Positions 1 to 64,000 of a DNA stretch of 64,000 bases are shown in pieces. The position numbers and the translations under genes are program-made. The notes beneath the pieces were generated by a model. It saw nothing but the letters and a program-made list of their open reading frames with translations, was not told where the DNA came from and did no database searches. Source of the stretch: Patescibacteria group bacterium (GTDB lineage Bacteria > Patescibacteriota > Minisyncoccia > UBA6257 > GWB1-50-10). Location: positions 55,035 through 119,034 of the forward strand of contig JBBTQX010000002.1 of the NCBI GenBank assembly GCA_038065455.1, read 5' to 3'. Each line of letters starts with the position of its first letter. Position 1 is the first letter of the stretch.

Positions 1-134
1 TTCTTTCCCCGGCTCTTACCGGAGGGAATCTGCGCCGAAGCGGTATCGCCATATTCTCCCGTCAAAAACACCTCGATGGTCGGCTTCCCCCTGAAATCCG
101 TTATTTCCTTTACTTCAATGTCTTTTATCCTCAT
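1..134 (-). CDS. eno: Enolase, N-terminal part (runs off window edge)
   Basis: Manual translation MRIKDIEVKEITDFRGKPTIEVFLTGEYGDTASAQIPSGKSRGK resembles the enolase N-terminus (DSRGNPTVE...PSGASTG); ATG overlaps the TGA of the preceding gene. Confidence 0.8.
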   Translation of the reverse strand, partial: MRIKDIEVKEITDFRGKPTIEVFLTGEYGDTASAQIPSGKSRGK

Positions 135-1129
135 GCGATGAAATTCTTCGGGTCTGCGCTGTTATTAATAAAACCCGAGATGTTCTGGAGTGTTACGGTC
201 AATATCCTCATTAAAGCTTCGACGGTATTGAAAGCGTTGTGCGGAGTGATTAAAACGTTCGGCATTTTTATGAGCGCGTGATTTTCGAGAATTATTTTCA
301 TCGCTTCTCCGCTCGGCTCCGGCCCTTTTTCATATTTCGTTCCGCTCTCTTCTTCGAGTACATCCAATCCCGCGCCAGCCAGTATTCCATCTTGGAGCGC
401 TTTCACGAGCGCATTCGTCTCCACGATCGGCCCGCGGGCGGTATTCACCAAATACGCTCCTCTTTTTATCAAACTAATGTTATTTATATTAATGAGATGG
501 CGGGTTTCCGGAGTCAAAGGACAATGGATAGTGAGTACATCGGACTGCTTGAGCAATTCCTCGAGCGGAAGATATATGAAACCCAGTTCCTTTGCAGCCG
601 CCGCATTTTCTATTACATCATAGGCGATGATTTTCATCCCGAAGCCGTTCGCGATTCTCGCCGATTCCAACCCGATCCGGCCCGTACCGATAATGCCGAT
701 TGTCCGGCCCTTGAGATCGATACCTCGAAGACCTTCAAGCGAAAAAGAGCCGCTTTCCTTGATGCGGTCTACCGCCAGATAGATTTTCCGGGTTAAATTC
801 AGAAGGAGTCCGAAGGCCAGTTCCGCCACCGTGTTGTTGCCATAGCCCGGCACGTAACCCACTTTTATTCCTTTCGCTTTGCACGCCTCAAGGTCGATAT
901 GGTCGAAGCCGGTGGAATTTGTCGTCACCATCTTCAAATTTGGGAAATGTTCCAACACCTTCGCCGTTATCTTCGAATTGACGAAAATGGCGAGAATGTC
1001 GAAATCGTTCCGTTCCGGCAGTTCTTCCTCCGTAATCGCCTTATTCGAGAAATACAATTCGTGGCCGGGCAGGCTCTCTCGCGCCGTTTTTTCCTCCCAC
1101 CCCTCCGCCTCGAAAAATCCTATTTTCAT
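131..1129 (-). CDS. D-isomer-specific 2-hydroxyacid dehydrogenase (D-lactate/glycerate dehydrogenase family)
   Basis: GIIGTGRIG Rossmann motif, NTARG, LDVLEEE, TPHNAF. Confidence 0.92.
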   Translation of the reverse strand: MKIGFFEAEGWEEKTARESLPGHELYFSNKAITEEELPERNDFDILAIFVNSKITAKVLEHFPNLKMVTTNSTGFDHIDLEACKAKGIKVGYVPGYGNNTVAELAFGLLLNLTRKIYLAVDRIKESGSFSLEGLRGIDLKGRTIGIIGTGRIGLESARIANGFGMKIIAYDVIENAAAAKELGFIYLPLEELLKQSDVLTIHCPLTPETRHLININNISLIKRGAYLVNTARGPIVETNALVKALQDGILAGAGLDVLEEESGTKYEKGPEPSGEAMKIILENHALIKMPNVLITPHNAFNTVEALMRILTVTLQNISGFINNSADPKNFIA

Positions 1130-1167
1130 ATGGCTTCATTATAACGGAATGGGCCGATTTATAAAAA

Positions 1168-1199
1168 CAAAAAAACCGCGGTATATAATACCGCGGCTT
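1168..1199 (-). terminator. Intrinsic terminator
   Basis: CCGCGGTAT/ATACCGCGG hairpin followed by a U-tract on the minus strand. Confidence 0.6.
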
Positions 1200-1452
1200 A
1201 TAATGACTGTAATCCGGAAAAGGCAAATTCGTCGAAATCTTCGATTGGTTCCGAGATCAAATCATCCTTGGAGATATCGCAACCGAGTTTTTCACTTGAA
1301 ATTATCCCTTTTCCCGATTTGAATATCGTTCCGATAATTTCTCTGCCTTTGATTTCCTCTATTTTTACCACAAATATCGAGGTTCCTTCTATCTTCGCAT
1401 GGGAACCGTAGAATTTGCCGATCTCGAACTTTTTCGAGTCACCGTTTTTCAT
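1198..1452 (-). CDS. Hypothetical protein (84 aa)
   Basis: ORF between two hairpin terminators, same strand as neighbours. Confidence 0.6.
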   Translation of the reverse strand: MKNGDSKKFEIGKFYGSHAKIEGTSIFVVKIEEIKGREIIGTIFKSGKGIISSEKLGCDISKDDLISEPIEDFDEFAFSGLQSL

Positions 1453-1557
1453 AGGGTTCTTTTCCTTTCTTTTTTGATTGGTGATATAAAACTACTGAAT
1501 AAAAAATAACACCGGAACGAGTCCGGTGTCAAACCCAGGCGTGTTTTAGAGACGAAA

Positions 1558-1998
1558 TTAACTTTCCTTCGTTACTAGATAAATACCGAAGATTATTGCG
1601 ATTACCGGCCAGATGAACATTCCCATATGAAAGAATGGGAAGAATTGCTGAATCATGAAAAAGATGCCGGCAACGACAATAATCGCCCCGATAATGACGC
1701 GGAAGCCGCCGTGCTTCTTGTCTTTCTTGATTTCTTCCGCCACCACCTTTGCTTCTTTTTTGACCTTCTTGGCAAAATCTTTCACCTCTTCTTTCGGGCT
1801 CGTTTCCGCTCCCGCTTCAAGCGGAGTTATAACGGAGAGTACCAAATATACGAAAAGACCCACGCCGCCGGGCATTGTAAGGAGAACGAAGATGATCCTC
1901 ACGACCGTCGAATCGATATTGAAATATTTTCCCAATCCGCCGCACAAGCCGAATATCATCCTATCGCTCCGCGAACGATAAAGTTTTTTATGTTCCAT
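1558..1998 (-). CDS. pspC: PspC domain membrane protein
   Basis: KKLYRSRSDRMIFGLCGGLGKYFNID PspC signature plus C-terminal TM helices. Confidence 0.9.
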   Translation of the reverse strand: MEHKKLYRSRSDRMIFGLCGGLGKYFNIDSTVVRIIFVLLTMPGGVGLFVYLVLSVITPLEAGAETSPKEEVKDFAKKVKKEAKVVAEEIKKDKKHGGFRVIIGAIIVVAGIFFMIQQFFPFFHMGMFIWPVIAIIFGIYLVTKES

Positions 1999-2013
1999 AA
2001 TCTAAAATATAAT

Positions 2014-4428
2014 CTATTTCCGGCTTAATTTCAAAATCGTCTTGATGACGGAATCCGGATTCAAAGAAATGCTCTTTATCCCCTCCTTTACCAAGAATTC
2101 CGCGAAATCGGGATAATCGGAGGGCGCCTGGCCGCAAATGCCAATGTATTTTTTCTTCGCGTTGCACTTGTGGATTATTTCCGCGATGAGTTTTTTGACC
2201 GAAGGGTTATTCTCGTTCGCGATATGGGTCACGATACCAGAGTCCCTATCCAAACCGAGCGTGAGCTGAGTCAGATCGTTGGAACCGATGGACATCCCGT
2301 CGAAAATTTCCAAAAATTCGTCCGCCAAGAGTATATTGGAAGGAATTTCGCACATCACATAAATCTTGAGATTTTTGTCTTTTTTCCTGTTCAAGCCGTA
2401 CTTCGCCATTATCTCCACTACTTTTCTTCCCTCTTCGGGCGTCCGGCAGAAAGGTATCATCGCTACTACATTTTGAAGCCCCATCGTCTCACGCACTTTC
2501 TTCAGAGCTTTCACTTCCAAACTGAAAGCATCCTTGAACTTCGGGTCATAGTAGCGAGAAGCGCCGCGCCAGCCAAGCATCGGGTTTTCTTCGTTCGGCT
2601 CGTAACGCTCGCCGCCCAAAAGCTTGGAATATTCGTTTGTTTTGAAATCCGAAAAGCGGATAATCACTTCGTTCGGCCAGAAGGCCGCGCCGATTTTCGC
2701 GATGCCCTCCGCGAGCTCGTCCACGTAGAAGTCTGTCTTCCGGCGGTAACCGAGCGTGATGGCGTCTATTTTCTCTACCAATTTTTTGGTTGCGGGATTC
2801 TTCTTCGCTTCGGAAACCAATTTCGGATAGTCGATGAGCGCGTTCGGATGGATTTTGATATGCGAAGCGATAATGAATTCGAGCCGTCCCAAGCCGACGC
2901 CCTGCGCCGGCAAGAAATGATTCTTGAAAGCCTCATCCGGCGAAGCGACATTCACCATCACTTTCACTTTAGACTTCGGAAGCTTGTCCAAATGACGCTC
3001 CGTGACGCCAAAAGGCAGAATGCCCGCATATACCTTCCCCTCCTCGCCCGAGGCGCAATCCACCGTCACCTTCTGGCCGGTCTTCAAAACTTTCGTCGCC
3101 TTGCCCGCGCCTACGATGCACGGAATGCCAAGCTCGCGCGAAACGATTGCGGCGTGGGATGTCCGGCCGCCCTTGTCCGTAACGATGGCCGAGGCGATTT
3201 TCATAATCGGCTCCCAATCCGGATCGGTAATCTCGGTCACCAGCACCTCCCCTTTTTTGAAATCTTTTATTTTCTTAGCATCTTTGATGACGCGCACCGG
3301 ACCCGCACCGATTTTCGCCCCGACAGCGATGCCATTTATAAGAACTTTAGATTGTTTCTGAAGATGGTATTCCTTATATATTTTCTTGTCCGTCAGAGCC
3401 TGAACGGTTTCCGGTCTGGCCTGGACAATGAAAAGCTTCTTCGTCCGTCCGTCCTTCGCCCACTCTATATCCATCGGCTGATAGTGTTTATGGAGTTTCG
3501 AAAAATACTTCTCTATCTCCAAAGACCATTTCGCGAGCGTAAGCACCTCGTCCTCCGAAATGCAGAACTTCGCCTGCTGGGACTCCGTTACCGAAACTCT
3601 CTTCGTTCCCTCTTTTCCGTATATGAGCTTCACATTCTTCTTCCCCAAATTCTGCTCGATAATGGCGCGATGGCCGGTTTCAAGCGTCGGTTTGAAAACC
3701 ATGAATTCGTCCGGCGTCACCTGACCTTGAACGATCATCTCTCCTAAGCCCCAGGAGCCGGTGATAATAATGGCGTTATCGAAGCCGCTCTCGGTATCAA
3801 TCGTGAAAGCCACGCCCGAGGAGGCCAGGTCGGAGTGCACCATCTTCTGCACGCCGACCGAAAGCGCAATATCCGTATTGGCGAAACCCTTATCCACGCG
3901 GTATGAAATAGCGCGGTCGGTAAAAAGCGAAGCGATGCATTTTTTAGCCGAAAGAAGAACCGCTTCCACTCCCACTACATTCAGATAAGTTTCCTGCTGG
4001 CCGGCGAAAGATGCGCCCGGCAAATCCTCTGCAGTCGCGGACGAACGCACAGCCGTGTCGGTATTTTTGCCGTACATCTTCTCCAGTTTCCGATAGGCTT
4101 CGCGGATAGCCCTCGTGAGCTCTTTCGGTAATTCGGCTTCAATTATTATTTTGCGAATTTCTTTTCCGCTTTTCTGCAGTTCCCGAATATCCTTTGTATT
4201 CGTCCTCTTCATTATCTCCCGGATTTTCTTGTCCAAACCGGTCTTTTTCAAAAAGAAGCGGTAGGCAAAGGCGGTGAGCGCGAAACCGTTCGGGATATTT
4301 ACGCCGAGCGGAACGAGGTGCGAATACATCTCCCCCAGTGCGGCGTTCTTCCCGCCCACGAGTGGGACATCCTTGATACCAAGTTCCTTGAACCACAAAA
4401 CGAACGATTTTTTCTTAGATTGAGCCAT
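2014..4428 (-). CDS. ppsA: Phosphoenolpyruvate synthase
   Basis: VGGKNA, AVRSSATAEDLPGASFAGQQET, GGRTSHAAIVSRE phospho-His, SIGSNDLTQ. Confidence 0.97.
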   Translation of the reverse strand: MAQSKKKSFVLWFKELGIKDVPLVGGKNAALGEMYSHLVPLGVNIPNGFALTAFAYRFFLKKTGLDKKIREIMKRTNTKDIRELQKSGKEIRKIIIEAELPKELTRAIREAYRKLEKMYGKNTDTAVRSSATAEDLPGASFAGQQETYLNVVGVEAVLLSAKKCIASLFTDRAISYRVDKGFANTDIALSVGVQKMVHSDLASSGVAFTIDTESGFDNAIIITGSWGLGEMIVQGQVTPDEFMVFKPTLETGHRAIIEQNLGKKNVKLIYGKEGTKRVSVTESQQAKFCISEDEVLTLAKWSLEIEKYFSKLHKHYQPMDIEWAKDGRTKKLFIVQARPETVQALTDKKIYKEYHLQKQSKVLINGIAVGAKIGAGPVRVIKDAKKIKDFKKGEVLVTEITDPDWEPIMKIASAIVTDKGGRTSHAAIVSRELGIPCIVGAGKATKVLKTGQKVTVDCASGEEGKVYAGILPFGVTERHLDKLPKSKVKVMVNVASPDEAFKNHFLPAQGVGLGRLEFIIASHIKIHPNALIDYPKLVSEAKKNPATKKLVEKIDAITLGYRRKTDFYVDELAEGIAKIGAAFWPNEVIIRFSDFKTNEYSKLLGGERYEPNEENPMLGWRGASRYYDPKFKDAFSLEVKALKKVRETMGLQNVVAMIPFCRTPEEGRKVVEIMAKYGLNRKKDKNLKIYVMCEIPSNILLADEFLEIFDGMSIGSNDLTQLTLGLDRDSGIVTHIANENNPSVKKLIAEIIHKCNAKKKYIGICGQAPSDYPDFAEFLVKEGIKSISLNPDSVIKTILKLSRK

Positions 4429-4472
4429 ATTTCGTATTTCAGACTACCTCGCTATTATAACACTACCGATAT

Positions 4473-5750
4473 TTACCCTTTAATTGCGATAATTAAATCC
4501 GACACATTGGAACCGGTGTCGCCGGTCAGGAGATAGTCCCCAACTTCTTTGAAAAACGCGTAGGAATCGTTGTTCTTCAAAAATTCCTCCGGCTTCAGAC
4601 CGAGTTTCGCGGCCTTTTCACTGGTTATTTTATCACAAAGCGCGCCCGCGAAATCGGTGTTGTCCCGCCCATCCGAGGCAAAAGAAAGTATCAGTTCGCC
4701 GTCGCCTACCTCTCCCAAAGCACCCATCGCCACCTCCTGGTTCCGACCGCCTTCACCCGCGCCTTTCACACAAACAGTCGTCTCTCCGCCATAAAGAACG
4801 GCGGTTTTTCGGTTCTCCTTATGGAGATTGGCGGCAATTTCCTTTCCCTTATCCCTCGCTTCTCCCTCCAGGATATTGGTATGGATATCGGCATCGAAAC
4901 CCAACTCCTTCGCCTTTTCGGACATAGCCGAAAGAGCGGTGATGTTGTCCATAAAAACGATATTCGCCATCTTCTCGAAGAATTTGTTTCCTTTGGGCGT
5001 TTCGAGCGGCTCTATTTTCAAGCCGATTGATTTTTCAATGCCGTATTTTTCCAAAACGAGGCGCGCATCCTCCACTGTCGTCGTATCTTTCACCGTCGGC
5101 CCGGAAGCGACGAATTCGATGCTTCCCCGCACATCCGAAAAAATGAGCGCGACCGAGGTGGCCGGATAGGCGTAGGCCGCGAGATGCCCGCCGCGCGCGA
5201 GCGATAAGTGCTTCCGAACCGTATTGGTTTCCTCAATATTGGCGCCCGCGCGAAAAAGCGCCTGCAGAATATCCTTTTCATCCTGACAGACCAACTCTTT
5301 GGGCTGGCATAAAAGCGTCGAGCCGCCGCCGGATATCACAAACAAAACAAAATCCTTTTCGGCCAAAGAAGAAAGTAGTTTGATTATCTCCGCCGTCGCA
5401 TCGATATTCCTAGGCTCGGGAAAAGGATGGGCGCCGGCGAATGTCTTTATTTTATTTAAGCTTCCTTCGTGCACATCGAGTACGATGCCGCCGTTCAATT
5501 TTTCGCCCAAAATCTCCTCAAGCGCTCGGCCGGCCTCAAGCGCGCACTTCCCCACCCCCACCACGAAAATGCGTTCAAAATGCGAAAGGTCAAATTCCCT
5601 GCCTTTTACGGAAAGAGTGTTTTCCCCGAGAATAATTTCTTTTTTTATATATTTTTCCGTATCAATCGCATCGAGTCCCGCCTCCGCTATTTCCAAAGCG
5701 GCTTTCCGCAAATCCGTCTCCGCCAATTCCTTGAAATTCCGGATCTTCAT
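4473..5750 (-). CDS. Glycerate 2-kinase (DUF4147/MOFRL family)
   Basis: ISGGGS, ASGPT, GGETTV, GGRNQE, TGSNVSD motifs. Confidence 0.9.
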   Translation of the reverse strand: MKIRNFKELAETDLRKAALEIAEAGLDAIDTEKYIKKEIILGENTLSVKGREFDLSHFERIFVVGVGKCALEAGRALEEILGEKLNGGIVLDVHEGSLNKIKTFAGAHPFPEPRNIDATAEIIKLLSSLAEKDFVLFVISGGGSTLLCQPKELVCQDEKDILQALFRAGANIEETNTVRKHLSLARGGHLAAYAYPATSVALIFSDVRGSIEFVASGPTVKDTTTVEDARLVLEKYGIEKSIGLKIEPLETPKGNKFFEKMANIVFMDNITALSAMSEKAKELGFDADIHTNILEGEARDKGKEIAANLHKENRKTAVLYGGETTVCVKGAGEGGRNQEVAMGALGEVGDGELILSFASDGRDNTDFAGALCDKITSEKAAKLGLKPEEFLKNNDSYAFFKEVGDYLLTGDTGSNVSDLIIAIKG

Positions 5751-5768
5751 TTATCTAACATTTTAGCA

Positions 5769-7913
5769 CTAAAGAACCCTTCGTTTCAGCAGAACGGCAT
5801 TCACCGAAACAATTACGGTGCTTAATGACATTAAAACAGCCGAAACAGCCGGTTGAAGCAGAATTCCGTAGGAAACGAGAACGCCCGCCGCGAGCGGCAT
5901 CGCGATAATGTTGTATCCGGTCGCCCACCACAAATTCTGAATCATTTTTGCGTATGTCAGGCGCGAAAGCTTTATTATCTTCGGAATATCCCTCGGATCG
6001 TTCCTGACCAATATGATTCCGGCCGATTCCACCGCTACATTCGTTCCGGCGCCGATGGCGATTCCCAAATCCGCCTGGGTCAAAGCCGGCGCATCGTTTA
6101 TGCCATCGCCCACCATCGCGACTTTAAGGCCCTTGGATTGGAGTAATTTAACCTTCTCCGATTTTTCTCCCGGCAGAACCCGAGCGAAATATTCGTCGAT
6201 TTCCAGTTCGTCCGCCACCCACTTCGCCACTTCTTCGGAATCGCCGGTAACCATCGCTGTTTTTATGCCCATCGCTTTCAATCCGGCAATCGCTTCGCGC
6301 GATTCGTTTCGAATGATATCTCCCAAAACGATGAATCCAATTATATTTTCATCCGCTATAGCATAAATAATCGTCTTCCCCTGCCCAGCAGATAACCCGA
6401 TTTCTTTTGGAGTTTGGAATTTGGAATTTGGAATTTCCGAAAGTATCGCCTCTCCTCCGGCAAGAATCCTTTTCCCTTGCACCGAGGCGCTTACGCCTTT
6501 TCCCGAAATTCTTTTGAAATCCTCAATCGGCAGAAGCGGAATATTTTTATCTTTCGCATACCGGACAATAGCCTTGGAAACGAAGTGCTCCGAATGGCTG
6601 TCTACCGAAGCGGCCAACTGAATCACATCGCTCTCTTTCTGATTCGGCGCGGCAACGACTTTTTCCACACCGTATTCGCCGGTCGTGAGCGTTCCCGTTT
6701 TATCGAAAAGGATTATGTCGATATTCCGGGCGGACTCCAACGCCATTCGCTGTTTCACCAAAAATCCGTTTTTGGCGGCAAGCGTCGTCGAGATGGAAGC
6801 GATGAGCGGCACCGCAAGACCCAAAGCGTGCGGACAAGCGATGACCAGAACCGCCACCAATCTCTCGATTGCGAATGAAGCTCCGCTCCCGCCCGAAAGC
6901 CACGCGGCGAAAGTTATAACGCCGACGGTTATAGCGATAAGCGTGAGATAGAAAGCGGCCCTATCCGAAAGAACCTGGAGGCGGGATTTCGAAGATTGGG
7001 CCTCCTGCACCAATTTCATCACGCCGGCCAGAAAAGTGTGTTCGCCGATTTTGGTCACTTGAATCTTCAATGAACCGTCGGCATTCAAGGTGCCGGCAAT
7101 AACTTCGCTCCCCTCGCTCTTCAAAATCGGCTTTGACTCTCCGGTCACGGCGGATTCATTGACCTCCGATTTGCCTTCCACCACTTTTCCGTCGGCGGGA
7201 ATCTTCGCTCCGGGCCGCACAAAAACCACGTCCCCGACCTTCAATTCGGCCAGAGGGATGGATATGCTATTGCCGCCGCGCAACACTTCTGCCATATCGG
7301 GCAAGAGCTTCGACAATTCTTTCAAGGCTCCCTGAGCGCTCTGGACCGACTTCATCTCGATATAATGGCCCAAGAGCATTATCGTTATCAGAGTCGCAAG
7401 CTCCCAAAACAGCGTGTGTTCGCTTCCGGAAATAACCGACCCAACACTGAAAAAATAAGCGGCAGAAACCGCGATAGCGATAAGCGTCATCATTCCGGGC
7501 AAGCGCGCCCGAAGCTCGTGCCAAGCACCCATTAGAAAAACCCAGCCGCTGTAGAAAAACACTATTGAGCCCAAAATCAGCGCTAGATACCGGGAACCGA
7601 CGAATGCCGGGAATTGCCAACTGAAAAGTGCTTCCGGCAAATCCGAATAAGCCAATATCGGAATCGTAAGAATCAGGCTTATCCAAAATTTACCGAGAAA
7701 ACTCGATGTTTTGTGTCCGGCATGTCCCGATGGCTTTGCCATCGAGGATCCTCGATTGTTATACAATCGGGACTTGTTGAATTCTTTTTTCTTTTTCTCC
7801 GGCACCAGATTCATTCCGCATTCCGGGCAATGGCCCGGCTTGTCGCTCTTCACTTCCGGATGCATCGGACAGATGTAGGTTTTTTGCTGTTCTCCTTGAT
7901 TTTCGTGATTCAT
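5769..7913 (-). CDS. Heavy-metal (Cu) translocating P1B-type ATPase, CopB-like
   Basis: N-terminal YICPMHP...CPECGM metal-binding domain, TGES, ACPHALGLA, DKTGTLT, GDGINDAP; start taken at MNHENQ (alternative 7937). Confidence 0.93.
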   Translation of the reverse strand: MNHENQGEQQKTYICPMHPEVKSDKPGHCPECGMNLVPEKKKKEFNKSRLYNNRGSSMAKPSGHAGHKTSSFLGKFWISLILTIPILAYSDLPEALFSWQFPAFVGSRYLALILGSIVFFYSGWVFLMGAWHELRARLPGMMTLIAIAVSAAYFFSVGSVISGSEHTLFWELATLITIMLLGHYIEMKSVQSAQGALKELSKLLPDMAEVLRGGNSISIPLAELKVGDVVFVRPGAKIPADGKVVEGKSEVNESAVTGESKPILKSEGSEVIAGTLNADGSLKIQVTKIGEHTFLAGVMKLVQEAQSSKSRLQVLSDRAAFYLTLIAITVGVITFAAWLSGGSGASFAIERLVAVLVIACPHALGLAVPLIASISTTLAAKNGFLVKQRMALESARNIDIILFDKTGTLTTGEYGVEKVVAAPNQKESDVIQLAASVDSHSEHFVSKAIVRYAKDKNIPLLPIEDFKRISGKGVSASVQGKRILAGGEAILSEIPNSKFQTPKEIGLSAGQGKTIIYAIADENIIGFIVLGDIIRNESREAIAGLKAMGIKTAMVTGDSEEVAKWVADELEIDEYFARVLPGEKSEKVKLLQSKGLKVAMVGDGINDAPALTQADLGIAIGAGTNVAVESAGIILVRNDPRDIPKIIKLSRLTYAKMIQNLWWATGYNIIAMPLAAGVLVSYGILLQPAVSAVLMSLSTVIVSVNAVLLKRRVL

Positions 7914-7924
7914 ATTTTTTATTT

Positions 7925-8677
7925 TTATACTCCGCAAGACGAGCCTTTATTCTCGGTCGGCTTTAATTTCGCGACTATCGCCTGATATCCCGAAGCGCTT
8001 GAATAGTTGGCCGAAAGAATCTCTTTGGCGGATATTCCGTCAGCTGACGAACCAATACTCTTTCCTTGTTGGGCCAAATATGCCTCAATGTTCGCATACA
8101 TATCCGGAAACCAGGAAGTGTTGGCTTTTAGCGCCTCGTCATACATTTCCGCTTCATCCGCGCCTTGGCTTGCCATCAATTCAAGAAGCCCCAGCATCGC
8201 CATTCCGTGATTGCAATCCGGAAAATAAACCGAGTTGCCGCAACAAGGACGAAAGATGTTTTTGGACACTCTTTCGACAAGCGCCTGCTGTTCCGGAGTC
8301 AATTCGATGAAATTATGCATCGAATAGTGATTCATCGCATTGCCGACGGAAATAGTCCAGCCGCCGGTCGAAGCGAATTTGTCCGCGCCGCCGTAGCTTG
8401 AATCCATCATCGGCCCTTTTTCCAAAATCGGATTTTTATTGGATAAGCCGAGCGCCCAAAGAAGATTGAGGGTCGTGCTGGCCGATTCGAATTTTTTTTC
8501 GTCTATCACGCCCGCCTGAACCATTTTTATTTTAAGGCTCCCCAAATCGAGACTTCTATTTCCGGTCCGATTGGAATCGGCCGGAACACCCGCCCGATAA
8601 ACTAGAGCCAAAGCGACAATCAAAACGGAAAACAAAACGCTGATCAGAATCAAATAATTCCCATTTTTATTTATCAT
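7925..8677 (-). CDS. Membrane-anchored hypothetical protein with RPCC...PDCNHG Cys/His motif
   Basis: N-terminal TM helix; Cys/His cluster; C-terminal SCGV. Confidence 0.75.
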   Translation of the reverse strand: MINKNGNYLILISVLFSVLIVALALVYRAGVPADSNRTGNRSLDLGSLKIKMVQAGVIDEKKFESASTTLNLLWALGLSNKNPILEKGPMMDSSYGGADKFASTGGWTISVGNAMNHYSMHNFIELTPEQQALVERVSKNIFRPCCGNSVYFPDCNHGMAMLGLLELMASQGADEAEMYDEALKANTSWFPDMYANIEAYLAQQGKSIGSSADGISAKEILSANYSSASGYQAIVAKLKPTENKGSSCGV

Positions 8678-8695
8678 AGTGATTTTTAAGAGCGG

Positions 8696-9073
8696 TTAAT
8701 TCTGAGGCAAGGGGCACACCGTCTTGTCGGATAATTCCTGAAAAGACATTTCTCCCGCTATCCGACTGCCATCCTGGAATATCCAGGTCGGATATCCATT
8801 AATGCCCTTTGCGGTGCATTTTGCCGTTTCCTGAGTACATTCTACATACGGCACATATTGGAACGCGCTCCCGAAAAGTTTCTTCTGATTCTGGCAATGA
8901 GGGCACCAATAGGCGCCGTACATCACGACATCTTTGGATGCCAAACATTTGGCGAATGTATCTATCGCCGCATTGGCTTTGGTCGGGCCGTTCGTTAAAA
9001 CCATCGTGAGAATCACGGCTACCAATACCAGAACTAAAACTCCCACCGAAATTAATGTGTTTTTTGTATTCAT
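8696..9073 (-). CDS. Exported thioredoxin-like protein (CPHC)
   Basis: Signal/TM, then MYGAYWCPHCQNQK and GYPTW cis-Pro motif. Confidence 0.85.
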   Translation of the reverse strand: MNTKNTLISVGVLVLVLVAVILTMVLTNGPTKANAAIDTFAKCLASKDVVMYGAYWCPHCQNQKKLFGSAFQYVPYVECTQETAKCTAKGINGYPTWIFQDGSRIAGEMSFQELSDKTVCPLPQN

Positions 9074-9086
9074 AATTCCAATTAAA

Positions 9087-9584
9087 TCATTCTTTACAGC
9101 AATCGACCAGTTTATTCACGATATCCTCGTGAGTCCAAGGCCCGTCGCCCTCCGGATTTTTTTTCAAATCTTCCATATTTATCAACTTCAAACGCAAGCC
9201 CCAGAAGAGCGAGTATAATTTGTAGGATTTGTCGAACATCTCCTTCGCCTCCTTCCGCTGGCCCGCGCCCTCCAGTTTCGTACCCACTTCCATCAGCCGC
9301 ATTGAGGTCGCAAGCAGATGTTTCGAGATACACCAAGTTTCTCCTTCATGCTTATCAATCAACTTCCCTAAAAGTTCTTTTCGCATCTCCCGCGTTTCCC
9401 GAAGCAAATCGAAATAATCGTCCTTCTTCGTCTTCTCGGCCGTGAAGAAAAAATGCTCCTCCAGACTTATGAGATTCATCACGGCAATCGACAAATCCTC
9501 ATCGAGCGACAAATCGAAATTGCCGCTTTTTTTCAGCTCCGCCACTTTCTTCATCAGTTCTTCGAAATTTAATTTCTTGTCCAT
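9087..9584 (-). CDS. Helical hypothetical protein (WCISKH, C-terminal CCKE)
   Basis: Tightly packed in operon; no family recognised. Confidence 0.75.
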   Translation of the reverse strand: MDKKLNFEELMKKVAELKKSGNFDLSLDEDLSIAVMNLISLEEHFFFTAEKTKKDDYFDLLRETREMRKELLGKLIDKHEGETWCISKHLLATSMRLMEVGTKLEGAGQRKEAKEMFDKSYKLYSLFWGLRLKLINMEDLKKNPEGDGPWTHEDIVNKLVDCCKE

Positions 9585-9588
9585 ATGT

Positions 9589-10371
9589 CTATATTAAAAA
9601 GGTTAATATGCCTAAAATAATGACAATGACCGCGCCCCACAAATGAAACTTCCTTATATTATTTTTGCGCCATTCCTGAATTTTGTCCAAGACCGCCCGA
9701 TTACTCGCTCCGAGGAGTATCAAAACCAGTGGCAGAACGAAAATCAGATTGTAGAAGACGAGATAACCGAGGCCGCTCCAATATGTGCTGGTGTCGTGCA
9801 GAAGCCCCAAAATCAAAAGATAAGGGCCGCCGGTGCAGGGAAATTCGCAGATTCCCACGAGCGCTCCCAGAATAAACGCCGTCGGAACGGAAGCTTTTTC
9901 CATCAAACCGGCGATTGTTCTGTGGCTCAAAGTCGGAATCGCAAGCCTAATCGGAAAAGACGGGAAAAACTCGTTGATAATTCCGATGAAACCCAGAAGA
10001 ATCAGAAGCGTCGCACCGACCTTCGCCATAAAGTGTGGCACGCTGAAGACGTGAAGCGCCTGAAGAATTCCTAAACCAATCAGAAGATAGGCCAAAAATA
10101 TCCCGAAGATATAGACTCCGCCGATTTTAAGGATACTCGAACGCATTTTTCCCAGACTGAAGAGGAAAGCAATCGTGAGAAGCAGGACGGAAAAAGCGCA
10201 GGGATTAATACTGTCCACTGCCGCCGCGACGACGACGAGCGGCGCAAGGAATTTTCCTCCTCCGCTCCACTGCCACAGAAACGGGGCGATACCGGGAGAA
10301 AGCTTCAGAAAAACCACGAGTGCCCCGAAAGCCGCGATTGCCAAAATTATTCCCAAAAATTTCTTGTTCAT
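9589..10371 (-). CDS. CcdA/DsbD-type thiol-disulfide transmembrane protein
   Basis: Multi-TM; DSINPCAF and EFPCTGGPY redox Cys pair. Confidence 0.85.
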   Translation of the reverse strand: MNKKFLGIILAIAAFGALVVFLKLSPGIAPFLWQWSGGGKFLAPLVVVAAAVDSINPCAFSVLLLTIAFLFSLGKMRSSILKIGGVYIFGIFLAYLLIGLGILQALHVFSVPHFMAKVGATLLILLGFIGIINEFFPSFPIRLAIPTLSHRTIAGLMEKASVPTAFILGALVGICEFPCTGGPYLLILGLLHDTSTYWSGLGYLVFYNLIFVLPLVLILLGASNRAVLDKIQEWRKNNIRKFHLWGAVIVIILGILTFLI

Positions 10372-10375
10372 AATT

Positions 10376-10879
10376 TTAAGGCCTTACAACCGCTTTTATT
10401 TCGAACTCTTTTGCATTACCACCGGATTCGAGCCGGACCAGCCGGTCAACCGGGCCCACGCCCGCCGGACCGTGCGCCGCCGGATCGAAAACCGCTCTCA
10501 CTACCGCTTTTTCGCCCGCTTTCAGTTCGCGGCCCAATCCGGGCACAAAGCCGTGCCCCGGCATTCCGAACGGGCCGGACTCTTCGCCACCCAAGATGAA
10601 ATATGCGTTCGTGCACATGCAAGAAGTGAAAAGTTTTTCGAATACGATTGTCGAGGACGAATTATTCGTTATTTCGAAATCGTGAGAAACTTTTCCGGCC
10701 GCCATGCTGATTTCGCCGAAATCGAAATTCGTTTCGGGCGCGCTAATATCGACAATCGAGCTCAATGACGCGGCCTTATCCGATACCTTTTCTTTCTGGG
10801 AATTGGGATACGAAACGGCGATAAGAGTTATAACCGCCAAAATTCCCACTCCCAACCAAATGCTTATTTTCTTGTTCAT
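10376..10879 (-). CDS. DUF1573-like Ig-fold exported protein
   Basis: FDFGEI...F.I.N...TSCMCT motif, FDPAAHGP. Confidence 0.8.
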   Translation of the reverse strand: MNKKISIWLGVGILAVITLIAVSYPNSQKEKVSDKAASLSSIVDISAPETNFDFGEISMAAGKVSHDFEITNNSSSTIVFEKLFTSCMCTNAYFILGGEESGPFGMPGHGFVPGLGRELKAGEKAVVRAVFDPAAHGPAGVGPVDRLVRLESGGNAKEFEIKAVVRP

Positions 10880-10956
10880 AGATTTGATTTAATGCGACAA
10901 AAAATCCCTTTTGGGGATTGGAGGCGCGAAATCCGATTACTCGACAGTAATTCGAA

Positions 10957-11373
10957 TCAAGCGCCTATCGCGAAAGCGGGAGAACGTTCCAAGCCGGCGA
11001 ACCACGAAATCATTTTCGGTCCGGAATCAGCGACCTTGTCCTCATAATTTTTTCTGAAATAAGCTTGGCTTAGTATTTTATTCTTTCCGATCTCCGAAAA
11101 AATCAAAGCCAGGGAAAAGGCCAAAAGAAGAGCGGAGAGAAGAAACAACGGCGAAACATCCAAAAAGCCCGACTGGCCCAAATTCTGGATATTCTTGAAA
11201 TGGAAAGCCGCGAAAGCGAAGACGCCGTCTTTCACGGGACAGGGCGTGCCCTGGGTGGCATCGGCGAAACAATTATTTCCCATCGCGCCGTGCATCTCGT
11301 TCAAGCCGACAAAGCCGAAAACACTGATTGAAAGCAGCGCTATTAAAACTATATTGGCGAAAACGGTTTTCAT
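10957..11373 (-). CDS. Hypothetical membrane protein
   Basis: Two hydrophobic segments, MH..M..C...PCP; first gene of the copper cluster. Confidence 0.6.
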   Translation of the reverse strand: MKTVFANIVLIALLSISVFGFVGLNEMHGAMGNNCFADATQGTPCPVKDGVFAFAAFHFKNIQNLGQSGFLDVSPLFLLSALLLAFSLALIFSEIGKNKILSQAYFRKNYEDKVADSGPKMISWFAGLERSPAFAIGA

Positions 11374-11407
11374 TCGGTTAAATCATATCAATTTCTCCCA
11401 TAAAAGC

Positions 11408-11557
11408 AAACCCTGCTCCTAGATTAATCCCGGCGTTTGCCAAAATGGGTATTGTCTAGTTCCGAGGTTTAAGAAAAAATTAATTCTCTGTCGCGTCGGA
11501 AAATTTGACACCCCTGGTAAGGATTATTTGATCCGGAATCTAGCGTGAGCAGGATCA
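11408..11557 (-). ncRNA. Candidate 6S RNA (rod-shaped ncRNA)
   Basis: TATAAT at 11569-11564; ends pair (AUCCUGCUC..CUAGAUU with AAUCUAG..GAGCAGGGU); central bubble; inner GGGUGUC..UUCCGA/UCGGAA..GAC..ACCC stem. Confidence 0.5.
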
Positions 11558-11667
11558 CTGTTAATTATACCCCTATCCAAATGTCCGCAAATCAGCCTCT
11601 GTGCACAAAAGTTTGACAGAAACGATGAATAATGACGGCCAGCCGGAATACTAAGGTTTCTCCTTGA

Positions 11668-12261
11668 TTATTCGAGGATCCCGTTCAAATCCACATCGTA
11701 AAGCATCCGTTCGCCGATATATTGGTAATTGATTATTTCTTCAGGTTTGAACCAAATGGCAATTTCTCTTTCGGATTCTTTAGGGTCATCGGTACAATGA
11801 ATGAGATTCCTGACACATCTATCATCTTCATTCGATAAATCATAAGAATCAATCGTCAAGTCACCTCGTATAGTTCCAACATCCGATGTCAGCGGCTCCG
11901 TACCGCCGACTATCTTCTTCACTATTCCTACGGCTTTATTTCCTTCCCATATCATCGGAACTATCGGCCCGCATGTGATAAACGAAACATTACCTCTGAC
12001 TATATCCATACCATATTCGCGAGCTGTTTTTTCTATCGGTTTGCCGGCTTCCGTTCTTTGTTTTATGCGCAACTCGCCTTTAGCCTGGAGCCAAATTTCA
12101 TCTTTTTTATAATGCTCGTTCCCTTGTTCTTTTGTGCCTAATGAAAATTTGGCGGCTATGAGCTTCAAACCAGTGCGTTCAATTCTATGAATCAGTTCAC
12201 CCACCAATCCTCTCTGAATGCCGTCCGGTTTGATAATTACAAGCGTTCGTTCTTTTTTCAT
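11668..12261 (-). CDS. ndk: Nucleoside diphosphate kinase
   Basis: ERTLVIIKPDGIQRGLVGE, GTIRGD, RNLIH catalytic His. Confidence 0.95.
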   Translation of the reverse strand: MKKERTLVIIKPDGIQRGLVGELIHRIERTGLKLIAAKFSLGTKEQGNEHYKKDEIWLQAKGELRIKQRTEAGKPIEKTAREYGMDIVRGNVSFITCGPIVPMIWEGNKAVGIVKKIVGGTEPLTSDVGTIRGDLTIDSYDLSNEDDRCVRNLIHCTDDPKESEREIAIWFKPEEIINYQYIGERMLYDVDLNGILE

Positions 12262-12262
12262 A

Positions 12263-13660
12263 TTATTTCTTTTTATCTATTTTAATGCGGAGTTCTTTTA
12301 GTTGTTCCTCCGAAACGTCCGACGGACCGTCCATCATCAAATCTCTGCCGTCGCCGGTCTTCGGGAATGCGATGACTTCCCGGATATTCGGCTCGTTTTC
12401 CAATATCATCGCAAAGCGGTCCAATCCCCAGGCAATGCCGCCGTGCGGCGGCGCGCCGAAACCCAATGCCTCGAGCATATGCCCGAAATTGCTTTTTATC
12501 CTCGCCGATTCGAATCCCATTATTTCGAAAACTTTCTCGAGCGCCTCGGGCGTATGATTCCGAATGCTTCCCCCGCCAATCTCCCAGCCATTCAGCACGA
12601 TATCATACTGCGTAGTCAAAATTTCCGGAATATTTTTCTTATCCATCAAATCCTTCATAAATTCCGGCTTCGGCGCGGAGAAAGGATTATGAGTAAAGGT
12701 CCAGTCGCCGTTATCGGTCTTCTCAAAAAACGGAAAGTCTATCACCCAGCAAAAAGCCAGCAAATTCAAATTATTTTTATCATCCCGCAAATCCGGCCGG
12801 TCCGTACCATACTTCTCCTTCGCCTCCTTGTAGGATAGGCACGGAAAAGGAATTTCCTGGATTTTCTTCTCGGGATAAAGCTTCCCTATGAGCTCAATCA
12901 GAAGCTTTTCATTCAATTCCATCACATCCTCGCGCTCCACGAAGCTCATCTCCAAGTCCAATTGGGTGAACTCCGGCTGGCGGTCGCCACGCGTATCCTC
13001 GTCGCGGAAACAGCGGGCAATCTGGAAATACCGCTCAAGGCCTGCCACCATCAAAAGCTGCTTGTATTGCTGGGGCGACTGGGGCAAAGCGTAAAATTTG
13101 CCTTCATAAAGCCGAGACGGCACCAAATAGTCCCGCGCGCCTTCCGGCGTAGATTTGGTCAAAATCGGCGTCTCCACTTCTATAAATTCTTCCCCATCCA
13201 AATAGTCGCGAATGAATTTTATTATCCTGTGGCGATGGCGGATATTTTTCTGGAGACGGGAACGACGCAAATCCAGATAGCGGTATTTCATCCGCACCTC
13301 CTCATTTATGTCAAGACCGTCGCTCGTAACATCGAAGGGCGGAGTCTTCGCCTCCGAAATTATCTCCAGGCTTTCCGCCGGCACCTCATGGTAGCCGCTC
13401 GGAATCTTCGGGTTTTCCATGCCCGCGGGGCGCTTTCCCACCTTGCCTTTTATTTTTACCACCCACTCCGAACGCAAAGTTTCCGCCTTCGCGTGAAGCT
13501 CTTTGTCTTTCGGAATAAAAACTACTTGGGCAATACCACTCCGATCTCTCAAATCGATGAAGATAAGTTTGCCGTGGTCGCGCCGGACATCCACCCAACC
13601 TGTGAGTTCCACCTCCTGGCCTTCTTTCGAAGCGATGTCTTTGGCTAAAGTCCTCATCAT
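12263..13660 (-). CDS. aspS: Aspartate--tRNA ligase (short, GAD-less)
   Basis: RDHG OB-fold, ALPQSPQ, FRDED..RQPEFTQLD, GAPPHGGIAWGLDR. Confidence 0.96.
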   Translation of the reverse strand: MMRTLAKDIASKEGQEVELTGWVDVRRDHGKLIFIDLRDRSGIAQVVFIPKDKELHAKAETLRSEWVVKIKGKVGKRPAGMENPKIPSGYHEVPAESLEIISEAKTPPFDVTSDGLDINEEVRMKYRYLDLRRSRLQKNIRHRHRIIKFIRDYLDGEEFIEVETPILTKSTPEGARDYLVPSRLYEGKFYALPQSPQQYKQLLMVAGLERYFQIARCFRDEDTRGDRQPEFTQLDLEMSFVEREDVMELNEKLLIELIGKLYPEKKIQEIPFPCLSYKEAKEKYGTDRPDLRDDKNNLNLLAFCWVIDFPFFEKTDNGDWTFTHNPFSAPKPEFMKDLMDKKNIPEILTTQYDIVLNGWEIGGGSIRNHTPEALEKVFEIMGFESARIKSNFGHMLEALGFGAPPHGGIAWGLDRFAMILENEPNIREVIAFPKTGDGRDLMMDGPSDVSEEQLKELRIKIDKKK

Positions 13661-13667
13661 TACGGAA

Positions 13668-14555
13668 TTATTTTATCACAAAAAACCTTAATATGTCATC
13701 CGTGGCCTCGAATTTCACCAAGCCGTCCCGATCGGTGCGAAATATCTTCGCGCCGACATCCGCTAACCGATTCAAAGCTTCTTTTGTCGGATGGCCGTAG
13801 GAATTCTTCCCTACTTCTATAACCGCGACTTTCGGCCTGATCGAATCCAAGAAATTCGCCGAAGACGAGAATTTCGAGCCGTGATGCCCGACTTTCAAAA
13901 TATCCACCTTGTCCGCCATATCCGCCATTATTTTATTTTCCGTTTCCTCACCCATATCGCCGGTGAAAAGTGCGCGAGTGTTTTTGCTTTCTAGCTCGAG
14001 TACCAGTGCGGTCTCATTCAAACTGTCTCCGGAAGCAATGGTGTTCTTCGGAGGCCAAAGCACTTTCATTCTACTTGCACCGTACCGGATGACATCCCCC
14101 GCCGCAAGCGTTATAAGCGGGATATTCTTGTCTTTTATCGTTTTTATAAGCTCTTTCGCCGCCGAAGTGTCTTTCGGCACGCCGTTCCAAACAAACGCGC
14201 CGATGCGATAGCGTTTCAATACTTCCATTAGACCGCCGAAATGGTCCAATTCGGCATGACTCAAAGCGACGATGTCTATATAATGATCGCGCGAAGGCAA
14301 TATCTTGTCCAAATTCTCGAGCACCAACGAGTCCGGCGGCCCGCCGTCAATGAGAATCTTCGCCCCGCCCGGAAATTTGACGAGTTCGCTGTCCCCTTGG
14401 CCCACCGACAGGAAATAAAGAGATAATCTGTCTTTTTCCGAAGCGTCGGCTCCGATTTGCCGGAAAACAAGAATATCCAGAATAAAAAACAAAGTCAGCC
14501 AGAAAACGACTTTCCCGAAATTATTCCCGATGAATTTACGAATGAATTCCTTCAT
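13668..14555 (-). CDS. ComEC-type metallo-beta-lactamase domain protein
   Basis: VGQGDS, IDGG, SHAELDHFGG, LFTGD, KVGHHGS, YGHP. Confidence 0.9.
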   Translation of the reverse strand: MKEFIRKFIGNNFGKVVFWLTLFFILDILVFRQIGADASEKDRLSLYFLSVGQGDSELVKFPGGAKILIDGGPPDSLVLENLDKILPSRDHYIDIVALSHAELDHFGGLMEVLKRYRIGAFVWNGVPKDTSAAKELIKTIKDKNIPLITLAAGDVIRYGASRMKVLWPPKNTIASGDSLNETALVLELESKNTRALFTGDMGEETENKIMADMADKVDILKVGHHGSKFSSSANFLDSIRPKVAVIEVGKNSYGHPTKEALNRLADVGAKIFRTDRDGLVKFEATDDILRFFVIK

Positions 14556-14573
14556 TTTTCCATCTTCGTGCCC

Positions 14574-16058
14574 TTATCCCCAGGGTGGTGTCTTTAAAGA
14601 CACCACCCTGTTTTTCGACGTTTTCAAAATGAAAGTTGCGATTGCCAGATAATAAGCAACAATAAAAATCCAACCCAAAGACACGCTTAGAGATAGATTG
14701 AAGTTGCCGAAGAATTCTATCAGTCCCGTCTCGACTTTCAATAGCGGCCAAACGAACCAGCCGGCGATGAGCGCGAGATAATGCGAGATGCCGGAGAGAA
14801 CGGCGACGGCGAAGCCGAGCATCATCGTATACGGAATAAGCTCCAGAACCAGAACATTCGAGATGAGCGAAATAGGCGAAAAATTCCCGAAGTTCTGGAT
14901 TAATATCGGAAGAACCATAAGCTGAGCGGAGCCGGTCATCAGGAGATTCTCCCGCCAGGAAAAAGTTTCTTTTTTCCCGCCGACCGGCAAATTGAAAAGC
15001 TCTTCGAGCGCCGGCTTCAAATATACGATGCCGATGAGCGCGAGGAATGAAAGTTCAAAACCGGCATCGAATACCAACACCTTGGGATTTATAAGCACCA
15101 TCAAGAGTCCCGCTAAAGTTATGGCATTCCGCGGATTGAAGATGCGGCCGCTCTCGGTCGCAACGACGACGAGCGCGCCCATAATCGCCGCTCGCACGAC
15201 CGATGCCTCCGCTCCGGTCATAAGCACGAAGGCGACAAGGAAAATGAAGGCGACAATAAAAGCAGTCCTTCTTTTCAAGAATGAAGTGAGTAAAGCCATT
15301 GCCGCCACGATGACGATCGAGACGTTGTAGCCCGAAAGCGCGACCAGGTGCGTCGTGCCGCTTATCTGCATCGCCACTTTGAACTCGGGAGAAAAATCGC
15401 TCCGCTCACCCAAGGTCAGGCCGGAAAGAAAAGCCGCTTCCTCGACCGGCAATATCTCTCCGAAATTATCCACAGTGGAATTCTTGAGATTGAATAAAAA
15501 AGATTTGAAGGGCGCGCCCTTATCTTCCGCGATTAGCTTAACTTCGGGATATGAAACAATTCCGCTTATTCCCTCCTTCGCCAGATATTGGGCATAGCCT
15601 GCCTGCGCAGGCAGGCCTCCCAATTCCGGTTTTTTGACCGCGCCATTTACCGAAATCAAGTCGCCATAATGGAATTCGGGATAGCGCGGAGCATTTACGA
15701 GAATTTTCACCTTGGCGCCGGAAAATTCCGTTTGGACGTAAAGATTTTGATAACTCCCCCTTGGGGCGGGATTATTCACCACCAATCCCTGGAAATTGAG
15801 CTTTTCTCCGGTCGGAATATACTTTTCAGTAAAATTCCTATCGTCGGCGGCCGAATAAAGCGCACCGATGGCTATAAAGGCCGAAAGTCCCGCAATCCAA
15901 AAAAACCGCCGGCTCTTCTTCCAAAATCCCAGCGAAACAAAAACAGCCGCGCCAGCGGCCGTCAAAACCAATATCCAGAAATTCAAATGGAGGCTCTCTA
16001 ACCCTACTCCAAAAAGAAAGAAAATCGAACCGAAAAAGAAAATATTATACGGCTCCAT
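14574..16058 (-). CDS. comEC: ComEC/Rec2 competence membrane protein
   Basis: Multi-TM, GTTHLVALSGYNV, ASVVRAAIM, GFELSF. Confidence 0.92.
   Translation of the reverse strand: MEPYNIFFFGSIFFLFGVGLESLHLNFWILVLTAAGAAVFVSLGFWKKSRRFFWIAGLSAFIAIGALYSAADDRNFTEKYIPTGEKLNFQGLVVNNPAPRGSYQNLYVQTEFSGAKVKILVNAPRYPEFHYGDLISVNGAVKKPELGGLPAQAGYAQYLAKEGISGIVSYPEVKLIAEDKGAPFKSFLFNLKNSTVDNFGEILPVEEAAFLSGLTLGERSDFSPEFKVAMQISGTTHLVALSGYNVSIVIVAAMALLTSFLKRRTAFIVAFIFLVAFVLMTGAEASVVRAAIMGALVVVATESGRIFNPRNAITLAGLLMVLINPKVLVFDAGFELSFLALIGIVYLKPALEELFNLPVGGKKETFSWRENLLMTGSAQLMVLPILIQNFGNFSPISLISNVLVLELIPYTMMLGFAVAVLSGISHYLALIAGWFVWPLLKVETGLIEFFGNFNLSLSVSLGWIFIVAYYLAIATFILKTSKNRVVSLKTPPWG
14581..14610. repeat. Perfect 30-bp palindrome, copy 1 (24-bp core GGTGGTGTCTTTAAAGACACCACC)
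   Basis: Same 24-bp core at 40427-40450. Confidence 0.9.
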
Positions 16059-17185
16059 TATAAAATTATACCACCGCCTAGCATACGTCGACCGCGCAGA
16101 CCAGCCAAAAATCCCGCTTCGTAAAAGACGGCCGACTGGCCGGGAGCGACGAATTTGACCGGTTTTGAAAAAATCAATTTATATTTCCCGCCCTCTTCTT
16201 TTATAAGCGTTGCCGGAATGAGCGGCTGGCGATACCGAACTCTGGCAAAAACTGATAACTTATGACCTATAACTTGAAACTTACTAACGAGTTTTGGGTT
16301 TATAAAATGCGTGTCTGCTAACTCTATCTCTTTTTTGAAAAGCGCCGGATTGTCGCTTCCCAGCGCGACTACAAGTGTGTTCGTATTGATGTTTTTATCC
16401 GCAACGTAAAGCGGTTTTTGGAATTTGGTATTTGGGATTTGGATTTTGGCGCCCAAATGTCTTTGCCCAATCGTATAGAACTGGGCGCCCATGTGCTCCC
16501 CCATCTTCCGGCCTTCCGTATCGACGATCGGCCCTTTTTTCGGCTTGATATAATCTTTCAAAAATTCATCGAGTTCCACCTCGCCCAAAAAGCATATCCC
16601 TTGAGAATCTTTCTTTTCCGCCGTCGGCAATCCCGCTTCTTTCGCTATTCTCCGCACTTCGGGCTTCACATAATCCCCGATCGGAAAAAGGCAGTGTTTC
16701 AATTGTTCCTGTGTGAGCGTCCACAGGAAATAAGATTGGTCTTTGTTTTTATCTCTAGCCTCAAGGAGAGAAAATGCATTTTCTCTCTCCGCGAGCCGTA
16801 CATAATGACCGGTCGCGATATAATCCGCGCCCATCTCGAGCGCCTTCTTGAAAAATAAGCCGAATTTAATTTCCTTATTGCACATCACATCCGGATTGGG
16901 TGTGAGCCCGCTCCGATAGCCCACTACCATATACTCCACCACTTCCTTCTTATATTCCTTTTCAAAATCAAAAACGTAGAATGGAACGCCTAAATGTGCG
17001 GCCGCCCGCCGAGCATCTTCCGCATCACGTTCGGCACAGCCGTCCACGTTGAATGAGCGGATAAAAACGCCAGTGATATTATATCCCTGTTTCTGTAGCA
17101 AATAAGTGGCTACGGAAGAATCCACTCCGCCCGATAAGCCAACAAAGACCCTTCGCTTCTGCTCAGGGCAGACCTTTTTACTCAT
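16058..17185 (-). CDS. mnmA: tRNA 2-thiouridylase MnmA
   Basis: SGGVDSSV, TPNPDVMCN, ATGHY, KDQSYFL, DSQGICF, PGQSAVFY. Confidence 0.97.
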   Translation of the reverse strand: MSKKVCPEQKRRVFVGLSGGVDSSVATYLLQKQGYNITGVFIRSFNVDGCAERDAEDARRAAAHLGVPFYVFDFEKEYKKEVVEYMVVGYRSGLTPNPDVMCNKEIKFGLFFKKALEMGADYIATGHYVRLAERENAFSLLEARDKNKDQSYFLWTLTQEQLKHCLFPIGDYVKPEVRRIAKEAGLPTAEKKDSQGICFLGEVELDEFLKDYIKPKKGPIVDTEGRKMGEHMGAQFYTIGQRHLGAKIQIPNTKFQKPLYVADKNINTNTLVVALGSDNPALFKKEIELADTHFINPKLVSKFQVIGHKLSVFARVRYRQPLIPATLIKEEGGKYKLIFSKPVKFVAPGQSAVFYEAGFLAGLRGRRMLGGGIIL

Positions 17186-17757
17186 ACTTTCTCCACGCGC
17201 TCCACGTACTCGCCTGTTGTCGTATTCACTCTCAAAATATCGCCTTCATTGATGAAGAGAGGAGCATCCACCTTCGCGCCCGTTTCGAGCGTCACCACTT
17301 TCGTACCGCCTTGGGCCGTATTGCCCTTCACGGCCGGCGGAGCTTCGGTCACTTTCAAATCCATTTTTATCGGCAATTCCACATTGATAACCTTCTCGCC
17401 GAATTTATAGGCCGTTACTTCCAGATTGGTTTTGAGAAATTGGGCGGCCTTGCCGATAACGTCGACGCTCAAGGTAAAGCGGTTTTTGGGATTACCTTTT
17501 TCGTTGAACCAAAATTCGCCGCGGCTCTGATAAATGAATATCACCGTCGTCGTGTCTATCTCGGCTTCCTCATATTCCTCGTTTTGGTGGGCGGAATAGT
17601 CCACCACCTTGCCGTTCACTAGATTCTCGATTTTGAGCTGGACGACTGGCTTCCTCTGTTGCATCCGGACGAAGGCGTATTCTATCACCTTCCACGGCTC
17701 GCCATCCTTGATGAAAACCGTGCCTATCTTCAACTCGTTATAGGATAATCTGGACAT
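17182..17757 (-). CDS. efp: Elongation factor P
   Basis: PPAVKGNTAQGGTK, LETGA.V.APLFINEGD, YVER. Confidence 0.93.
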   Translation of the reverse strand: MSRLSYNELKIGTVFIKDGEPWKVIEYAFVRMQQRKPVVQLKIENLVNGKVVDYSAHQNEEYEEAEIDTTTVIFIYQSRGEFWFNEKGNPKNRFTLSVDVIGKAAQFLKTNLEVTAYKFGEKVINVELPIKMDLKVTEAPPAVKGNTAQGGTKVVTLETGAKVDAPLFINEGDILRVNTTTGEYVERVEKV

Positions 17758-17758
17758 A

Positions 17759-17895
17759 CCAGGTAGTGAAAATGCGATTTAAAATCGCGATAATTTGATT
17801 AATTTTTATAATAGATGACCTTTTATGTATCTTTTTACAATGCTGGGCAATAAATACGACTTAAACTTGTTTCCAGTCGCATTTCTACTACCTGG
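17759..17895. mobile_element. TIR element copy 1 (empty, 137 bp)
   Basis: CCAGGTAGTGAAAATGCGA ... TCGCATTTCTACTACCTGG. Confidence 0.75.
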
Positions 17896-17979
17896 CATAA
17901 TTGCTGACTATTCTATTCAAAATCCGGAAGATTTGCAAATTCCTTTAGAAATCAGCCAATAACATATTTAAGTGAAGCG

Positions 17980-18123
17980 CGGCATGATAAAAAAGTGGGT
18001 AAAAGCTCCGCTTTTTATCGACATCACTCGGACAAAACAAAAACATTGTTTTTGCTTTGCTCCTCGCTCGTCGATATAAGACTTGGCCTAGCGGCCCGGA
18101 GCGCACACTTTTTTGGCGTGCCG
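17980..18123. repeat. Nested long hairpin containing a 28-bp repeat shared with tgt
   Basis: CGGCATG..AAAAAAGTG/CACTTTTTT..CGTGCCG outer stem; TAAGACTTGGCCTAGCGGCCCGGAGCGC (18077-18104) identical to 31106-31133. Confidence 0.7.
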
Positions 18124-18137
18124 AACCTAGCTTAGCG

Positions 18138-19988
18138 CTACTCTATCTTCGTGAGTGCGCTTTTCAAAGCATCTTTGAGACTCTCCACGCTCATTTCCTC
18201 TTTCGGATCTTTAGTTCTTTTTTCCTCATGAGGCTTGGATAATTCCGAAAGAGACACTCCGGGCCTTCCCGTTTCTTCCATAAAAGGTTTTTCTTCAAAG
18301 GCGGCCGAGTGTTGCGGCCGAGCAATTTCTGGCTTCACGAACGCAGGTTTGGGCTTGGGTTTGAAGACCTCGAAAGCTTTCTTTATCGGCTGGAAGTTTT
18401 CTCTCTTCGGAGCGGCTGGCGCCTGCGTCTTCTGCTGTTCGAATTCGATGCCTAAAACGGCTAAATCGGAGTATTGCTGATTCTGCACCTGGGGCGAAGG
18501 AGCGAATTCTCGGTCGGACGGAATCGGTTTCAATTCCCCCGCTTTTATCTTCGCGAGGCAATCCTGGCAGTAGACCGGCCGGCCCGGCTGAGGTTCAAAA
18601 GGAACGGTCGTTGTTTTCCCGCACGATGAGCAGACCACCTGGTATTTGCCAGAAGCGCTGATTGGCCCACTCGCGGTCATACCCGGTCCACCCATGCCAC
18701 TCCATTCGTTGATTTCTTTCTCCACCATCCAGGACGGCCGGGCATAGCGCTTTTTGGAATTTTCTATGATGGTATTCACGAGCTCGGAAGATGAGTTCAC
18801 TTTGAAACCCGGCAGGGTTTTGGCCGAAAATGGCCGGCTCGTCACGCCGTCCACCATCAGTTTCAGGTAGATGGTATAGTTCGGAAGATTGACGAAATCC
18901 GCCGGGACGAATTCCGGATCGAACTCACTTTCCAAAAATTCGGCATCCGCCGCGCCCACCCGGAAACAAATCATCGTGCCGACGTTGCCGAAAACCGCGT
19001 CGCGCACCTTGGTGGAAACATCGGTCACCAATTGGCCGATATATTGATGGGCCAGGATAAGGTCCAATCGATATTTTCTGGATTCGGAAAGAATACTGGC
19101 GAAGGAATCGGTCGCGAAGTTCTGGAATTCGTCCACATAAAGGTAGAAATCCACGCGCTCGTCTTCGGGCACACGCACGCGCTCCATCGAAGCAAGCTGG
19201 ATTTTTGTGATGAGCATCGCGCCCAAAAGCGCCGAGTTGTCTTCTCCGATCCGGCCCTTCGATACATTCACGATGAATATCTTTCCGGAATTCATTATGT
19301 CAAAGATATCGATCGTACTCTTGGATTGGCCGACGATATTCCGCACGACGGAAGTCGAAAGGAATTGGCCGACTTTGTTTTGAATCGGGGCGATGGCTTC
19401 GTTGCGGAACTGGTCTTTCCATTCCTCGTATTCGTTCAACCAAAAAGCCTTCACGACCGGGTCTTTGATGTTCCCAACGATTTTCTGGCGGTACTCTTTG
19501 TCCACAAGAAGCCGGGTGATGCCCAAAAGAGTGGAGCCGGGCGTGTCCAAGAGCGCGAGAATCGCGTTATTCAAAATATATTCCATACGCGCCGACCAAA
19601 CGCCGGACCAAATCTTCGTGAAGATGCTCATCAGGCCCGAAGCGGCCAAATGCTTGTATCTCGGGTCGGGCAGTTCCAAAACATTGAAGCCGATATGGGA
19701 CTCCGTGTCGGCCGGGTTGAAATAAATAACGTCGTCCATCCGCTCCTTCGGAATCTTTTCCAATATTCCTTCCGCCAATTCGCCGTGCGGGTCGATGACG
19801 CACAAACCCTCGCCGTTCGCGATATCCTGCGTAATGAGATTGTTCAGGAGGACGGACTTGCCCGTGCCGGTCTTGCCCACCACATACATATGCTGGCGGC
19901 GGTCCTTCCGCTTGATGCCAAAAAGCCGGTCGGCGTTCCGGAAATTCGTTCTCGCGAAATATGCGACGTCTTTATCTATTTCAGCCAT
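18138..19988 (-). CDS. TraD/TrwB/VirD4-like ATPase with C-terminal CxxC-x17-CxxC domain
   Basis: GKTGTGKS Walker A, IDPHG, YVDEFQNF, RKY.L.L.LAHQY; CSSC-x17-CQDC. Confidence 0.88.
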   Translation of the reverse strand: MAEIDKDVAYFARTNFRNADRLFGIKRKDRRQHMYVVGKTGTGKSVLLNNLITQDIANGEGLCVIDPHGELAEGILEKIPKERMDDVIYFNPADTESHIGFNVLELPDPRYKHLAASGLMSIFTKIWSGVWSARMEYILNNAILALLDTPGSTLLGITRLLVDKEYRQKIVGNIKDPVVKAFWLNEYEEWKDQFRNEAIAPIQNKVGQFLSTSVVRNIVGQSKSTIDIFDIMNSGKIFIVNVSKGRIGEDNSALLGAMLITKIQLASMERVRVPEDERVDFYLYVDEFQNFATDSFASILSESRKYRLDLILAHQYIGQLVTDVSTKVRDAVFGNVGTMICFRVGAADAEFLESEFDPEFVPADFVNLPNYTIYLKLMVDGVTSRPFSAKTLPGFKVNSSSELVNTIIENSKKRYARPSWMVEKEINEWSGMGGPGMTASGPISASGKYQVVCSSCGKTTTVPFEPQPGRPVYCQDCLAKIKAGELKPIPSDREFAPSPQVQNQQYSDLAVLGIEFEQQKTQAPAAPKRENFQPIKKAFEVFKPKPKPAFVKPEIARPQHSAAFEEKPFMEETGRPGVSLSELSKPHEEKRTKDPKEEMSVESLKDALKSALTKIE

Positions 19989-20012
19989 CTTACTTATCTA
20001 TTATACATCAAA

Positions 20013-20132
20013 TTACACGATTTCTTTCTGATAGCACTCCTCGCAAGCGATACGTTCATACCCCCATTCAGGCAGAATATAAGTCGTGATTTCTTTCTTG
20101 CAGTGTTCGCAAATTATTTCTTTTCAATCCAT
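20013..20132 (-). pseudogene. Zinc-ribbon (CxxC-x18-CxxC) gene fragment
   Basis: MD*KEIICEHCKKEITTYILPEWGYERIACEECYQKEIV*; TGA at codon 3. Confidence 0.5.
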
Positions 20133-20164
20133 ATATTTATATTATCTCCTTAAGATAACACGCC

Positions 20165-20521
20165 TTACATCGGAATTTTCTGTATTTCAAAGATTAATAG
20201 GCCCTTGACCACCAAAGCGGAAAGTTCCCGGGAAACCTTGCGAGCGGTGGCGAACAAAATTACCTTTTTGCCTGCGCTTATCAATTTTTGAATTGGGTCG
20301 GCAAAATCGCTATCTCCGCTTCATAGTACGAACGTTTCCGCGCTGTTTCTTTCACAATCAATGAGCATGTCAACGCCAATTTCCACGTCAAAATTGCATT
20401 TCATGTCCTGAATGAAATAATCCTTTTTCTTATTCATATCCTTCTCCAGGGTCGCCGTTTGGGACTCATAACCTATTGAACGGATATTTGATGATGAAAT
20501 TAATATTCTTTGCATGAACAT
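20165..20521 (-). pseudogene. Chimeric relic: KTSC N-terminus fused to NYN-domain C-terminus with internal stop
   Basis: SSSNIRSIGY (KTSC-like), then KCNFDVEIGVDM...FVL*SGDSDFADPIQKL (NYN motif, TGA where Trp is expected). Confidence 0.7.
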
Positions 20522-20593
20522 TTACGATTACTTGGATTATGCGAGATTTTCTTCAAAAAATAACCCGCTCGCGGGTTATTTTATTTTTCCGTC

Positions 20594-20788
20594 TTAACCG
20601 TTATCTCCGTCGCCGTCCTTCGAAGTTTCTTCGAATTCCAGTTCGGGTTCGGAAACTTTTTCATTTGTTTTTTTACCCTTTAAAATCATTCGGGAACAGT
20701 GAGCAATCCACATCCCTTTTATGATTCGATAAATCATAAAAATGGCTGCTATCGCGATTACGATGACCCACCATCGAAGGCTCATCAT
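20594..20788 (-). CDS. Small membrane protein
   Basis: N-terminal TM, acidic tail, followed by terminator hairpin near 20557-20590. Confidence 0.55.
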   Translation of the reverse strand: MMSLRWWVIVIAIAAIFMIYRIIKGMWIAHCSRMILKGKKTNEKVSEPELEFEETSKDGDGDNG

Positions 20789-20822
20789 TTTCTGGAATTA
20801 TACCATAGCTGATGCGTGTTCG

Positions 20823-21128
20823 TCAACCGATTATTCCCGACATCCATTCCTTATAGACCCGGTTTATCCGCTTTACGTCTATCGCGGCCACAATCGGGGT
20901 GGAATACGAGTGGTTCTCGTGAATCATATCCTCTATATCCTGAATCTTGGATTCATTCGTCTTGATGATAAGAGCGTACTCGTTTTCGCACTTCATCGCG
21001 CCCTCCCAGATATAGCAGGATTCAATCGGCCACATATTGACGCAGGCGGCCACTTTCCTTTCCACTATCAATTTGGAGAGTTTGCGCGCTTCTTCGATAT
21101 CTCGGCAGGTGGAGTAAATAAAAACCAT
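20823..21128 (-). CDS. cutA: Divalent-cation tolerance protein CutA
   Basis: AACVN, S.Y.WEG, HSYSTP, Y.EW. Confidence 0.92.
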   Translation of the reverse strand: MVFIYSTCRDIEEARKLSKLIVERKVAACVNMWPIESCYIWEGAMKCENEYALIIKTNESKIQDIEDMIHENHSYSTPIVAAIDVKRINRVYKEWMSGIIG

Positions 21129-21151
21129 ATATTTAATTATACTCCTTTTTT

Positions 21152-22606
21152 CTATATCAAAGGCTCCGGCGTGTCGTCCTTCTTGGCGGCCGCTCCGCCT
21201 CCGGAATTTCCCGTAATGGCCGCCTTTTCCTGGGCACTCCGGAAGATGCCTGCCTCCTCCTCGGCGAGAAGTTTCTTGGCCGCGTCGGCCAGAATGGTGT
21301 ATTTCGCCCGCGAAGCTTTAATAATTTTTTCTTTGAATGAGCTGTGGGGCGGCGGAAGAATCTTGAGCGTTTCGGCGGAGAAGGGGTCATAGGTCTCGCC
21401 ATCAATCGTCATTTTTATGTAAAATTCTTGCATCCCGAGATTGATCATATCCTTGGATTTGAATATCGGGGTCATTTCGGATTCCAATCGCGCGGCATCT
21501 TCGCCGCCCACTCGAAAAACGATAATACTCCCCGTATTACCCAAAACCGCCGCCTGAATCTGCGGAATCAATTGTTGCATATATTGATGCGCCACCGTAA
21601 GACAAAGACCGTACTTCCGTGCTTCGGAAAGTAGATTCTCGAAAGTTTCCGTCACGAGGCTATGGAACTCATCTATATAAAGATAGAAATCGTGCCGCTT
21701 GGATTCGGCCAGGGACGCCCGAGCCATGCCGGCCTGTTTTATTTTTGTAACGAACATCGAGCCGAAGAAACTGGAATTCTCCTCGCCCAGCTTTCCTTTT
21801 GAGAGATTGATGAGAATTATTTTCTTCTGATTCATCAGTTCTTCCAAGTTTATTTTATTCTCCTTCTGGCCGAAGATGTTCCGGAGGAGCGGATTAGAAA
21901 GAAACTGGCCGAGCTTGTTCACCAAAGGAATAATGGCATCGGTATCGAACTTCTCCGACCAGTCGGCGAACTCAATCGCCCAAAAGCGCTTGACCATATC
22001 GTCTTCGATGTACTCCACCACTTTCTGGCGGTAATTGCGGTCGTTCAAAAGCGAGATCATTCCACGCATGGTGGCGTAGGGATAGTCCAGCAGCGCAAGA
22101 CAGGTGAAGCGGAAAACGTGCTCCAGCCGTGGCGTCCAATTCGCGCCGAATTGTTTTTCCATCACCTCAATAAGGCCTTGGGTGAGCTGATGTTTGAAAG
22201 ATGGATCGATATTGGCGAGTGGATTGAATGAAACCGGGTATTCCGCGTCCGATGGGTCGATGATGCAGACGTCGTCGACGCGGTTTTCCGGAATGGCATC
22301 AAGAATTGCGTCAATCACGTCGCCGTGCGGGTCCATCAGGCACAATCCATAACCGTAGGCGATATCCTGACGGATTAGAAGCTCCAAAAGTTTGGACTTA
22401 CCCACGCCGCTCTTGCCGACTATGTAGATATGGCGCCGGCGATCCACCCGCTTAATGCCGAAAACGAAGCGCTTTTCCTCGAGGGCCGCGATGTAGTTCG
22501 TACGCCCGATATAGGAAATTTCACTCGCGTCGGCCCTGCCGTAGACCGGGAGTTCCGGCGGCGGCGGGGCATACTTGATTATTTGAAGCTTTCCGGCTTT
22601 TGGCAT
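21152..22606 (-). CDS. Second TraD/TrwB/VirD4-like ATPase
   Basis: GKSGVGKS, MDPHGD, YIDEFH, EARKYGL; paralog of 18138-19988. Confidence 0.88.
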   Translation of the reverse strand: MPKAGKLQIIKYAPPPPELPVYGRADASEISYIGRTNYIAALEEKRFVFGIKRVDRRRHIYIVGKSGVGKSKLLELLIRQDIAYGYGLCLMDPHGDVIDAILDAIPENRVDDVCIIDPSDAEYPVSFNPLANIDPSFKHQLTQGLIEVMEKQFGANWTPRLEHVFRFTCLALLDYPYATMRGMISLLNDRNYRQKVVEYIEDDMVKRFWAIEFADWSEKFDTDAIIPLVNKLGQFLSNPLLRNIFGQKENKINLEELMNQKKIILINLSKGKLGEENSSFFGSMFVTKIKQAGMARASLAESKRHDFYLYIDEFHSLVTETFENLLSEARKYGLCLTVAHQYMQQLIPQIQAAVLGNTGSIIVFRVGGEDAARLESEMTPIFKSKDMINLGMQEFYIKMTIDGETYDPFSAETLKILPPPHSSFKEKIIKASRAKYTILADAAKKLLAEEEAGIFRSAQEKAAITGNSGGGAAAKKDDTPEPLI

Positions 22607-22609
22607 TTA

Positions 22610-22921
22610 CCAGGCAGTAGAAATTCGACTATTTGTGGTTTTTATCATAAAAGTATTCTTTGAGCATGCGCTTTAGCAATCTGGCACCTTGGCTCGTCTT
22701 CAGATATTGCTCTCTTCTTGTTGCGTCCCTTGAATTCAAGTATGCCTCATAGTGTATCAATATCCAAGGTGCTTTTTTCTGGTTGAATAGCTCTTTTTGC
22801 GATTATGTTCTTTGAATCTTCTCTTTAAATCATTGGTATAGCCTATATACAACGAATTGTCTTTTAGACTCCGGAGAATGTAGATATAGAACATAATCGC
22901 GGTCGAATTTTCACTGCCTGG
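22610..22921 (-). mobile_element. TIR element copy 2 carrying a GIY-YIG nuclease gene
   Basis: CCAGGCAGTAGAAATTCGAC (22610-22629) ... GTCGAATTTTCACTGCCTGG (22902-22921). Confidence 0.75.
22629..22894 (-). pseudogene. GIY-YIG endonuclease (88 aa if -1 frameshifted); pseudogene or programmed frameshift
   Basis: MFYIYILRSLKDNSLYIGYTNDLKRRFKEHN...RKK then, in the -1 frame, APWILIHYEAYLNSRDATRREQYLKTSQG...; shift at A_AAA_AAG 22778-22772. Confidence 0.85.
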
Positions 22922-22927
22922 TGAAGT

Positions 22928-23443
22928 TTATTTTAAAGCGCCGATTTCTTTCAGGAACGATTCGAATATATTCAGTATTTCTTTCGCTTCGCTTTCTTTT
23001 ATTTCAAAGCCGGCCGTGTGCACCAAATCGTTTCGGATGCGATGGGCCCGCCAAAGATTTTCCAAGGTTTTCAGTTCCTTCGGGTTGAGCTTCTGGAGCT
23101 TGTCGGCGATATGCTCCCCTTCCAAACCCAGATCGTCGAGCGCTTCGCCCACCAGATTGTCAGCCGCCATTATCGCGAGCGTAAAAGAATGAGGCGGAGC
23201 GGAATGGGCCTTTTCCAATATCTTTTCCCAAACCTTCGCGTATCTTTCCGTATCGAATTCGCTTTGGGCGGCTTCCGTTCCTTCTTCTTTTTTCTTTCTC
23301 AGCGAACTGATTAAATCGGGGCGGTATTTGAGCGCCTTACGAAGTACAATAAAAAAACCAACCAGAAAAACGACGTCCAAAATAATGAATATGGTGCGAG
23401 CGGTGTAATAAAATCCCTCCAATTTTCCGAAAAAATCAGCCAT
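22928..23443 (-). CDS. Membrane-anchored hypothetical protein
   Basis: N-terminal TM; AH.IRNDLVH (RxxxxH, HEPN-like) motif. Confidence 0.75.
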   Translation of the reverse strand: MADFFGKLEGFYYTARTIFIILDVVFLVGFFIVLRKALKYRPDLISSLRKKKEEGTEAAQSEFDTERYAKVWEKILEKAHSAPPHSFTLAIMAADNLVGEALDDLGLEGEHIADKLQKLNPKELKTLENLWRAHRIRNDLVHTAGFEIKESEAKEILNIFESFLKEIGALK

Positions 23444-24862
23444 TTATTTGTATCTTTCCAATTCTTCTTCTTCCCCGAAAATTGGTAATCCCGAAGGCGG
23501 ACCAGCCCGCTTGCTCTCAAGATGTTTCAAATGGGGTTCGGTAAGCACAGTTGAAGTCGGAATATGGAAAAGCGTAGCGAGGCACTTCGTATTCATAATG
23601 AAACGCTTGGAAGTAGTATTCCAATTAAAAAGATAGGAGGTGAGCATTCTGCCGATGAGCGTTTCGACCGGTACTTCGCGCTTCCGGTAATTTAAAAGCA
23701 TCCTGGCTTTTCGGAACTCAAGCCGGGTACCGGGGAAAACGTAGGGTTTTTTCCAAATCATTGTTCTGGTGGCCACTCCATTATTTTGGCCGAAAGAATT
23801 CATATCCAAGTTGGAATATTGATTGAAAGCGCCCACGATACCTTTGCGGGGAAAATTATCGGAAAAGGTTTTTTTATTCGAGAAGTATACAAAACGTATC
23901 AAGGTGTTGAAGGCGGGCTTCGAAAGATTTTCTTCCACGGCCTTCAAAACATCGGCTTGGCCGGGCGAACGCATCATAGCCATTTCATACTCTTCGTTTC
24001 CGCCCGTAGGCAATGCGCGACCCTTCACCTTCCTCGTTTGCGGCTCTCTTAATTTTTTTAAATCGTCCTCCCATTTATCGTCCCAATTCTCCGAGCCGGC
24101 CGGAGCGATAAGGAACTGAATGCCGACGATTTCCGTCTTCTTCAATTTTCCCAGAATTTCCAAAAAAGATGAAATAGGGTCAAAACTTTTTTCCTCGGCT
24201 TCGTTCTCAAAATCGGTGTAGGTTTTTATCGGATACATATCGTCTTTTTTGAGTGTCATTTCGGTGCCCCACATATCCAAGTCTTTTTCGTAAACCTCAT
24301 AAACCTTGTCGGGCAACTGGTCGACATAATCCGGCACCTCGACGATATCCAAGCCGGGATAATAAGAGAAGAAAGCCGCCTCTATCAAGTTTCTCAACTT
24401 GGCGTAACACCGAATATAGAGATGGATCTCGCCGCCGAAGCTGACCATTTCAAGCGAATACCATCGGGGCACTTCGCCGTCCCAATATTTTTCGCGAATA
24501 TCATCCGGCGCATTCCTTAAGGAATGGAATGCCGCTAAAACCTGCTCCATTGCCTGAGAACTCTTTTCGATGAGGCGAGGTATCCTAAGCTCGAGAAAAA
24601 CCCATTTAATATCAGTCTTAAATATCTCCTGGCGCCAATGAAGCCAGGTCTCGAGAAAAAGTCGGAAAATTACGATGAAAAACCATAGCCACCAAGTCCG
24701 TTTCAAAAAATCAATTACGACCGTGCCGAGAACGGAGGGAGCAACAAGGGGTACGACGAGCGCCCCGGCCGCGCCGGAAATGAAGAGTATCCACCAGGTC
24801 TCTTCTTTGCTGAACGCCTCTTCGAGAAAAGAGCCGAGCTCCTTCAAAAAATTACCTAACAT
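23444..24862 (-). CDS. Conserved membrane protein associated with TraD-like ATPases
   Basis: Two N-terminal TMs, SLEMVS.GGEI, LATLFHIP; co-oriented with the ATPases. Confidence 0.78.
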   Translation of the reverse strand: MLGNFLKELGSFLEEAFSKEETWWILFISGAAGALVVPLVAPSVLGTVVIDFLKRTWWLWFFIVIFRLFLETWLHWRQEIFKTDIKWVFLELRIPRLIEKSSQAMEQVLAAFHSLRNAPDDIREKYWDGEVPRWYSLEMVSFGGEIHLYIRCYAKLRNLIEAAFFSYYPGLDIVEVPDYVDQLPDKVYEVYEKDLDMWGTEMTLKKDDMYPIKTYTDFENEAEEKSFDPISSFLEILGKLKKTEIVGIQFLIAPAGSENWDDKWEDDLKKLREPQTRKVKGRALPTGGNEEYEMAMMRSPGQADVLKAVEENLSKPAFNTLIRFVYFSNKKTFSDNFPRKGIVGAFNQYSNLDMNSFGQNNGVATRTMIWKKPYVFPGTRLEFRKARMLLNYRKREVPVETLIGRMLTSYLFNWNTTSKRFIMNTKCLATLFHIPTSTVLTEPHLKHLESKRAGPPSGLPIFGEEEELERYK

Positions 24863-24898
24863 TGATTTCTTTTTATTTTACCTTATTAGAGAAATAAC

Positions 24899-24933
24899 AA
24901 AAACCCCGCCAATCCATAGACTGGCGGGGTTTC
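24899..24933 (-). terminator. Intrinsic terminator
   Basis: AAACCCCGCCA/TGGCGGGGTTT hairpin with U-tract. Confidence 0.7.
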
Positions 24934-24944
24934 CGAACATTGGC

Positions 24945-25964
24945 TTAGGCCTCGCGAACCTGGTATTTACCGCTATCCAATCGCTTGAAATACCGGCGAT
25001 TTTGGAGATTAAGAAGAATGGTATTCTCCTTGAGAAGGCGCTGTTCGTTCACGAGACGCACCACCGTCGCGGATTCCAAAGAACCGTGTTTTTTCAGGAG
25101 CCGAGCGATGACCTCCCGCACCGTACCGGGTTCGTAGCCTTTTTCCTTCAGGGCATAAACGCCGCGCCCGACGAGAACGAAGCGATTGTCCTTGATGAGC
25201 TCGTTGTGCACTGTTTGAACGTGCGCCGGTTTCTTATCCAAACCGAACTTGTTGATATTCTTCGCGATATCCCCGAAATGAAGAGGCCGTTCGTGTTTCT
25301 TCAAAACCAGATAAACTTTGTCGCGGATCGTCTTAGGCTCGATCTCGGGCCATTCTTTCAAACCGAAATCGCCGAAGATGTTCGTGCCAAAATGTTTCGG
25401 GATGGAAAGAAGATGGGCGGAAACCAAATCTTTCATATGATTCAAATAAAGTTTCTTGTTTAAAATTTCTTCCTTCTTGCCGGACTTCAGGAAATTTGTG
25501 ACCGTCTTTATGAAATCATGGAATTTTTCTTTGGATTTTTCATCGGAGAACCAGAAGGCTTGCGCGTTGTCGTCGTTCTTCGAATAAGAGGGTACACCCG
25601 CCACGAGAAGAATGAAGCGCAGTTTCTGGTCGGCGTGCTTCACATCCGCTCCAATCTCAAGGCCGTGAATAAGGTCGTTCATAAAATTGTCGTCGCGCTT
25701 CACGCCGCCCACACCCGCCAGGTGCTTCCTGGCATAATCCAAAATGACCGCCGCTTCTTCTTTTACCTTCTTCGAAAGTTTTTTAATCGCCTGCTCCTCT
25801 ATCTGGCGCACCCGCTCGCGGGTGATTTTGAGTTCATCGCCGATGAATTGGAGTGTCGAGCGCTCGCCGGTCTTCAAACCGAAACGGCCGACAATCACCC
25901 GGCGCTGTTTGGGGCTGAAATCGGCGAGAAGATTATCTATTAATTGGTCGAGATTTTGTTTCAT
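24945..25964 (-). CDS. Sigma-70 region 4 HTH plus winged-helix domain protein
   Basis: RFGL...TLQ.IG.EL.ITRERVRQIE; C-terminal RFVLVGRGVYALKE. Confidence 0.85.
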   Translation of the reverse strand: MKQNLDQLIDNLLADFSPKQRRVIVGRFGLKTGERSTLQFIGDELKITRERVRQIEEQAIKKLSKKVKEEAAVILDYARKHLAGVGGVKRDDNFMNDLIHGLEIGADVKHADQKLRFILLVAGVPSYSKNDDNAQAFWFSDEKSKEKFHDFIKTVTNFLKSGKKEEILNKKLYLNHMKDLVSAHLLSIPKHFGTNIFGDFGLKEWPEIEPKTIRDKVYLVLKKHERPLHFGDIAKNINKFGLDKKPAHVQTVHNELIKDNRFVLVGRGVYALKEKGYEPGTVREVIARLLKKHGSLESATVVRLVNEQRLLKENTILLNLQNRRYFKRLDSGKYQVREA

Positions 25965-26008
25965 ATTTTAATGATGATAACGATAGCATAATGGTTTTAC
26001 GGTGTCAA

Positions 26009-26076
26009 CCAGGTAGTGAAAATTCGGCCGCTTCGCACAGTCTGCCTTTGGCAGAAGCCGAATTTCTACTACCTGG
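26009..26076. mobile_element. TIR element copy 3 (empty, 68 bp)
   Basis: CCAGGTAGTGAAAATTCGGC ... GCCGAATTTCTACTACCTGG. Confidence 0.75.
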
Positions 26077-26092
26077 TCAATCCCCCATCAGA

Positions 26093-26983
26093 CTATTTTT
26101 TCTGCCAAAGATACAACAGCGGGCTGGCCACGAATATGGAGGAATAGGTCCCGAAAACCGTTCCCACGAGAATAGTGAGAATGAAGAAGAATATGGAAGC
26201 CGGGCCGAAAATAAGCAGGGTCACGAGCACAATAACGAGTGTGAGCGTGGTGTTTATGGAACGGGCCATGGTTTCGTTCACGCTGAAATTAATGATTTCG
26301 CCCAAGTCGAATCTTTTGCCTCGATTCAAAGTCAGGTTCTCCCGAATGCGGTCGAAGACCACGATGGTGTCATGGACGGAAAAACCCATCACGACAAGCA
26401 GTGCCACGATGAAATTCGTGTCTATTTCAATTCCTTTCCAGTGTCCCAAAATGGCCAAAAGGCCGGCCGGGATACTCACGTCGTGCAGGAGTGTCAAAAG
26501 AGTTACGATACCATACTTCCAAGATTTGACCGGTTCCGAAACCTTTCGGAAAGCCCAAGCAATGAAAAGCGATATACCGAACATTACGAGCGCCACGGCC
26601 CAAATGGATTTATTTTTGAGTTCCGAACCGATAGCCGGACCGATCGAGGAGTAACTTTTTTCGGATACCTCGCCGAATTCTTTTGCGAGCTCTTCCTTAT
26701 AGTTCCGCCTCTGCTCTTCGCTCAAGCTCGGCAGGCGAACAAGGAAAGTTCCGTCATCGGAACTCTTCACGCTCACTGTACTTCCCTCTCCCGCCGTTTT
26801 TTGCAAAGCCTCCTTGATCGCCGTTTCGGTCACATCGCTCTTTCCAAAACTCATCTGCCATTCCGTGCCGCCTTTAAGGTCAATGCCGGGCCGGAGGCCG
26901 AAGATTATAATGAGCGCCCAAGCCGCGACAACCATAAGTCCAGAGAATCCTAAAAAGTAATTTTTATTCGCTATCAGATTCAT
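26093..26983 (-). CDS. secF: Protein translocase subunit SecF
   Basis: GIDLKGG, IGPAIG.EL, GFSVHDTIVVFDRIREN, GTYSSIFVA. Confidence 0.96.
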   Translation of the reverse strand: MNLIANKNYFLGFSGLMVVAAWALIIIFGLRPGIDLKGGTEWQMSFGKSDVTETAIKEALQKTAGEGSTVSVKSSDDGTFLVRLPSLSEEQRRNYKEELAKEFGEVSEKSYSSIGPAIGSELKNKSIWAVALVMFGISLFIAWAFRKVSEPVKSWKYGIVTLLTLLHDVSIPAGLLAILGHWKGIEIDTNFIVALLVVMGFSVHDTIVVFDRIRENLTLNRGKRFDLGEIINFSVNETMARSINTTLTLVIVLVTLLIFGPASIFFFILTILVGTVFGTYSSIFVASPLLYLWQKK

Positions 26984-27106
26984 CCCGTTAGAGATAGGAT
27001 ACGCTTAACAAGCGTATCCGTGATATTTTTGTTTGTTCGACTGATTTTGATTGTTTTGATTTTATGGAAGTCATATTATTTATACTTTGAAAATCTCTAA
27101 CGGGAT
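26982..27106. repeat. Inverted-repeat element between secD and secF
   Basis: ATCCCGTTAGAGAT (26982-26995) ... ATCTCTAACGGGAT (27093-27106), internal GGATACGCTT/AAGCGTATCC hairpin. Confidence 0.7.
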
Positions 27107-28386
27107 TCATTATCTTCAACAGATTTATTATCTTGACCAATAAATATCCGAAGCATTGTGCGCGTGATGGTAATAGCCGAGAACATACTGATCAAAACTC
27201 CGATTAAAAGTGTAAGAGCAAAACCGCGCACGAAACTCGAAGTGAAATAATAAAGGACGGTCGCTGTAATAATGGTCGAGATATTGGAATCCCGGATGGA
27301 GGTCCAAGCCCGTCGGAAACCCTCTTCAATGGCGGAATAGTGGGATAATCCCTTTTTAAGTTCTTCCTTCGTCCTTTCGAAAACGAGAATATTCGCGTCC
27401 ACCGCCATACCAATAGACAGAATGAAGCCAGCGATACCCGAAAGAGTCATCGTTATGGGAACGATTTTGAAGATTGCGAGCGTCAAAGCCACGTACATTA
27501 AAAGCGCGAAAGCGGCGAATACTCCCAAACCGCGGTAATAAATAATCATAAAAAGGAGGATCGCGAGCGTTCCGACAATGCCCGCGAAAACGGCCTTATC
27601 GAAGGCTTCCTTTCCGAAATCGGGGCTTACTGTCCGCTGATTCACGAGTGTAATCGGCGCGGGCAAAGCTCCCGCGTTGAATCTTTCCGCGAGCTGGCGA
27701 GCCGTATCGACGGTAAAATTTCCGCTGATTTGAGCCTTGCCGCCCGTGATTTTCTGCTGGACCGTCGGCATCTCAATCAATTGATTATCCAAAAATATAG
27801 CGAGCGGCTTTCCTACATTCTTTCCGGTCAGATCGGCGAAAATTTCCGCTCCTGCGCTCGAAAAAGTGAGGTCTACTTGGGGCTGGCGCGTCACGGAATC
27901 AAAACTTATCTGCGCGCTCACAACATAACGGCCATTCAATTCCGTTGGAATAAATTGAACAGTGGAACTCGCCTCAAGCGAACCCGTTGCGGGAGCGATT
28001 ACTTCGCGAAAATCCAAAAAAGGCGTAGCACCAATCTCTTTAATAGCCTCATCGATATCCTTTATTCCGGCCAACTCCACCGCCAGCCTGGTCGATTCTC
28101 CTGCTTTCTCGACGAAAACTCGCGGTTCGCTCACTCCGAATAAATTGACGCGCTTTTCGATGACATCCCTGAGACCACTGACCACCGAATCCCGATCGGC
28201 GAAACCGACTTTCGAGAGATCCACTTCATACGTCAAAAGACTGCCGCCGGCCAAATCCAGGCCGAAGTTCCAGGGCCGGAAGGAGCTTATTTTCTGCCAC
28301 AAGGGTTCGTAGGAAAAAACAGCGGCGAAGGCGGCTACCGCCACGAGAAGAATCAATACTGCTACCAGTCGCTTCTTGGAAATCAT
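27097..28386 (-). CDS. secD: Protein translocase subunit SecD
   Basis: GLDLAGG, RVNLFGVSEP, GMAVDANILVFER, DSNIST, VRGFALTL. Confidence 0.96.
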   Translation of the reverse strand: MISKKRLVAVLILLVAVAAFAAVFSYEPLWQKISSFRPWNFGLDLAGGSLLTYEVDLSKVGFADRDSVVSGLRDVIEKRVNLFGVSEPRVFVEKAGESTRLAVELAGIKDIDEAIKEIGATPFLDFREVIAPATGSLEASSTVQFIPTELNGRYVVSAQISFDSVTRQPQVDLTFSSAGAEIFADLTGKNVGKPLAIFLDNQLIEMPTVQQKITGGKAQISGNFTVDTARQLAERFNAGALPAPITLVNQRTVSPDFGKEAFDKAVFAGIVGTLAILLFMIIYYRGLGVFAAFALLMYVALTLAIFKIVPITMTLSGIAGFILSIGMAVDANILVFERTKEELKKGLSHYSAIEEGFRRAWTSIRDSNISTIITATVLYYFTSSFVRGFALTLLIGVLISMFSAITITRTMLRIFIGQDNKSVEDNESR

Positions 28387-28464
28387 TTCCCCAAAGTATA
28401 TAGCAAGCTCGTTTTCAAATCAAATAAAAAACCGAGTTATTGAAACTCGGTTTCGATAAATTAA

Positions 28465-28968
28465 TCACCCTCCAAAATTCCTCTTTCTTTTATAAGAGGG
28501 GAACTTATGGAAAGACGCTATGTGCGGTATATTTCCCATTTGTTCCTCCAATATATCCAGCATATCGAAGGAATCGAGATGTTGAAAGAAAGAAAATGTT
28601 TTTTCCGCTTCTCCAACGGCAAGTGGTAATCCTTCATCCATCACCATTAATAGTTCGGTTTTGTTTTTTTTCGAAGCCAGTTCCCTATCGATTTTTTCTT
28701 CCACTTCGGAAAAAAAATTATCCTGATCGGGAATATCGTCATCGGAAACATACCTGTGAGGATCGTGGCAAAAAACGAATTCATCGTCGTCAAAGTCAGG
28801 AATATTGAATTCCGAATTTGACGGAACAAGATTGCGAAGAGCCAGGCATTTCCGACCGGAGTTTTCGTTCGGCGGCCGCTTCAAGTTGATTTTTTCTTTT
28901 GCCAGCGAGAGCGTTTCTTTCGTCGGGAAGAAAACTTCTTTCGATACTACCAACATGGATTTTTCCAT
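28465..28968 (-). CDS. Hypothetical acidic protein
   Basis: ORF with GGAGG upstream of the MEKS start; terminator hairpin near 28426-28454. Confidence 0.55.
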   Translation of the reverse strand: MEKSMLVVSKEVFFPTKETLSLAKEKINLKRPPNENSGRKCLALRNLVPSNSEFNIPDFDDDEFVFCHDPHRYVSDDDIPDQDNFFSEVEEKIDRELASKKNKTELLMVMDEGLPLAVGEAEKTFSFFQHLDSFDMLDILEEQMGNIPHIASFHKFPSYKRKRNFGG

Positions 28969-29117
28969 GACATTTCCTCCTATTATTAGGGTTGGTTGAT
29001 AAGGGTGGATTATTGATTTTTTGTGGTACTCATTCAATTATACCCCCGAATTTTCAATAATATCAATTGGGTGTACTGGCTTTTATTTGAAAATATTGAC
29101 GAATTTCACCGGGTTCA

Positions 29118-29186
29118 CCAGGTAGTAGAAATGCGATCAGTTCGCTTTGCGAACTAAACTTGAATCATCGCATTTTCACTACCTGG
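29118..29186. mobile_element. TIR element copy 4 (empty, 69 bp)
   Basis: CCAGGTAGTAGAAATGCGAT ... ATCGCATTTTCACTACCTGG; supplies the stop codon of the M23 gene. Confidence 0.75.
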
Positions 29187-30048
29187 TCAAACCGAATATG
29201 TTAATAAATTTTATTGGATCAACCGAGACGGTGTTTATCTTTATCGATAGATGAAGATGCGGACCGGTCGCGTAACCCGTCTCCCCCACCGTGCCGATAA
29301 TTTGGCCGGACTTCACGGATTGCCCAACCTTCGCCTTAATGGCGTCCAGGTGCATATATAAAGAGAAGATGCCCGCGCCGTGATCCACTATTATAGTGTT
29401 ACCGTAAATCGGATCGTTCTCGGCCTTCCGCACAATGCCGTCGTTTATCGCCGCAACCGCGCTTCCTTTGGGCGAACCAAAATCAATGCCTAAATGCCTT
29501 ATCATCTGTTCTCCGCTTTTCCGCAATTCACCGTAGGGCGCCACGATTTTTCTGTTGTTATAAAGCGCCAATCCGAATGACTTGGAAAAAAATATATTAT
29601 CGGTTTTTATCGTCACAATAGAGTCGAGTTTGGATTGCTCGACCGCCAAATTTTTTGAAAGTTCATCCGAAGTCAGGCCTAATTTATCGGGCACACCGAG
29701 GTCCACAAGCGGGAACTTCCGCGCCCGAATGTAGAGCTTGGCGTCGAAAACCGAACCATCGGCAAACTTCACCGAGAAAGAGTGGTAGCCAGCCGTCTCG
29801 TTCGCCTTAATCGGACCGACAATTTGTTTTGAATTTTTATAGGAGATAACGGAAAGAGTCCGATTATCGAAGGAGGCACTCAAAGGAACCGCGTTCTTAT
29901 CCGAAACGACGGCGACCAAGGTATCCCCTTGAAAAAGCAAAGAATTCAAAAAACTCACATTAGCTGTCGCGGCCCGGGACGACCCGGCGAATATCAGAAA
30001 ACCCAGAAGAAAAACGAAGGGAATGAATCTTTTGATTGAAATTGACAT
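29179..30048 (-). CDS. M23 family metallopeptidase
   Basis: Signal peptide; HLGIDF, YMHL, TGPHLH. Confidence 0.92.
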   Translation of the reverse strand: MSISIKRFIPFVFLLGFLIFAGSSRAATANVSFLNSLLFQGDTLVAVVSDKNAVPLSASFDNRTLSVISYKNSKQIVGPIKANETAGYHSFSVKFADGSVFDAKLYIRARKFPLVDLGVPDKLGLTSDELSKNLAVEQSKLDSIVTIKTDNIFFSKSFGLALYNNRKIVAPYGELRKSGEQMIRHLGIDFGSPKGSAVAAINDGIVRKAENDPIYGNTIIVDHGAGIFSLYMHLDAIKAKVGQSVKSGQIIGTVGETGYATGPHLHLSIKINTVSVDPIKFINIFGLTR

Positions 30049-30100
30049 AAAAACTTAATTAGCCTTTATGAATAAAACGTGGAAAGGCGGGAAGTGTTTC

Positions 30101-31372
30101 TTAGAGATTTGCCGAGAATTCCTTTTTAAACTCCGAAAATCTCCCTTCCTTTATCGAGGTTCTGATTTTCTCCAGAAGATCGTTGAAAAAGAAAATGTTG
30201 TGTATCGTGGCGAGGCGCCCCGCGTTCAAGTCCTTCGCCTTGAACAACTCGCGCAATTTTCCCCTCGTGAGCTTCATTTCCGAACAAACCGGGCAAGAAC
30301 AGCCGCTTTGAATTTTCATATGACTCCCCTGCCAAACGCCTTTCTTGATATCAAACCGGCCGAACTTGGTCCATAAGGAGCCGTGCCGCGCCTCGCGCGT
30401 CGGTATCACGCAATCGAAGGTATCCATTCCCAATTCCACCGCGTCAAAAACGTCTTCTATCCGGCCAATGCCCAAAAGATGGCGCGGCTTTTCTTCCGGC
30501 AGATGCGCCGCGCTCCAACGGATAACGGAGAGCATTTGTTCGCGGGGCGCGCCCATCGATTCGCCGTAAGAGCCGCCGATTGCAAAGCCCTCGAACGGCT
30601 GGGCGCCGATGAATTTCGCGCTCGTCTCCCGCAAATCGCGGAAAGCGCCGCCCTGCACCACGCCATACATCGCTTGGTCTTTCCGTGTTCGAGCCGCGAG
30701 CGACCGCAAGGCCCACTTGTGCGTCCGTTCAAGTGATTTTTTCGTATACGCGTAGTCGTGACGCGGCGAGGTCGGCTCATCGAAAGCGACGATAATATCC
30801 GCTCCCAACTTTTCCTGTATTTTTACGGAGGTTTCCGCATCCAAATACGATTCACCATAATTGTCATTGAAACGGGCCCCATCTTCCGTTACCCTAACAA
30901 GGTTTTTTTCAGATTTGAGAGAAATATCGTCCTTTCTCGAATCTATCCCACCGAACTTTCCCATACCGTGCTCGCGCCCGAAACCCAGGCTGAAAACCTG
31001 AAAACCCCCGCTATCGGTCATAATCGGACCGGGCCACATATAATCGTGTAGATCTGGAAGATTATTTAATTTATCTAGCCCCGCCCCGTGTACTGGATGG
31101 GAGGGTAAGACTTGGCCTAGCGGCCCGGAGCGCCCGACCAGACGGTATGCGGGGCGGGGCTCATGCTCAAATGTTCGCCAGAGATGATAAGTGTTCGAAA
31201 TAATTAGCTGAGTCAAAGTCCTCGGAATATCTTCGGAATTCAAGCATCGCACCGCTCCGTGCGTCCCCACCACTACATAAGAAGGGGTCTCAATGATACC
31301 GTGCGGGGTTTTTAAAACGCCCGCGCGGGCGTTTGTTTTCGAATCTTTTTTCAGAATGTCGAATTCAAGCAT
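30101..31372 (-). CDS. tgt: tRNA-guanine transglycosylase with in-frame insertion
   Basis: NTYHL, TDSGGFQVFSL, GVVQGG, FDCVIPTR, CSCPVC...HN. Confidence 0.95.
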   Translation of the reverse strand: MLEFDILKKDSKTNARAGVLKTPHGIIETPSYVVVGTHGAVRCLNSEDIPRTLTQLIISNTYHLWRTFEHEPRPAYRLVGRSGPLGQVLPSHPVHGAGLDKLNNLPDLHDYMWPGPIMTDSGGFQVFSLGFGREHGMGKFGGIDSRKDDISLKSEKNLVRVTEDGARFNDNYGESYLDAETSVKIQEKLGADIIVAFDEPTSPRHDYAYTKKSLERTHKWALRSLAARTRKDQAMYGVVQGGAFRDLRETSAKFIGAQPFEGFAIGGSYGESMGAPREQMLSVIRWSAAHLPEEKPRHLLGIGRIEDVFDAVELGMDTFDCVIPTREARHGSLWTKFGRFDIKKGVWQGSHMKIQSGCSCPVCSEMKLTRGKLRELFKAKDLNAGRLATIHNIFFFNDLLEKIRTSIKEGRFSEFKKEFSANL

Positions 31373-32123
31373 TTTCTATTTCACTGCGCGCCCCGAAATA
31401 GTCGCAATAATCGCAATCTTTCCCGCTCTCGGGCAACTCGTCCGACTCCAGGCATTTTTTTATCTCTTCGAGCGTTCCCGAAACCCAATCGTCGTTCCCT
31501 TCGTAAGGAATTATTTTGATATCGAATTCAAGCTTCGCGTCGAAGGCTTCTTTGTCCGCATTGCCGTTGCAGTAGACGAAATAAGCGGTATTTGAGACCG
31601 GAAAATCGTTCCGGCGGAAAAGCCATTGGTAAACTTCCACCTGGCGCTTATAGCCGATCTGCCATTCCGCATCGAGATTCACCTCGCTGGATTTTGAGGT
31701 AGCCTTATAGTCCACGATATGCAATTCGTTTTTATTATTCAGCCAAACGTCGTCCACGCCGCCCCGGACAATCAGATTGGTCGGGCTATGGAAGAATTTT
31801 ATTCCCTGCGTCCGGGAATTCCGCCACTCCTCCAGCTTGTCGTTGGGATACGGCACCGCATCGATTTTATATTTTTTCATCAGCGGATGAGCGGAGCCAG
31901 CGGCCCGATGAGCATCGAATTCTTTCTTAAGAAGGGCGTCGACCGCCGTATTCAAACTGAAGGGGTATCCGGGCGGACGACCGGTGCCGAGCCGCTTATC
32001 AATATAAAAACAACGGGGACATTGGAGAAACAAATCTATTCCGCTTCGACTTATCACGAACGGGTCGGCGGAATTTGGAACGAACAAATTCCTTATCTTA
32101 TGCGGATTATAATATTCGGACAT
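31365..32123 (-). CDS. PD-(D/E)XK nuclease (RecB/Cas4-like)
   Basis: CPRCFY, GGVDD, IVDYKAT, QVEVY, C-terminal CDYC; start at MSEYY. Confidence 0.85.
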   Translation of the reverse strand: MSEYYNPHKIRNLFVPNSADPFVISRSGIDLFLQCPRCFYIDKRLGTGRPPGYPFSLNTAVDALLKKEFDAHRAAGSAHPLMKKYKIDAVPYPNDKLEEWRNSRTQGIKFFHSPTNLIVRGGVDDVWLNNKNELHIVDYKATSKSSEVNLDAEWQIGYKRQVEVYQWLFRRNDFPVSNTAYFVYCNGNADKEAFDAKLEFDIKIIPYEGNDDWVSGTLEEIKKCLESDELPESGKDCDYCDYFGARSEIENA

Positions 32124-32332
32124 TAATCTTGAATCTTCTGTATTCTTTTCGAAAAGAAAAATATATAAGCTATCTCGAGAATTCCCACGGTATTGATAAT
32201 AAGCAACGCGATAAACCAATTTCTATCGGAACGTCTAGCGGCCTTCCAGAGCGCCACTCCTTTCCAAGGCAGGGTCCAAATTAACAGAAGGATAAGAATC
32301 CATTGATCTTGGCTTTGAAGAATATTGAACAT
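32123..32332 (-). CDS. Small membrane protein (DUF5652-like)
   Basis: WTLPWKGVALWKAARR...WFI.LL..NT.GILEI.Y. Confidence 0.8.
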   Translation of the reverse strand: MFNILQSQDQWILILLLIWTLPWKGVALWKAARRSDRNWFIALLIINTVGILEIAYIFFFSKRIQKIQD

Positions 32333-32356
32333 TTTTTATGTTTAGATTAACGGCCT

Positions 32357-32431
32357 TTATATTTTTGCGAAACCAATATAAACGAGTACGAAACCGATAA
32401 TTACGAAGATTAAAAATTCGGCATGTTTCAT
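32357..32431 (-). CDS. Possible 24-aa single-TM microprotein
   Basis: MKHAEFLIFVIIGFVLVYIGFAKI*, TATAAT just upstream. Confidence 0.35.
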   Translation of the reverse strand: MKHAEFLIFVIIGFVLVYIGFAKI

Positions 32432-32449
32432 ATTGGTATATATTATATC

Positions 32450-33688
32450 TTATTCGTACCTTAACGCTTCAATCGGGCTTTTTTTAGAGGCCTGCCGGGC
32501 GGGATAAATGCCAAAAACTAGGCCCACGAATGCGGCTACTCCCAAACCAAGTGCTGCCGCGCCCACCGGAAAAGTAAAAGCCCAATTTACCGCCAAAACA
32601 TTGCTTAAAACAATGGATATGAGAAACGATAACGAAGCGCCAAGAGCAATACCAATTGCGCCGCCCACGGCGGTGAGAATAACCGACTCAAGGAGGAATT
32701 GAACGAGAATATCTTTTTCGGTTGCTCCCAGTGCTTTTCGAAGGCCAATTTCCCGCGTTCGTTCGGTCACTGATACGAGCATAATATTCATAATACCGAT
32801 GCCGCCAACCAGAAGAGAGATTGCGGCCACTGCCGCAAGAAAAAGTGTCAGCACATTCGTGATGGTTGAGACCATTTGAACCGCCTCTGCCTGAGTTTCG
32901 ATGAAGAAATCATCCTTGTCGGGGTTGTCTATATTATGCGAATTCCGGAGTGTGACTTTCACATCCTCGACCGTCTGGGCTACGGCGGATTCCGTATCGG
33001 TCTCCACCACAATGCGATTAAAATGTTTGATACCAAAAACATACTGCTGGCCGGTGGTATAAGGAATGAAAGCCACTTCATCGAAATTAATAAACGACGA
33101 CTGGCCTTTTTTAGGCAGGATACCGATAACCCGAAAATTTCGGCCCTTGATTTTTATTTTCTGATTTAAAATGTCATCGTTTCCAACCAATTCTTCTTTT
33201 ACCTTGGAACCGATAATAACGACGTCGGCATAACTTTTCACTTCATCATCCGAAAAAATCCGGCCCTTCTCAGGATAAATATTGTAAATTTCCGAAAAGA
33301 GTCCGGTCACGCCGAAAATGGTCGGCCGATAAGTCTCGCTCCCAAAGGCAGCCGTTTCCGCACCAAATACGACGGGCATAATACCGTTGAGGTGCGGTAC
33401 ATTGGCTTTTTTGTTCAAAGCGTCGATATCCTTCGACTTCAGCGAATCAGCGAATGTGGAAATAAAATCCGTCGGCCCTTTGGGCTGTCGGCCGGGTACG
33501 ATAGCGATAACTTTAGATCCAATTCCTTGAACCTGGCCCAAAATCAAATCCTGTGCTCCTTGACCCAGCGACATTACGAGAATGATGGAAGTGATACCTA
33601 TCACGATTCCCAAAATTGTAAGCACCGATCGGGATTTGTGGGTCGCGAGTCCGTTCAAAGCGGTTTTCATCGAATACTTGATATGCAT
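32450..33688 (-). CDS. MacB/FtsX-family ABC transporter permease
   Basis: RSVLTILGIVIGI, GGIGIMNIMLVSVTERTREIGLRKALGA. Confidence 0.95.
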   Translation of the reverse strand: MHIKYSMKTALNGLATHKSRSVLTILGIVIGITSIILVMSLGQGAQDLILGQVQGIGSKVIAIVPGRQPKGPTDFISTFADSLKSKDIDALNKKANVPHLNGIMPVVFGAETAAFGSETYRPTIFGVTGLFSEIYNIYPEKGRIFSDDEVKSYADVVIIGSKVKEELVGNDDILNQKIKIKGRNFRVIGILPKKGQSSFINFDEVAFIPYTTGQQYVFGIKHFNRIVVETDTESAVAQTVEDVKVTLRNSHNIDNPDKDDFFIETQAEAVQMVSTITNVLTLFLAAVAAISLLVGGIGIMNIMLVSVTERTREIGLRKALGATEKDILVQFLLESVILTAVGGAIGIALGASLSFLISIVLSNVLAVNWAFTFPVGAAALGLGVAAFVGLVFGIYPARQASKKSPIEALRYE

Positions 33689-34408
33689 TTATTTTGAAAA
33701 TTCGTCGCTTCGGCGCCGATGGCCGACTTTTTCGTCTTTATCTATCTTACCGTCCAGAATATGGATAATTCTTTCGGCGTGTTCGGCAGTATATGTTTCG
33801 TGGGTGATGAGAATAATGGTATGGCCGTGTTTTTCGTTCAGGTGCTGGATGGTTTCCATCACAGCCAAGCCGGATTTGGAATCCAGGTTTCCGGTCGGCT
33901 CGTCGGCGAAGATGATTTGCGGGTCGAGCACGAGCGCCCGCGCGATAGCCACTCGCTGTTTTTCGCCACCCGAAAGCTTGGCCGATTCGTGATTCACCCG
34001 ATGGGAAAGGCCGACGGCTTCAATTGCCTTCATTGTTTTCTCGTTCCAAAGTGATTCTTCGATATCCGAATACAAAAGGGGCAGTTTCACATTTTCAAGG
34101 ACGGATGCTCTGGACAGCAAATTGAAAGTTTGAAAAACGAAGCCCATTTGTCGGTTGCGCACCCGAGCCAGCTCTACCGGCGAATAATCGTCGATGGTTT
34201 TTCCGTCGAAACGGTAAGTGCCGCCGCTTTGGCGATCGAGAAATCCGAGAATATGGAGAAGCGTCGATTTACCGGAGCCGGATGGCCCCATAATCGCCAC
34301 AAACTCTCCTTTGTTTATTTTAAATGTAACGCCCCGCACGGCTTGTGTGACCGCGCCGCCATCCTCGTCGTAAGTTTTCTCCAGACCTTCCGCCTCGATT
34401 AAAGCCAT
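33689..34408 (-). CDS. ABC transporter ATP-binding protein (MacB/LolD type)
   Basis: GPSGSGKST, LSGGEKQRVAIARAL, ADEPTGNLD. Confidence 0.96.
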   Translation of the reverse strand: MALIEAEGLEKTYDEDGGAVTQAVRGVTFKINKGEFVAIMGPSGSGKSTLLHILGFLDRQSGGTYRFDGKTIDDYSPVELARVRNRQMGFVFQTFNLLSRASVLENVKLPLLYSDIEESLWNEKTMKAIEAVGLSHRVNHESAKLSGGEKQRVAIARALVLDPQIIFADEPTGNLDSKSGLAVMETIQHLNEKHGHTIILITHETYTAEHAERIIHILDGKIDKDEKVGHRRRSDEFSK

Positions 34409-34414
34409 GAAAAT

Positions 34415-35851
34415 TTAAAGATTATTTGTGATTACCGATTCATTTTCCTCCAGGCCTTTCAGTATTTCCACATTCCCATCCACTCCTCGAAGTCCCGTTT
34501 CAATGACGCGTTTTTCGGAAACGCCGTTCCCTTTATCCACAAGCACAAATTTTTCGCCGTTCTGATTAGTGACCGCTCTTTGCGGAATCGTGAGTGCATT
34601 CTCGCGCTTATCGGTAAAGACGGTGATATTGGCCGTCATGCCGGACTTCACCCGATCATCATTCTTCAAAAACTGGAATTTTGTTTTGTAAGTGGCTACA
34701 CCCTCGACCACGGTCTCGGCCGGCTCAATTGAAGAAACTTTAATGTTGAAAATAATATCGTTACCGTACGTATCCAATGTAACAGTGCCCTCTTCGCCGA
34801 CTTTGATTTTGGCGATGTCGGCTTCCGGCACGTTGGCTTCCACTTCGAAATTGCTGGCGGAAATAATCGAAACCATGAGCGCGCCCGGCGAAGCAATTTC
34901 GCCGACCTTAGCGTTTTGGAACGTCACGACGCCCGAGATCGGCGAGTAAATTACGGTTTTCGATATCTGCGCTTTTATATTCGCCAGTCCGGCTTCATAT
35001 GATTTCACGTTTGCTTCGAGCGAAGCGACGGCGGCTTTCTGGGCCGATATGGATTGTTCCTGGTCCGTGATATCCGCAAGAACGGCGTTCACATTCGTCC
35101 GGGCAGTATTGATATTCGTTTTATAGGAGTCGATTAAAGATTGGGTTAAAGACGAATCGGCCGCATTCACGACTGCCTCCATTGCCTTCGAAAGCAGGGA
35201 GCGAACAGTCGTCAGATAATTTTTGGACTTCACGAGATAATTCTGAAATTCGATTTTGGAATCCATTCCGGCCATGACGGCGAGATCCGACGACCAGCCG
35301 GCGAGATCGCTCGTCGCCGAAAGGCGCAGCTGCCTCAAATTGTTGTCTATCGCGATATCTTTGGTCTGGAAAGTCAGGCTCGGATTCTGCAAATCGTCGT
35401 TCGTAAAAAGCGCGTCCAGCTGTTTTCTTACGGCATCGTCGGCTTTGGCATAAGCGTTATTCAAAATATCCGGAATACTTCCGTAATAATTTGAAAGGAT
35501 AATCTCGGCCTTGGCCAAATCCGAATTTTGCGCGGCGAGATCCGCTTCGGCTTTGGAAAGTTGGGCCTCGAATTCGACCGCGTCCAGAGCAATCACCGAT
35601 TCGCCGATATAAACGCGATCGCCAACTTGGGCATTGACCGCCGCAATGCGGCCGCTCTTTTCAAAAGCCAGGTCAACATTCTTTGCCGGCTTCACCTTGC
35701 CCGTAACCGAAACCTCTTCGGAAACGCTCCCCCGAACGACTCTCGCGGTTTCAAAGGGCGATTTGCTCTTACCCGAAAAGACAAGGAAAACCGCGATTAC
35801 GATTACAATGCCCAAAACCGCCAATACCCAGGGTTTTTTGAAATAATTCAT
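34415..35851 (-). CDS. Efflux periplasmic adaptor subunit (MacA/HlyD-like)
   Basis: N-terminal TM, lipoyl halves flanking a long coiled coil, SPISGVV, GMTA. Confidence 0.9.
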   Translation of the reverse strand: MNYFKKPWVLAVLGIVIVIAVFLVFSGKSKSPFETARVVRGSVSEEVSVTGKVKPAKNVDLAFEKSGRIAAVNAQVGDRVYIGESVIALDAVEFEAQLSKAEADLAAQNSDLAKAEIILSNYYGSIPDILNNAYAKADDAVRKQLDALFTNDDLQNPSLTFQTKDIAIDNNLRQLRLSATSDLAGWSSDLAVMAGMDSKIEFQNYLVKSKNYLTTVRSLLSKAMEAVVNAADSSLTQSLIDSYKTNINTARTNVNAVLADITDQEQSISAQKAAVASLEANVKSYEAGLANIKAQISKTVIYSPISGVVTFQNAKVGEIASPGALMVSIISASNFEVEANVPEADIAKIKVGEEGTVTLDTYGNDIIFNIKVSSIEPAETVVEGVATYKTKFQFLKNDDRVKSGMTANITVFTDKRENALTIPQRAVTNQNGEKFVLVDKGNGVSEKRVIETGLRGVDGNVEILKGLEENESVITNNL

Positions 35852-35861
35852 ATTGCGCTCT

Positions 35862-37004
35862 TTATTGTATCGCGCGGGCGATCGCTTTCACAACTGCTTT
35901 ATCAAAAGCGTCCGGCAGGATTCTTTCGCGATTCGGGTGCTTGATTATAGCAGCGAGATTTTTGGCGGCTTTGACGAGCATCTCGTCCGTAATATCCCTC
36001 ACTTTGTGATCCAGCGCTCCCCGGAAAATTCCCGGAAAAGCCAGCACGTTGTTTATCTGGTTCGGAAAATCCGAGCGCCCGGTCGCGATTATCCAAGCAC
36101 CGGCTTTCTTTGCCTCGTCCGGCATTATCTCCGGTACCGGATTGGCCATGGCAAAAATAATTGGCTTCGGGTTCATTTCTCTTATCATTCGGGGCGTGAG
36201 GAGTCCAGCTTTGCTCACCCCGATGAATATGTCGGTGCCCTTCAGGCTTTCTTCTAATCCACCCTTCATCTTCTTTTTATTCGTCGATTTCGCGAGTTTC
36301 TTCTTGTATTCATCCAAGCCGGGCCGGCCTTCATATATAGTGCCCTTGGAATCAACGAGGACGATATTTTTGAAGCCGAATTTCAAAAGCAGCTGCGCAA
36401 TGGCGTTTCCGGCCGCGCCCGCGCCATTCAAAACCAGTTTCGCTTTTTCTTTCGTGAGGCCGCGCACCTTTAAAGCGTTTATGAGCGCCGCGAGGACGAC
36501 TGTCGCCGTGCCGTGCTGGTCGTCGTGCATCACGGGGATTTTCAATTCTTTTTTGAGGCGCGCTTCTATCTCGAAACAGCGCGGCGCGGAAATATCTTCC
36601 AGATTTATTCCGCCGAAGACCGGCGCGATTCTTTTTACCGTTTCCACTATCTCATCCGGGTCTTGGGTGTCTAAGCAAATCGGAAAAGCATCCACGTTCG
36701 CGAATGCTTTGAAAAGAATAGCTTTCCCTTCCATTACGGGAATGGCCGCCTCCGCTCCAAGATTGCCCAAACCCAAAATGGCCGAGCCATCCGAAACGAT
36801 TGCCACTGTATTGCTTTTGAGCGTGTATATTTCCGCGAGCTTTTTATCTTTCCCGATGACTCGGCTCACCGCGCCCACGCCCGGCGTGTATGCAAGCGTA
36901 AGATCCGCCCTATTTTTGAGCGGCACTTTACTCGCAATCTCAAGCTTCCCCGAATATTTTTTATGGAGAACGAGCGAAGCGGCATAGACATCCCGCTTTT
37001 TCAT
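35862..37004 (-). CDS. NAD(P)-dependent malic enzyme
   Basis: AYTPGV, GGINLEDISAP, HDDQHGTA, GAGAAG, ATGRSDFPNQINN. Confidence 0.95.
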   Translation of the reverse strand: MKKRDVYAASLVLHKKYSGKLEIASKVPLKNRADLTLAYTPGVGAVSRVIGKDKKLAEIYTLKSNTVAIVSDGSAILGLGNLGAEAAIPVMEGKAILFKAFANVDAFPICLDTQDPDEIVETVKRIAPVFGGINLEDISAPRCFEIEARLKKELKIPVMHDDQHGTATVVLAALINALKVRGLTKEKAKLVLNGAGAAGNAIAQLLLKFGFKNIVLVDSKGTIYEGRPGLDEYKKKLAKSTNKKKMKGGLEESLKGTDIFIGVSKAGLLTPRMIREMNPKPIIFAMANPVPEIMPDEAKKAGAWIIATGRSDFPNQINNVLAFPGIFRGALDHKVRDITDEMLVKAAKNLAAIIKHPNRERILPDAFDKAVVKAIARAIQ

Positions 37005-37013
37005 TTGATGGAG

Positions 37014-37247
37014 TTAAATTTTTAGAAGTTGGGCAAGCTTCGCCTTGTCGAAACCGATAATAATTTTGTCGTCCACCTCGATAACCGGCACGCCCATCTG
37101 GCCGGATATATCAATCATCCTTTTCTGGGCTGGAATATCCACGGAAACGTCTTTTTCTTCGAACGCGACATTGTTGGCCTGGAAATAGGCCTTGGCCATT
37201 TTGCAAAACACACAACTCGGAGTGCTGTAGATTATTACTTTTGGCAT
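37014..37247 (-). CDS. Glutaredoxin/NrdH-like redoxin
   Basis: YSTPSCVFC, GVPVI, IGFD. Confidence 0.9.
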   Translation of the reverse strand: MPKVIIYSTPSCVFCKMAKAYFQANNVAFEEKDVSVDIPAQKRMIDISGQMGVPVIEVDDKIIIGFDKAKLAQLLKI

Positions 37248-37288
37248 ATCCCTTAATTATGGGGGAACATTATTCCCAGTCAACTTGA

Positions 37289-39274
37289 CTAATATTCCAC
37301 CGATTCATCGTCATCTATCCCGTCCGTTTCGTCGTTATAGTTGGTCTTTTTTTTGGCGTTCCCCATCGAAAGGTCTTTGTGCTGGACGCTCAAGAGCACG
37401 CTCGGGTCGTCCAGAAAACGCGAAAGCCGATTGAAGGACATTGGACCCATATTTCCCGCTAAATGGAATAGGAGAAATAGTTTATTCCGGGCGCGGGTAA
37501 TGGCAACATAGAAAAGCCGGCGCTCTTCCTCGATTTCATCTTTCGACTTCAAAGCCATTTTAGAAGGCAGAATTCCTTCTATTATTCCGAGAAGATACAC
37601 CGCATCCCATTCCAAGCCTTTCGCCGAGTGAATGGTGGAAAGAGTAAGGGGCTTTTCCTCGTCTTTTTCCGAGTCTTTTCCTTTCTGGTTTTCTTCCGGT
37701 ATCTCTATCGCCAAATCCGCCAGCAAATCGTTCAAGTCCGTATAATTATCTGCGATCGGTCGGATGGCTTCCAAATCGTTCAGCCGATTCGGCCACTCGT
37801 CGAACTTGTCTTTCAGAAACGGCAGATAGTAATCGGCAACAAGACCGAACTTCTCGGAGACCGTTTTATCTTGGAAAGCTTCCGCAAGAGTTTCCTTCAA
37901 ATCCAGGAGATAGGGCGAATACTTGTATCCGGCGGAATATTCATCGAGAGCGGCGAGCGCCGAATCCCAATCCTCCGCTCGATGTATTGTTGAAGAAATA
38001 TTCTCCGCCGTCTTTCCCCCGATGCCCGGCAAAAGCGTAAGAACCCGGCTCCAGCTCAATTCGTCTTTGAAGTTCGCGAGTATTTTCAAATGCGCGAGCA
38101 CATCTTTCACGTGCGCCGTTTCGTAGAATTTCAATCCGCCGAAAAATTTGAATGGAATCCGCGCGCGGGCAAGCTCCGCCTGAAGCGGGATGGAAATATA
38201 AGATGAGCGGAAAAGCACCGCCTGATGCGCGAAAGGCATACCGTCCAGTACCGCTTCCTGAATAGTCTCCTTTATCCATTCCGCTTCGTCTTCCGCATCG
38301 CCGAAATACATTATCGTCGGTTTCTCCCCCGTACTTTCCCGGGCAGCCGTCAGAACTTTCTTAAACTTGTTCTCCATGTTGTCGAGAACCGAATTCGACA
38401 AATCCAATATTGCCTGCGTGCTCCGATAATTGCTCTCCAGCTTCACGAGCTTGCACTCCTTGAACTGGTCGGGAAAATTCATAATGTTTTCGTGATAGGC
38501 GCCGCGGAAGCCGTAGATGCTCTGCGCGTCATCCCCCACCACCATCACATTCTTGTGCTTGGAAGCCAAAAGATAAGTGATATCGCCCTGCATTTTGTTC
38601 GTGTCCTGGTATTCGTCCACCATTATGTATTCATATTTTTGGGAGAGGATATTCCTGATTTGCTCGTCTTTCAGGACTTCGCGGGCATAGAACAGGAGAT
38701 CGTCATAATCCAGATAGCCGTTTTCCTTCTTGTATTCGGCATAATTCTTCTTGACCCGCTCAATATCTCCGACGAATTGGCTCAAGTGCTCGTATTCCTT
38801 TTCCAGTATCCCCTCTATCGAAAGATTTTTGTTCAAGGCGCCGCTAATGATATTTCGGAGCGTGCCCTTTTGGGGAAATTTCTTATCCCCGCCCGAAAAT
38901 CCCAATCTCGTCGCAATCTTCCCCACTGCTTCCTGCGCGTCGTCTTCATCCATAATTATGAGATTCTTCGGCAAGCCAATCTGCGCGCCATATTGCTTCA
39001 ATAATTTATAAGCGAACGAATGGAATGTGCCGCCCTCCACCTTGCAAGCGCGGGGGTCGTGTTCGGCTGCGCGGTTAAGCATCTCGGCGGATGCCCGGCG
39101 CGTGAAGGTCAAAAGCAAAATAGATTCGGGCTTTATGCCGTGTTCTATCAAATTCAAAACGCGGTATTCGATAACCCGCGTTTTTCCCGAGCCCGGCCCC
39201 GCAATCACCAAGACCGGCCCCTTAATTGTCTCCACCGCCTCCCGCTGGCTGGAGTTTAGAAGTTTATCGGACAT
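37289..39274 (-). CDS. UvrD/Rep/PcrA-family helicase
   Basis: AGPGSGKT, VDEYQD, VGDDAQSIYGFRGA, TIHSAKGLEW, EERRLFYVAITRA. Confidence 0.95.
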   Translation of the reverse strand: MSDKLLNSSQREAVETIKGPVLVIAGPGSGKTRVIEYRVLNLIEHGIKPESILLLTFTRRASAEMLNRAAEHDPRACKVEGGTFHSFAYKLLKQYGAQIGLPKNLIIMDEDDAQEAVGKIATRLGFSGGDKKFPQKGTLRNIISGALNKNLSIEGILEKEYEHLSQFVGDIERVKKNYAEYKKENGYLDYDDLLFYAREVLKDEQIRNILSQKYEYIMVDEYQDTNKMQGDITYLLASKHKNVMVVGDDAQSIYGFRGAYHENIMNFPDQFKECKLVKLESNYRSTQAILDLSNSVLDNMENKFKKVLTAARESTGEKPTIMYFGDAEDEAEWIKETIQEAVLDGMPFAHQAVLFRSSYISIPLQAELARARIPFKFFGGLKFYETAHVKDVLAHLKILANFKDELSWSRVLTLLPGIGGKTAENISSTIHRAEDWDSALAALDEYSAGYKYSPYLLDLKETLAEAFQDKTVSEKFGLVADYYLPFLKDKFDEWPNRLNDLEAIRPIADNYTDLNDLLADLAIEIPEENQKGKDSEKDEEKPLTLSTIHSAKGLEWDAVYLLGIIEGILPSKMALKSKDEIEEERRLFYVAITRARNKLFLLFHLAGNMGPMSFNRLSRFLDDPSVLLSVQHKDLSMGNAKKKTNYNDETDGIDDDESVEY

Positions 39275-39286
39275 ACGATTGGTTTT

Positions 39287-39763
39287 TTAATTCAGAAGCC
39301 AGATGGACCAGTTCAGATAGGTCGCGAAGGTTACCCAAACGATGTACGGTGCCAAAAGCCAGGCGGCCGGACGGGAGATTTTGGAAAACGAGATAATCGT
39401 CGCGAGAACCGCAACCCAAAGCGAAATCAACTCGATAAGAGCCGGTCCGGGGCTTTGCAAGCCAAAGAAGACGATGGACCAGGCCGCATTCAAAGCCAAT
39501 TGGATGCCGAAAACTCCAAGCGCCAATCTCACCTCCTTATTCTCCCAACCATTCGTCCATACGATATATGCCGCAATGCCCATCAAGAGATAAAGCGCCG
39601 TCCAGACGGGACCGAAAAGCCAACCCGGCGGATTTATTACCGGCTTTATAAGCTCGGTATACCACGAAGGGATCGCCCACGCCGTGAAAAACGAGCCGAT
39701 TACTCCGACCAGCTCCGAAATTACGATTGCGATGATTAGCTTGGGGAAGTTGATTGACCTCAT
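39287..39763 (-). CDS. tspO: TspO/MBR family protein
   Basis: WY..L.KP...PP.W.FGPVWT.LY, LLAPY..W. Confidence 0.92.
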   Translation of the reverse strand: MRSINFPKLIIAIVISELVGVIGSFFTAWAIPSWYTELIKPVINPPGWLFGPVWTALYLLMGIAAYIVWTNGWENKEVRLALGVFGIQLALNAAWSIVFFGLQSPGPALIELISLWVAVLATIISFSKISRPAAWLLAPYIVWVTFATYLNWSIWLLN

Positions 39764-39770
39764 TTTTTTA

Positions 39771-40415
39771 TTATAGCAGATTTTCCTGCTCTATCTTGTC
39801 TTTATGCTCCGCAGGATTCGCCTTTTGCTTTACCCGGCGCTCGGCGAGGAATTCATCATACTTCCCAGGCAGAAGCTTCAATTTATGAAAATCTATCTCG
39901 AGCGCTCTTAAGACATTCGTGGCGCGGAGTGCGGCGGCGGGGTGATAAAGAGGAATCACGAGCCGCTCGCCCCACCAGAAGACCCGACCGTGGTCGTTAG
40001 AAATCTTTGCGAGCGGAAGAATGTAGTTCATCGAATATCGCCCCAACGGCGCGATAATCTTCGGATTCAATGTTTCTATCTCCTCCGTAAGGTACGGGCG
40101 ATAGGCCTCCAACTCCTCCGGAAACGGGTCGCGATTCTCCGGCGGGCGGCGCTTCACGATATTGGAAATATAAATATCTTCCCGTTTCCAGCCGATGCTA
40201 TCGATTAGCTTATCCAAAAGTTTTCCGGCGCGTCCCACGAACGGCCGGCCCAACTTGTCTTCCGACGCTCCCGGCGCCTCGCCGATAAACATCACCTCGC
40301 TTTGGGCGCTCCCCTCCCCGAAAACAAAATTAGCTTCCTGAAGCGGCAGGGATTCGTCCCCCGCCATTCTGGCTTTCAACTCTTCAAGTTTTTTTGATTT
40401 ATTTTCTTGTGGCAT
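39771..40415 (-). CDS. Uracil-DNA glycosylase, family 4-like
   Basis: [32 protein letters not shown]. Confidence 0.92.
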
Positions 40416-40426
40416 ATTAAATACTC

Positions 40427-40450
40427 GGTGGTGTCTTTAAAGACACCACC
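40427..40450. repeat. Perfect palindrome, copy 2
   Basis: GGTGGTGTCTTTAAAGACACCACC, same as the core at 14584-14607. Confidence 0.9.
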
Positions 40451-40460
40451 TTATTTTTGA

Positions 40461-41792
40461 CTAACAATTTAGGATGTTTTTCAAATATTCCAAAATGTCG
40501 TCCTTCTCGATTTCTTCCTGCGTCCTTTCTCTCATATTCTTCACCTGCACCGTTTCTTTTTTGCGCTCATCGGAGCCCAGGATAATCACGAAGGGGTAAT
40601 TTCCTTTCGCGGCATAGGCCAGCTGGCCCCGCAAAGTCTTTTCCTGGCCGAGATAGAACTCGGTCGAAATGCCCCCTTGGCGCAAATCGGTCGCAAGCGA
40701 CTCGCAAATCATTTCGGATTCATCGTCGAAATTCAGGAGAAGAACGCTCGCATTCGCGCTGAAATTGGGAAAAAGCTTGAGCTTCTCCAAAGCTACGAAG
40801 AGCCGATCCACGCCGATGGAGCCCCCGGTCGCCGGAATCGAGGCCGTTCCGAAGCGGGAAACCAAATCATCATACCGCCCGCCCGAGGCAACCGAACCCA
40901 AATCAGGATATTCGTTTACGACGGTTTCAAAAACCATGCCGGTGTAGTAGCCCAAGCCGCGCGCGACCGAAAGGTCTATTTTCCAATTTCCGTCCGGCAC
41001 GCCCAATGCTTCGATATTCGCCCTCAATCTCGCCAATTCATCCACACCATCCCTTGAAGCGCCGGCTTTCCCAAAAATCTCAATAAGGCTTCCTAATATC
41101 TCGCCGTTCGTTCCTTTGATATTCAAAAATTCTTTGATGCGCGCGACGGATTCTTTTTTCAGCTTCGGCCCGGAAACCAATTCGGCCTCCACGCTCTTCC
41201 AGCCGGATTTATCCAGCTTGTCCATTATTCTCAGCACATCTCCCGTTTTCGCTTTCGGAAAATTCGCGGATTCGGGAAGCGCGTTTAAAATTTTCCGGTT
41301 ATTCACGCGGATGATGAATTTTTTGAGTCCAAGCGCGGAGAACGCTTCATAGACGAGCGAGATGAATTCGGCATCGGCCGCGATAGACGATGCCCCGACG
41401 ATATCGGCATCAAACTGCAGGAATTCGCGGTAGCGGCCGGCCTGGGCGCGCTCCCCCCGCCAAACGCTCCCAACTTGATATCTTTTGAAAGGTTTTGAAA
41501 TCTCGCTCGAATAGCCGGCCACGACGCGCGCCAAAGGCACCGTGAGATCGAAGCGTAGGGCGGTTTTTTCATCCTGGCCTGCGAGACTAAGCTTAAAAAT
41601 CTGTTTTTTGAAATTCGCGTCGCCGCCGGTCAAAATTTCCTCTCGCTCCACGCCAGGCGTATCGAGCGGCGCAAAACCGAATCGTTTGAAAACGGCTTTA
41701 ATGGTTTCTATCATCCATTCCCGGGCAGTCGCGTCTTGGGGCAGATAATCCCGGAAACCGGAGGCTAATTTCGGCTCGATTGATTTAGCCAT
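40461..41792 (-). CDS. hisS: Histidine--tRNA ligase
   Basis: GFRDYLP, LRFDLTVPLAR, GRYREF.Q, ARGLGYYTG, GGRYD. Confidence 0.97.
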   Translation of the reverse strand: MAKSIEPKLASGFRDYLPQDATAREWMIETIKAVFKRFGFAPLDTPGVEREEILTGGDANFKKQIFKLSLAGQDEKTALRFDLTVPLARVVAGYSSEISKPFKRYQVGSVWRGERAQAGRYREFLQFDADIVGASSIAADAEFISLVYEAFSALGLKKFIIRVNNRKILNALPESANFPKAKTGDVLRIMDKLDKSGWKSVEAELVSGPKLKKESVARIKEFLNIKGTNGEILGSLIEIFGKAGASRDGVDELARLRANIEALGVPDGNWKIDLSVARGLGYYTGMVFETVVNEYPDLGSVASGGRYDDLVSRFGTASIPATGGSIGVDRLFVALEKLKLFPNFSANASVLLLNFDDESEMICESLATDLRQGGISTEFYLGQEKTLRGQLAYAAKGNYPFVIILGSDERKKETVQVKNMRERTQEEIEKDDILEYLKNILNC

Positions 41793-41804
41793 ACATTCAG
41801 TATA

Positions 41805-42638
41805 TCAAAATTGCTCCGCGAATTTTTGAAAAGCTTTCATTAAAGCCTTTGTGACCGGACCCGGTCGGCCCATTCCCGCCTTTTTCCCATTCACCTTCAC
41901 AATCGGCACGATATCCTTGTTCGTCGCCGTGAGGAATAATTCATCCGCTCCCCGAAATTCCTTTTCGGAAATATCGCGCTCCTCCGTTTTGAAGCCGTTT
42001 TTCTTCGCGAGCCAAAGCGTCAGATTTCTCGTCATGCCGATAAGGATACCTCGCCGAGGCGTCACGACCTTTCGGTTCTTCACGATAAAAATGTTGCTGG
42101 TCGAGGCTTCAAGCGCTTTTCCATTCTTGACGAAAATGATCTCCAGCGCGCCTTTTTTATCCTTCATTTTCTGGTGTTCGATTGCCTCCACATAATTGGT
42201 GATTTTCGCCTCCGGCAAATCCCGCTGGTATTCGAGAGTCACCGCGCCGGCTCCCTCGGAATATATTTTTTCGGGAAGAGAACGAAATTTCTCAATGAGG
42301 ATGAAAAAAGTTTCCCGGCCCGGTTCGTAACGGAAGGCATTGGAGCTGATGCCGCCCGTGAGCACCGTCCGAATGTTGGCCTTCGGGAATTTGTTGAGCG
42401 CGAGGAGTTTTTTCACGGTTTCCGCGTATTTTTTTCTCGAGACGGGTATTTTCAAATTAAGCGTTTTCGCGGAATTCTGAAGCCGCCTCCAGTGTTCGTT
42501 GATCAGGAATGCCTTCCCGTTCTGCGTGCACATCACGTCGAAAACGCCGTAGCCCCGAAGCAAGCCGAGGTCATAGGGATCGATCTTTATTTTATCGAGC
42601 GTCGTAATTCTGCCGTTCCAATAGCACCGGGTTTTCAT
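41805..42638 (-). CDS. Class IV PLP-dependent aminotransferase
   Basis: GYGVFD, HWRRL, K..NY, E...SNIF, L.G.TR. Confidence 0.9.
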   Translation of the reverse strand: MKTRCYWNGRITTLDKIKIDPYDLGLLRGYGVFDVMCTQNGKAFLINEHWRRLQNSAKTLNLKIPVSRKKYAETVKKLLALNKFPKANIRTVLTGGISSNAFRYEPGRETFFILIEKFRSLPEKIYSEGAGAVTLEYQRDLPEAKITNYVEAIEHQKMKDKKGALEIIFVKNGKALEASTSNIFIVKNRKVVTPRRGILIGMTRNLTLWLAKKNGFKTEERDISEKEFRGADELFLTATNKDIVPIVKVNGKKAGMGRPGPVTKALMKAFQKFAEQF

Positions 42639-43405
42639 ATAAATAAGAAGAAGATTAGAGCGAGAATGATGCGATAAATACCGAAGGCGGTGAAGGTGTG
42701 GCGCTGGACGTAGCTTATGAAGAATCTGATCGCGACCATCGCGACGGCGAACGAGACCATGAATCCCACGACGAGGACGCCGAAGTCCGCCGAAGAGAAT
42801 GTTCCGGCATTTTTTATGAGGTCATATCCCGTTGCGGCAACCATCGTCGGCACGGCGAGCAGAAAAGAGAATTCAACGATGGTCCGCCGGCTCACGCCTA
42901 CCAAAAGTCCGCCCATAATGGTGGCCGCGGCCCGGGAAACGCCGGGAATTATCGAAACGCTTTGAGCTAAGCCGATAAAGAAAGACTGTTGATAAGTCAG
43001 CGCGTCTAAATCCTGTGCCGCGTCTTCCCTCTCGCGGTGCCACCACTCAAAGGCGATAAGAATAATACCCCCGATAAGGAGCGACCAAAGCACGATGGTT
43101 TCGCTCTCCAGAAAAACAGACTTCACCGTTTTGTAGAGTGCAAAGCCGATAATGCCGGTGGGAATAAAAGCGAAGGCAATTTTTTTCATGACGGCAAAGT
43201 CCGTGAAAAGCCTCTTCCAATAAAGCGCGACGACCGCGAGAATGGCCCCAAGTTGAATTGTAATCTGGAAACTCTTCACGAAATCATCCGGAGCGATGCC
43301 TAAAAGGCGCGAGGCGAGGATCAAATGGCCGGTGGAAGAAATCGGCAGGAATTCCGTGAATCCCTCGACGACACCTAAAATAGCGGCGTTAAAAAAATCA
43401 AACAT
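42635..43405 (-). CDS. uppP: Undecaprenyl-diphosphatase
   Basis: EGFTEFLPISSTGH, QLGAILAV, PGVSR, FSFLLAVP. Confidence 0.95.
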   Translation of the reverse strand: MFDFFNAAILGVVEGFTEFLPISSTGHLILASRLLGIAPDDFVKSFQITIQLGAILAVVALYWKRLFTDFAVMKKIAFAFIPTGIIGFALYKTVKSVFLESETIVLWSLLIGGIILIAFEWWHREREDAAQDLDALTYQQSFFIGLAQSVSIIPGVSRAAATIMGGLLVGVSRRTIVEFSFLLAVPTMVAATGYDLIKNAGTFSSADFGVLVVGFMVSFAVAMVAIRFFISYVQRHTFTAFGIYRIILALIFFLFI

Positions 43406-43448
43406 GCGGATTAATTATATCAGAAATAGTTATCCGTTAATGGTTTCT

Positions 43449-44300
43449 TTAATGAAATTCCACTCCTGGAACTTGCGGAAACGCGCCGCCTACGCCCGGC
43501 GGCATATCCACAATGGCGCGGATTTTTGACGGGTCAGGTTTACCCATTTCATCCAGTACAATATCCAACGTAATATCCGGTCCGCCCATGCCAGGATATT
43601 TAATTTCCGGAATCGGAAGTTGCTGTGTCATACTTCCAACGCTAATGGTAAAAGTGCCGATTGCGCCCGCAAGCGACGAGTTGATCAATTTTATATTGAA
43701 CCCGCCCACGCTTCCTGTCATTCTCGCCTTAATATTATTGAACGCTTCTTCGTAATGGGCCGCATCAATAGACTGACCACCTATAGGATCGGTCATAGCC
43801 GCAAGATCCGCTCTGATATCCACTTGAATATCACCGATGGATACCGATCCGCCTTTATACGTGCCGGCCGGCATATCAAATCGGCCGAGCTTCACCCGAT
43901 TTTCTCCGGGATGCAACGCGAGCGTCTGCGGACCGCCCCAAACAATCACGTCGCCTTTATCCGGCGTTCCAAAAACAATTTTATTCATTGTAGGTCGTAC
44001 TTCTACCACAGTAATCCCCTGCGCCAAGTTATCATCCACCATATAGAAATCAATTTGCCCAACCATAAATGCCGCGTACGGAATGAGAATACAGCCAATA
44101 AAGACGGCGACGGTGAGCGCTTTTTTCCGCGAGATGAGAAAAGTGATAACGGCGGCCGTTAAACCTATAATTGCGAAGTATTTCAGATTACCTGTGCCGA
44201 GCACGCCAATCTTCAGTATATACTCCGTAAGAAGCGCTCCCCCGAACATGAATGCCGCCACTGTGCCGAACACTAAACCGATATAAGTGATTTTTTTCAT
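43449..44300 (-). CDS. Hypothetical membrane protein
   Basis: Three N-terminal TMs plus a beta-rich soluble domain. Confidence 0.7.
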   Translation of the reverse strand: MKKITYIGLVFGTVAAFMFGGALLTEYILKIGVLGTGNLKYFAIIGLTAAVITFLISRKKALTVAVFIGCILIPYAAFMVGQIDFYMVDDNLAQGITVVEVRPTMNKIVFGTPDKGDVIVWGGPQTLALHPGENRVKLGRFDMPAGTYKGGSVSIGDIQVDIRADLAAMTDPIGGQSIDAAHYEEAFNNIKARMTGSVGGFNIKLINSSLAGAIGTFTISVGSMTQQLPIPEIKYPGMGGPDITLDIVLDEMGKPDPSKIRAIVDMPPGVGGAFPQVPGVEFH

Positions 44301-44525
44301 AACATAATTATATCACTATCTTGTGCCCCTATCAGGGAGTTGAATATCGCTTTTTACTTTCTATATCTCTGAAACCAGAAGCATTTTATGAGAAAACCGT
44401 CTCGCAAGCCGAACGGGCACGGTTCGAGCGAAGCGAGAGAGTGAGGCCGAGAGCGAGCGCAAATTCCACGCCGGGGAATTTGATAGCGTGTTTTCGAATG
44501 AAATGCTTCTGGTTGAAACCTTCTG

Positions 44526-44598
44526 TGCCCCCATCAGGATTCGAACCTGAGACCATCTCCTTAAAAGGGAGTTGCTCTACCAACTGAGCTATAGGGGC
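44526..44598 (-). tRNA. tRNA-Lys(TTT)
   Basis: GCCCCTATAGCTCAGTTGGTAGAGC AACTCCCTTTTAAGGAG ... GGTTCGAATCC TGATGGGGGCA cloverleaf. Confidence 0.95.
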
Positions 44599-44614
44599 AT
44601 TCCGGCAAAAATTC

Positions 44615-44989
44615 CTAGTTGCGTTTTTTCTCGCTTTGAATCATCCGCCAATGATAAATAAAAAGGGGTGCGCCGATAATAATCATCGCGAGTGCCTGGG
44701 AGGCGCTCCGCTCGCGCTCGCTCTGCCGCTGTTTTTTCTCCGCTTCCATCTGCTCGGCTTTGTATTTCGCCTCTTCTTCCGGTGTCATTGCACTTTCCTG
44801 GCCATTAGGAGCCATTACCTTCGTCGGATATGGATAGGACGGATAATTTATCGGCTGGTCGGCATTTTTGAAGACAAAAGCCTTCAATCCCAAATCGACA
44901 AGATTCACGAGCCCGATGACAACGATAACCAACCCCACCAAAGAGAAGAGGTATAAATAAATCGTGCGGATTAATTCCTTGCGTTCCAT
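44615..44989 (-). CDS. Membrane protein (DUF5671-like)
   Basis: IR.IYLYLFSLVGL, second TM ending YHW. Confidence 0.8.
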   Translation of the reverse strand: MERKELIRTIYLYLFSLVGLVIVVIGLVNLVDLGLKAFVFKNADQPINYPSYPYPTKVMAPNGQESAMTPEEEAKYKAEQMEAEKKQRQSERERSASQALAMIIIGAPLFIYHWRMIQSEKKRN

Positions 44990-45034
44990 GTAAGTTATAC
45001 TATAATAAATTCGCTATTTGATAGCAAACAAGAT

Positions 45035-45296
45035 TCCTCGGTAGCTCAATGGTAGAGCGGCGCCCTGTCGGTTAGGCAGCTTATCGTCGAAAGGCGGTTT
45101 GAAAAATTTCGGGATAACGGTGAAGGCTAAATCTTAAAAGGATATGCGAACACCGTGGGAACCCCTCGCTTTGAGGGGGCACCGTAGAGACTAGATACCG
45201 AAACATCCTTGATGGATGGTGATATAGTCCACCCCTTTAGGAAACTATAGGATACGTGTAAGGCGATGGTTGTAGGTTCGAGTCCTACCCGAGGAG
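45035..45296 (+). tRNA. tRNA-Asn(GTT), exons 45035-45068 and 45259-45296
   Basis: Joined exons give TCCTCGG/CCGAGGA acceptor, CT-GTT-AA loop, GGTTCGAGTCC T-arm, G discriminator. Confidence 0.92.
45069..45258 (+). ncRNA. Group I intron (190 nt) in the anticodon of tRNA-Asn
   Basis: P1 with U.G at the 5' splice site (CUGU|C with GGCAG), P3 UUUCGG/CCGAAA, P4 ACGGUG/CACCGU, P7 GACUA/UAGUC, terminal omega-G. Confidence 0.9.
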
Positions 45297-46850
45297 CACA
45301 GATGGTCTTAATATACCGCTATGATTTCCCAAGGAATCAATGGCTTCTTTGGTTTTTCTGTCTTTGCAGTAAAGCTGTTCCAACTGCAAAAGTTCCTTGA
45401 AAACGAGGGAGGGATAAGAGTTTAATATAACTCCGTCTACGACCTCGAATTTATCCCAAAAGAAGGCGAGATAATGGCGTTTCAGCGTCGGTGAGGCTGT
45501 TCTATAGGTTCGATAGATATCCCGGGTAAAACGAAGGATTTCATGAGTAATATCGACTCGTGCTTCCTGAGTACTCTCCAATTCAAACAGGCGCTCTTCA
45601 ATGCTTGAAATTTCCGCTTTTGTTTCATCTCTTAATCTTTCAAAATCACTATCCGAAAGCGTGCCGGAGAGTAGTTTTTCCTCTATTTTCCTTCTCTTGT
45701 TTTCAAGAGCGGTTTTTTGAGTAATAAGCCCCTGCCTCCTGCCGTCATATTGCTTTCTCCGATCATAAAATATCCCCCTGACTTTCGTAATCACCTTTTC
45801 AATAAATGTCTCGTTAAATTGTAAATCCTTAAATTTATCGGCTATCTGATTTTCCAATTCGTTGACCTCAACATATTTTCCACAACCGAGACGATTTGAG
45901 CAATGGTAATACGCTATGCCTTTGTGGTTATGCCATTCGGCGGTAAAACGCTTTTTATGCTCTGGGCAATAGACGAAACCACTTAATAACCAAAAGTGCT
46001 TTCTTCTTCTTGAAGCATGATAACTATGCCCCGCTATCACGAGTTGTACTTGGTCAAAGGTTGCTTGGTCTATAAGAGGCTCATGCTGTCCTTTTTCTAC
46101 GATTATCTCACCCCATCTTACTTCACCGATATAGATGCGATTTTTTAGCAATAAATAAAACTGACTTGGTGAAAACCTCTTCCCCTGTTTGTTTCGCAAG
46201 CCCTTGGCATTTATTAAATCGCAGAGGTCGTAGCCATTGTAAGTGCCAGTTGAATAGAGTTTAAACGCCTCGGTAATGAAAGGAGCCATTTCATCTGGAA
46301 CGATAATCTTCCTCGCTAATCTACTACTGGAAGTGTCGGGATTATCGATGTTCTTGTAGCCCACGGGAGCACTGCTTGGGAAATACCCCGCCTTGGCTTT
46401 CTCATAAAGGGTTTTCTTAACTTTCTCGGATGTTTGAAGTCTTTGCATCTCATTGAAGGTCGCCATCATCGTATCCATCGTTCTACCACCAGCGGAATCG
46501 TCCATAGCTGGCTGATATACGTATCGAAGTTCAACTTTGTTTTTTCTAAGCAAATCTCTAAAGAAAAGGTGATCCATTGTGTTTCTCGCAATTCTGTCGC
46601 TACTAATGGCGTATACGGCGTTTATTTTCTGAGCGGCGGTTAGACTCATGATTTCTTGAATCCCCGGTCTTTTAAGAGTGCCTGCGCTTATACCCTCATC
46701 CCGAAATATTTCTAACAGTTTATATCCATCCTGTTCTATCTTATTTTTACAAGCAGATTCCTGAACATCTAAAGATAGGCCCTGGTTCGCTTGCTCGTCC
46801 GTTGACACTCGGCAATACCCTACTGCAATTTTCTTATTTTCTTTTTCCAT
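45285..46850 (-). CDS. Large serine recombinase (integrase)
   Basis: YCRVSTDEQ catalytic Ser, DRIAR, recombinase domain, Zn-ribbon (CPEH..YYHC...C), coiled coil. Confidence 0.94.
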   Translation of the reverse strand: MEKENKKIAVGYCRVSTDEQANQGLSLDVQESACKNKIEQDGYKLLEIFRDEGISAGTLKRPGIQEIMSLTAAQKINAVYAISSDRIARNTMDHLFFRDLLRKNKVELRYVYQPAMDDSAGGRTMDTMMATFNEMQRLQTSEKVKKTLYEKAKAGYFPSSAPVGYKNIDNPDTSSSRLARKIIVPDEMAPFITEAFKLYSTGTYNGYDLCDLINAKGLRNKQGKRFSPSQFYLLLKNRIYIGEVRWGEIIVEKGQHEPLIDQATFDQVQLVIAGHSYHASRRRKHFWLLSGFVYCPEHKKRFTAEWHNHKGIAYYHCSNRLGCGKYVEVNELENQIADKFKDLQFNETFIEKVITKVRGIFYDRRKQYDGRRQGLITQKTALENKRRKIEEKLLSGTLSDSDFERLRDETKAEISSIEERLFELESTQEARVDITHEILRFTRDIYRTYRTASPTLKRHYLAFFWDKFEVVDGVILNSYPSLVFKELLQLEQLYCKDRKTKEAIDSLGNHSGILRPSVLLG

Positions 46851-46982
46851 TTTTTTAAGATTTTTAACGACTGTTTATTTTATTTTTGGTACTAACTGAT
46901 ATAAAATCAACCTCTAGTTATACCCACCGACCACCAGTTTTTTAGTTTTTTAATACATATATGTAGTTATAAAACTAAAGAA

Positions 46983-48251
46983 CTAAACACTGCCGTCATC
47001 GTCGGATGAATTCGGCAGGGAATAAAACTTTTTATTTCTTTCTCCAGTTCTTACTAAAATTTCCTTAGATTCTTGAAGTTCCTTTAATGCCATACCTATG
47101 GCTTGTTTTCCGATTGGTAGAACGGATGTGATTTTTGGGTCAAGTTCGGCTAGGAAGTGTTCACCTCCTTTAAGGATGTCCAGAATTACGGGTTTCGCCT
47201 TATCTTTGTTTATCTCTTTCCCCGGCAATTCGCCGCCGTATTCCAAAGACATGGAACCATCCTCAGAATGATTTATGAGGATTTTAAATGGCCTAATCGG
47301 TTCGTCGACCCTGAGCTTACTTTGAGTAACAGCAATGTAATCGTCGAGTTTCTCGAGAGAAAGATGACAGTCTACGGCCGCCTGTATATCAGAAGAACCA
47401 CGAATGCTCTGTGAGGGGTCCCTCTGCCCCATAAATTCCTTACGGTGGTGATGAGTGATAAGCACAGCAACACCCAACTTGCTAAATTCTCTAATCTTAT
47501 CGAAAACACGAGACATTTCTCCCGCATCATTTTCCTTACTCGAGTGGATTCTAATGAAAGAGTCGAATATTATCAGCTTGATTGAATATTCTTCAGCCAT
47601 CGACATTAGGGTATTCAACCATTTATCATCATCTACTTTCACGCCATTTTGGGATAAATAATAGATCGGCACTGTGGAAGGCACTCCTAAAATATTCAAC
47701 CGTTTCTTCAAGTAGCGGAGATGATCCTCCTCATCCACGATAAGCACTGCCGCTTGAGTTGTCGCAAATTCTCCAAGAAAAGGGGTACCCATACTAACGC
47801 ATCGTGCAATTTCGATGGTTACCCACGTTTTGAAGTTTTGAGGATTGCCCGAGAGAATGGTCACAGCCTCGACGGGTATTAACTTTTTAACAATCCAATC
47901 CTGCTCACCGAAATCGTGTTCTAGAATCTCACTTACAGACCAGAGATGAAAATTCACTTTCGGACGGATTTGAATTTGCTGCCGTCCATTGTCTGCAATT
48001 GCCGCTTTTAAATTAGGCTCTTCGCGTGTCAGACCTAGATTTTTAGCGTATTCAGTAAAATCCCCAGACCAACCGCACTGCCTGTTATTACAGGAGCAAA
48101 ATCCACTAGTCTTATTTATATAAAGTTCTGTCAAAAATAGTCCACCGGGGAGCTCTTTCTCACAGAAAGGGCAAACAACCGCTATTGTATCCCGGCTAAC
48201 ATTTTTATACTCCATGTGGTTTTCAGTTAAAATTTGGGTTATTTCAATCAT
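46983..48251 (-). CDS. Zn-finger plus AAA_25 (RepA-like) helicase/replication protein
   Basis: CPFC...CSCNNRQCGWSG; GNPQNFKT Walker A, IIFDSF, HHHRK, RGSS. Confidence 0.85.
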   Translation of the reverse strand: MIEITQILTENHMEYKNVSRDTIAVVCPFCEKELPGGLFLTELYINKTSGFCSCNNRQCGWSGDFTEYAKNLGLTREEPNLKAAIADNGRQQIQIRPKVNFHLWSVSEILEHDFGEQDWIVKKLIPVEAVTILSGNPQNFKTWVTIEIARCVSMGTPFLGEFATTQAAVLIVDEEDHLRYLKKRLNILGVPSTVPIYYLSQNGVKVDDDKWLNTLMSMAEEYSIKLIIFDSFIRIHSSKENDAGEMSRVFDKIREFSKLGVAVLITHHHRKEFMGQRDPSQSIRGSSDIQAAVDCHLSLEKLDDYIAVTQSKLRVDEPIRPFKILINHSEDGSMSLEYGGELPGKEINKDKAKPVILDILKGGEHFLAELDPKITSVLPIGKQAIGMALKELQESKEILVRTGERNKKFYSLPNSSDDDGSV

Positions 48252-48399
48252 TTTTTTTATGGTGTTTCTTTGTCCGCCGACCTTTGTTTTCAATCGAGGA
48301 ATCAATTTGTTGGACAAATAACTCAGCTAGAGCCTCGGCGGCTTTTTCGATGGTAGCTTTTCCATCCGTAGATTTTTTGATTGTTTTTGGGTAAGACAT
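48244..48399 (-). CDS. Small basic protein upstream of the helicase
   Basis: MSYPKTIKK...AAEALAELFVQQI; overlaps the helicase start. Confidence 0.5.
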   Translation of the reverse strand: MSYPKTIKKSTDGKATIEKAAEALAELFVQQIDSSIENKGRRTKKHHKKND

Positions 48400-48459
48400 A
48401 AAAAACTCCAGTTTCTTGGAGTTCAATGTATACAAAAATCTGATTAACAGATGTAGACC

Positions 48460-49272
48460 TTATTTTTTGACTTTCAGGAATGGATGCCGTTTTTTGAAAC
48501 GATATTTTCTCTTTTCGAGCCTATCTATTTCATCCGGTAAATATTGTGATTTTTGCAATTCATTGGCTAATTCCTTGTATTTCTTACCGCTAAAAGTTTT
48601 CAGCGTATCATCCAGATTTCTTATCCGGCGACGGTTGTTCTTGGACTTGCCGAGTATATCTAGAAAAACGGCGTAATCTTTTGCCGATTCCTTGAGTGGT
48701 CTGCCATCCTTAATTTTGAGTTCTCGTCTAACCTCTTGCTTTAAGATAAATTTCTCCCCGGTAGATAAACCCGCCGATGGAATTTTTCTCCAATTCTTCC
48801 GTTGAACCAATGATTTTAAAAACTCGAGATTGTATATCGAGTAGTCATGTGGCGGTACATTATTTAATATCTGCCATTGGACGTCGTTATAAAAATAGTC
48901 TTCTAGATTGTACTTTTTCAACAAGTGTTCCACACAATGTTTCAGCTTCACATTCATCTTTGACGATTTTAATGAAAAATATATATTCTCCTCTGGCTCA
49001 TCACCAATCTTCCTCGTGACAAAATTTCTGCTCAATGATCTAGGAATGCTAAGTATCTTTCGTACTTTAATAACATCGTCTTTAAACTGCTTAGATGTAT
49101 AGGCCGTGATGCCTTTTTCTTGAGATAGGGCTTTTCTTGAGGCGAGGCGTCTTTTTATGGGCATCACATATAGCAGAATCGAAACAGCTTTCGTTCTATC
49201 TCTTTTCTTCAATTGGCTTAAGAATTCTAAAAATTCTTCGGACTCAAGTACATCTTTTACTTTATTTTCCAT
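48460..49272 (-). CDS. Hypothetical basic protein
   Basis: Long K/R-rich ORF; no family recognised. Confidence 0.7.
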   Translation of the reverse strand: MENKVKDVLESEEFLEFLSQLKKRDRTKAVSILLYVMPIKRRLASRKALSQEKGITAYTSKQFKDDVIKVRKILSIPRSLSRNFVTRKIGDEPEENIYFSLKSSKMNVKLKHCVEHLLKKYNLEDYFYNDVQWQILNNVPPHDYSIYNLEFLKSLVQRKNWRKIPSAGLSTGEKFILKQEVRRELKIKDGRPLKESAKDYAVFLDILGKSKNNRRRIRNLDDTLKTFSGKKYKELANELQKSQYLPDEIDRLEKRKYRFKKRHPFLKVKK

Positions 49273-49309
49273 GGTTGATTTTCAGCTTAAACCAACACTA
49301 TAATTAGGG

Positions 49310-49470
49310 CAACAACTTAATATAAGATGCCTAAACCGTTCAGCAATAAACGGCAGGGTTAAACAAATACCGTCAAAGGCAAAAAGCTCCTAGTCAGAGC
49401 ACCTTTGACGGTCATATCTCGAAAGGGATATGGGTTTCGCAAGAAATCGCTGGCTGGGAGCTTTGTGTTT
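49310..49470 (+). ncRNA. Structured leader/ncRNA candidate
   Basis: TATAAT 49299-49304; three GNRA-capped hairpins; two long interleaved helices. Confidence 0.5.
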
Positions 49471-49493
49471 CCTAGACAGCATAAAAAGCTTTT

Positions 49494-49946
49494 ATGTCTT
49501 GGGCTACAGATATTAGTAGAAGAGCTATGGAAATTGTAATGGAATACGAAATTAAAAAGGGAAGAAAACCTGAAGATTTTTCACACAAAAAAGTTGGCTA
49601 TGATATTCATTCCAATAATACAAAAGAAGAACGATTTATCGAGGTTAAGGGAGTAAGTGAGAGTTGGAATACATACACCTGGCAGAGCTTACACCACACA
49701 CAGATTGATTGCCTTAAAAAATATCCAAATAAATTTTGGCTATATATTATCCGTTTTTGTATCGATAAGGAAAATAGGAATTTGTTTGAGCTCCAACGTA
49801 CATTACCAGAAGCTTACATGATCCCAGGTGGAGATTTGTTAGATACAACAAAGTTCAGGATAGAAGAAGAGTCTTACAGTTTAAAATCAGCACTTGGAAC
49901 GACGCTAAAGGTCAGATTACAAGAAGAAAAGTATAAAAATGGATAA
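49494..49946 (+). CDS. DUF3883-like PD-(D/E)XK nuclease domain protein
   Basis: AMEIVMEYE...GYDIHS...RFIEVKG. Confidence 0.82.
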   Translation: MSWATDISRRAMEIVMEYEIKKGRKPEDFSHKKVGYDIHSNNTKEERFIEVKGVSESWNTYTWQSLHHTQIDCLKKYPNKFWLYIIRFCIDKENRNLFELQRTLPEAYMIPGGDLLDTTKFRIEEESYSLKSALGTTLKVRLQEEKYKNG

Positions 49947-50154
49947 TAAAAATAAAGATCAGTGGGATATTCCAGCTTTCTTAAAACCAAAAGATAAGAA
50001 CGAGGTCAAAAAAGAGAGAATTTCAATTAAAGAGTTTTTTGGATTACTAACGGCATTTATTAAAGAATTATTGGAAACGATAATTCCTGGAATAGTTGCG
50101 TTAGTTCTTTTAGCTTATTTCTTAAAAATGCTTGTGCATTGGCTTATATATTAA
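49939..50154 (+). CDS. Small membrane protein
   Basis: Overlaps the previous stop; C-terminal TM; WDIPAFL motif. Confidence 0.6.
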   Translation: MDNKNKDQWDIPAFLKPKDKNEVKKERISIKEFFGLLTAFIKELLETIIPGIVALVLLAYFLKMLVHWLIY

Positions 50155-50179
50155 TTAGGTACTGTTAGTCAATAAAACA

Positions 50180-50692
50180 ATGTTTAAACCACGACTAGTG
50201 TCAACAATTTCATTAATCGTTATCTGTATTCTTATCCTCTCTTTCTTACCATTCAAAATCGCTAAATTTAATAACCTTCCTAAACAAGTAACCTACTATG
50301 GTATGGCCGCATATAATGGGTATGGTTTTCTATATTATGACATAGAGAAAGACGATCTAGAAAAGATTAACGACCAATATACTCTTGATTCGTTTTGGGC
50401 AAAACCATCTTCCACTTTTTTTGGGAAATCTATTACCGATGATGAAATAATGTTTTATAAATTCCGTCGCTTCATTGAAGATAATCCAAATGTAGTTTTT
50501 AGAATAACCGGAACAAAAAATGAGGATGACTGCGGATATTATAGAAACTACGAAAATGAAGATAGGTGTATGAGTTCTATCTTGGTAAATAAAATAGAAA
50601 TTTATAAAACATCAGCAATTGACACCAATCTTGTTTATTACTACCCATTGAATCTTTTGGATGTTTATCATACAAATCTTCCCATAAAATAA
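50180..50692 (+). CDS. Exported hypothetical protein
   Basis: N-terminal signal/TM. Confidence 0.65.
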   Translation: MFKPRLVSTISLIVICILILSFLPFKIAKFNNLPKQVTYYGMAAYNGYGFLYYDIEKDDLEKINDQYTLDSFWAKPSSTFFGKSITDDEIMFYKFRRFIEDNPNVVFRITGTKNEDDCGYYRNYENEDRCMSSILVNKIEIYKTSAIDTNLVYYYPLNLLDVYHTNLPIK

Positions 50693-50695
50693 GTT

Positions 50696-50838
50696 TCTAT
50701 AAACCAAGTTTTTCCAAGATCATCCTAAAGAAACCAAAAAATTGGTTTCTTCATCAGACTAAAAATAAACCCCTTTAAGTCAGTGTTTCTCTAGTATCTA
50801 AAAATTTAGAGAGGCAAATCAATTGAAGAAATCTTCAA
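50696..50838. repeat. Direct repeat copy 1 flanking the RM cassette
   Basis: TCTATAAACCAAGTTTT ... CAAATCAATTGAAGAAATCTTCAA, matches 58377-58518. Confidence 0.85.
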
Positions 50839-51086
50839 GTTGTTTTATGTAGTAAAATCAACAGTATAGAAGCACATTTAAAATACCAAGTAATCCCTTT
50901 AAAACAGCTTTAAACGGTCGGAATTTACCAATCGGGTATATTTCCACTAACTCACGATAGAACCAGCTTAGCGACTAAGAATTACAGCAAGAACGAGCGA
51001 CTGCAAACCATTCTAAACTATGTGTGTTGGCGAGTGTTATATCTAGAATAAAAACCATTAATTAACGATTTTTTATTATGAATTGG

Positions 51087-53774
51087 TTATTTACCAAAGA
51101 CTCTTACAATCTCATCAAAATTCTTTAACCTATTTTTATCCCATTCCTCTTGTTTTATATACAGAGTTTTATATATTATTCTACTTTGTCTACTATCGAC
51201 ATCTTCACACCATTTCTGTAATCGTTCAAATTTCAACTTATCGTCTTCTTCTTCTCTTCCTTTGGTCTCAATTATATATACTGTCTTATCATCTTTTTTA
51301 ACAAAGAAATCGGGATAGTAGGTGGCGATAAAACCTTCGGAATTTTTATACTCAATTCGAAGTGCGCTCGCTTCTTTATTTTGGAAATTCTTTGCGAAAG
51401 AAATTATATCATCACAGTTTTCAATAAAACTTGCGAATTCTAACTCAAAATTACTATCACCAACAATTTTATTGAAAACTGACTTTTTAGGAGTAAAAAA
51501 TGATTTATCGTTAACCACAAACGGCCTCGCCTCACTGACCTTTATATAATTTTTAATCTCGGTGTCACCCCTATCCTGAACTGTAAGTTCATTAATGGCC
51601 TTTTTGAATGAATCTTTGATGAGTTTTATATACTCTACTTCCGATAAATTCCTTAAGGTATTTAGATCTGATAAATCCGCCGGCTGGTCAAACATATAAC
51701 TCTGAATAAACTCTTTTACCTTGCCGAATAAAATATCGTAACAACCAAACAATCTCAAATCTCTCATTACTGCTTGAGCAAAAAAGCCAATAACACTTTG
51801 ATAATCCGGCTCAATATCCCCAGTCAATATGGTCGTATGATGTGTTTTTTCATCAACTACATCTTTGAACACAATCTCTCTTTTTTCCTCTTCAGAAAAA
51901 GTTTTTATCTTAACTCTCTTATTCCCAAATATAGAAACGTCTAATTCGGCGAGATTTTTATATTCTCTTTGAATCCTTGGAGACATTACCGGGATCTCGA
52001 TATCTAGCTTTTCAATATCTTTCTTGGGATTTTCCTTATCTACCTCAATAACCATTGGTGCAAGCGGTTTTGCACCAACTCCCATGGCTTTCTTTTCGAG
52101 AATCACACCCTCGCCATTTATTGATTCCACGAAATCCATAAATGCCGGAGTGCCAACCACACTCACATATTCCTCGACATCGTCTCGGCCAAAAAACATT
52201 CTTCGGAGGCCGCGTCCGAGCGTCTGTTCAGGTAGAATTTTCGAGTCTGCCGCATATGGTCTCAATCCAACGATTGTTGTGACATTTTTAACATCCCAAC
52301 CCTCCTTAAGCATCATCACTGAAATAATCACCTTAAACGGGCTTTCCCAACCATCTATGTCGTTTGCCTGCTTTCTAAGTAAATCTAGCTCCTCTTTGCT
52401 TTTACCAGTAACGCTTTCGGATATTTCGCCACTTTTATTCGTATGAATAGTTAAAACGGCCCCTTTCAAATCTGCGAAGCTTGTCTCAATATATTCCGCA
52501 ACCTCATCACAATTCTTTGTATCATCAGTCATAATAAAGAGAATTGATTTCTTTCCCATTGGTTTCAATGTCTCATACGTTTTTCGCCATTCTTCAATAC
52601 CGAGATTTATATAATCTCTGTATTTTTCGCTAAATAGAGCACTTTGATTCTCTTTTAGCTTCCCCCTACTTGCCGCATCTGGCACGACTGGATTTTTTAC
52701 AACTCTTTGGTGTATGGCCTCAACCAGCGGATAGTCGGAGATTGTCTGCACAAAAATAGAGCCGTCGTTTTTCTTTGGTGTAGCTGTTACGTCTAACTGC
52801 AAAGCCAAGCCCGATCCTTTTTGTTTCAACCGGTTGTCTATATCCTGAATAGACTTAACCCATGCGGATTTATCATCATGCAAGTGGTGTGCCTCATCGT
52901 TTATAACAATCAGTTCATCTATATCTCTTACAATCATTCCTAAATCTACCGTAGAATCGTTTGTTTTTGTAACGGGCTTATCACCTAAGAAATATGTCGA
53001 AGTATCTTCATCTCCCGGATTTGCTTCTTTTATATCACCTTCAAAAACTCTATGAATGTTAGTTAAAAATATATTCCCGGTATCGGAAACACCCCTCAAA
53101 TCGTCTTGTAGGTGAAGCGTGATTTGAAAATCATCTTGCCAATTTTGACCTTGATATCCATTTTCCGGCAAAACAGGATCACTAAAGAATATTTTTAAGC
53201 CCGCAAAATCACTTTTTATTCTTTCAAAAACAATAACGTTCGGGGTTATTAAAAGGAAATTCTTTGCTAATTTTGAATCTTGTTCATATTTCTTATGAAA
53301 GTACGCCCATGCCACCACAAGACTCATCACCTTTGTTTTACCTGCACCAGTAGCCATTTTGATAACAAAACGCAACCAATCCTCTGAAAACATTTGCGGG
53401 CTTAATACACCCGTGGAGTTGTATCGTATGAGATCATATTTATCTTTTACTCTCGCGACCTCACAAAGCCAAATAACAGTTTCTAGTGCTTCTCTTTGTG
53501 CAAAGTAATATCTGAAATAAGATGAGACACCATATTGGTCATATAAAATATGTTCTTCTTTAAACCACCAGTTCAGAAGTGCCTTTGAGGTATTGCTCGC
53601 ACCTTCATAATTCTTGTCCCGCCATTCTTTTACCCTCTTGCGTAGATCAGCAACAAGAGGCGGTAAGAGTTTGTCATATCCCTTTTCGCGTAAATCTTCA
53701 TCAGCCGGAAACCACCGGATGCCCGGATCTAATATTACATATGGGTCTTTTGGAAAATCTTTATGAAGAGCCAT
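51087..53774 (-). CDS. res: Type III restriction enzyme Res subunit
   Basis: MATGAGKT, DEAHH, EGWDV, EQTLGRGLR, PDF...IETKG. Confidence 0.93.
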   Translation of the reverse strand: MALHKDFPKDPYVILDPGIRWFPADEDLREKGYDKLLPPLVADLRKRVKEWRDKNYEGASNTSKALLNWWFKEEHILYDQYGVSSYFRYYFAQREALETVIWLCEVARVKDKYDLIRYNSTGVLSPQMFSEDWLRFVIKMATGAGKTKVMSLVVAWAYFHKKYEQDSKLAKNFLLITPNVIVFERIKSDFAGLKIFFSDPVLPENGYQGQNWQDDFQITLHLQDDLRGVSDTGNIFLTNIHRVFEGDIKEANPGDEDTSTYFLGDKPVTKTNDSTVDLGMIVRDIDELIVINDEAHHLHDDKSAWVKSIQDIDNRLKQKGSGLALQLDVTATPKKNDGSIFVQTISDYPLVEAIHQRVVKNPVVPDAASRGKLKENQSALFSEKYRDYINLGIEEWRKTYETLKPMGKKSILFIMTDDTKNCDEVAEYIETSFADLKGAVLTIHTNKSGEISESVTGKSKEELDLLRKQANDIDGWESPFKVIISVMMLKEGWDVKNVTTIVGLRPYAADSKILPEQTLGRGLRRMFFGRDDVEEYVSVVGTPAFMDFVESINGEGVILEKKAMGVGAKPLAPMVIEVDKENPKKDIEKLDIEIPVMSPRIQREYKNLAELDVSIFGNKRVKIKTFSEEEKREIVFKDVVDEKTHHTTILTGDIEPDYQSVIGFFAQAVMRDLRLFGCYDILFGKVKEFIQSYMFDQPADLSDLNTLRNLSEVEYIKLIKDSFKKAINELTVQDRGDTEIKNYIKVSEARPFVVNDKSFFTPKKSVFNKIVGDSNFELEFASFIENCDDIISFAKNFQNKEASALRIEYKNSEGFIATYYPDFFVKKDDKTVYIIETKGREEEDDKLKFERLQKWCEDVDSRQSRIIYKTLYIKQEEWDKNRLKNFDEIVRVFGK

Positions 53775-53779
53775 ATTTT

Positions 53780-55552
53780 TTAGTTTAGAATTACTTCCAC
53801 CCCAGAGACTAGCTCCTTTATCTTATTTTGAGTATCTTTGTGTAAATCTGTGAGTTTGAATTTTCCCTTATCTACTTTTAACATAAACTTCAAAGCAAAA
53901 ACCGCCTTTGGCTTTCCTTTGATATAATCGGAATTCTTTTTGAACGCCAAAGATATGTCCTCCAACACATGAGTCTTAAAATCATCAACTGTGAAAATAT
54001 CTTCTATGCCTGAACAATCTTTAACCTTCAACATTCTCTTTTTGGCTTCATCATCGCTATTTAAAAATAAATCTCGCTTCAGTTCGTTGTAGATACCACG
54101 ACCTGAACTATCATCATCTACCAACACTCCAAAGTGAAGACCCCATCCGAGAAATAGATTCGCTAGTTGTGGAACATTACTAGTCCCTGTCGCTGGTAAA
54201 AAATGCACTTCTTTCTTCGAACCAGAAAGTCTCCAGAATGACGAAAGGTAGTAAAATGCACTAATCTCCTCCAACAAAATATTGTTTTCTTTTTTAATTA
54301 CCTGTTGACTTGAGAAATCAGCCCCCATTAATGTATAGATGGGTGACAGAGTATCTGTAGATACTGCTCCAAGCTTGTGTGTCCCGAATACCAACGTCTC
54401 ACTCCTATCATTCTCCGCGTCTGCTCTCTGCACAGCGAGTAAACGATAGATTGTTTTAAGTGTGATTAAGTAAGGAGAATGAGTCGTGTAAATCATTTGA
54501 ATTTTCTCTTTTATGTCTTCAAAAACTTTTATCACATCTTCTTGCGCCCTTGCATGAAGACTTCCACCTGGTTCATCAATCAGAATAACTTGACTCTGTT
54601 TCCCATCATCAAGTGAACTTGCTTTCAGTTGTAAAAAGAAAGATGTAAACCACCGAACCCCCTTGCTCCGTTGTTTTGGATACAACTTCTCTTCTCCATC
54701 TTTAATCCAAAAAACTAAATATGGTTTACCGGCTTTTCCAGCTACACTATTGTCATGGTGTTTAAGTTCAAACTCGATAGAAATTTTATTAGTTTTTCCA
54801 ATCTTCTGCCTCCAGAATTCCTGGAAGTTCGCTGTAACAGTCTTATTAGTCTTATCCAGCTTATTTTCCAAAATCCGCCTATCACTACCTTGCAACATAC
54901 TTAATTCTATTCCTGCTATTGCAAGAAGATTCTGCGCACCCTTGTAGCCCTCTGCTTTTGTGTTTTTGTTTTGTAAATCTTCTAAATCAATCGTGTCAGG
55001 TAACAAACTTGCGAAATCCTCAAAAAACTCCCAATCCGGAGAGTTATCAAAAATAATTTCTATAAATTCTTTTTCTTCAATCTCTTTTTCTTCTTCGACT
55101 TCAGGCTGTGTTCCTGGAGTTGTTTGAGGTGCGGAAGTATCTTTATTCTCGGCTTTGCTCTCAGTGGATGTGAATAAATCGGAGAGTCCTCTTTCTTCTA
55201 AAACCAAATCTCCCTCTGATTCTACATCAGTCCAAACGCGAGTTATATTTATCCTCTTTTTCTCACCAACGAGTTTTGCTATTCCTTTCGGGAAAATCTT
55301 ATTAGGAAACATCTCTTTTACTTCTTCCCATGTTACATTAAAAGACAGAGAAACTTCTGGCATACTTCCATCACTCCTTAATACGTCCGCCGTAATATCT
55401 GCTGTTGGAAAGCTATACAATGCCTCTAAGATGGAAGTTTTACCTGCTTCATTCTGACCAATAAGACCTGTGATCCCATCGGGTGAGAAATTCTGCCAAT
55501 CAGTATCTTTGATTGACCTATAGTTTTTTATTCTGAAAGCTTGTAGTTTCAT
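53780..55552 (-). CDS. OLD-family ABC-ATPase/TOPRIM nuclease
   Basis: IKNYRSI, GQNEAGKT, IDEPGGSLH, TTHSPY; TOPRIM-like LLEE...VLVDDD. Confidence 0.85.
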   Translation of the reverse strand: MKLQAFRIKNYRSIKDTDWQNFSPDGITGLIGQNEAGKTSILEALYSFPTADITADVLRSDGSMPEVSLSFNVTWEEVKEMFPNKIFPKGIAKLVGEKKRINITRVWTDVESEGDLVLEERGLSDLFTSTESKAENKDTSAPQTTPGTQPEVEEEKEIEEKEFIEIIFDNSPDWEFFEDFASLLPDTIDLEDLQNKNTKAEGYKGAQNLLAIAGIELSMLQGSDRRILENKLDKTNKTVTANFQEFWRQKIGKTNKISIEFELKHHDNSVAGKAGKPYLVFWIKDGEEKLYPKQRSKGVRWFTSFFLQLKASSLDDGKQSQVILIDEPGGSLHARAQEDVIKVFEDIKEKIQMIYTTHSPYLITLKTIYRLLAVQRADAENDRSETLVFGTHKLGAVSTDTLSPIYTLMGADFSSQQVIKKENNILLEEISAFYYLSSFWRLSGSKKEVHFLPATGTSNVPQLANLFLGWGLHFGVLVDDDSSGRGIYNELKRDLFLNSDDEAKKRMLKVKDCSGIEDIFTVDDFKTHVLEDISLAFKKNSDYIKGKPKAVFALKFMLKVDKGKFKLTDLHKDTQNKIKELVSGVEVILN

Positions 55553-57804
55553 ATTTTTACTTCTATCACTTTCGTTGTATCATTTCCAAAAATATCCACG
55601 ACTTTCACAGCAACTTTATAAATTCCTTTTGACACCTCTTTACTAGCAGAAGTAAACTCCAGGTTTCTATTCTTCTTGGTGCGGAAACTCTGCCATTCGT
55701 TATCAAAAATATAGTCGCCGGTCCAAACCTCTTTTTCTTTGCCATCTTCTATAACCTTGATGATTTCTTTTCTGCTGGCAAAATCAAAGTCCACTGCCCA
55801 ATAATCTATCCAGTCACTCCATTTCTTAGTTAAAACTTCTTTTGAAATAAGCTCGGTCGCTTTGTCTTTTGATATTTTCACCACCTGTCCATTTTCTACT
55901 ATAATTTTGACTCCACCAGGCCTAAGAGCTTCCTCAATTTCACCTGAATCATCTTGATTATAAAAAACCGAAAAATCGGTAAGCTCAATAGAAAGTTCTT
56001 TGTTATTTACCTTACCCTTAATAATTGGCTTCGCTTCAATAAACGCCACATCGTAAAATTTTACCTGTCCTTTTTCTACTGCTTTTTTATCAAATACTTC
56101 TCTTGGTATTATTCTAAAAGCGATATCAACGCCCTGATCTTTGTACTCGCCAAAATCGAGACCCATTTCATAATCAAAACCAAGTACATCAACTTTGGTT
56201 ATACTTTTTTCTTTGCATTCGGCAACAATGTCTTGCACCAGTTTTTGAGATACAGGAGTATTAATGGGTCCCACCGCGACAAGACGATCTCTTTTCTTCC
56301 CAACAATATTTATAAAAGATTGCACTGGTTCTGCCTTATACGCAGAAAGGATGAGTTTTACAAATTCTTTCTCCTTTATCTCTGCTTGTTTAGTTTTTTC
56401 TTCTGCTCGTAAGTCATTGTTTACCACAAGGAAACTTTCTCTTTCGTATCTTCCCACATTCAATATTTCAAAAGCACGGAAATCTTTTCCTGCCTTTTTA
56501 AGTTCTCTTTGTACGCCGATCAGGCGTTTGCGTGAAGTATGTATACCGAATTTCCCCAAATCAGAACCTATCCATTTCCTTCCAAGTTTTTCAGCAACGG
56601 CAAGCGCCGTCCCTGAACCGCAGAAGAAATCGGCCATAATATCACCCTCTCTTGTTGAGGCATTAATTATTCTTTCAATTAAAGACTCGGGTTTTTGTGT
56701 AGGATACCCCTCTGCTTCTTGAGCCTGAGAATTTATCGGATAAATATCTGTCCATATATCTTCAACTGGTGTTCCTTGTGATTCATCCAGATAACGTTTA
56801 ACTCTTGGTTTCCCAGATTCAGTAAATATAATCACACCATTTTTCATTCCTTCATTAATTCGTTCTTGTGACCAAATCCAATGTTTTCCTGGTGGGGGTA
56901 CAAGTAATTTATCGCCAAAATATTTAGCTTCGCCCTGTCCCTTTTGTGTAAAATCAGCCAATTGATATTTTTTACCAGTGGATTCTTCAACATTATTGTA
57001 GTGAGTATCTAATCTAGCTTCATCATGCGCAGTATATAATTTGCTAAAAAAATAGCTCTCTGACTTTGCATAGACAAAAATAGAATCGTGGACATTTCCA
57101 AAAGATTTCGCTTGTCCTTTTGATGATCTAACTTTTTGCCATATAACCTCATTTATGTAGTTGCCTTTCCCAAAAATTTCATCCAAGACCAAGCGCATAT
57201 AACTATTTACTCTCCAATCACAGTGTACATAAATATTTCCATCTTCAGCGAGTAAATCATGCATTAATTTTAACCGCTCATAAATCATGGCGATAAAACT
57301 ATCCGCACCCTTTCCCCATGTGTCACGATAGGCGATTTCTTCTATAACTGACGGCTTTTTAGTAAAACTCTCTTCGTCATCACCGTCACCAATTTTTATA
57401 TCCATGGAAAAATCAGCACCAACATCGAATGGCGGGTCAATATAAACCAACTTCAAGCCGCCTTGCGCTTCTATTTCTTTACGAAGCGGCCCATTTTTGA
57501 GGGATGAGAGAATAAGTTTGTTATCTCCCCAAATAAGCTTGTTCGTCCAACCGGTTATTTGTCTGCCAGAGGTATCAAAAAGAGAATTCTGATTACCGAA
57601 CTTTGCATCGCTTCTCGGTTCATCAATCTGTTCTATTACTTGAAAAGGCAAAACAACATTAGTAACCTCATTTGTTTTTCCGTTCCAAAGAAGCTCGACC
57701 TCTTGGGTCTCGCCAAACAATAGAAAACGATATTTATCCGGCAACGGCTTTCCGGCCTCTAAATATTTAATGACATCTCGTTTTTCGTTATCTGTAAGTT
57801 TCAT
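55549..57804 (-). CDS. mod: Type III DNA methyltransferase Mod subunit
   Basis: LIWGDN, YIDPPF, YPTQKPE, DFFCGSGT. Confidence 0.93.
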   Translation of the reverse strand: MKLTDNEKRDVIKYLEAGKPLPDKYRFLLFGETQEVELLWNGKTNEVTNVVLPFQVIEQIDEPRSDAKFGNQNSLFDTSGRQITGWTNKLIWGDNKLILSSLKNGPLRKEIEAQGGLKLVYIDPPFDVGADFSMDIKIGDGDDEESFTKKPSVIEEIAYRDTWGKGADSFIAMIYERLKLMHDLLAEDGNIYVHCDWRVNSYMRLVLDEIFGKGNYINEVIWQKVRSSKGQAKSFGNVHDSIFVYAKSESYFFSKLYTAHDEARLDTHYNNVEESTGKKYQLADFTQKGQGEAKYFGDKLLVPPPGKHWIWSQERINEGMKNGVIIFTESGKPRVKRYLDESQGTPVEDIWTDIYPINSQAQEAEGYPTQKPESLIERIINASTREGDIMADFFCGSGTALAVAEKLGRKWIGSDLGKFGIHTSRKRLIGVQRELKKAGKDFRAFEILNVGRYERESFLVVNNDLRAEEKTKQAEIKEKEFVKLILSAYKAEPVQSFINIVGKKRDRLVAVGPINTPVSQKLVQDIVAECKEKSITKVDVLGFDYEMGLDFGEYKDQGVDIAFRIIPREVFDKKAVEKGQVKFYDVAFIEAKPIIKGKVNNKELSIELTDFSVFYNQDDSGEIEEALRPGGVKIIVENGQVVKISKDKATELISKEVLTKKWSDWIDYWAVDFDFASRKEIIKVIEDGKEKEVWTGDYIFDNEWQSFRTKKNRNLEFTSASKEVSKGIYKVAVKVVDIFGNDTTKVIEVKI

Positions 57805-57815
57805 GAATTTATCTT

Positions 57816-58334
57816 CTAGATCTTCAATGGCGGGGTTAAATACTTCTCAACCAAAGTCTCAAATTCTGTGTATACCGCAGTATCAATTTTCCAACTTTTC
57901 TCTTCTGAAAGCGGATGGCAAATTAATCCGCCGTTTTCATCAATATATGGCACACTGGAAACTTGGAAAAATGGCTTTTTTGAACTATTCACAAAAATAA
58001 TCTTTGCATTCCAGAAATGTTTTATTTTCCCTAGTAATACTTTATCTTTTTCATCAAACATTTTCCCGTCCCAACGAAACTTTACCTCAACAAAAAATGG
58101 CTCTCCTTTTTCATCTATCACGATAAAATCTGGTATAGTGCGAATCTGCTCGCCAACTTCGTTATGAGCGTCAAAAATCCTTTTAATCTGGACTAGATTT
58201 TGCATTATCGCCTCATACCCAAATCGATAAACCGTATTACCCGATTTCTTAAGTAACTCCTCAACCAGGGTCTCGGCCATTCGGCCCTTAAGCATCCCCT
58301 CAGAATCCATCTTTTTAGTTATTTCTTCTTGCAT
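57816..58334 (-). CDS. Stand-alone PD-(D/E)XK endonuclease-like protein
   Basis: KGRMAE...IPDFIV...FVEVKFR. Confidence 0.7.
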   Translation of the reverse strand: MQEEITKKMDSEGMLKGRMAETLVEELLKKSGNTVYRFGYEAIMQNLVQIKRIFDAHNEVGEQIRTIPDFIVIDEKGEPFFVEVKFRWDGKMFDEKDKVLLGKIKHFWNAKIIFVNSSKKPFFQVSSVPYIDENGGLICHPLSEEKSWKIDTAVYTEFETLVEKYLTPPLKI

Positions 58335-58376
58335 TTGGTTTAATCCTACCACCATCAAAAGACAGATACAAAATTA

Positions 58377-58518
58377 TCTATAAACCAAGTTTTCCTTAGA
58401 TAATCCCAAAAAAACCTAAAATTAGACTTTTTCATACAATCAAAAAGAGACCACTTAGACCAGTGTTTTACTAATATCTTAAGATTTAGAGAGACAAATC
58501 AATTGAAGAAATCTTCAA
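58377..58518. repeat. Direct repeat copy 2 flanking the RM cassette
   Basis: Imperfect copy of 50696-50838. Confidence 0.85.
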
Positions 58519-58566
58519 ATTTATTTACTAATGTTTTTATTAGATATAATCAGTTAGAATGACATT

Positions 58567-59364
58567 ATGACTCCATCAGAGAAAGTATTTAGTGTTTTGA
58601 GAGAAATAAAAAAAGAGTCCTCAATAAGCCCCGATCCTAACTTCATTGAATTTAAGTTTAACTATGTTTTGGTTGGATATGGAATTGTATACGGAGACGA
58701 CGAAAAAAAGATATTACGCAAATTAGAGCAAGAAAAAATTATAGAGATTTTAGCCCCCAGAGAATCTAAGGGTGTGGTCTCGAGCATAGAATTATTAGAC
58801 GCAACCGATTCGGCGATTGTTAGATTTGGACCAAAGTTTAGGATTTCTTATTTTAAATACTTTCTACTTGCAAAGTTATCGGGGATAACCCGTGATAAAT
58901 CCGACAAACTGCCTTCTAATAAAAAGTTGTTTTCTAATAAATGGTTTATTGGTTTCTTGGTGGTTATGGTGGTTGTGATATTAATAATAAAATTTGATTT
59001 TAATTTACAAAGTGTAAATTTGGGTATATTCGAACTGACACCACCCTTAAATAATAAGATGGGGTCGGTAACTCAAAGCATAAAGCAGGATGCAAAAACT
59101 ACAGCAGACTCAATAATAATATCTGGCTGGGAAGATGCGGGAGATTATATTGGTTATCTTAGTCAGATAACAGGTTTCTACCAAAGACACAAAGAAATAT
59201 ATTCGCAAGAATATATAACATATAATCGACAACTAGAAGAATGGCAAAACAGAATAAAAGATATAAAAGATGGAAGAAATCTTGTTTATGCATCTGACCT
59301 AGATGGACTAAAAGGGTTAATCATTGCTGGTAGAAATAATCTAAATAACATTGTTTCAAAATAG
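58567..59364 (+). CDS. Hypothetical protein with central TM helix
   Basis: ORF with WFIGFLVVMVVVILII TM. Confidence 0.7.
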   Translation: MTPSEKVFSVLREIKKESSISPDPNFIEFKFNYVLVGYGIVYGDDEKKILRKLEQEKIIEILAPRESKGVVSSIELLDATDSAIVRFGPKFRISYFKYFLLAKLSGITRDKSDKLPSNKKLFSNKWFIGFLVVMVVVILIIKFDFNLQSVNLGIFELTPPLNNKMGSVTQSIKQDAKTTADSIIISGWEDAGDYIGYLSQITGFYQRHKEIYSQEYITYNRQLEEWQNRIKDIKDGRNLVYASDLDGLKGLIIAGRNNLNNIVSK

Positions 59365-59379
59365 TAAAATAGAAATTTT

Positions 59380-60234
59380 ATGGAAAACACAAAATCATTA
59401 ACCTCCGAAGAATTTGTAAAACTCTACACCAGTCAAGATTCTGATGAAAAAATAACACCAATTAAAGATGCTGTTGGTTTTAGTTTGGTGCGTAACTATC
59501 CAAAAGACTCAGATTACTTCAAGGATGGTAAGAAAATGTTTATTAAGATATTTCTTGCTGGAGACTCTGTCTGTGGTGGTGTAGATATGGTATATCCAAA
59601 TGACAAAGAGGGTAATTATACTATTGTTTCCGATGAAAAGTATAAAAAGAATGTAACTGGTTTTTTGTTCAGAAAAGAGGAAGATTTAGTTTTTGATTTT
59701 AATGAGAAAGAGATTGTGTATACACCTAAAAAACTTAGGTTCTCTGTTGATAAATTTATTAAGATACTAGTAAATAACCACCTATCAGACAGAATGTTCT
59801 GGAGAAGAATGGGGAATTATTTCACAAATATAATCCTAATGTTTCTGTTTTGGCTTTCAGATCAACATTACGAGAAAATCCAAGTCATGTTGGATATATA
59901 TAGTTCAAAGCAAGATAATAATCCTGATAAGATAGATACGAAAAACATTGAACCATTTTTTAAATACTTCCTAATAAGAAAGAATGCTCTTCTTCTTTTT
60001 CTAGTGTTACTTTTCCCTACATCTCTAATAATATCCTATATATCTGTTTTTTCAGACTATTCTCTATCCGACCCTTCTCTTATCTTATTTTTCTTTCTAT
60101 CACTATCTTCCTTAGAGAAAATCTCTATTTGGTTGGATAAAAAAATAAAAGCGCTTTTTAAAAAAGAGGATAATTTCATATATAAACTACATGATTATCA
60201 ATATAACACTCATTTTAAACTTAAATTTAAATAA
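59380..60234 (+). CDS. Hypothetical membrane protein
   Basis: Soluble N-terminal domain plus C-terminal TMs. Confidence 0.7.
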   Translation: MENTKSLTSEEFVKLYTSQDSDEKITPIKDAVGFSLVRNYPKDSDYFKDGKKMFIKIFLAGDSVCGGVDMVYPNDKEGNYTIVSDEKYKKNVTGFLFRKEEDLVFDFNEKEIVYTPKKLRFSVDKFIKILVNNHLSDRMFWRRMGNYFTNIILMFLFWLSDQHYEKIQVMLDIYSSKQDNNPDKIDTKNIEPFFKYFLIRKNALLLFLVLLFPTSLIISYISVFSDYSLSDPSLILFFFLSLSSLEKISIWLDKKIKALFKKEDNFIYKLHDYQYNTHFKLKFK

Positions 60235-60262
60235 AGACGAAAAAATGAACGGATTTTCTCCC

Positions 60263-60550
60263 TTAAGAAGTTTGATCCTTTAAAATATCCCAAAACTTCC
60301 TTTTAACTTGAGGTTTTGCTTCCTCGAATAATTCCCCTAGACTGCCGCCGATAACTCCTGCAATAAGTATGCCAAAAGGGTACCACTTCATCGGCACTAA
60401 ACTCATTCCTAAACCAATCGTAAACATCGTGAGAATCCATATGGCAATCTCGTAATCCTTGAGCCACTTCTTTATATTAATCTTGGTATACGCCCTAGAA
60501 TAATCAAGAGAACCTAAATTTTCTTCGGATGGAATTGAAAGTGTTTTCAT
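60263..60550 (-). CDS. Small two-TM protein
   Basis: Two hydrophobic helices; TATACT upstream. Confidence 0.6.
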   Translation of the reverse strand: MKTLSIPSEENLGSLDYSRAYTKINIKKWLKDYEIAIWILTMFTIGLGMSLVPMKWYPFGILIAGVIGGSLGELFEEAKPQVKRKFWDILKDQTS

Positions 60551-60691
60551 ACAGTTAATAGTATAACAATAAAAACGTTACTAACAGATAGCTTACTCCA
60601 TCAACTCAATGCTCTTATAACCAAGAATCTCTGATACAATGAATCCATGTATTTCCTATCTAAAAGGGCGGGTATAATAACCTCTTGATTG

Positions 60692-60874
60692 GGGAGCAAG
60701 CGAGCGAAATATAAAAGCGCCTTCGGGCGCTTTTATATTTCCGAGCGCGCTCCTCGGGGTATAGCGAGTTTGCGAGCTATACCGAGGAGCTGACGAGTGA
60801 AACACAAGCGCGCCTTTCGGCGCGTTTGCGTTTCCGAGACAGCGACTCGGGGTATCTGAAGGATACCGAGGAGC
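60692..60874. repeat. Tandem double-hairpin units ending in the tRNA-Asn 3' core (att-like)
   Basis: Two units of CGAGYGAAA-hairpin-TTTCCGAG...CTCGGGGTAT-hairpin-ATACCGAGGAGC. Confidence 0.7.
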
Positions 60875-61272
60875 AGAGACGGACTTCGAGCGTAAAGACG
60901 CTCGATTTCCTTTTTATCCATTGGCTTTTTAGCGGTTCGAACCTAAGGTCGTGAGAATCATCTTTATCTAAACAACTAAACAAATGGGCTCGTAACCGAT
61001 TACCACAAAAAGTAGTAACGATTACGAGCCCTTGAGCCGCGGAATACCATTCAGGTCGCCCCTTGGAGCGAAATTATTCAGTTGTTGATTTTATTATAAC
61101 ACTTCTTTAAGTTTGTTTACATTGCTCTGCCAGATGTAAGCAAACTAGCCTACTTTGTTGCCAAGTCGTAATACAGGTATTCTTATTGCAACTTACTGGT
61201 CTAACTAGTAATAAGACACGAACTTGATTTATTCGTTATAATCCGCTATAGTTGATATATCGGATTAAATAT

Positions 61273-62334
61273 ATGGCAAATAACATCAAATTAGACCAGC
61301 GGCTAGAGCATTTGCCAGCTGAAATCTGGTCAAAAATAACAAGAATTGAAGAGTTAAAGGGGCAATGGATTGCCGGAGCGCAACTCTCGCCTCAAGTATT
61401 AGGTCGTCTCAAACGATCTGTTTTGATTACTTCAACTGGAGCATCAACTCGTATTGAGGGGGCGAAGCTTTCCGATGAAGATGTGGAGAGACTCATGCGA
61501 GGTATTGATATCCAAAAATTTACTAATCGCGATAAACAGGAAGTCAAAGGGTATTACGAATTGCTTGAGAATGTGTTTAATTCTTGGAAAAGTTTGAAAT
61601 TCAATGAAAGCACTATCAAACACTTCCACAAAGAGCTTTTGAAGCATGTAGAAAAAGACGAGCTTCATCGAGGCGAGTATAAAAAGATTGAGAATAAGGT
61701 TGAAATGATAAATGCCGCCGGCGAATCCATTGGCGTGCTTTTTGATACCACGCCAGCATACCTTACGCCCAAAGAAATGCAGGAGTTGGTTGAGTGGACC
61801 GGAAGAACTCTGGCCGAGAAAAAACATCACCCGCTTCTTATCGTGGGCAACTTTCTTGTTGAATTTTTGCAGGTTCATCCGTTTCAAGACGGCAATGGTC
61901 GCCTTAGTCGTGTGCTCACCAATCTTCTTTTATTGAAAGAAGGATACTTGTATATGCCCTATGTTTCGCATGAGAAGTTAGTTGAAGATAACAAGCCGGA
62001 ATACTACCTTGCGCTTCGTCAGAGCCAAAAAACATTTAAGACAGACCACGAAACCATCATCTCGTGGTTGGATTTCTTTTTGACTATTTTCTTGAAACAA
62101 TCGGAGATGGCTATCGATCTTCTGTCCAAAGAAAACATTGAACGATTGCTTACGCAAAAACAGCTCGCTGTTTGGAATTATCTCCAAAAAGTTGATAGTG
62201 CCACACCGCGCGAGATTTCCGAACAGACGAAAGTCGCTTATCCGACTGTCAGGCAGGCAATCGATAAATTGATGCGACTCAAAAAGATTGAGCGCATCGG
62301 GCAAGGCCGTTCAACGAGCTACAGAAAACTATAA
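61273..62334 (+). CDS. Fic family protein with C-terminal HTH
   Basis: HPFQDGNGRLSR, STRIEG. Confidence 0.93.
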   Translation: MANNIKLDQRLEHLPAEIWSKITRIEELKGQWIAGAQLSPQVLGRLKRSVLITSTGASTRIEGAKLSDEDVERLMRGIDIQKFTNRDKQEVKGYYELLENVFNSWKSLKFNESTIKHFHKELLKHVEKDELHRGEYKKIENKVEMINAAGESIGVLFDTTPAYLTPKEMQELVEWTGRTLAEKKHHPLLIVGNFLVEFLQVHPFQDGNGRLSRVLTNLLLLKEGYLYMPYVSHEKLVEDNKPEYYLALRQSQKTFKTDHETIISWLDFFLTIFLKQSEMAIDLLSKENIERLLTQKQLAVWNYLQKVDSATPREISEQTKVAYPTVRQAIDKLMRLKKIERIGQGRSTSYRKL

Positions 62335-62338
62335 ACCT

Positions 62339-62530
62339 ATGCAAAAGGAAATCGCCAACAAAATCAAAGAAGAGACTTACTACAAATGCACTCATTGCGG
62401 AGATGAGATTTTTTGGAATACCCATAAAAAATTTACTTATTGCAAGTGCAAGAAAATGTGGGTTGATGGTTGTGAGGATTATGTCCGGGTTATTGGCGAC
62501 AAAGGGAATTACGAGGAAATTTTGAAATAA
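62339..62530 (+). CDS. Small zinc-ribbon protein
   Basis: CTHCGD...CKC...VDG. Confidence 0.65.
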   Translation: MQKEIANKIKEETYYKCTHCGDEIFWNTHKKFTYCKCKKMWVDGCEDYVRVIGDKGNYEEILK

Positions 62531-62532
62531 TT

Positions 62533-63195
62533 ATGAAAATAAAAGATTTGCCAAAAGTTGATAGGCCACGAGAGAAACTGGAGAAATACGGTCCAGAGCG
62601 ACTTTCGGATTCGGAACTTTTGGCAATTCTCTTGCGAACCGGAAGCGAAGGAATCAATGTCGTGGAATTATCCAGCAAGATTTTAAGAAAATTCAGCGGA
62701 GCCGGTTTAGCCAAAGCGTCGGTTAAAGAGCTGAAAAACACATTCGGTCTCGGTAGTGCAAAAGCATCCGAAATCATTGCTTGCTACGAACTCGGCCGCC
62801 GACACCTACAAAACAAGCAATCAGCACTGCTCCTATCTCCAAAAGACGTTTGGGATGAACTTAAGGATATTCGTGATCATAAAAAAGAACATTTTGTTAT
62901 TTTCTTTCTTGACTCGCGAAATCAAGAAATTAAACGCGAGATAATTTCAGTTGGTTCGCTTAACTCCAATCTTGTCCACCCTCGGGAAGTATTTGAGCCG
63001 GCAGTCAGGCATTTAGCCGCGCAAATAATTATTGCTCATAATCATCCAGCCGGAGATCCATCGCCATCACAGGAAGACTCAGATATAACCAAGCAACTGG
63101 TAGACGCCGGCAAACTTCTCGGGATCGATATAAATGATCATGTGATTGTTAGCAAGGCGAATTATTTCAGCTTCAAAGAGCATAAATTGATTTAA
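62533..63195 (+). CDS. radC: RadC/JAB-domain protein
   Basis: RPREKL...LSDSELLAILLRTG, HPREVF, AHNHPAGD...SQED, DHVIV. Confidence 0.95.
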   Translation: MKIKDLPKVDRPREKLEKYGPERLSDSELLAILLRTGSEGINVVELSSKILRKFSGAGLAKASVKELKNTFGLGSAKASEIIACYELGRRHLQNKQSALLLSPKDVWDELKDIRDHKKEHFVIFFLDSRNQEIKREIISVGSLNSNLVHPREVFEPAVRHLAAQIIIAHNHPAGDPSPSQEDSDITKQLVDAGKLLGIDINDHVIVSKANYFSFKEHKLI

Positions 63196-63200
63196 ATATT

Positions 63201-64000
63201 ATGGCTACTCAAGACACAACCGGAAAAAAGTTTATGCGCGAGACCGACGCACGGATTCTCATTGACCGCAGACTTCGCGAGGCCGAGTGGGATATTGAAA
63301 ATAAAAATCAGGTTTCTACGGAAGAGACTTCGCAGAACGGCCGTGCTGATTATATTCTCAAAGATTCAAGGGGTCGCGCCATAGCCGTTATTGAGGCAAA
63401 GCGTTTTTCTGTTGATCCGGCTTCCGCCAAGCAACAGGCTCTTTCATACGCGGAATCCATTAATGCTGGTTTCATTTTCTTATCCAACGGAGAGGAAATT
63501 TATTTTTGGGATTATAAATACCGGCCGGAACAAAAAGTCGCCACTTTTTTCTCGCAACGCGATCTTGAAAAAATCCAAACCCTCCGGCTTGAGCAAAAAC
63601 CATTGTCAGTTATTCCCATTCCGGAAAAGTATTACAAGGGCAGTGAGTGGCGTTCGCCCCGACCATACCAGAAAGAAGCGATGCAGATTATGGATAAGGC
63701 CATTGAGGGAGGCAAACGCAAAATGCTTTTGGTTATGGCAACAGGTACTGGCAAGACCGATACAATAGCTCTCTATCTTAAACGGTTATTTGAAGCCGGA
63801 CTTGCCAATCGCGCTCTCTTTCTGGTGGATCGCATTGATCTGGGAGTTCAAACAAAGGAAGTCTTTGACGAAATCCTTAAAGACTACCCATCCAAACTGC
63901 TCTATGGCGGCAAACAGCGCGACGAATCGTCAATTATTATTTCAACTCTCCCGACTCTCTACTCCCAACTTTCGCTATTCACCAGCGGTTATTTTGATGT
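63201..64000 (+). CDS. hsdR: Type I restriction enzyme R subunit-like protein (runs off window edge)
   Basis: Manual translation: RADYIL...VIEAK...QALSYA...LSNG, RPYQ, MATGTGKT, LFLVDR. Confidence 0.88.
   Translation, partial: MATQDTTGKKFMRETDARILIDRRLREAEWDIENKNQVSTEETSQNGRADYILKDSRGRAIAVIEAKRFSVDPASAKQQALSYAESINAGFIFLSNGEEIYFWDYKYRPEQKVATFFSQRDLEKIQTLRLEQKPLSVIPIPEKYYKGSEWRSPRPYQKEAMQIMDKAIEGGKRKMLLVMATGTGKTDTIALYLKRLFEAGLANRALFLVDRIDLGVQTKEVFDEILKDYPSKLLYGGKQRDESSIIISTLPTLYSQLSLFTSGYFD

Follow-up and report, generated by a model that had tools for sequence, protein, structure and literature searches.

Mobile hairpin-ended elements in a 654-kb bacterial genome, some enclosing a single small GIY-YIG nuclease gene

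The 654-kb genome described here comes from a tiny groundwater bacterium and contains many short hairpin-ended insertions. Empty sites and target duplications in genomes of the same genus demonstrate that these elements are mobile. They are probably a class of hairpin-ended mobile elements with an autonomous form of approximately 280-320 bp, carrying one Ssn-like GIY-YIG gene, and a set of short derivatives. Two families, TIR1 and TIR2, were recognized, each with nuclease-bearing and short copies within the one genome, so that the MITE-like derivatives foreseen by the original prediction are found in both. Five copies lie in the window, which is the whole 64,000-nt stretch of DNA that was analyzed (Table 1). 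The genes adjoining them are efp, secD, secF, and those for two VirD4/TraG-like ATPases and an M23 peptidase.

Table 1. Hairpin-ended elements in the window.
Element	Position	Strand	Description
TIR1 copy 1	17759..17895	.	137 bp; GA arm at the low end
TIR1 copy 2	22610..22921	-	312 bp; 20-nt arms around one GIY-YIG gene
TIR1 copy 3	26009..26076	.	68 bp; 19-bp stem around a small GC hairpin
TIR2 copy	26982..27106	-	125 bp; at the secD/secF junction; not in the original prediction
TIR1 copy 4	29118..29186	.	69 bp; arm provides the TAG that ends the M23 peptidase frame

The four TIR1 elements had been predicted from the letters of the window, and their ends were recovered exactly. The TIR1 end pattern has 9 matches in the window at no more than 2 mismatches, 8 of which are exact and form the four pairs, compared with a chance expectation of 0.64 (sd 0.79); a count of 9 was reached in 0/100 shuffles. 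Genome-wide, a loose-pattern search made 32 pairs, from which 7 were discarded as spurious, leaving 25 paired TIR1 copies. Most fall into size classes of 61-73 bp (n = 7) and 120-148 bp (n = 16), and the remaining copies are one that spans a scaffold gap and the 312-bp copy with the GIY-YIG gene. Interiors that do not hold the nuclease consist of either a small GC hairpin or an AT-rich stretch of ~90 nt with a short reading frame.

A single GTGAAAAT arm and a single GTAGAAAT arm bound every TIR1 copy examined. For the pairing counts, the gap copy and a copy with an arm indel were set aside, which left 23 of the 25 copies. Positions 10-11 (GA/AG) are mismatched in 23/23 copies, as expected from the conserved mismatch originally proposed, and the other arm positions are Watson-Crick paired in 386/391 cells. 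Positions 3, 6, 14, 15, 16, and 19 occur in two or three alternative paired states, which indicates compensatory change and bears out the predicted covariation between the two ends of a copy. Single arm mismatches show no strand preference for G-U (3 on one strand vs 2 on the other). The arms pair as hairpin ends: for each of the eight strands folded (z -3.9 to -8.5), 0/200 shuffles folded equally well, and the z values were -5.9 and -6.4 for copy 3 as single-stranded DNA and -8.5 and -8.0 for copy 4. The GA/AG arm swap is also present in other genomes (L028, L045, L245, L229, L240, and L243). TIR1 arms contain the motif GTAG.

The empty sites and target duplications called for by the original prediction as a check on mobility were found in same-genus genomes. 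One of these, G004, lacks four of the five window copies, namely TIR1 copies 1, 2, and 4 and the TIR2 copy. The efp gene, on the minus strand, has its ATG 1 nt from the end of copy 1, as predicted; CATA occurs at both ends of this copy and once in the empty site of G004, GGACATAATTGC, which identifies a target duplication. Copy 4, whose arm was correctly predicted to supply a stop codon, is missing from G004 along with 11 and 22 additional flanking bases, and the borders are therefore approximate. The terminal AT of the window TIR2 copy forms two letters of the secF ATG, and the secD frame stops at a TAG inside the other arm; in G004 an ATGA joins the two genes, with the secD stop overlapping the start of secF. 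Copy 3 has TCAA on each side; G004 carries it at the same position, where its GA arm has decayed, which indicates an older insertion. A nuclease-bearing TIR2 element at the dnaB-recR junction is missing from G001, G003, and G004. Duplication length varies: it is 1 nt at recR and usually 2 nt at TIR2 sites, and for TIR1 the placement of the ends makes it 2 or 4 nt. Inverted ends, target duplication, and presence or absence among relatives, by which insertion sequences and MITEs are recognized, were thus all found.

The TIR2 family comprises 18 copies in the genome. Its two longer copies, of 282 bp, each enclose a GIY-YIG gene only and differ from one another at 1/282 bases. The insertions lie on ATG(A) start codons, and the host ATG, rebuilt from the terminal AT of the element and a duplicated G, overlaps the element end by 2 nt in 16/18 copies. 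At the rebuilt ATG stands the TGA stop of the nuclease gene or, 4 nt upstream, the TAA of a short in-element frame. Among the loci with both arms starting ATCCCG (n = 34), ATGA precedes and GAA follows the element in 24, and a 2-bp direct repeat is present in 28. The repeats are intergenic and surround genes, and the elements lie between co-directional genes. Mid-size copies are oriented toward the downstream gene in 13/14 cases in TIR2, and in TIR1 the GA-arm end faces the downstream gene in 11/16.

The nuclease gene in the longer copies (one in TIR1, two in TIR2) encodes a single-domain GIY-YIG protein of 85-94 aa. In TIR1 copy 2 it has the predicted layout, with the ATG (22894-22892) 7 nt inside the 20-nt arm and the TAG (22631-22629) overlapping the opposite arm. 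The reading frame is broken near 22771-22779, at an A-run, and the PF01541 match is split in two (E 8.9e-11 and 0.003). One additional C after 22771, present in contigs from two other runs, places both parts in the same frame. Across loci, the end-bounded proteins are 72-94 aa long and contain the nuclease domain alone, with PF01541 matches over the cut-off. Among 26 of them, Y5, G18, R26, H30, and other residues are invariant, and Y16 and E63 are at least 90% conserved. An NCBIfam search with the nuclease gave nothing over the cut-off. The closest solved structures by sequence are of the UPF0213/YhbQ type (PDB 1zg2 and 1ywl; E 2.6e-14 and 1.1e-08), and no Ssn entry was among the PDB matches; the UPF0213/YhbQ-like clade in these genomes, which includes C7:26543-26761, differs in having no inverted ends (scores 5-8). 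A GIY-YIG homing endonuclease of the I-TevI or Seg type was considered and rejected, as there is no separate DNA-binding domain and TIGR01453 falls far under its cut-off.

The original prediction staked itself on an association between GIY-YIG homologues and inverted ends, which proved very frequent. In 41 related genomes, a flanking inverted repeat (score at least 13) was found at 36/118 small GIY-YIG genes compared with 0/256 controls at shifted positions, the other 82 genes being without inverted ends. In a public genome scan the ends were present at 70/80 loci compared with 1/217 controls, and in a phylum-wide sample at 13/30 compared with 0/86. No gene other than that of the nuclease lies between the ends at any of these positive loci, which gives no support to the suggestion of a cassette shuttle for small genes. 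Within the autonomous copy we found no known transposase (DDE, HUH, serine or tyrosine recombinase), but only the GIY-YIG gene. Proteins with the inverted-repeat label group together on the tree, with 12 changes of the label compared with a shuffled mean of 30.3 (0/500 shuffles as low), and the end type follows the nuclease clade. Many nuclease homologues lie at contig ends.

These features suggest how the elements may work. The nuclease gene would sit in the loop of a long hairpin built from the element's own two ends, and the short derivatives retain the ends, with the gene replaced by a small GC hairpin (61-76 bp) or by an AT-rich stretch of ~90 nt and a small hairpin (113-148 bp). The nuclease may recognize the single-stranded form of the hairpin, on just one strand, and cut beside it, as Ssn enzymes do; the invariant GA/AG mismatch of TIR1-type ends could mark the strand. 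A hydrolytic nuclease cannot join DNA by itself, so that other factors are needed, and host repair, ligation, or copying would complete excision, insertion, or retention. Selection for mobility would then preserve end pairing rather than the exact end sequence, which would explain the arm covariation. Host genes would still be translated, by coupling across the stop-next-to-start layout. We infer that the nuclease itself drives movement. As counterpoints, the TIR1 nuclease gene carries a frameshift in this assembly, yet there are 25 TIR1 copies, and action in trans by other mobile-element enzymes that the genome encodes is conceivable. A bolder version, which we put forward tentatively as possible, is an autonomous transposable element of ~280-320 bp whose sole gene, for an Ssn-type GIY-YIG nuclease of less than 95 aa, lies in the loop of its own terminal hairpin. 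Such an element would move by single-stranded hairpin cleavage and host repair, target ATG(A) starts or stop-start junctions, borrow host start signals and return translation by stop-start coupling, and seed gene-less hairpin derivatives; it would have spread through most candidate-phyla bacteria and records labelled as other phyla and one archaeon. We know of no smaller autonomous transposable element.

Alternatively, the elements could be ordinary MITEs that depend in trans on a conventional transposase, present or lost (of the rve-type IS, RAYT-like Y1, or recombinase kind). The GIY-YIG protein would then be cargo or a "homing" nuclease that secures retention by cleaving empty sites, in the manner of TnpB in IS605-type elements. 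The genome does encode candidates, including two RAYT-like Y1 genes (Y1_Tnp), two large serine recombinases, and an rve-type IS in two copies with a third rve match; target duplications are typical of DDE transposition, the broken TIR1 nuclease coexists with its 25 copies, and the GTAG in the arms is a hallmark of REP sequences. However, the ends of the rve-type IS (TGTATGAGGCCAC...) are unrelated to TIR1 and TIR2, and the repeats beside the Y1 genes (C3:12877 and C10:7617) differ from both families and are restricted to those genes. As the original prediction required, the TIR ends matched no other IS or RAYT system of the genome, whether Y1 genes, rve-type IS, or serine recombinases, and no DDE_Tnp_1 or TnpB-type match was found in it. 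To our knowledge HUH enzymes leave no target duplication, whereas duplications are present here. The nuclease as the only gene between the ends at loci elsewhere also argues against movement in trans, and the way the ends covary is what one would expect if a paired structure were recognized, rather than duplex DNA at each end. We regard this explanation as unlikely.

A host-domesticated system, as proposed for Neisseria, appears improbable as a full account. The nuclease would trim incoming single-stranded DNA at hairpins and tune natural transformation, and the repeats would no longer move. This corresponds to the function published for SsnA in N. meningitidis (PMC11893778) and to the intergenic position of the repeats around genes, and some insertions are old, as is evident from the copy that G004 also has. 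Against it stand the four window copies and the nuclease-bearing copy missing from same-genus genomes, the near-identical copies at two loci, and the exact landing on start codons, which indicates insertion specificity. Domestication and mobility can nevertheless hold together. That the elements act mainly as RNA, as intercistronic stem-loops for stability, processing, or translational coupling with covariation reflecting RNA pairing, is suggested by the orientation of mid-size copies, by frames that traverse the element and stop beside the host ATG, and by the co-directional neighbors, but is very improbable, since it leaves the spread to many sites, the duplications, and the nuclease cargo unexplained, there is no Rfam match at gathering score, G-U mismatches show no strand preference, and an RNA run gave only sparse contigs. 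A promoter scan gave no support for a promoter role.

The 2025 work on Ssn enzymes left open the role of repeats and nuclease outside Neisseria and the mobility of the nuclease-between-repeats unit (PMC11893778). This genome and its relatives provide comparative evidence that such units move, leaving short duplications, and reveal a striking landing rule in which a start codon is hit and then rebuilt. Should the element encode no factor other than the nuclease, transposition would proceed by a hydrolytic single-strand nuclease and host repair, without a transposase. No insertion sequence would be nearly as small, and a substantial part of the intergenic repeats and contig breaks of ultra-small bacterial genomes would be accounted for. 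The many natural nuclease-hairpin pairs are potential single-stranded DNA tools.

Among known systems, MITEs and Correia/NIME-type repeats are 60-150 bp long and intergenic, have inverted ends and target duplications, and are co-transcribed with neighbors. The full-length partner here differs from theirs in encoding a nuclease of less than 100 aa rather than a DDE transposase, and covariation marks its ends as a paired stem. REP/REPIN hairpins are recognized as single-stranded DNA, and a single RAYT (HUH Y1) gene is flanked by its own repeats. Here the fold and chemistry of the enzyme differ and duplications occur; membership in this group was rejected, as the two RAYT-like genes of the genome carry other, purely local repeats.

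The Ssn/SRM system is closer. Ssn proteins are small GIY-YIG nucleases of a single domain, whose cleavage of single-stranded DNA takes place beside cognate hairpins (Chenal et al. 2025, Nat Commun, PMC11893778); the hairpin is bound as single-stranded DNA only and cut a few nucleotides upstream on one strand only, and the genes are flanked by cognate hairpin repeats (NTS/SRM) that are also scattered genome-wide. The authors raised a likeness to insertion sequences, with mobility as a hypothesis only. A small GIY-YIG nuclease with cognate flanking hairpin repeats is thus an already published kind, and the claim of a new kind of element falls. Target duplications, empty sites, start-codon targeting, and fixed-size derivatives are unreported in the available sections of PMC11893778, whose supplements may list variants. 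Membership there requires either a blastp match to N. meningitidis SsnA at E < 1e-10 and 75% cover or a top CDD hit to cd10448. The published SRM search motif has 1 site in the whole genome, at no element, compared with 0-6 (mean 2.4) in simulated genomes (n = 10), which is chance level. In common with Ssn are a single GIY-YIG domain of ~90 aa with catalytic Tyr, Tyr, Arg, and Glu, a hairpin-forming repeat on both sides of the gene that is dispersed mostly between genes, and co-variation of nuclease-repeat pairs. The spacing of Y6, Y17, and E64, mutated in SsnA, equals that of Y5, Y16, and E63 here, and the repeat termini are alike (...TCATTCCCG...CGGGAAT in dRS3/NTS and ...TCATCCCG...CGGGAT in TIR2). 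Whereas a separate 20-50 nt hairpin stands at each flank in the Ssn system (PMC11893778), the flanks here are the two arms of one hairpin, with a 14-24 bp stem and the gene in the loop. By the published description (domain, residues, and flanking repeats), the nuclease is most like the Ssn type.

The four hairpin-ended elements of the original prediction (the TIR1 family; window copies 1 to 4 at 17759-17895, 22610-22921, 26009-26076, and 29118-29186) were found at exactly these positions, with inverted ends of 19-20 nt of the claimed form. The end pattern matched the window at 9 places, 8 of them exactly, against an expectation of 0.64, and none of 100 shuffled sequences reached 9 matches. Across the surrounding 654-kb genome (10 contigs), a loose pattern gave 32 pairs; after 7 were removed as spurious, 25 paired copies remained. 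The asymmetry described for the ends held for all copies: a GA arm faces an AG arm in each. When arm pairing was counted in 23 copies, leaving out the gap-spanning copy and one with an arm indel, positions 10-11 were mismatched in all 23, and the other positions were paired in 386 of 391 cells. The claimed covariation between the two ends was also borne out, with two or three alternative paired states at six arm positions. Folded as single-stranded DNA, both strands of four window elements gave z scores of -3.9 to -8.5, and no fold as good was obtained from 200 shuffles. The nuclease gene of copy 2 is frameshifted in this assembly; an extra C after 22771, present in one contig each of two other sequencing runs (X7 and X9), places it in a single frame. 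The frameshift is not universal.

An inverted-repeat survey revealed another family, TIR2, whose ends read ATCCCGTTAGA(G/A)A and which has 18 paired copies in this genome. Its arms also covary across copies, for example AGAGACA/TGTCTCT and AGAAACA/TGTTTCT. The two nuclease-bearing copies lie on separate contigs and differ at 1 of 282 bases. This genome thus holds two end families, both mostly gene-less, with one nuclease-bearing copy in TIR1 and two in TIR2. Immediately upstream of one nuclease-bearing TIR2 copy is a third type of hairpin, with arms loosely resembling those of TIR1.

Repeat families, mobile-element genes, and neighbouring features (G000, this genome; G062, a bin labelled Woesearchaeota)
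Feature	Number	Location	Length	Remarks
TIR1, short	7		61-73 bp	stem enclosing a small GC-rich hairpin
TIR1, longer gene-less	16		120-148 bp	
TIR1, spanning scaffold gap	1			
TIR1, nuclease	1	window 22610-22921	312 bp	encloses GIY-YIG gene
TIR2, mid-size	14		113-143 bp	
TIR2, short	2		74-76 bp	
TIR2, nuclease	2		282 bp	each around an intact 87-aa GIY-YIG gene
Of the above, TIR2 copy in the window	1	window 26982-27106		between secD and secF
Third hairpin type		G000:C2:35534-35611	78 bp	arms ATTATACCCGGTATTACAA
Short repeat	2	window 18077-18124; G000:C2:9981-10028	~47 nt	starts TAAGACTTGGCC, T-run at end
Segment replaced in G004		window 19990-21255	~1.27 kb	between two VirD4/TraG-like coupling-ATPase genes (18141-19988, 21155-22606)
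Small GIY-YIG gene, no inverted ends		G000:C8:92151-92357		just upstream of a tRNA gene
Tandem TIR2 copies		G062:C143:5260-5663		280-bp nuclease element, 2 nt, 122-bp gene-less copy
RAYT-like Y1_Tnp genes	2	G000:C3:12877-13119; G000:C10:7617-7847		open frames of 235 and 248 aa
rve-type IS, identical copies	2	G000:C8:60505-61618, 81221-82334	1114 bp	ends unrelated to TIR1 and TIR2
Third rve match	1	end of contig C7		

The original prediction had called for empty sites and target duplications to be sought in relatives, and both were found. The same-genus genome G004 shares synteny with the window (78-90% identity). Copy 1 is absent there, and a single CATA occupies the site, whereas CATA flanks both ends of the element in the window. 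Copy 4 is missing along with some additional flanking bases, and the window TIR2 copy is missing from a locus where secD and secF overlap as ATGA. Copy 2 is likewise absent, with a spacer too diverged for borders to be drawn. Copy 3 is common to both genomes while its arm has decayed in G004, so the insertions differ in age. At the dnaB-recR junction, a nuclease-bearing TIR2 copy is absent from three same-genus genomes (G001, G003, and G004), and the flanks lie 1 base apart in G004. Duplications are short, with a length that varies with the placement of the element end: mostly 2 nt for TIR2 (with AT counted as element), 1 nt at recR, and 2 or 4 nt for TIR1. The four sequencing runs all consisted of contigs. 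In these, joints at the arms had short sides of 20-27 letters, which stem from the repeats and do not bear on excision; contigs from the RNA run were sparse.

Two other differences from G004 were seen in the window. The segment between the coupling-ATPase genes is replaced there by 19 nt. The TAAGACTTGGCC repeat sits in a stretch of ~190 nt missing from G004; dozens of copies, 90-100% identical, occur in the same-genus genomes G001-G004, especially in G002, and the repeat is much better conserved than the surrounding coding DNA.

TIR2 elements land on start codons. In 16 of the 18 TIR2 copies (mid-size 13/14, nuclease 2/2, short 1/2), the ATG of a frame of at least 60 aa shares exactly 2 nt with the element end. 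In a wide set of 34 loci with both arms starting ATCCCG, ATGA precedes and GAA follows the element in 24, and 28 carry a 2-bp direct repeat. The resulting layout is ATGA / ATCCCG...CGGGAT / GAA (slashes mark element borders), in which the original host ATG stands before the element and a new ATG is formed from the terminal AT and the duplicated G. The gene of the nuclease copies ends in GGA TGA, so that its stop overlaps the rebuilt ATG. The captured host ATG serves as the start of the nuclease frame, which then runs across the element end (MNPVR...), at 11 of 70 loci. Five 125-bp TIR2 copies carry a frame of ~40 codons that starts at the captured ATG, crosses the whole element, and closes on a TAA of the far arm, 4 nt upstream of the rebuilt ATG; in the 11 of 14 copies that were read in the correct orientation, a frame ends at this TAA. 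Among the 16 long TIR1 copies, 11 have a start codon 1-10 nt beyond the GA-arm end; in TIR1 copies inspected by eye, a TAA immediately outside the GA arm closes a short frame. Such a stop-next-to-start design would keep host translation running through coupling.

The proposed association of GIY-YIG homologues with flanking repeats was also recovered across genomes. Small GIY-YIG genes (PF01541) occur in 40 of 41 same-family genomes; no genome has more than 15 matches, and many of these lie at contig ends. We scored the best inverted repeat around 118 small frames, with windows shifted outward as controls; a score of at least 13 was reached by 36 of the 118 (35 unique loci, one having been fetched twice) and by none of 256 controls. 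The end-bounded elements in related genomes measure 260-362 bp, mostly 278-313 bp, and their ends vary by clade, mostly starting (A)(T)CCC. A tree of 107 proteins showed clustering of the inverted-end label, with 12 changes where shuffles averaged 30.3 and none of 500 was as low. TIR2-type ends marked a clade of 16 proteins, 14 with ends, and a clade of 61 proteins, 55 without ends, contains the YhbQ-like gene of this genome. Scanning one genome per species for the TIR2-clade protein returned at least 570 relatives; the same ends were present at 70 of the best 80, giving elements of 273-292 bp, and at 1 of 217 controls. By the submitters' record titles, the matches listed come from many candidate-phyla lineages and also from Omnitrophota, Planctomycetota, Nitrospirota, Desulfobacterota, Clostridia, Elusimicrobiota, and one Woesearchaeota bin. 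This cross-phylum spread rests on those titles, at least one of which looks doubtful; a record labelled Gammaproteobacteria is grouped with genomes of 0.5-2.1 Mb, so that errors in some labels or bins are possible. Of 301 genomes sampled from the phylum of genome G060, 214 contained a relative, with roughly 800 matches in the sample; among the best 30 loci, 13 were bounded by ends, compared with none of 86 controls. At one locus (L245), an intact gene lies between TIR1 ends identical to those in the window, GA/AG included, and the GA/AG swap recurs in a related end at three further loci.

The Woesearchaeota-labelled bin holds two TIR2 copies in tandem, on a 5.8-kb contig that may be mis-binned. 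In this genome, the GIY-YIG gene at G000:C8:92151-92357, which has no inverted ends, stands just before a tRNA gene, and a partial copy of the 5' part of this tRNA lies upstream of the nuclease gene. Plasmids were of no help (3 records of the YazA type, 41-44% identity), viral contigs gave no support for phages as carriers (5 loci, 37-51% identity), and a protein atlas held similar small GIY-YIG clusters only.

Other readings of the repeats were weighed. A purely RNA role leaves the spread and the duplications unexplained, and Rfam gave no match at the gathering score. A promoter role for the 113-148 bp copies was dropped: scanning for the consensus gave 23 sites, compared with 15.8 (sd 3.4) in shuffles, and no site is positioned to drive downstream genes from within the elements. 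The ends might also match a known transposition system encoded elsewhere in the genome; the ends or repeats of the other mobile-element enzymes present there proved unrelated to TIR1 and TIR2 or confined to their own genes. Around each RAYT-like (HUH Y1) gene, a short repeat particular to that gene occurs on both sides and within the coding region and nowhere else in the genome, and a RAYT link was rejected on this ground; a link to the rve-type IS was rejected on its unrelated ends. This genome also encodes two large serine recombinases and gave no match to DDE_Tnp_1 or TnpB-type enzymes. An integron attC reading was dropped given mixed orientations and only one Xer-like tyrosine recombinase.

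The observation is real, and its reading as a mobile, nuclease-linked element largely right; the claim of a new kind does not stand, as such a system was published earlier under the name Ssn/SRM (Chenal et al. 2025, PMC11893778). We found no paper on an inverted-end transposon carrying only a GIY-YIG gene and no later paper on SsnA. In the available part of that study, Ssn is a 94-aa single-domain GIY-YIG nuclease that binds its hairpin repeat (NTS/SRM) as single-stranded DNA only and cleaves one strand a few nt upstream; in N. meningitidis it lowers transformation by DNA bearing the repeat. Such repeats flank 42% of homologues on both sides, and the authors note that the repeat-gene-repeat layout resembles an insertion sequence and may be domesticated. 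The elements described here share with Ssn the protein size, the catalytic spacing, the flanking cognate hairpin repeats, and the dispersal, and their termini resemble dRS3/NTS. The end-bounded nucleases probably belong to the Ssn family. What is new, relative to the available part of the paper, is the variant and its insertion logic, and both merit bench work. Each flank forms a hairpin of its own in the published system, whereas here the two flanks pair with each other as arms of a single long hairpin whose loop contains the gene. These elements are missed by the search motif of that study (1 match in the genome; 0-6 by chance), mobility signatures are evident in them, and the start-codon landing rule is new, although Supplementary Data 3-5 of the same study may list such variants.
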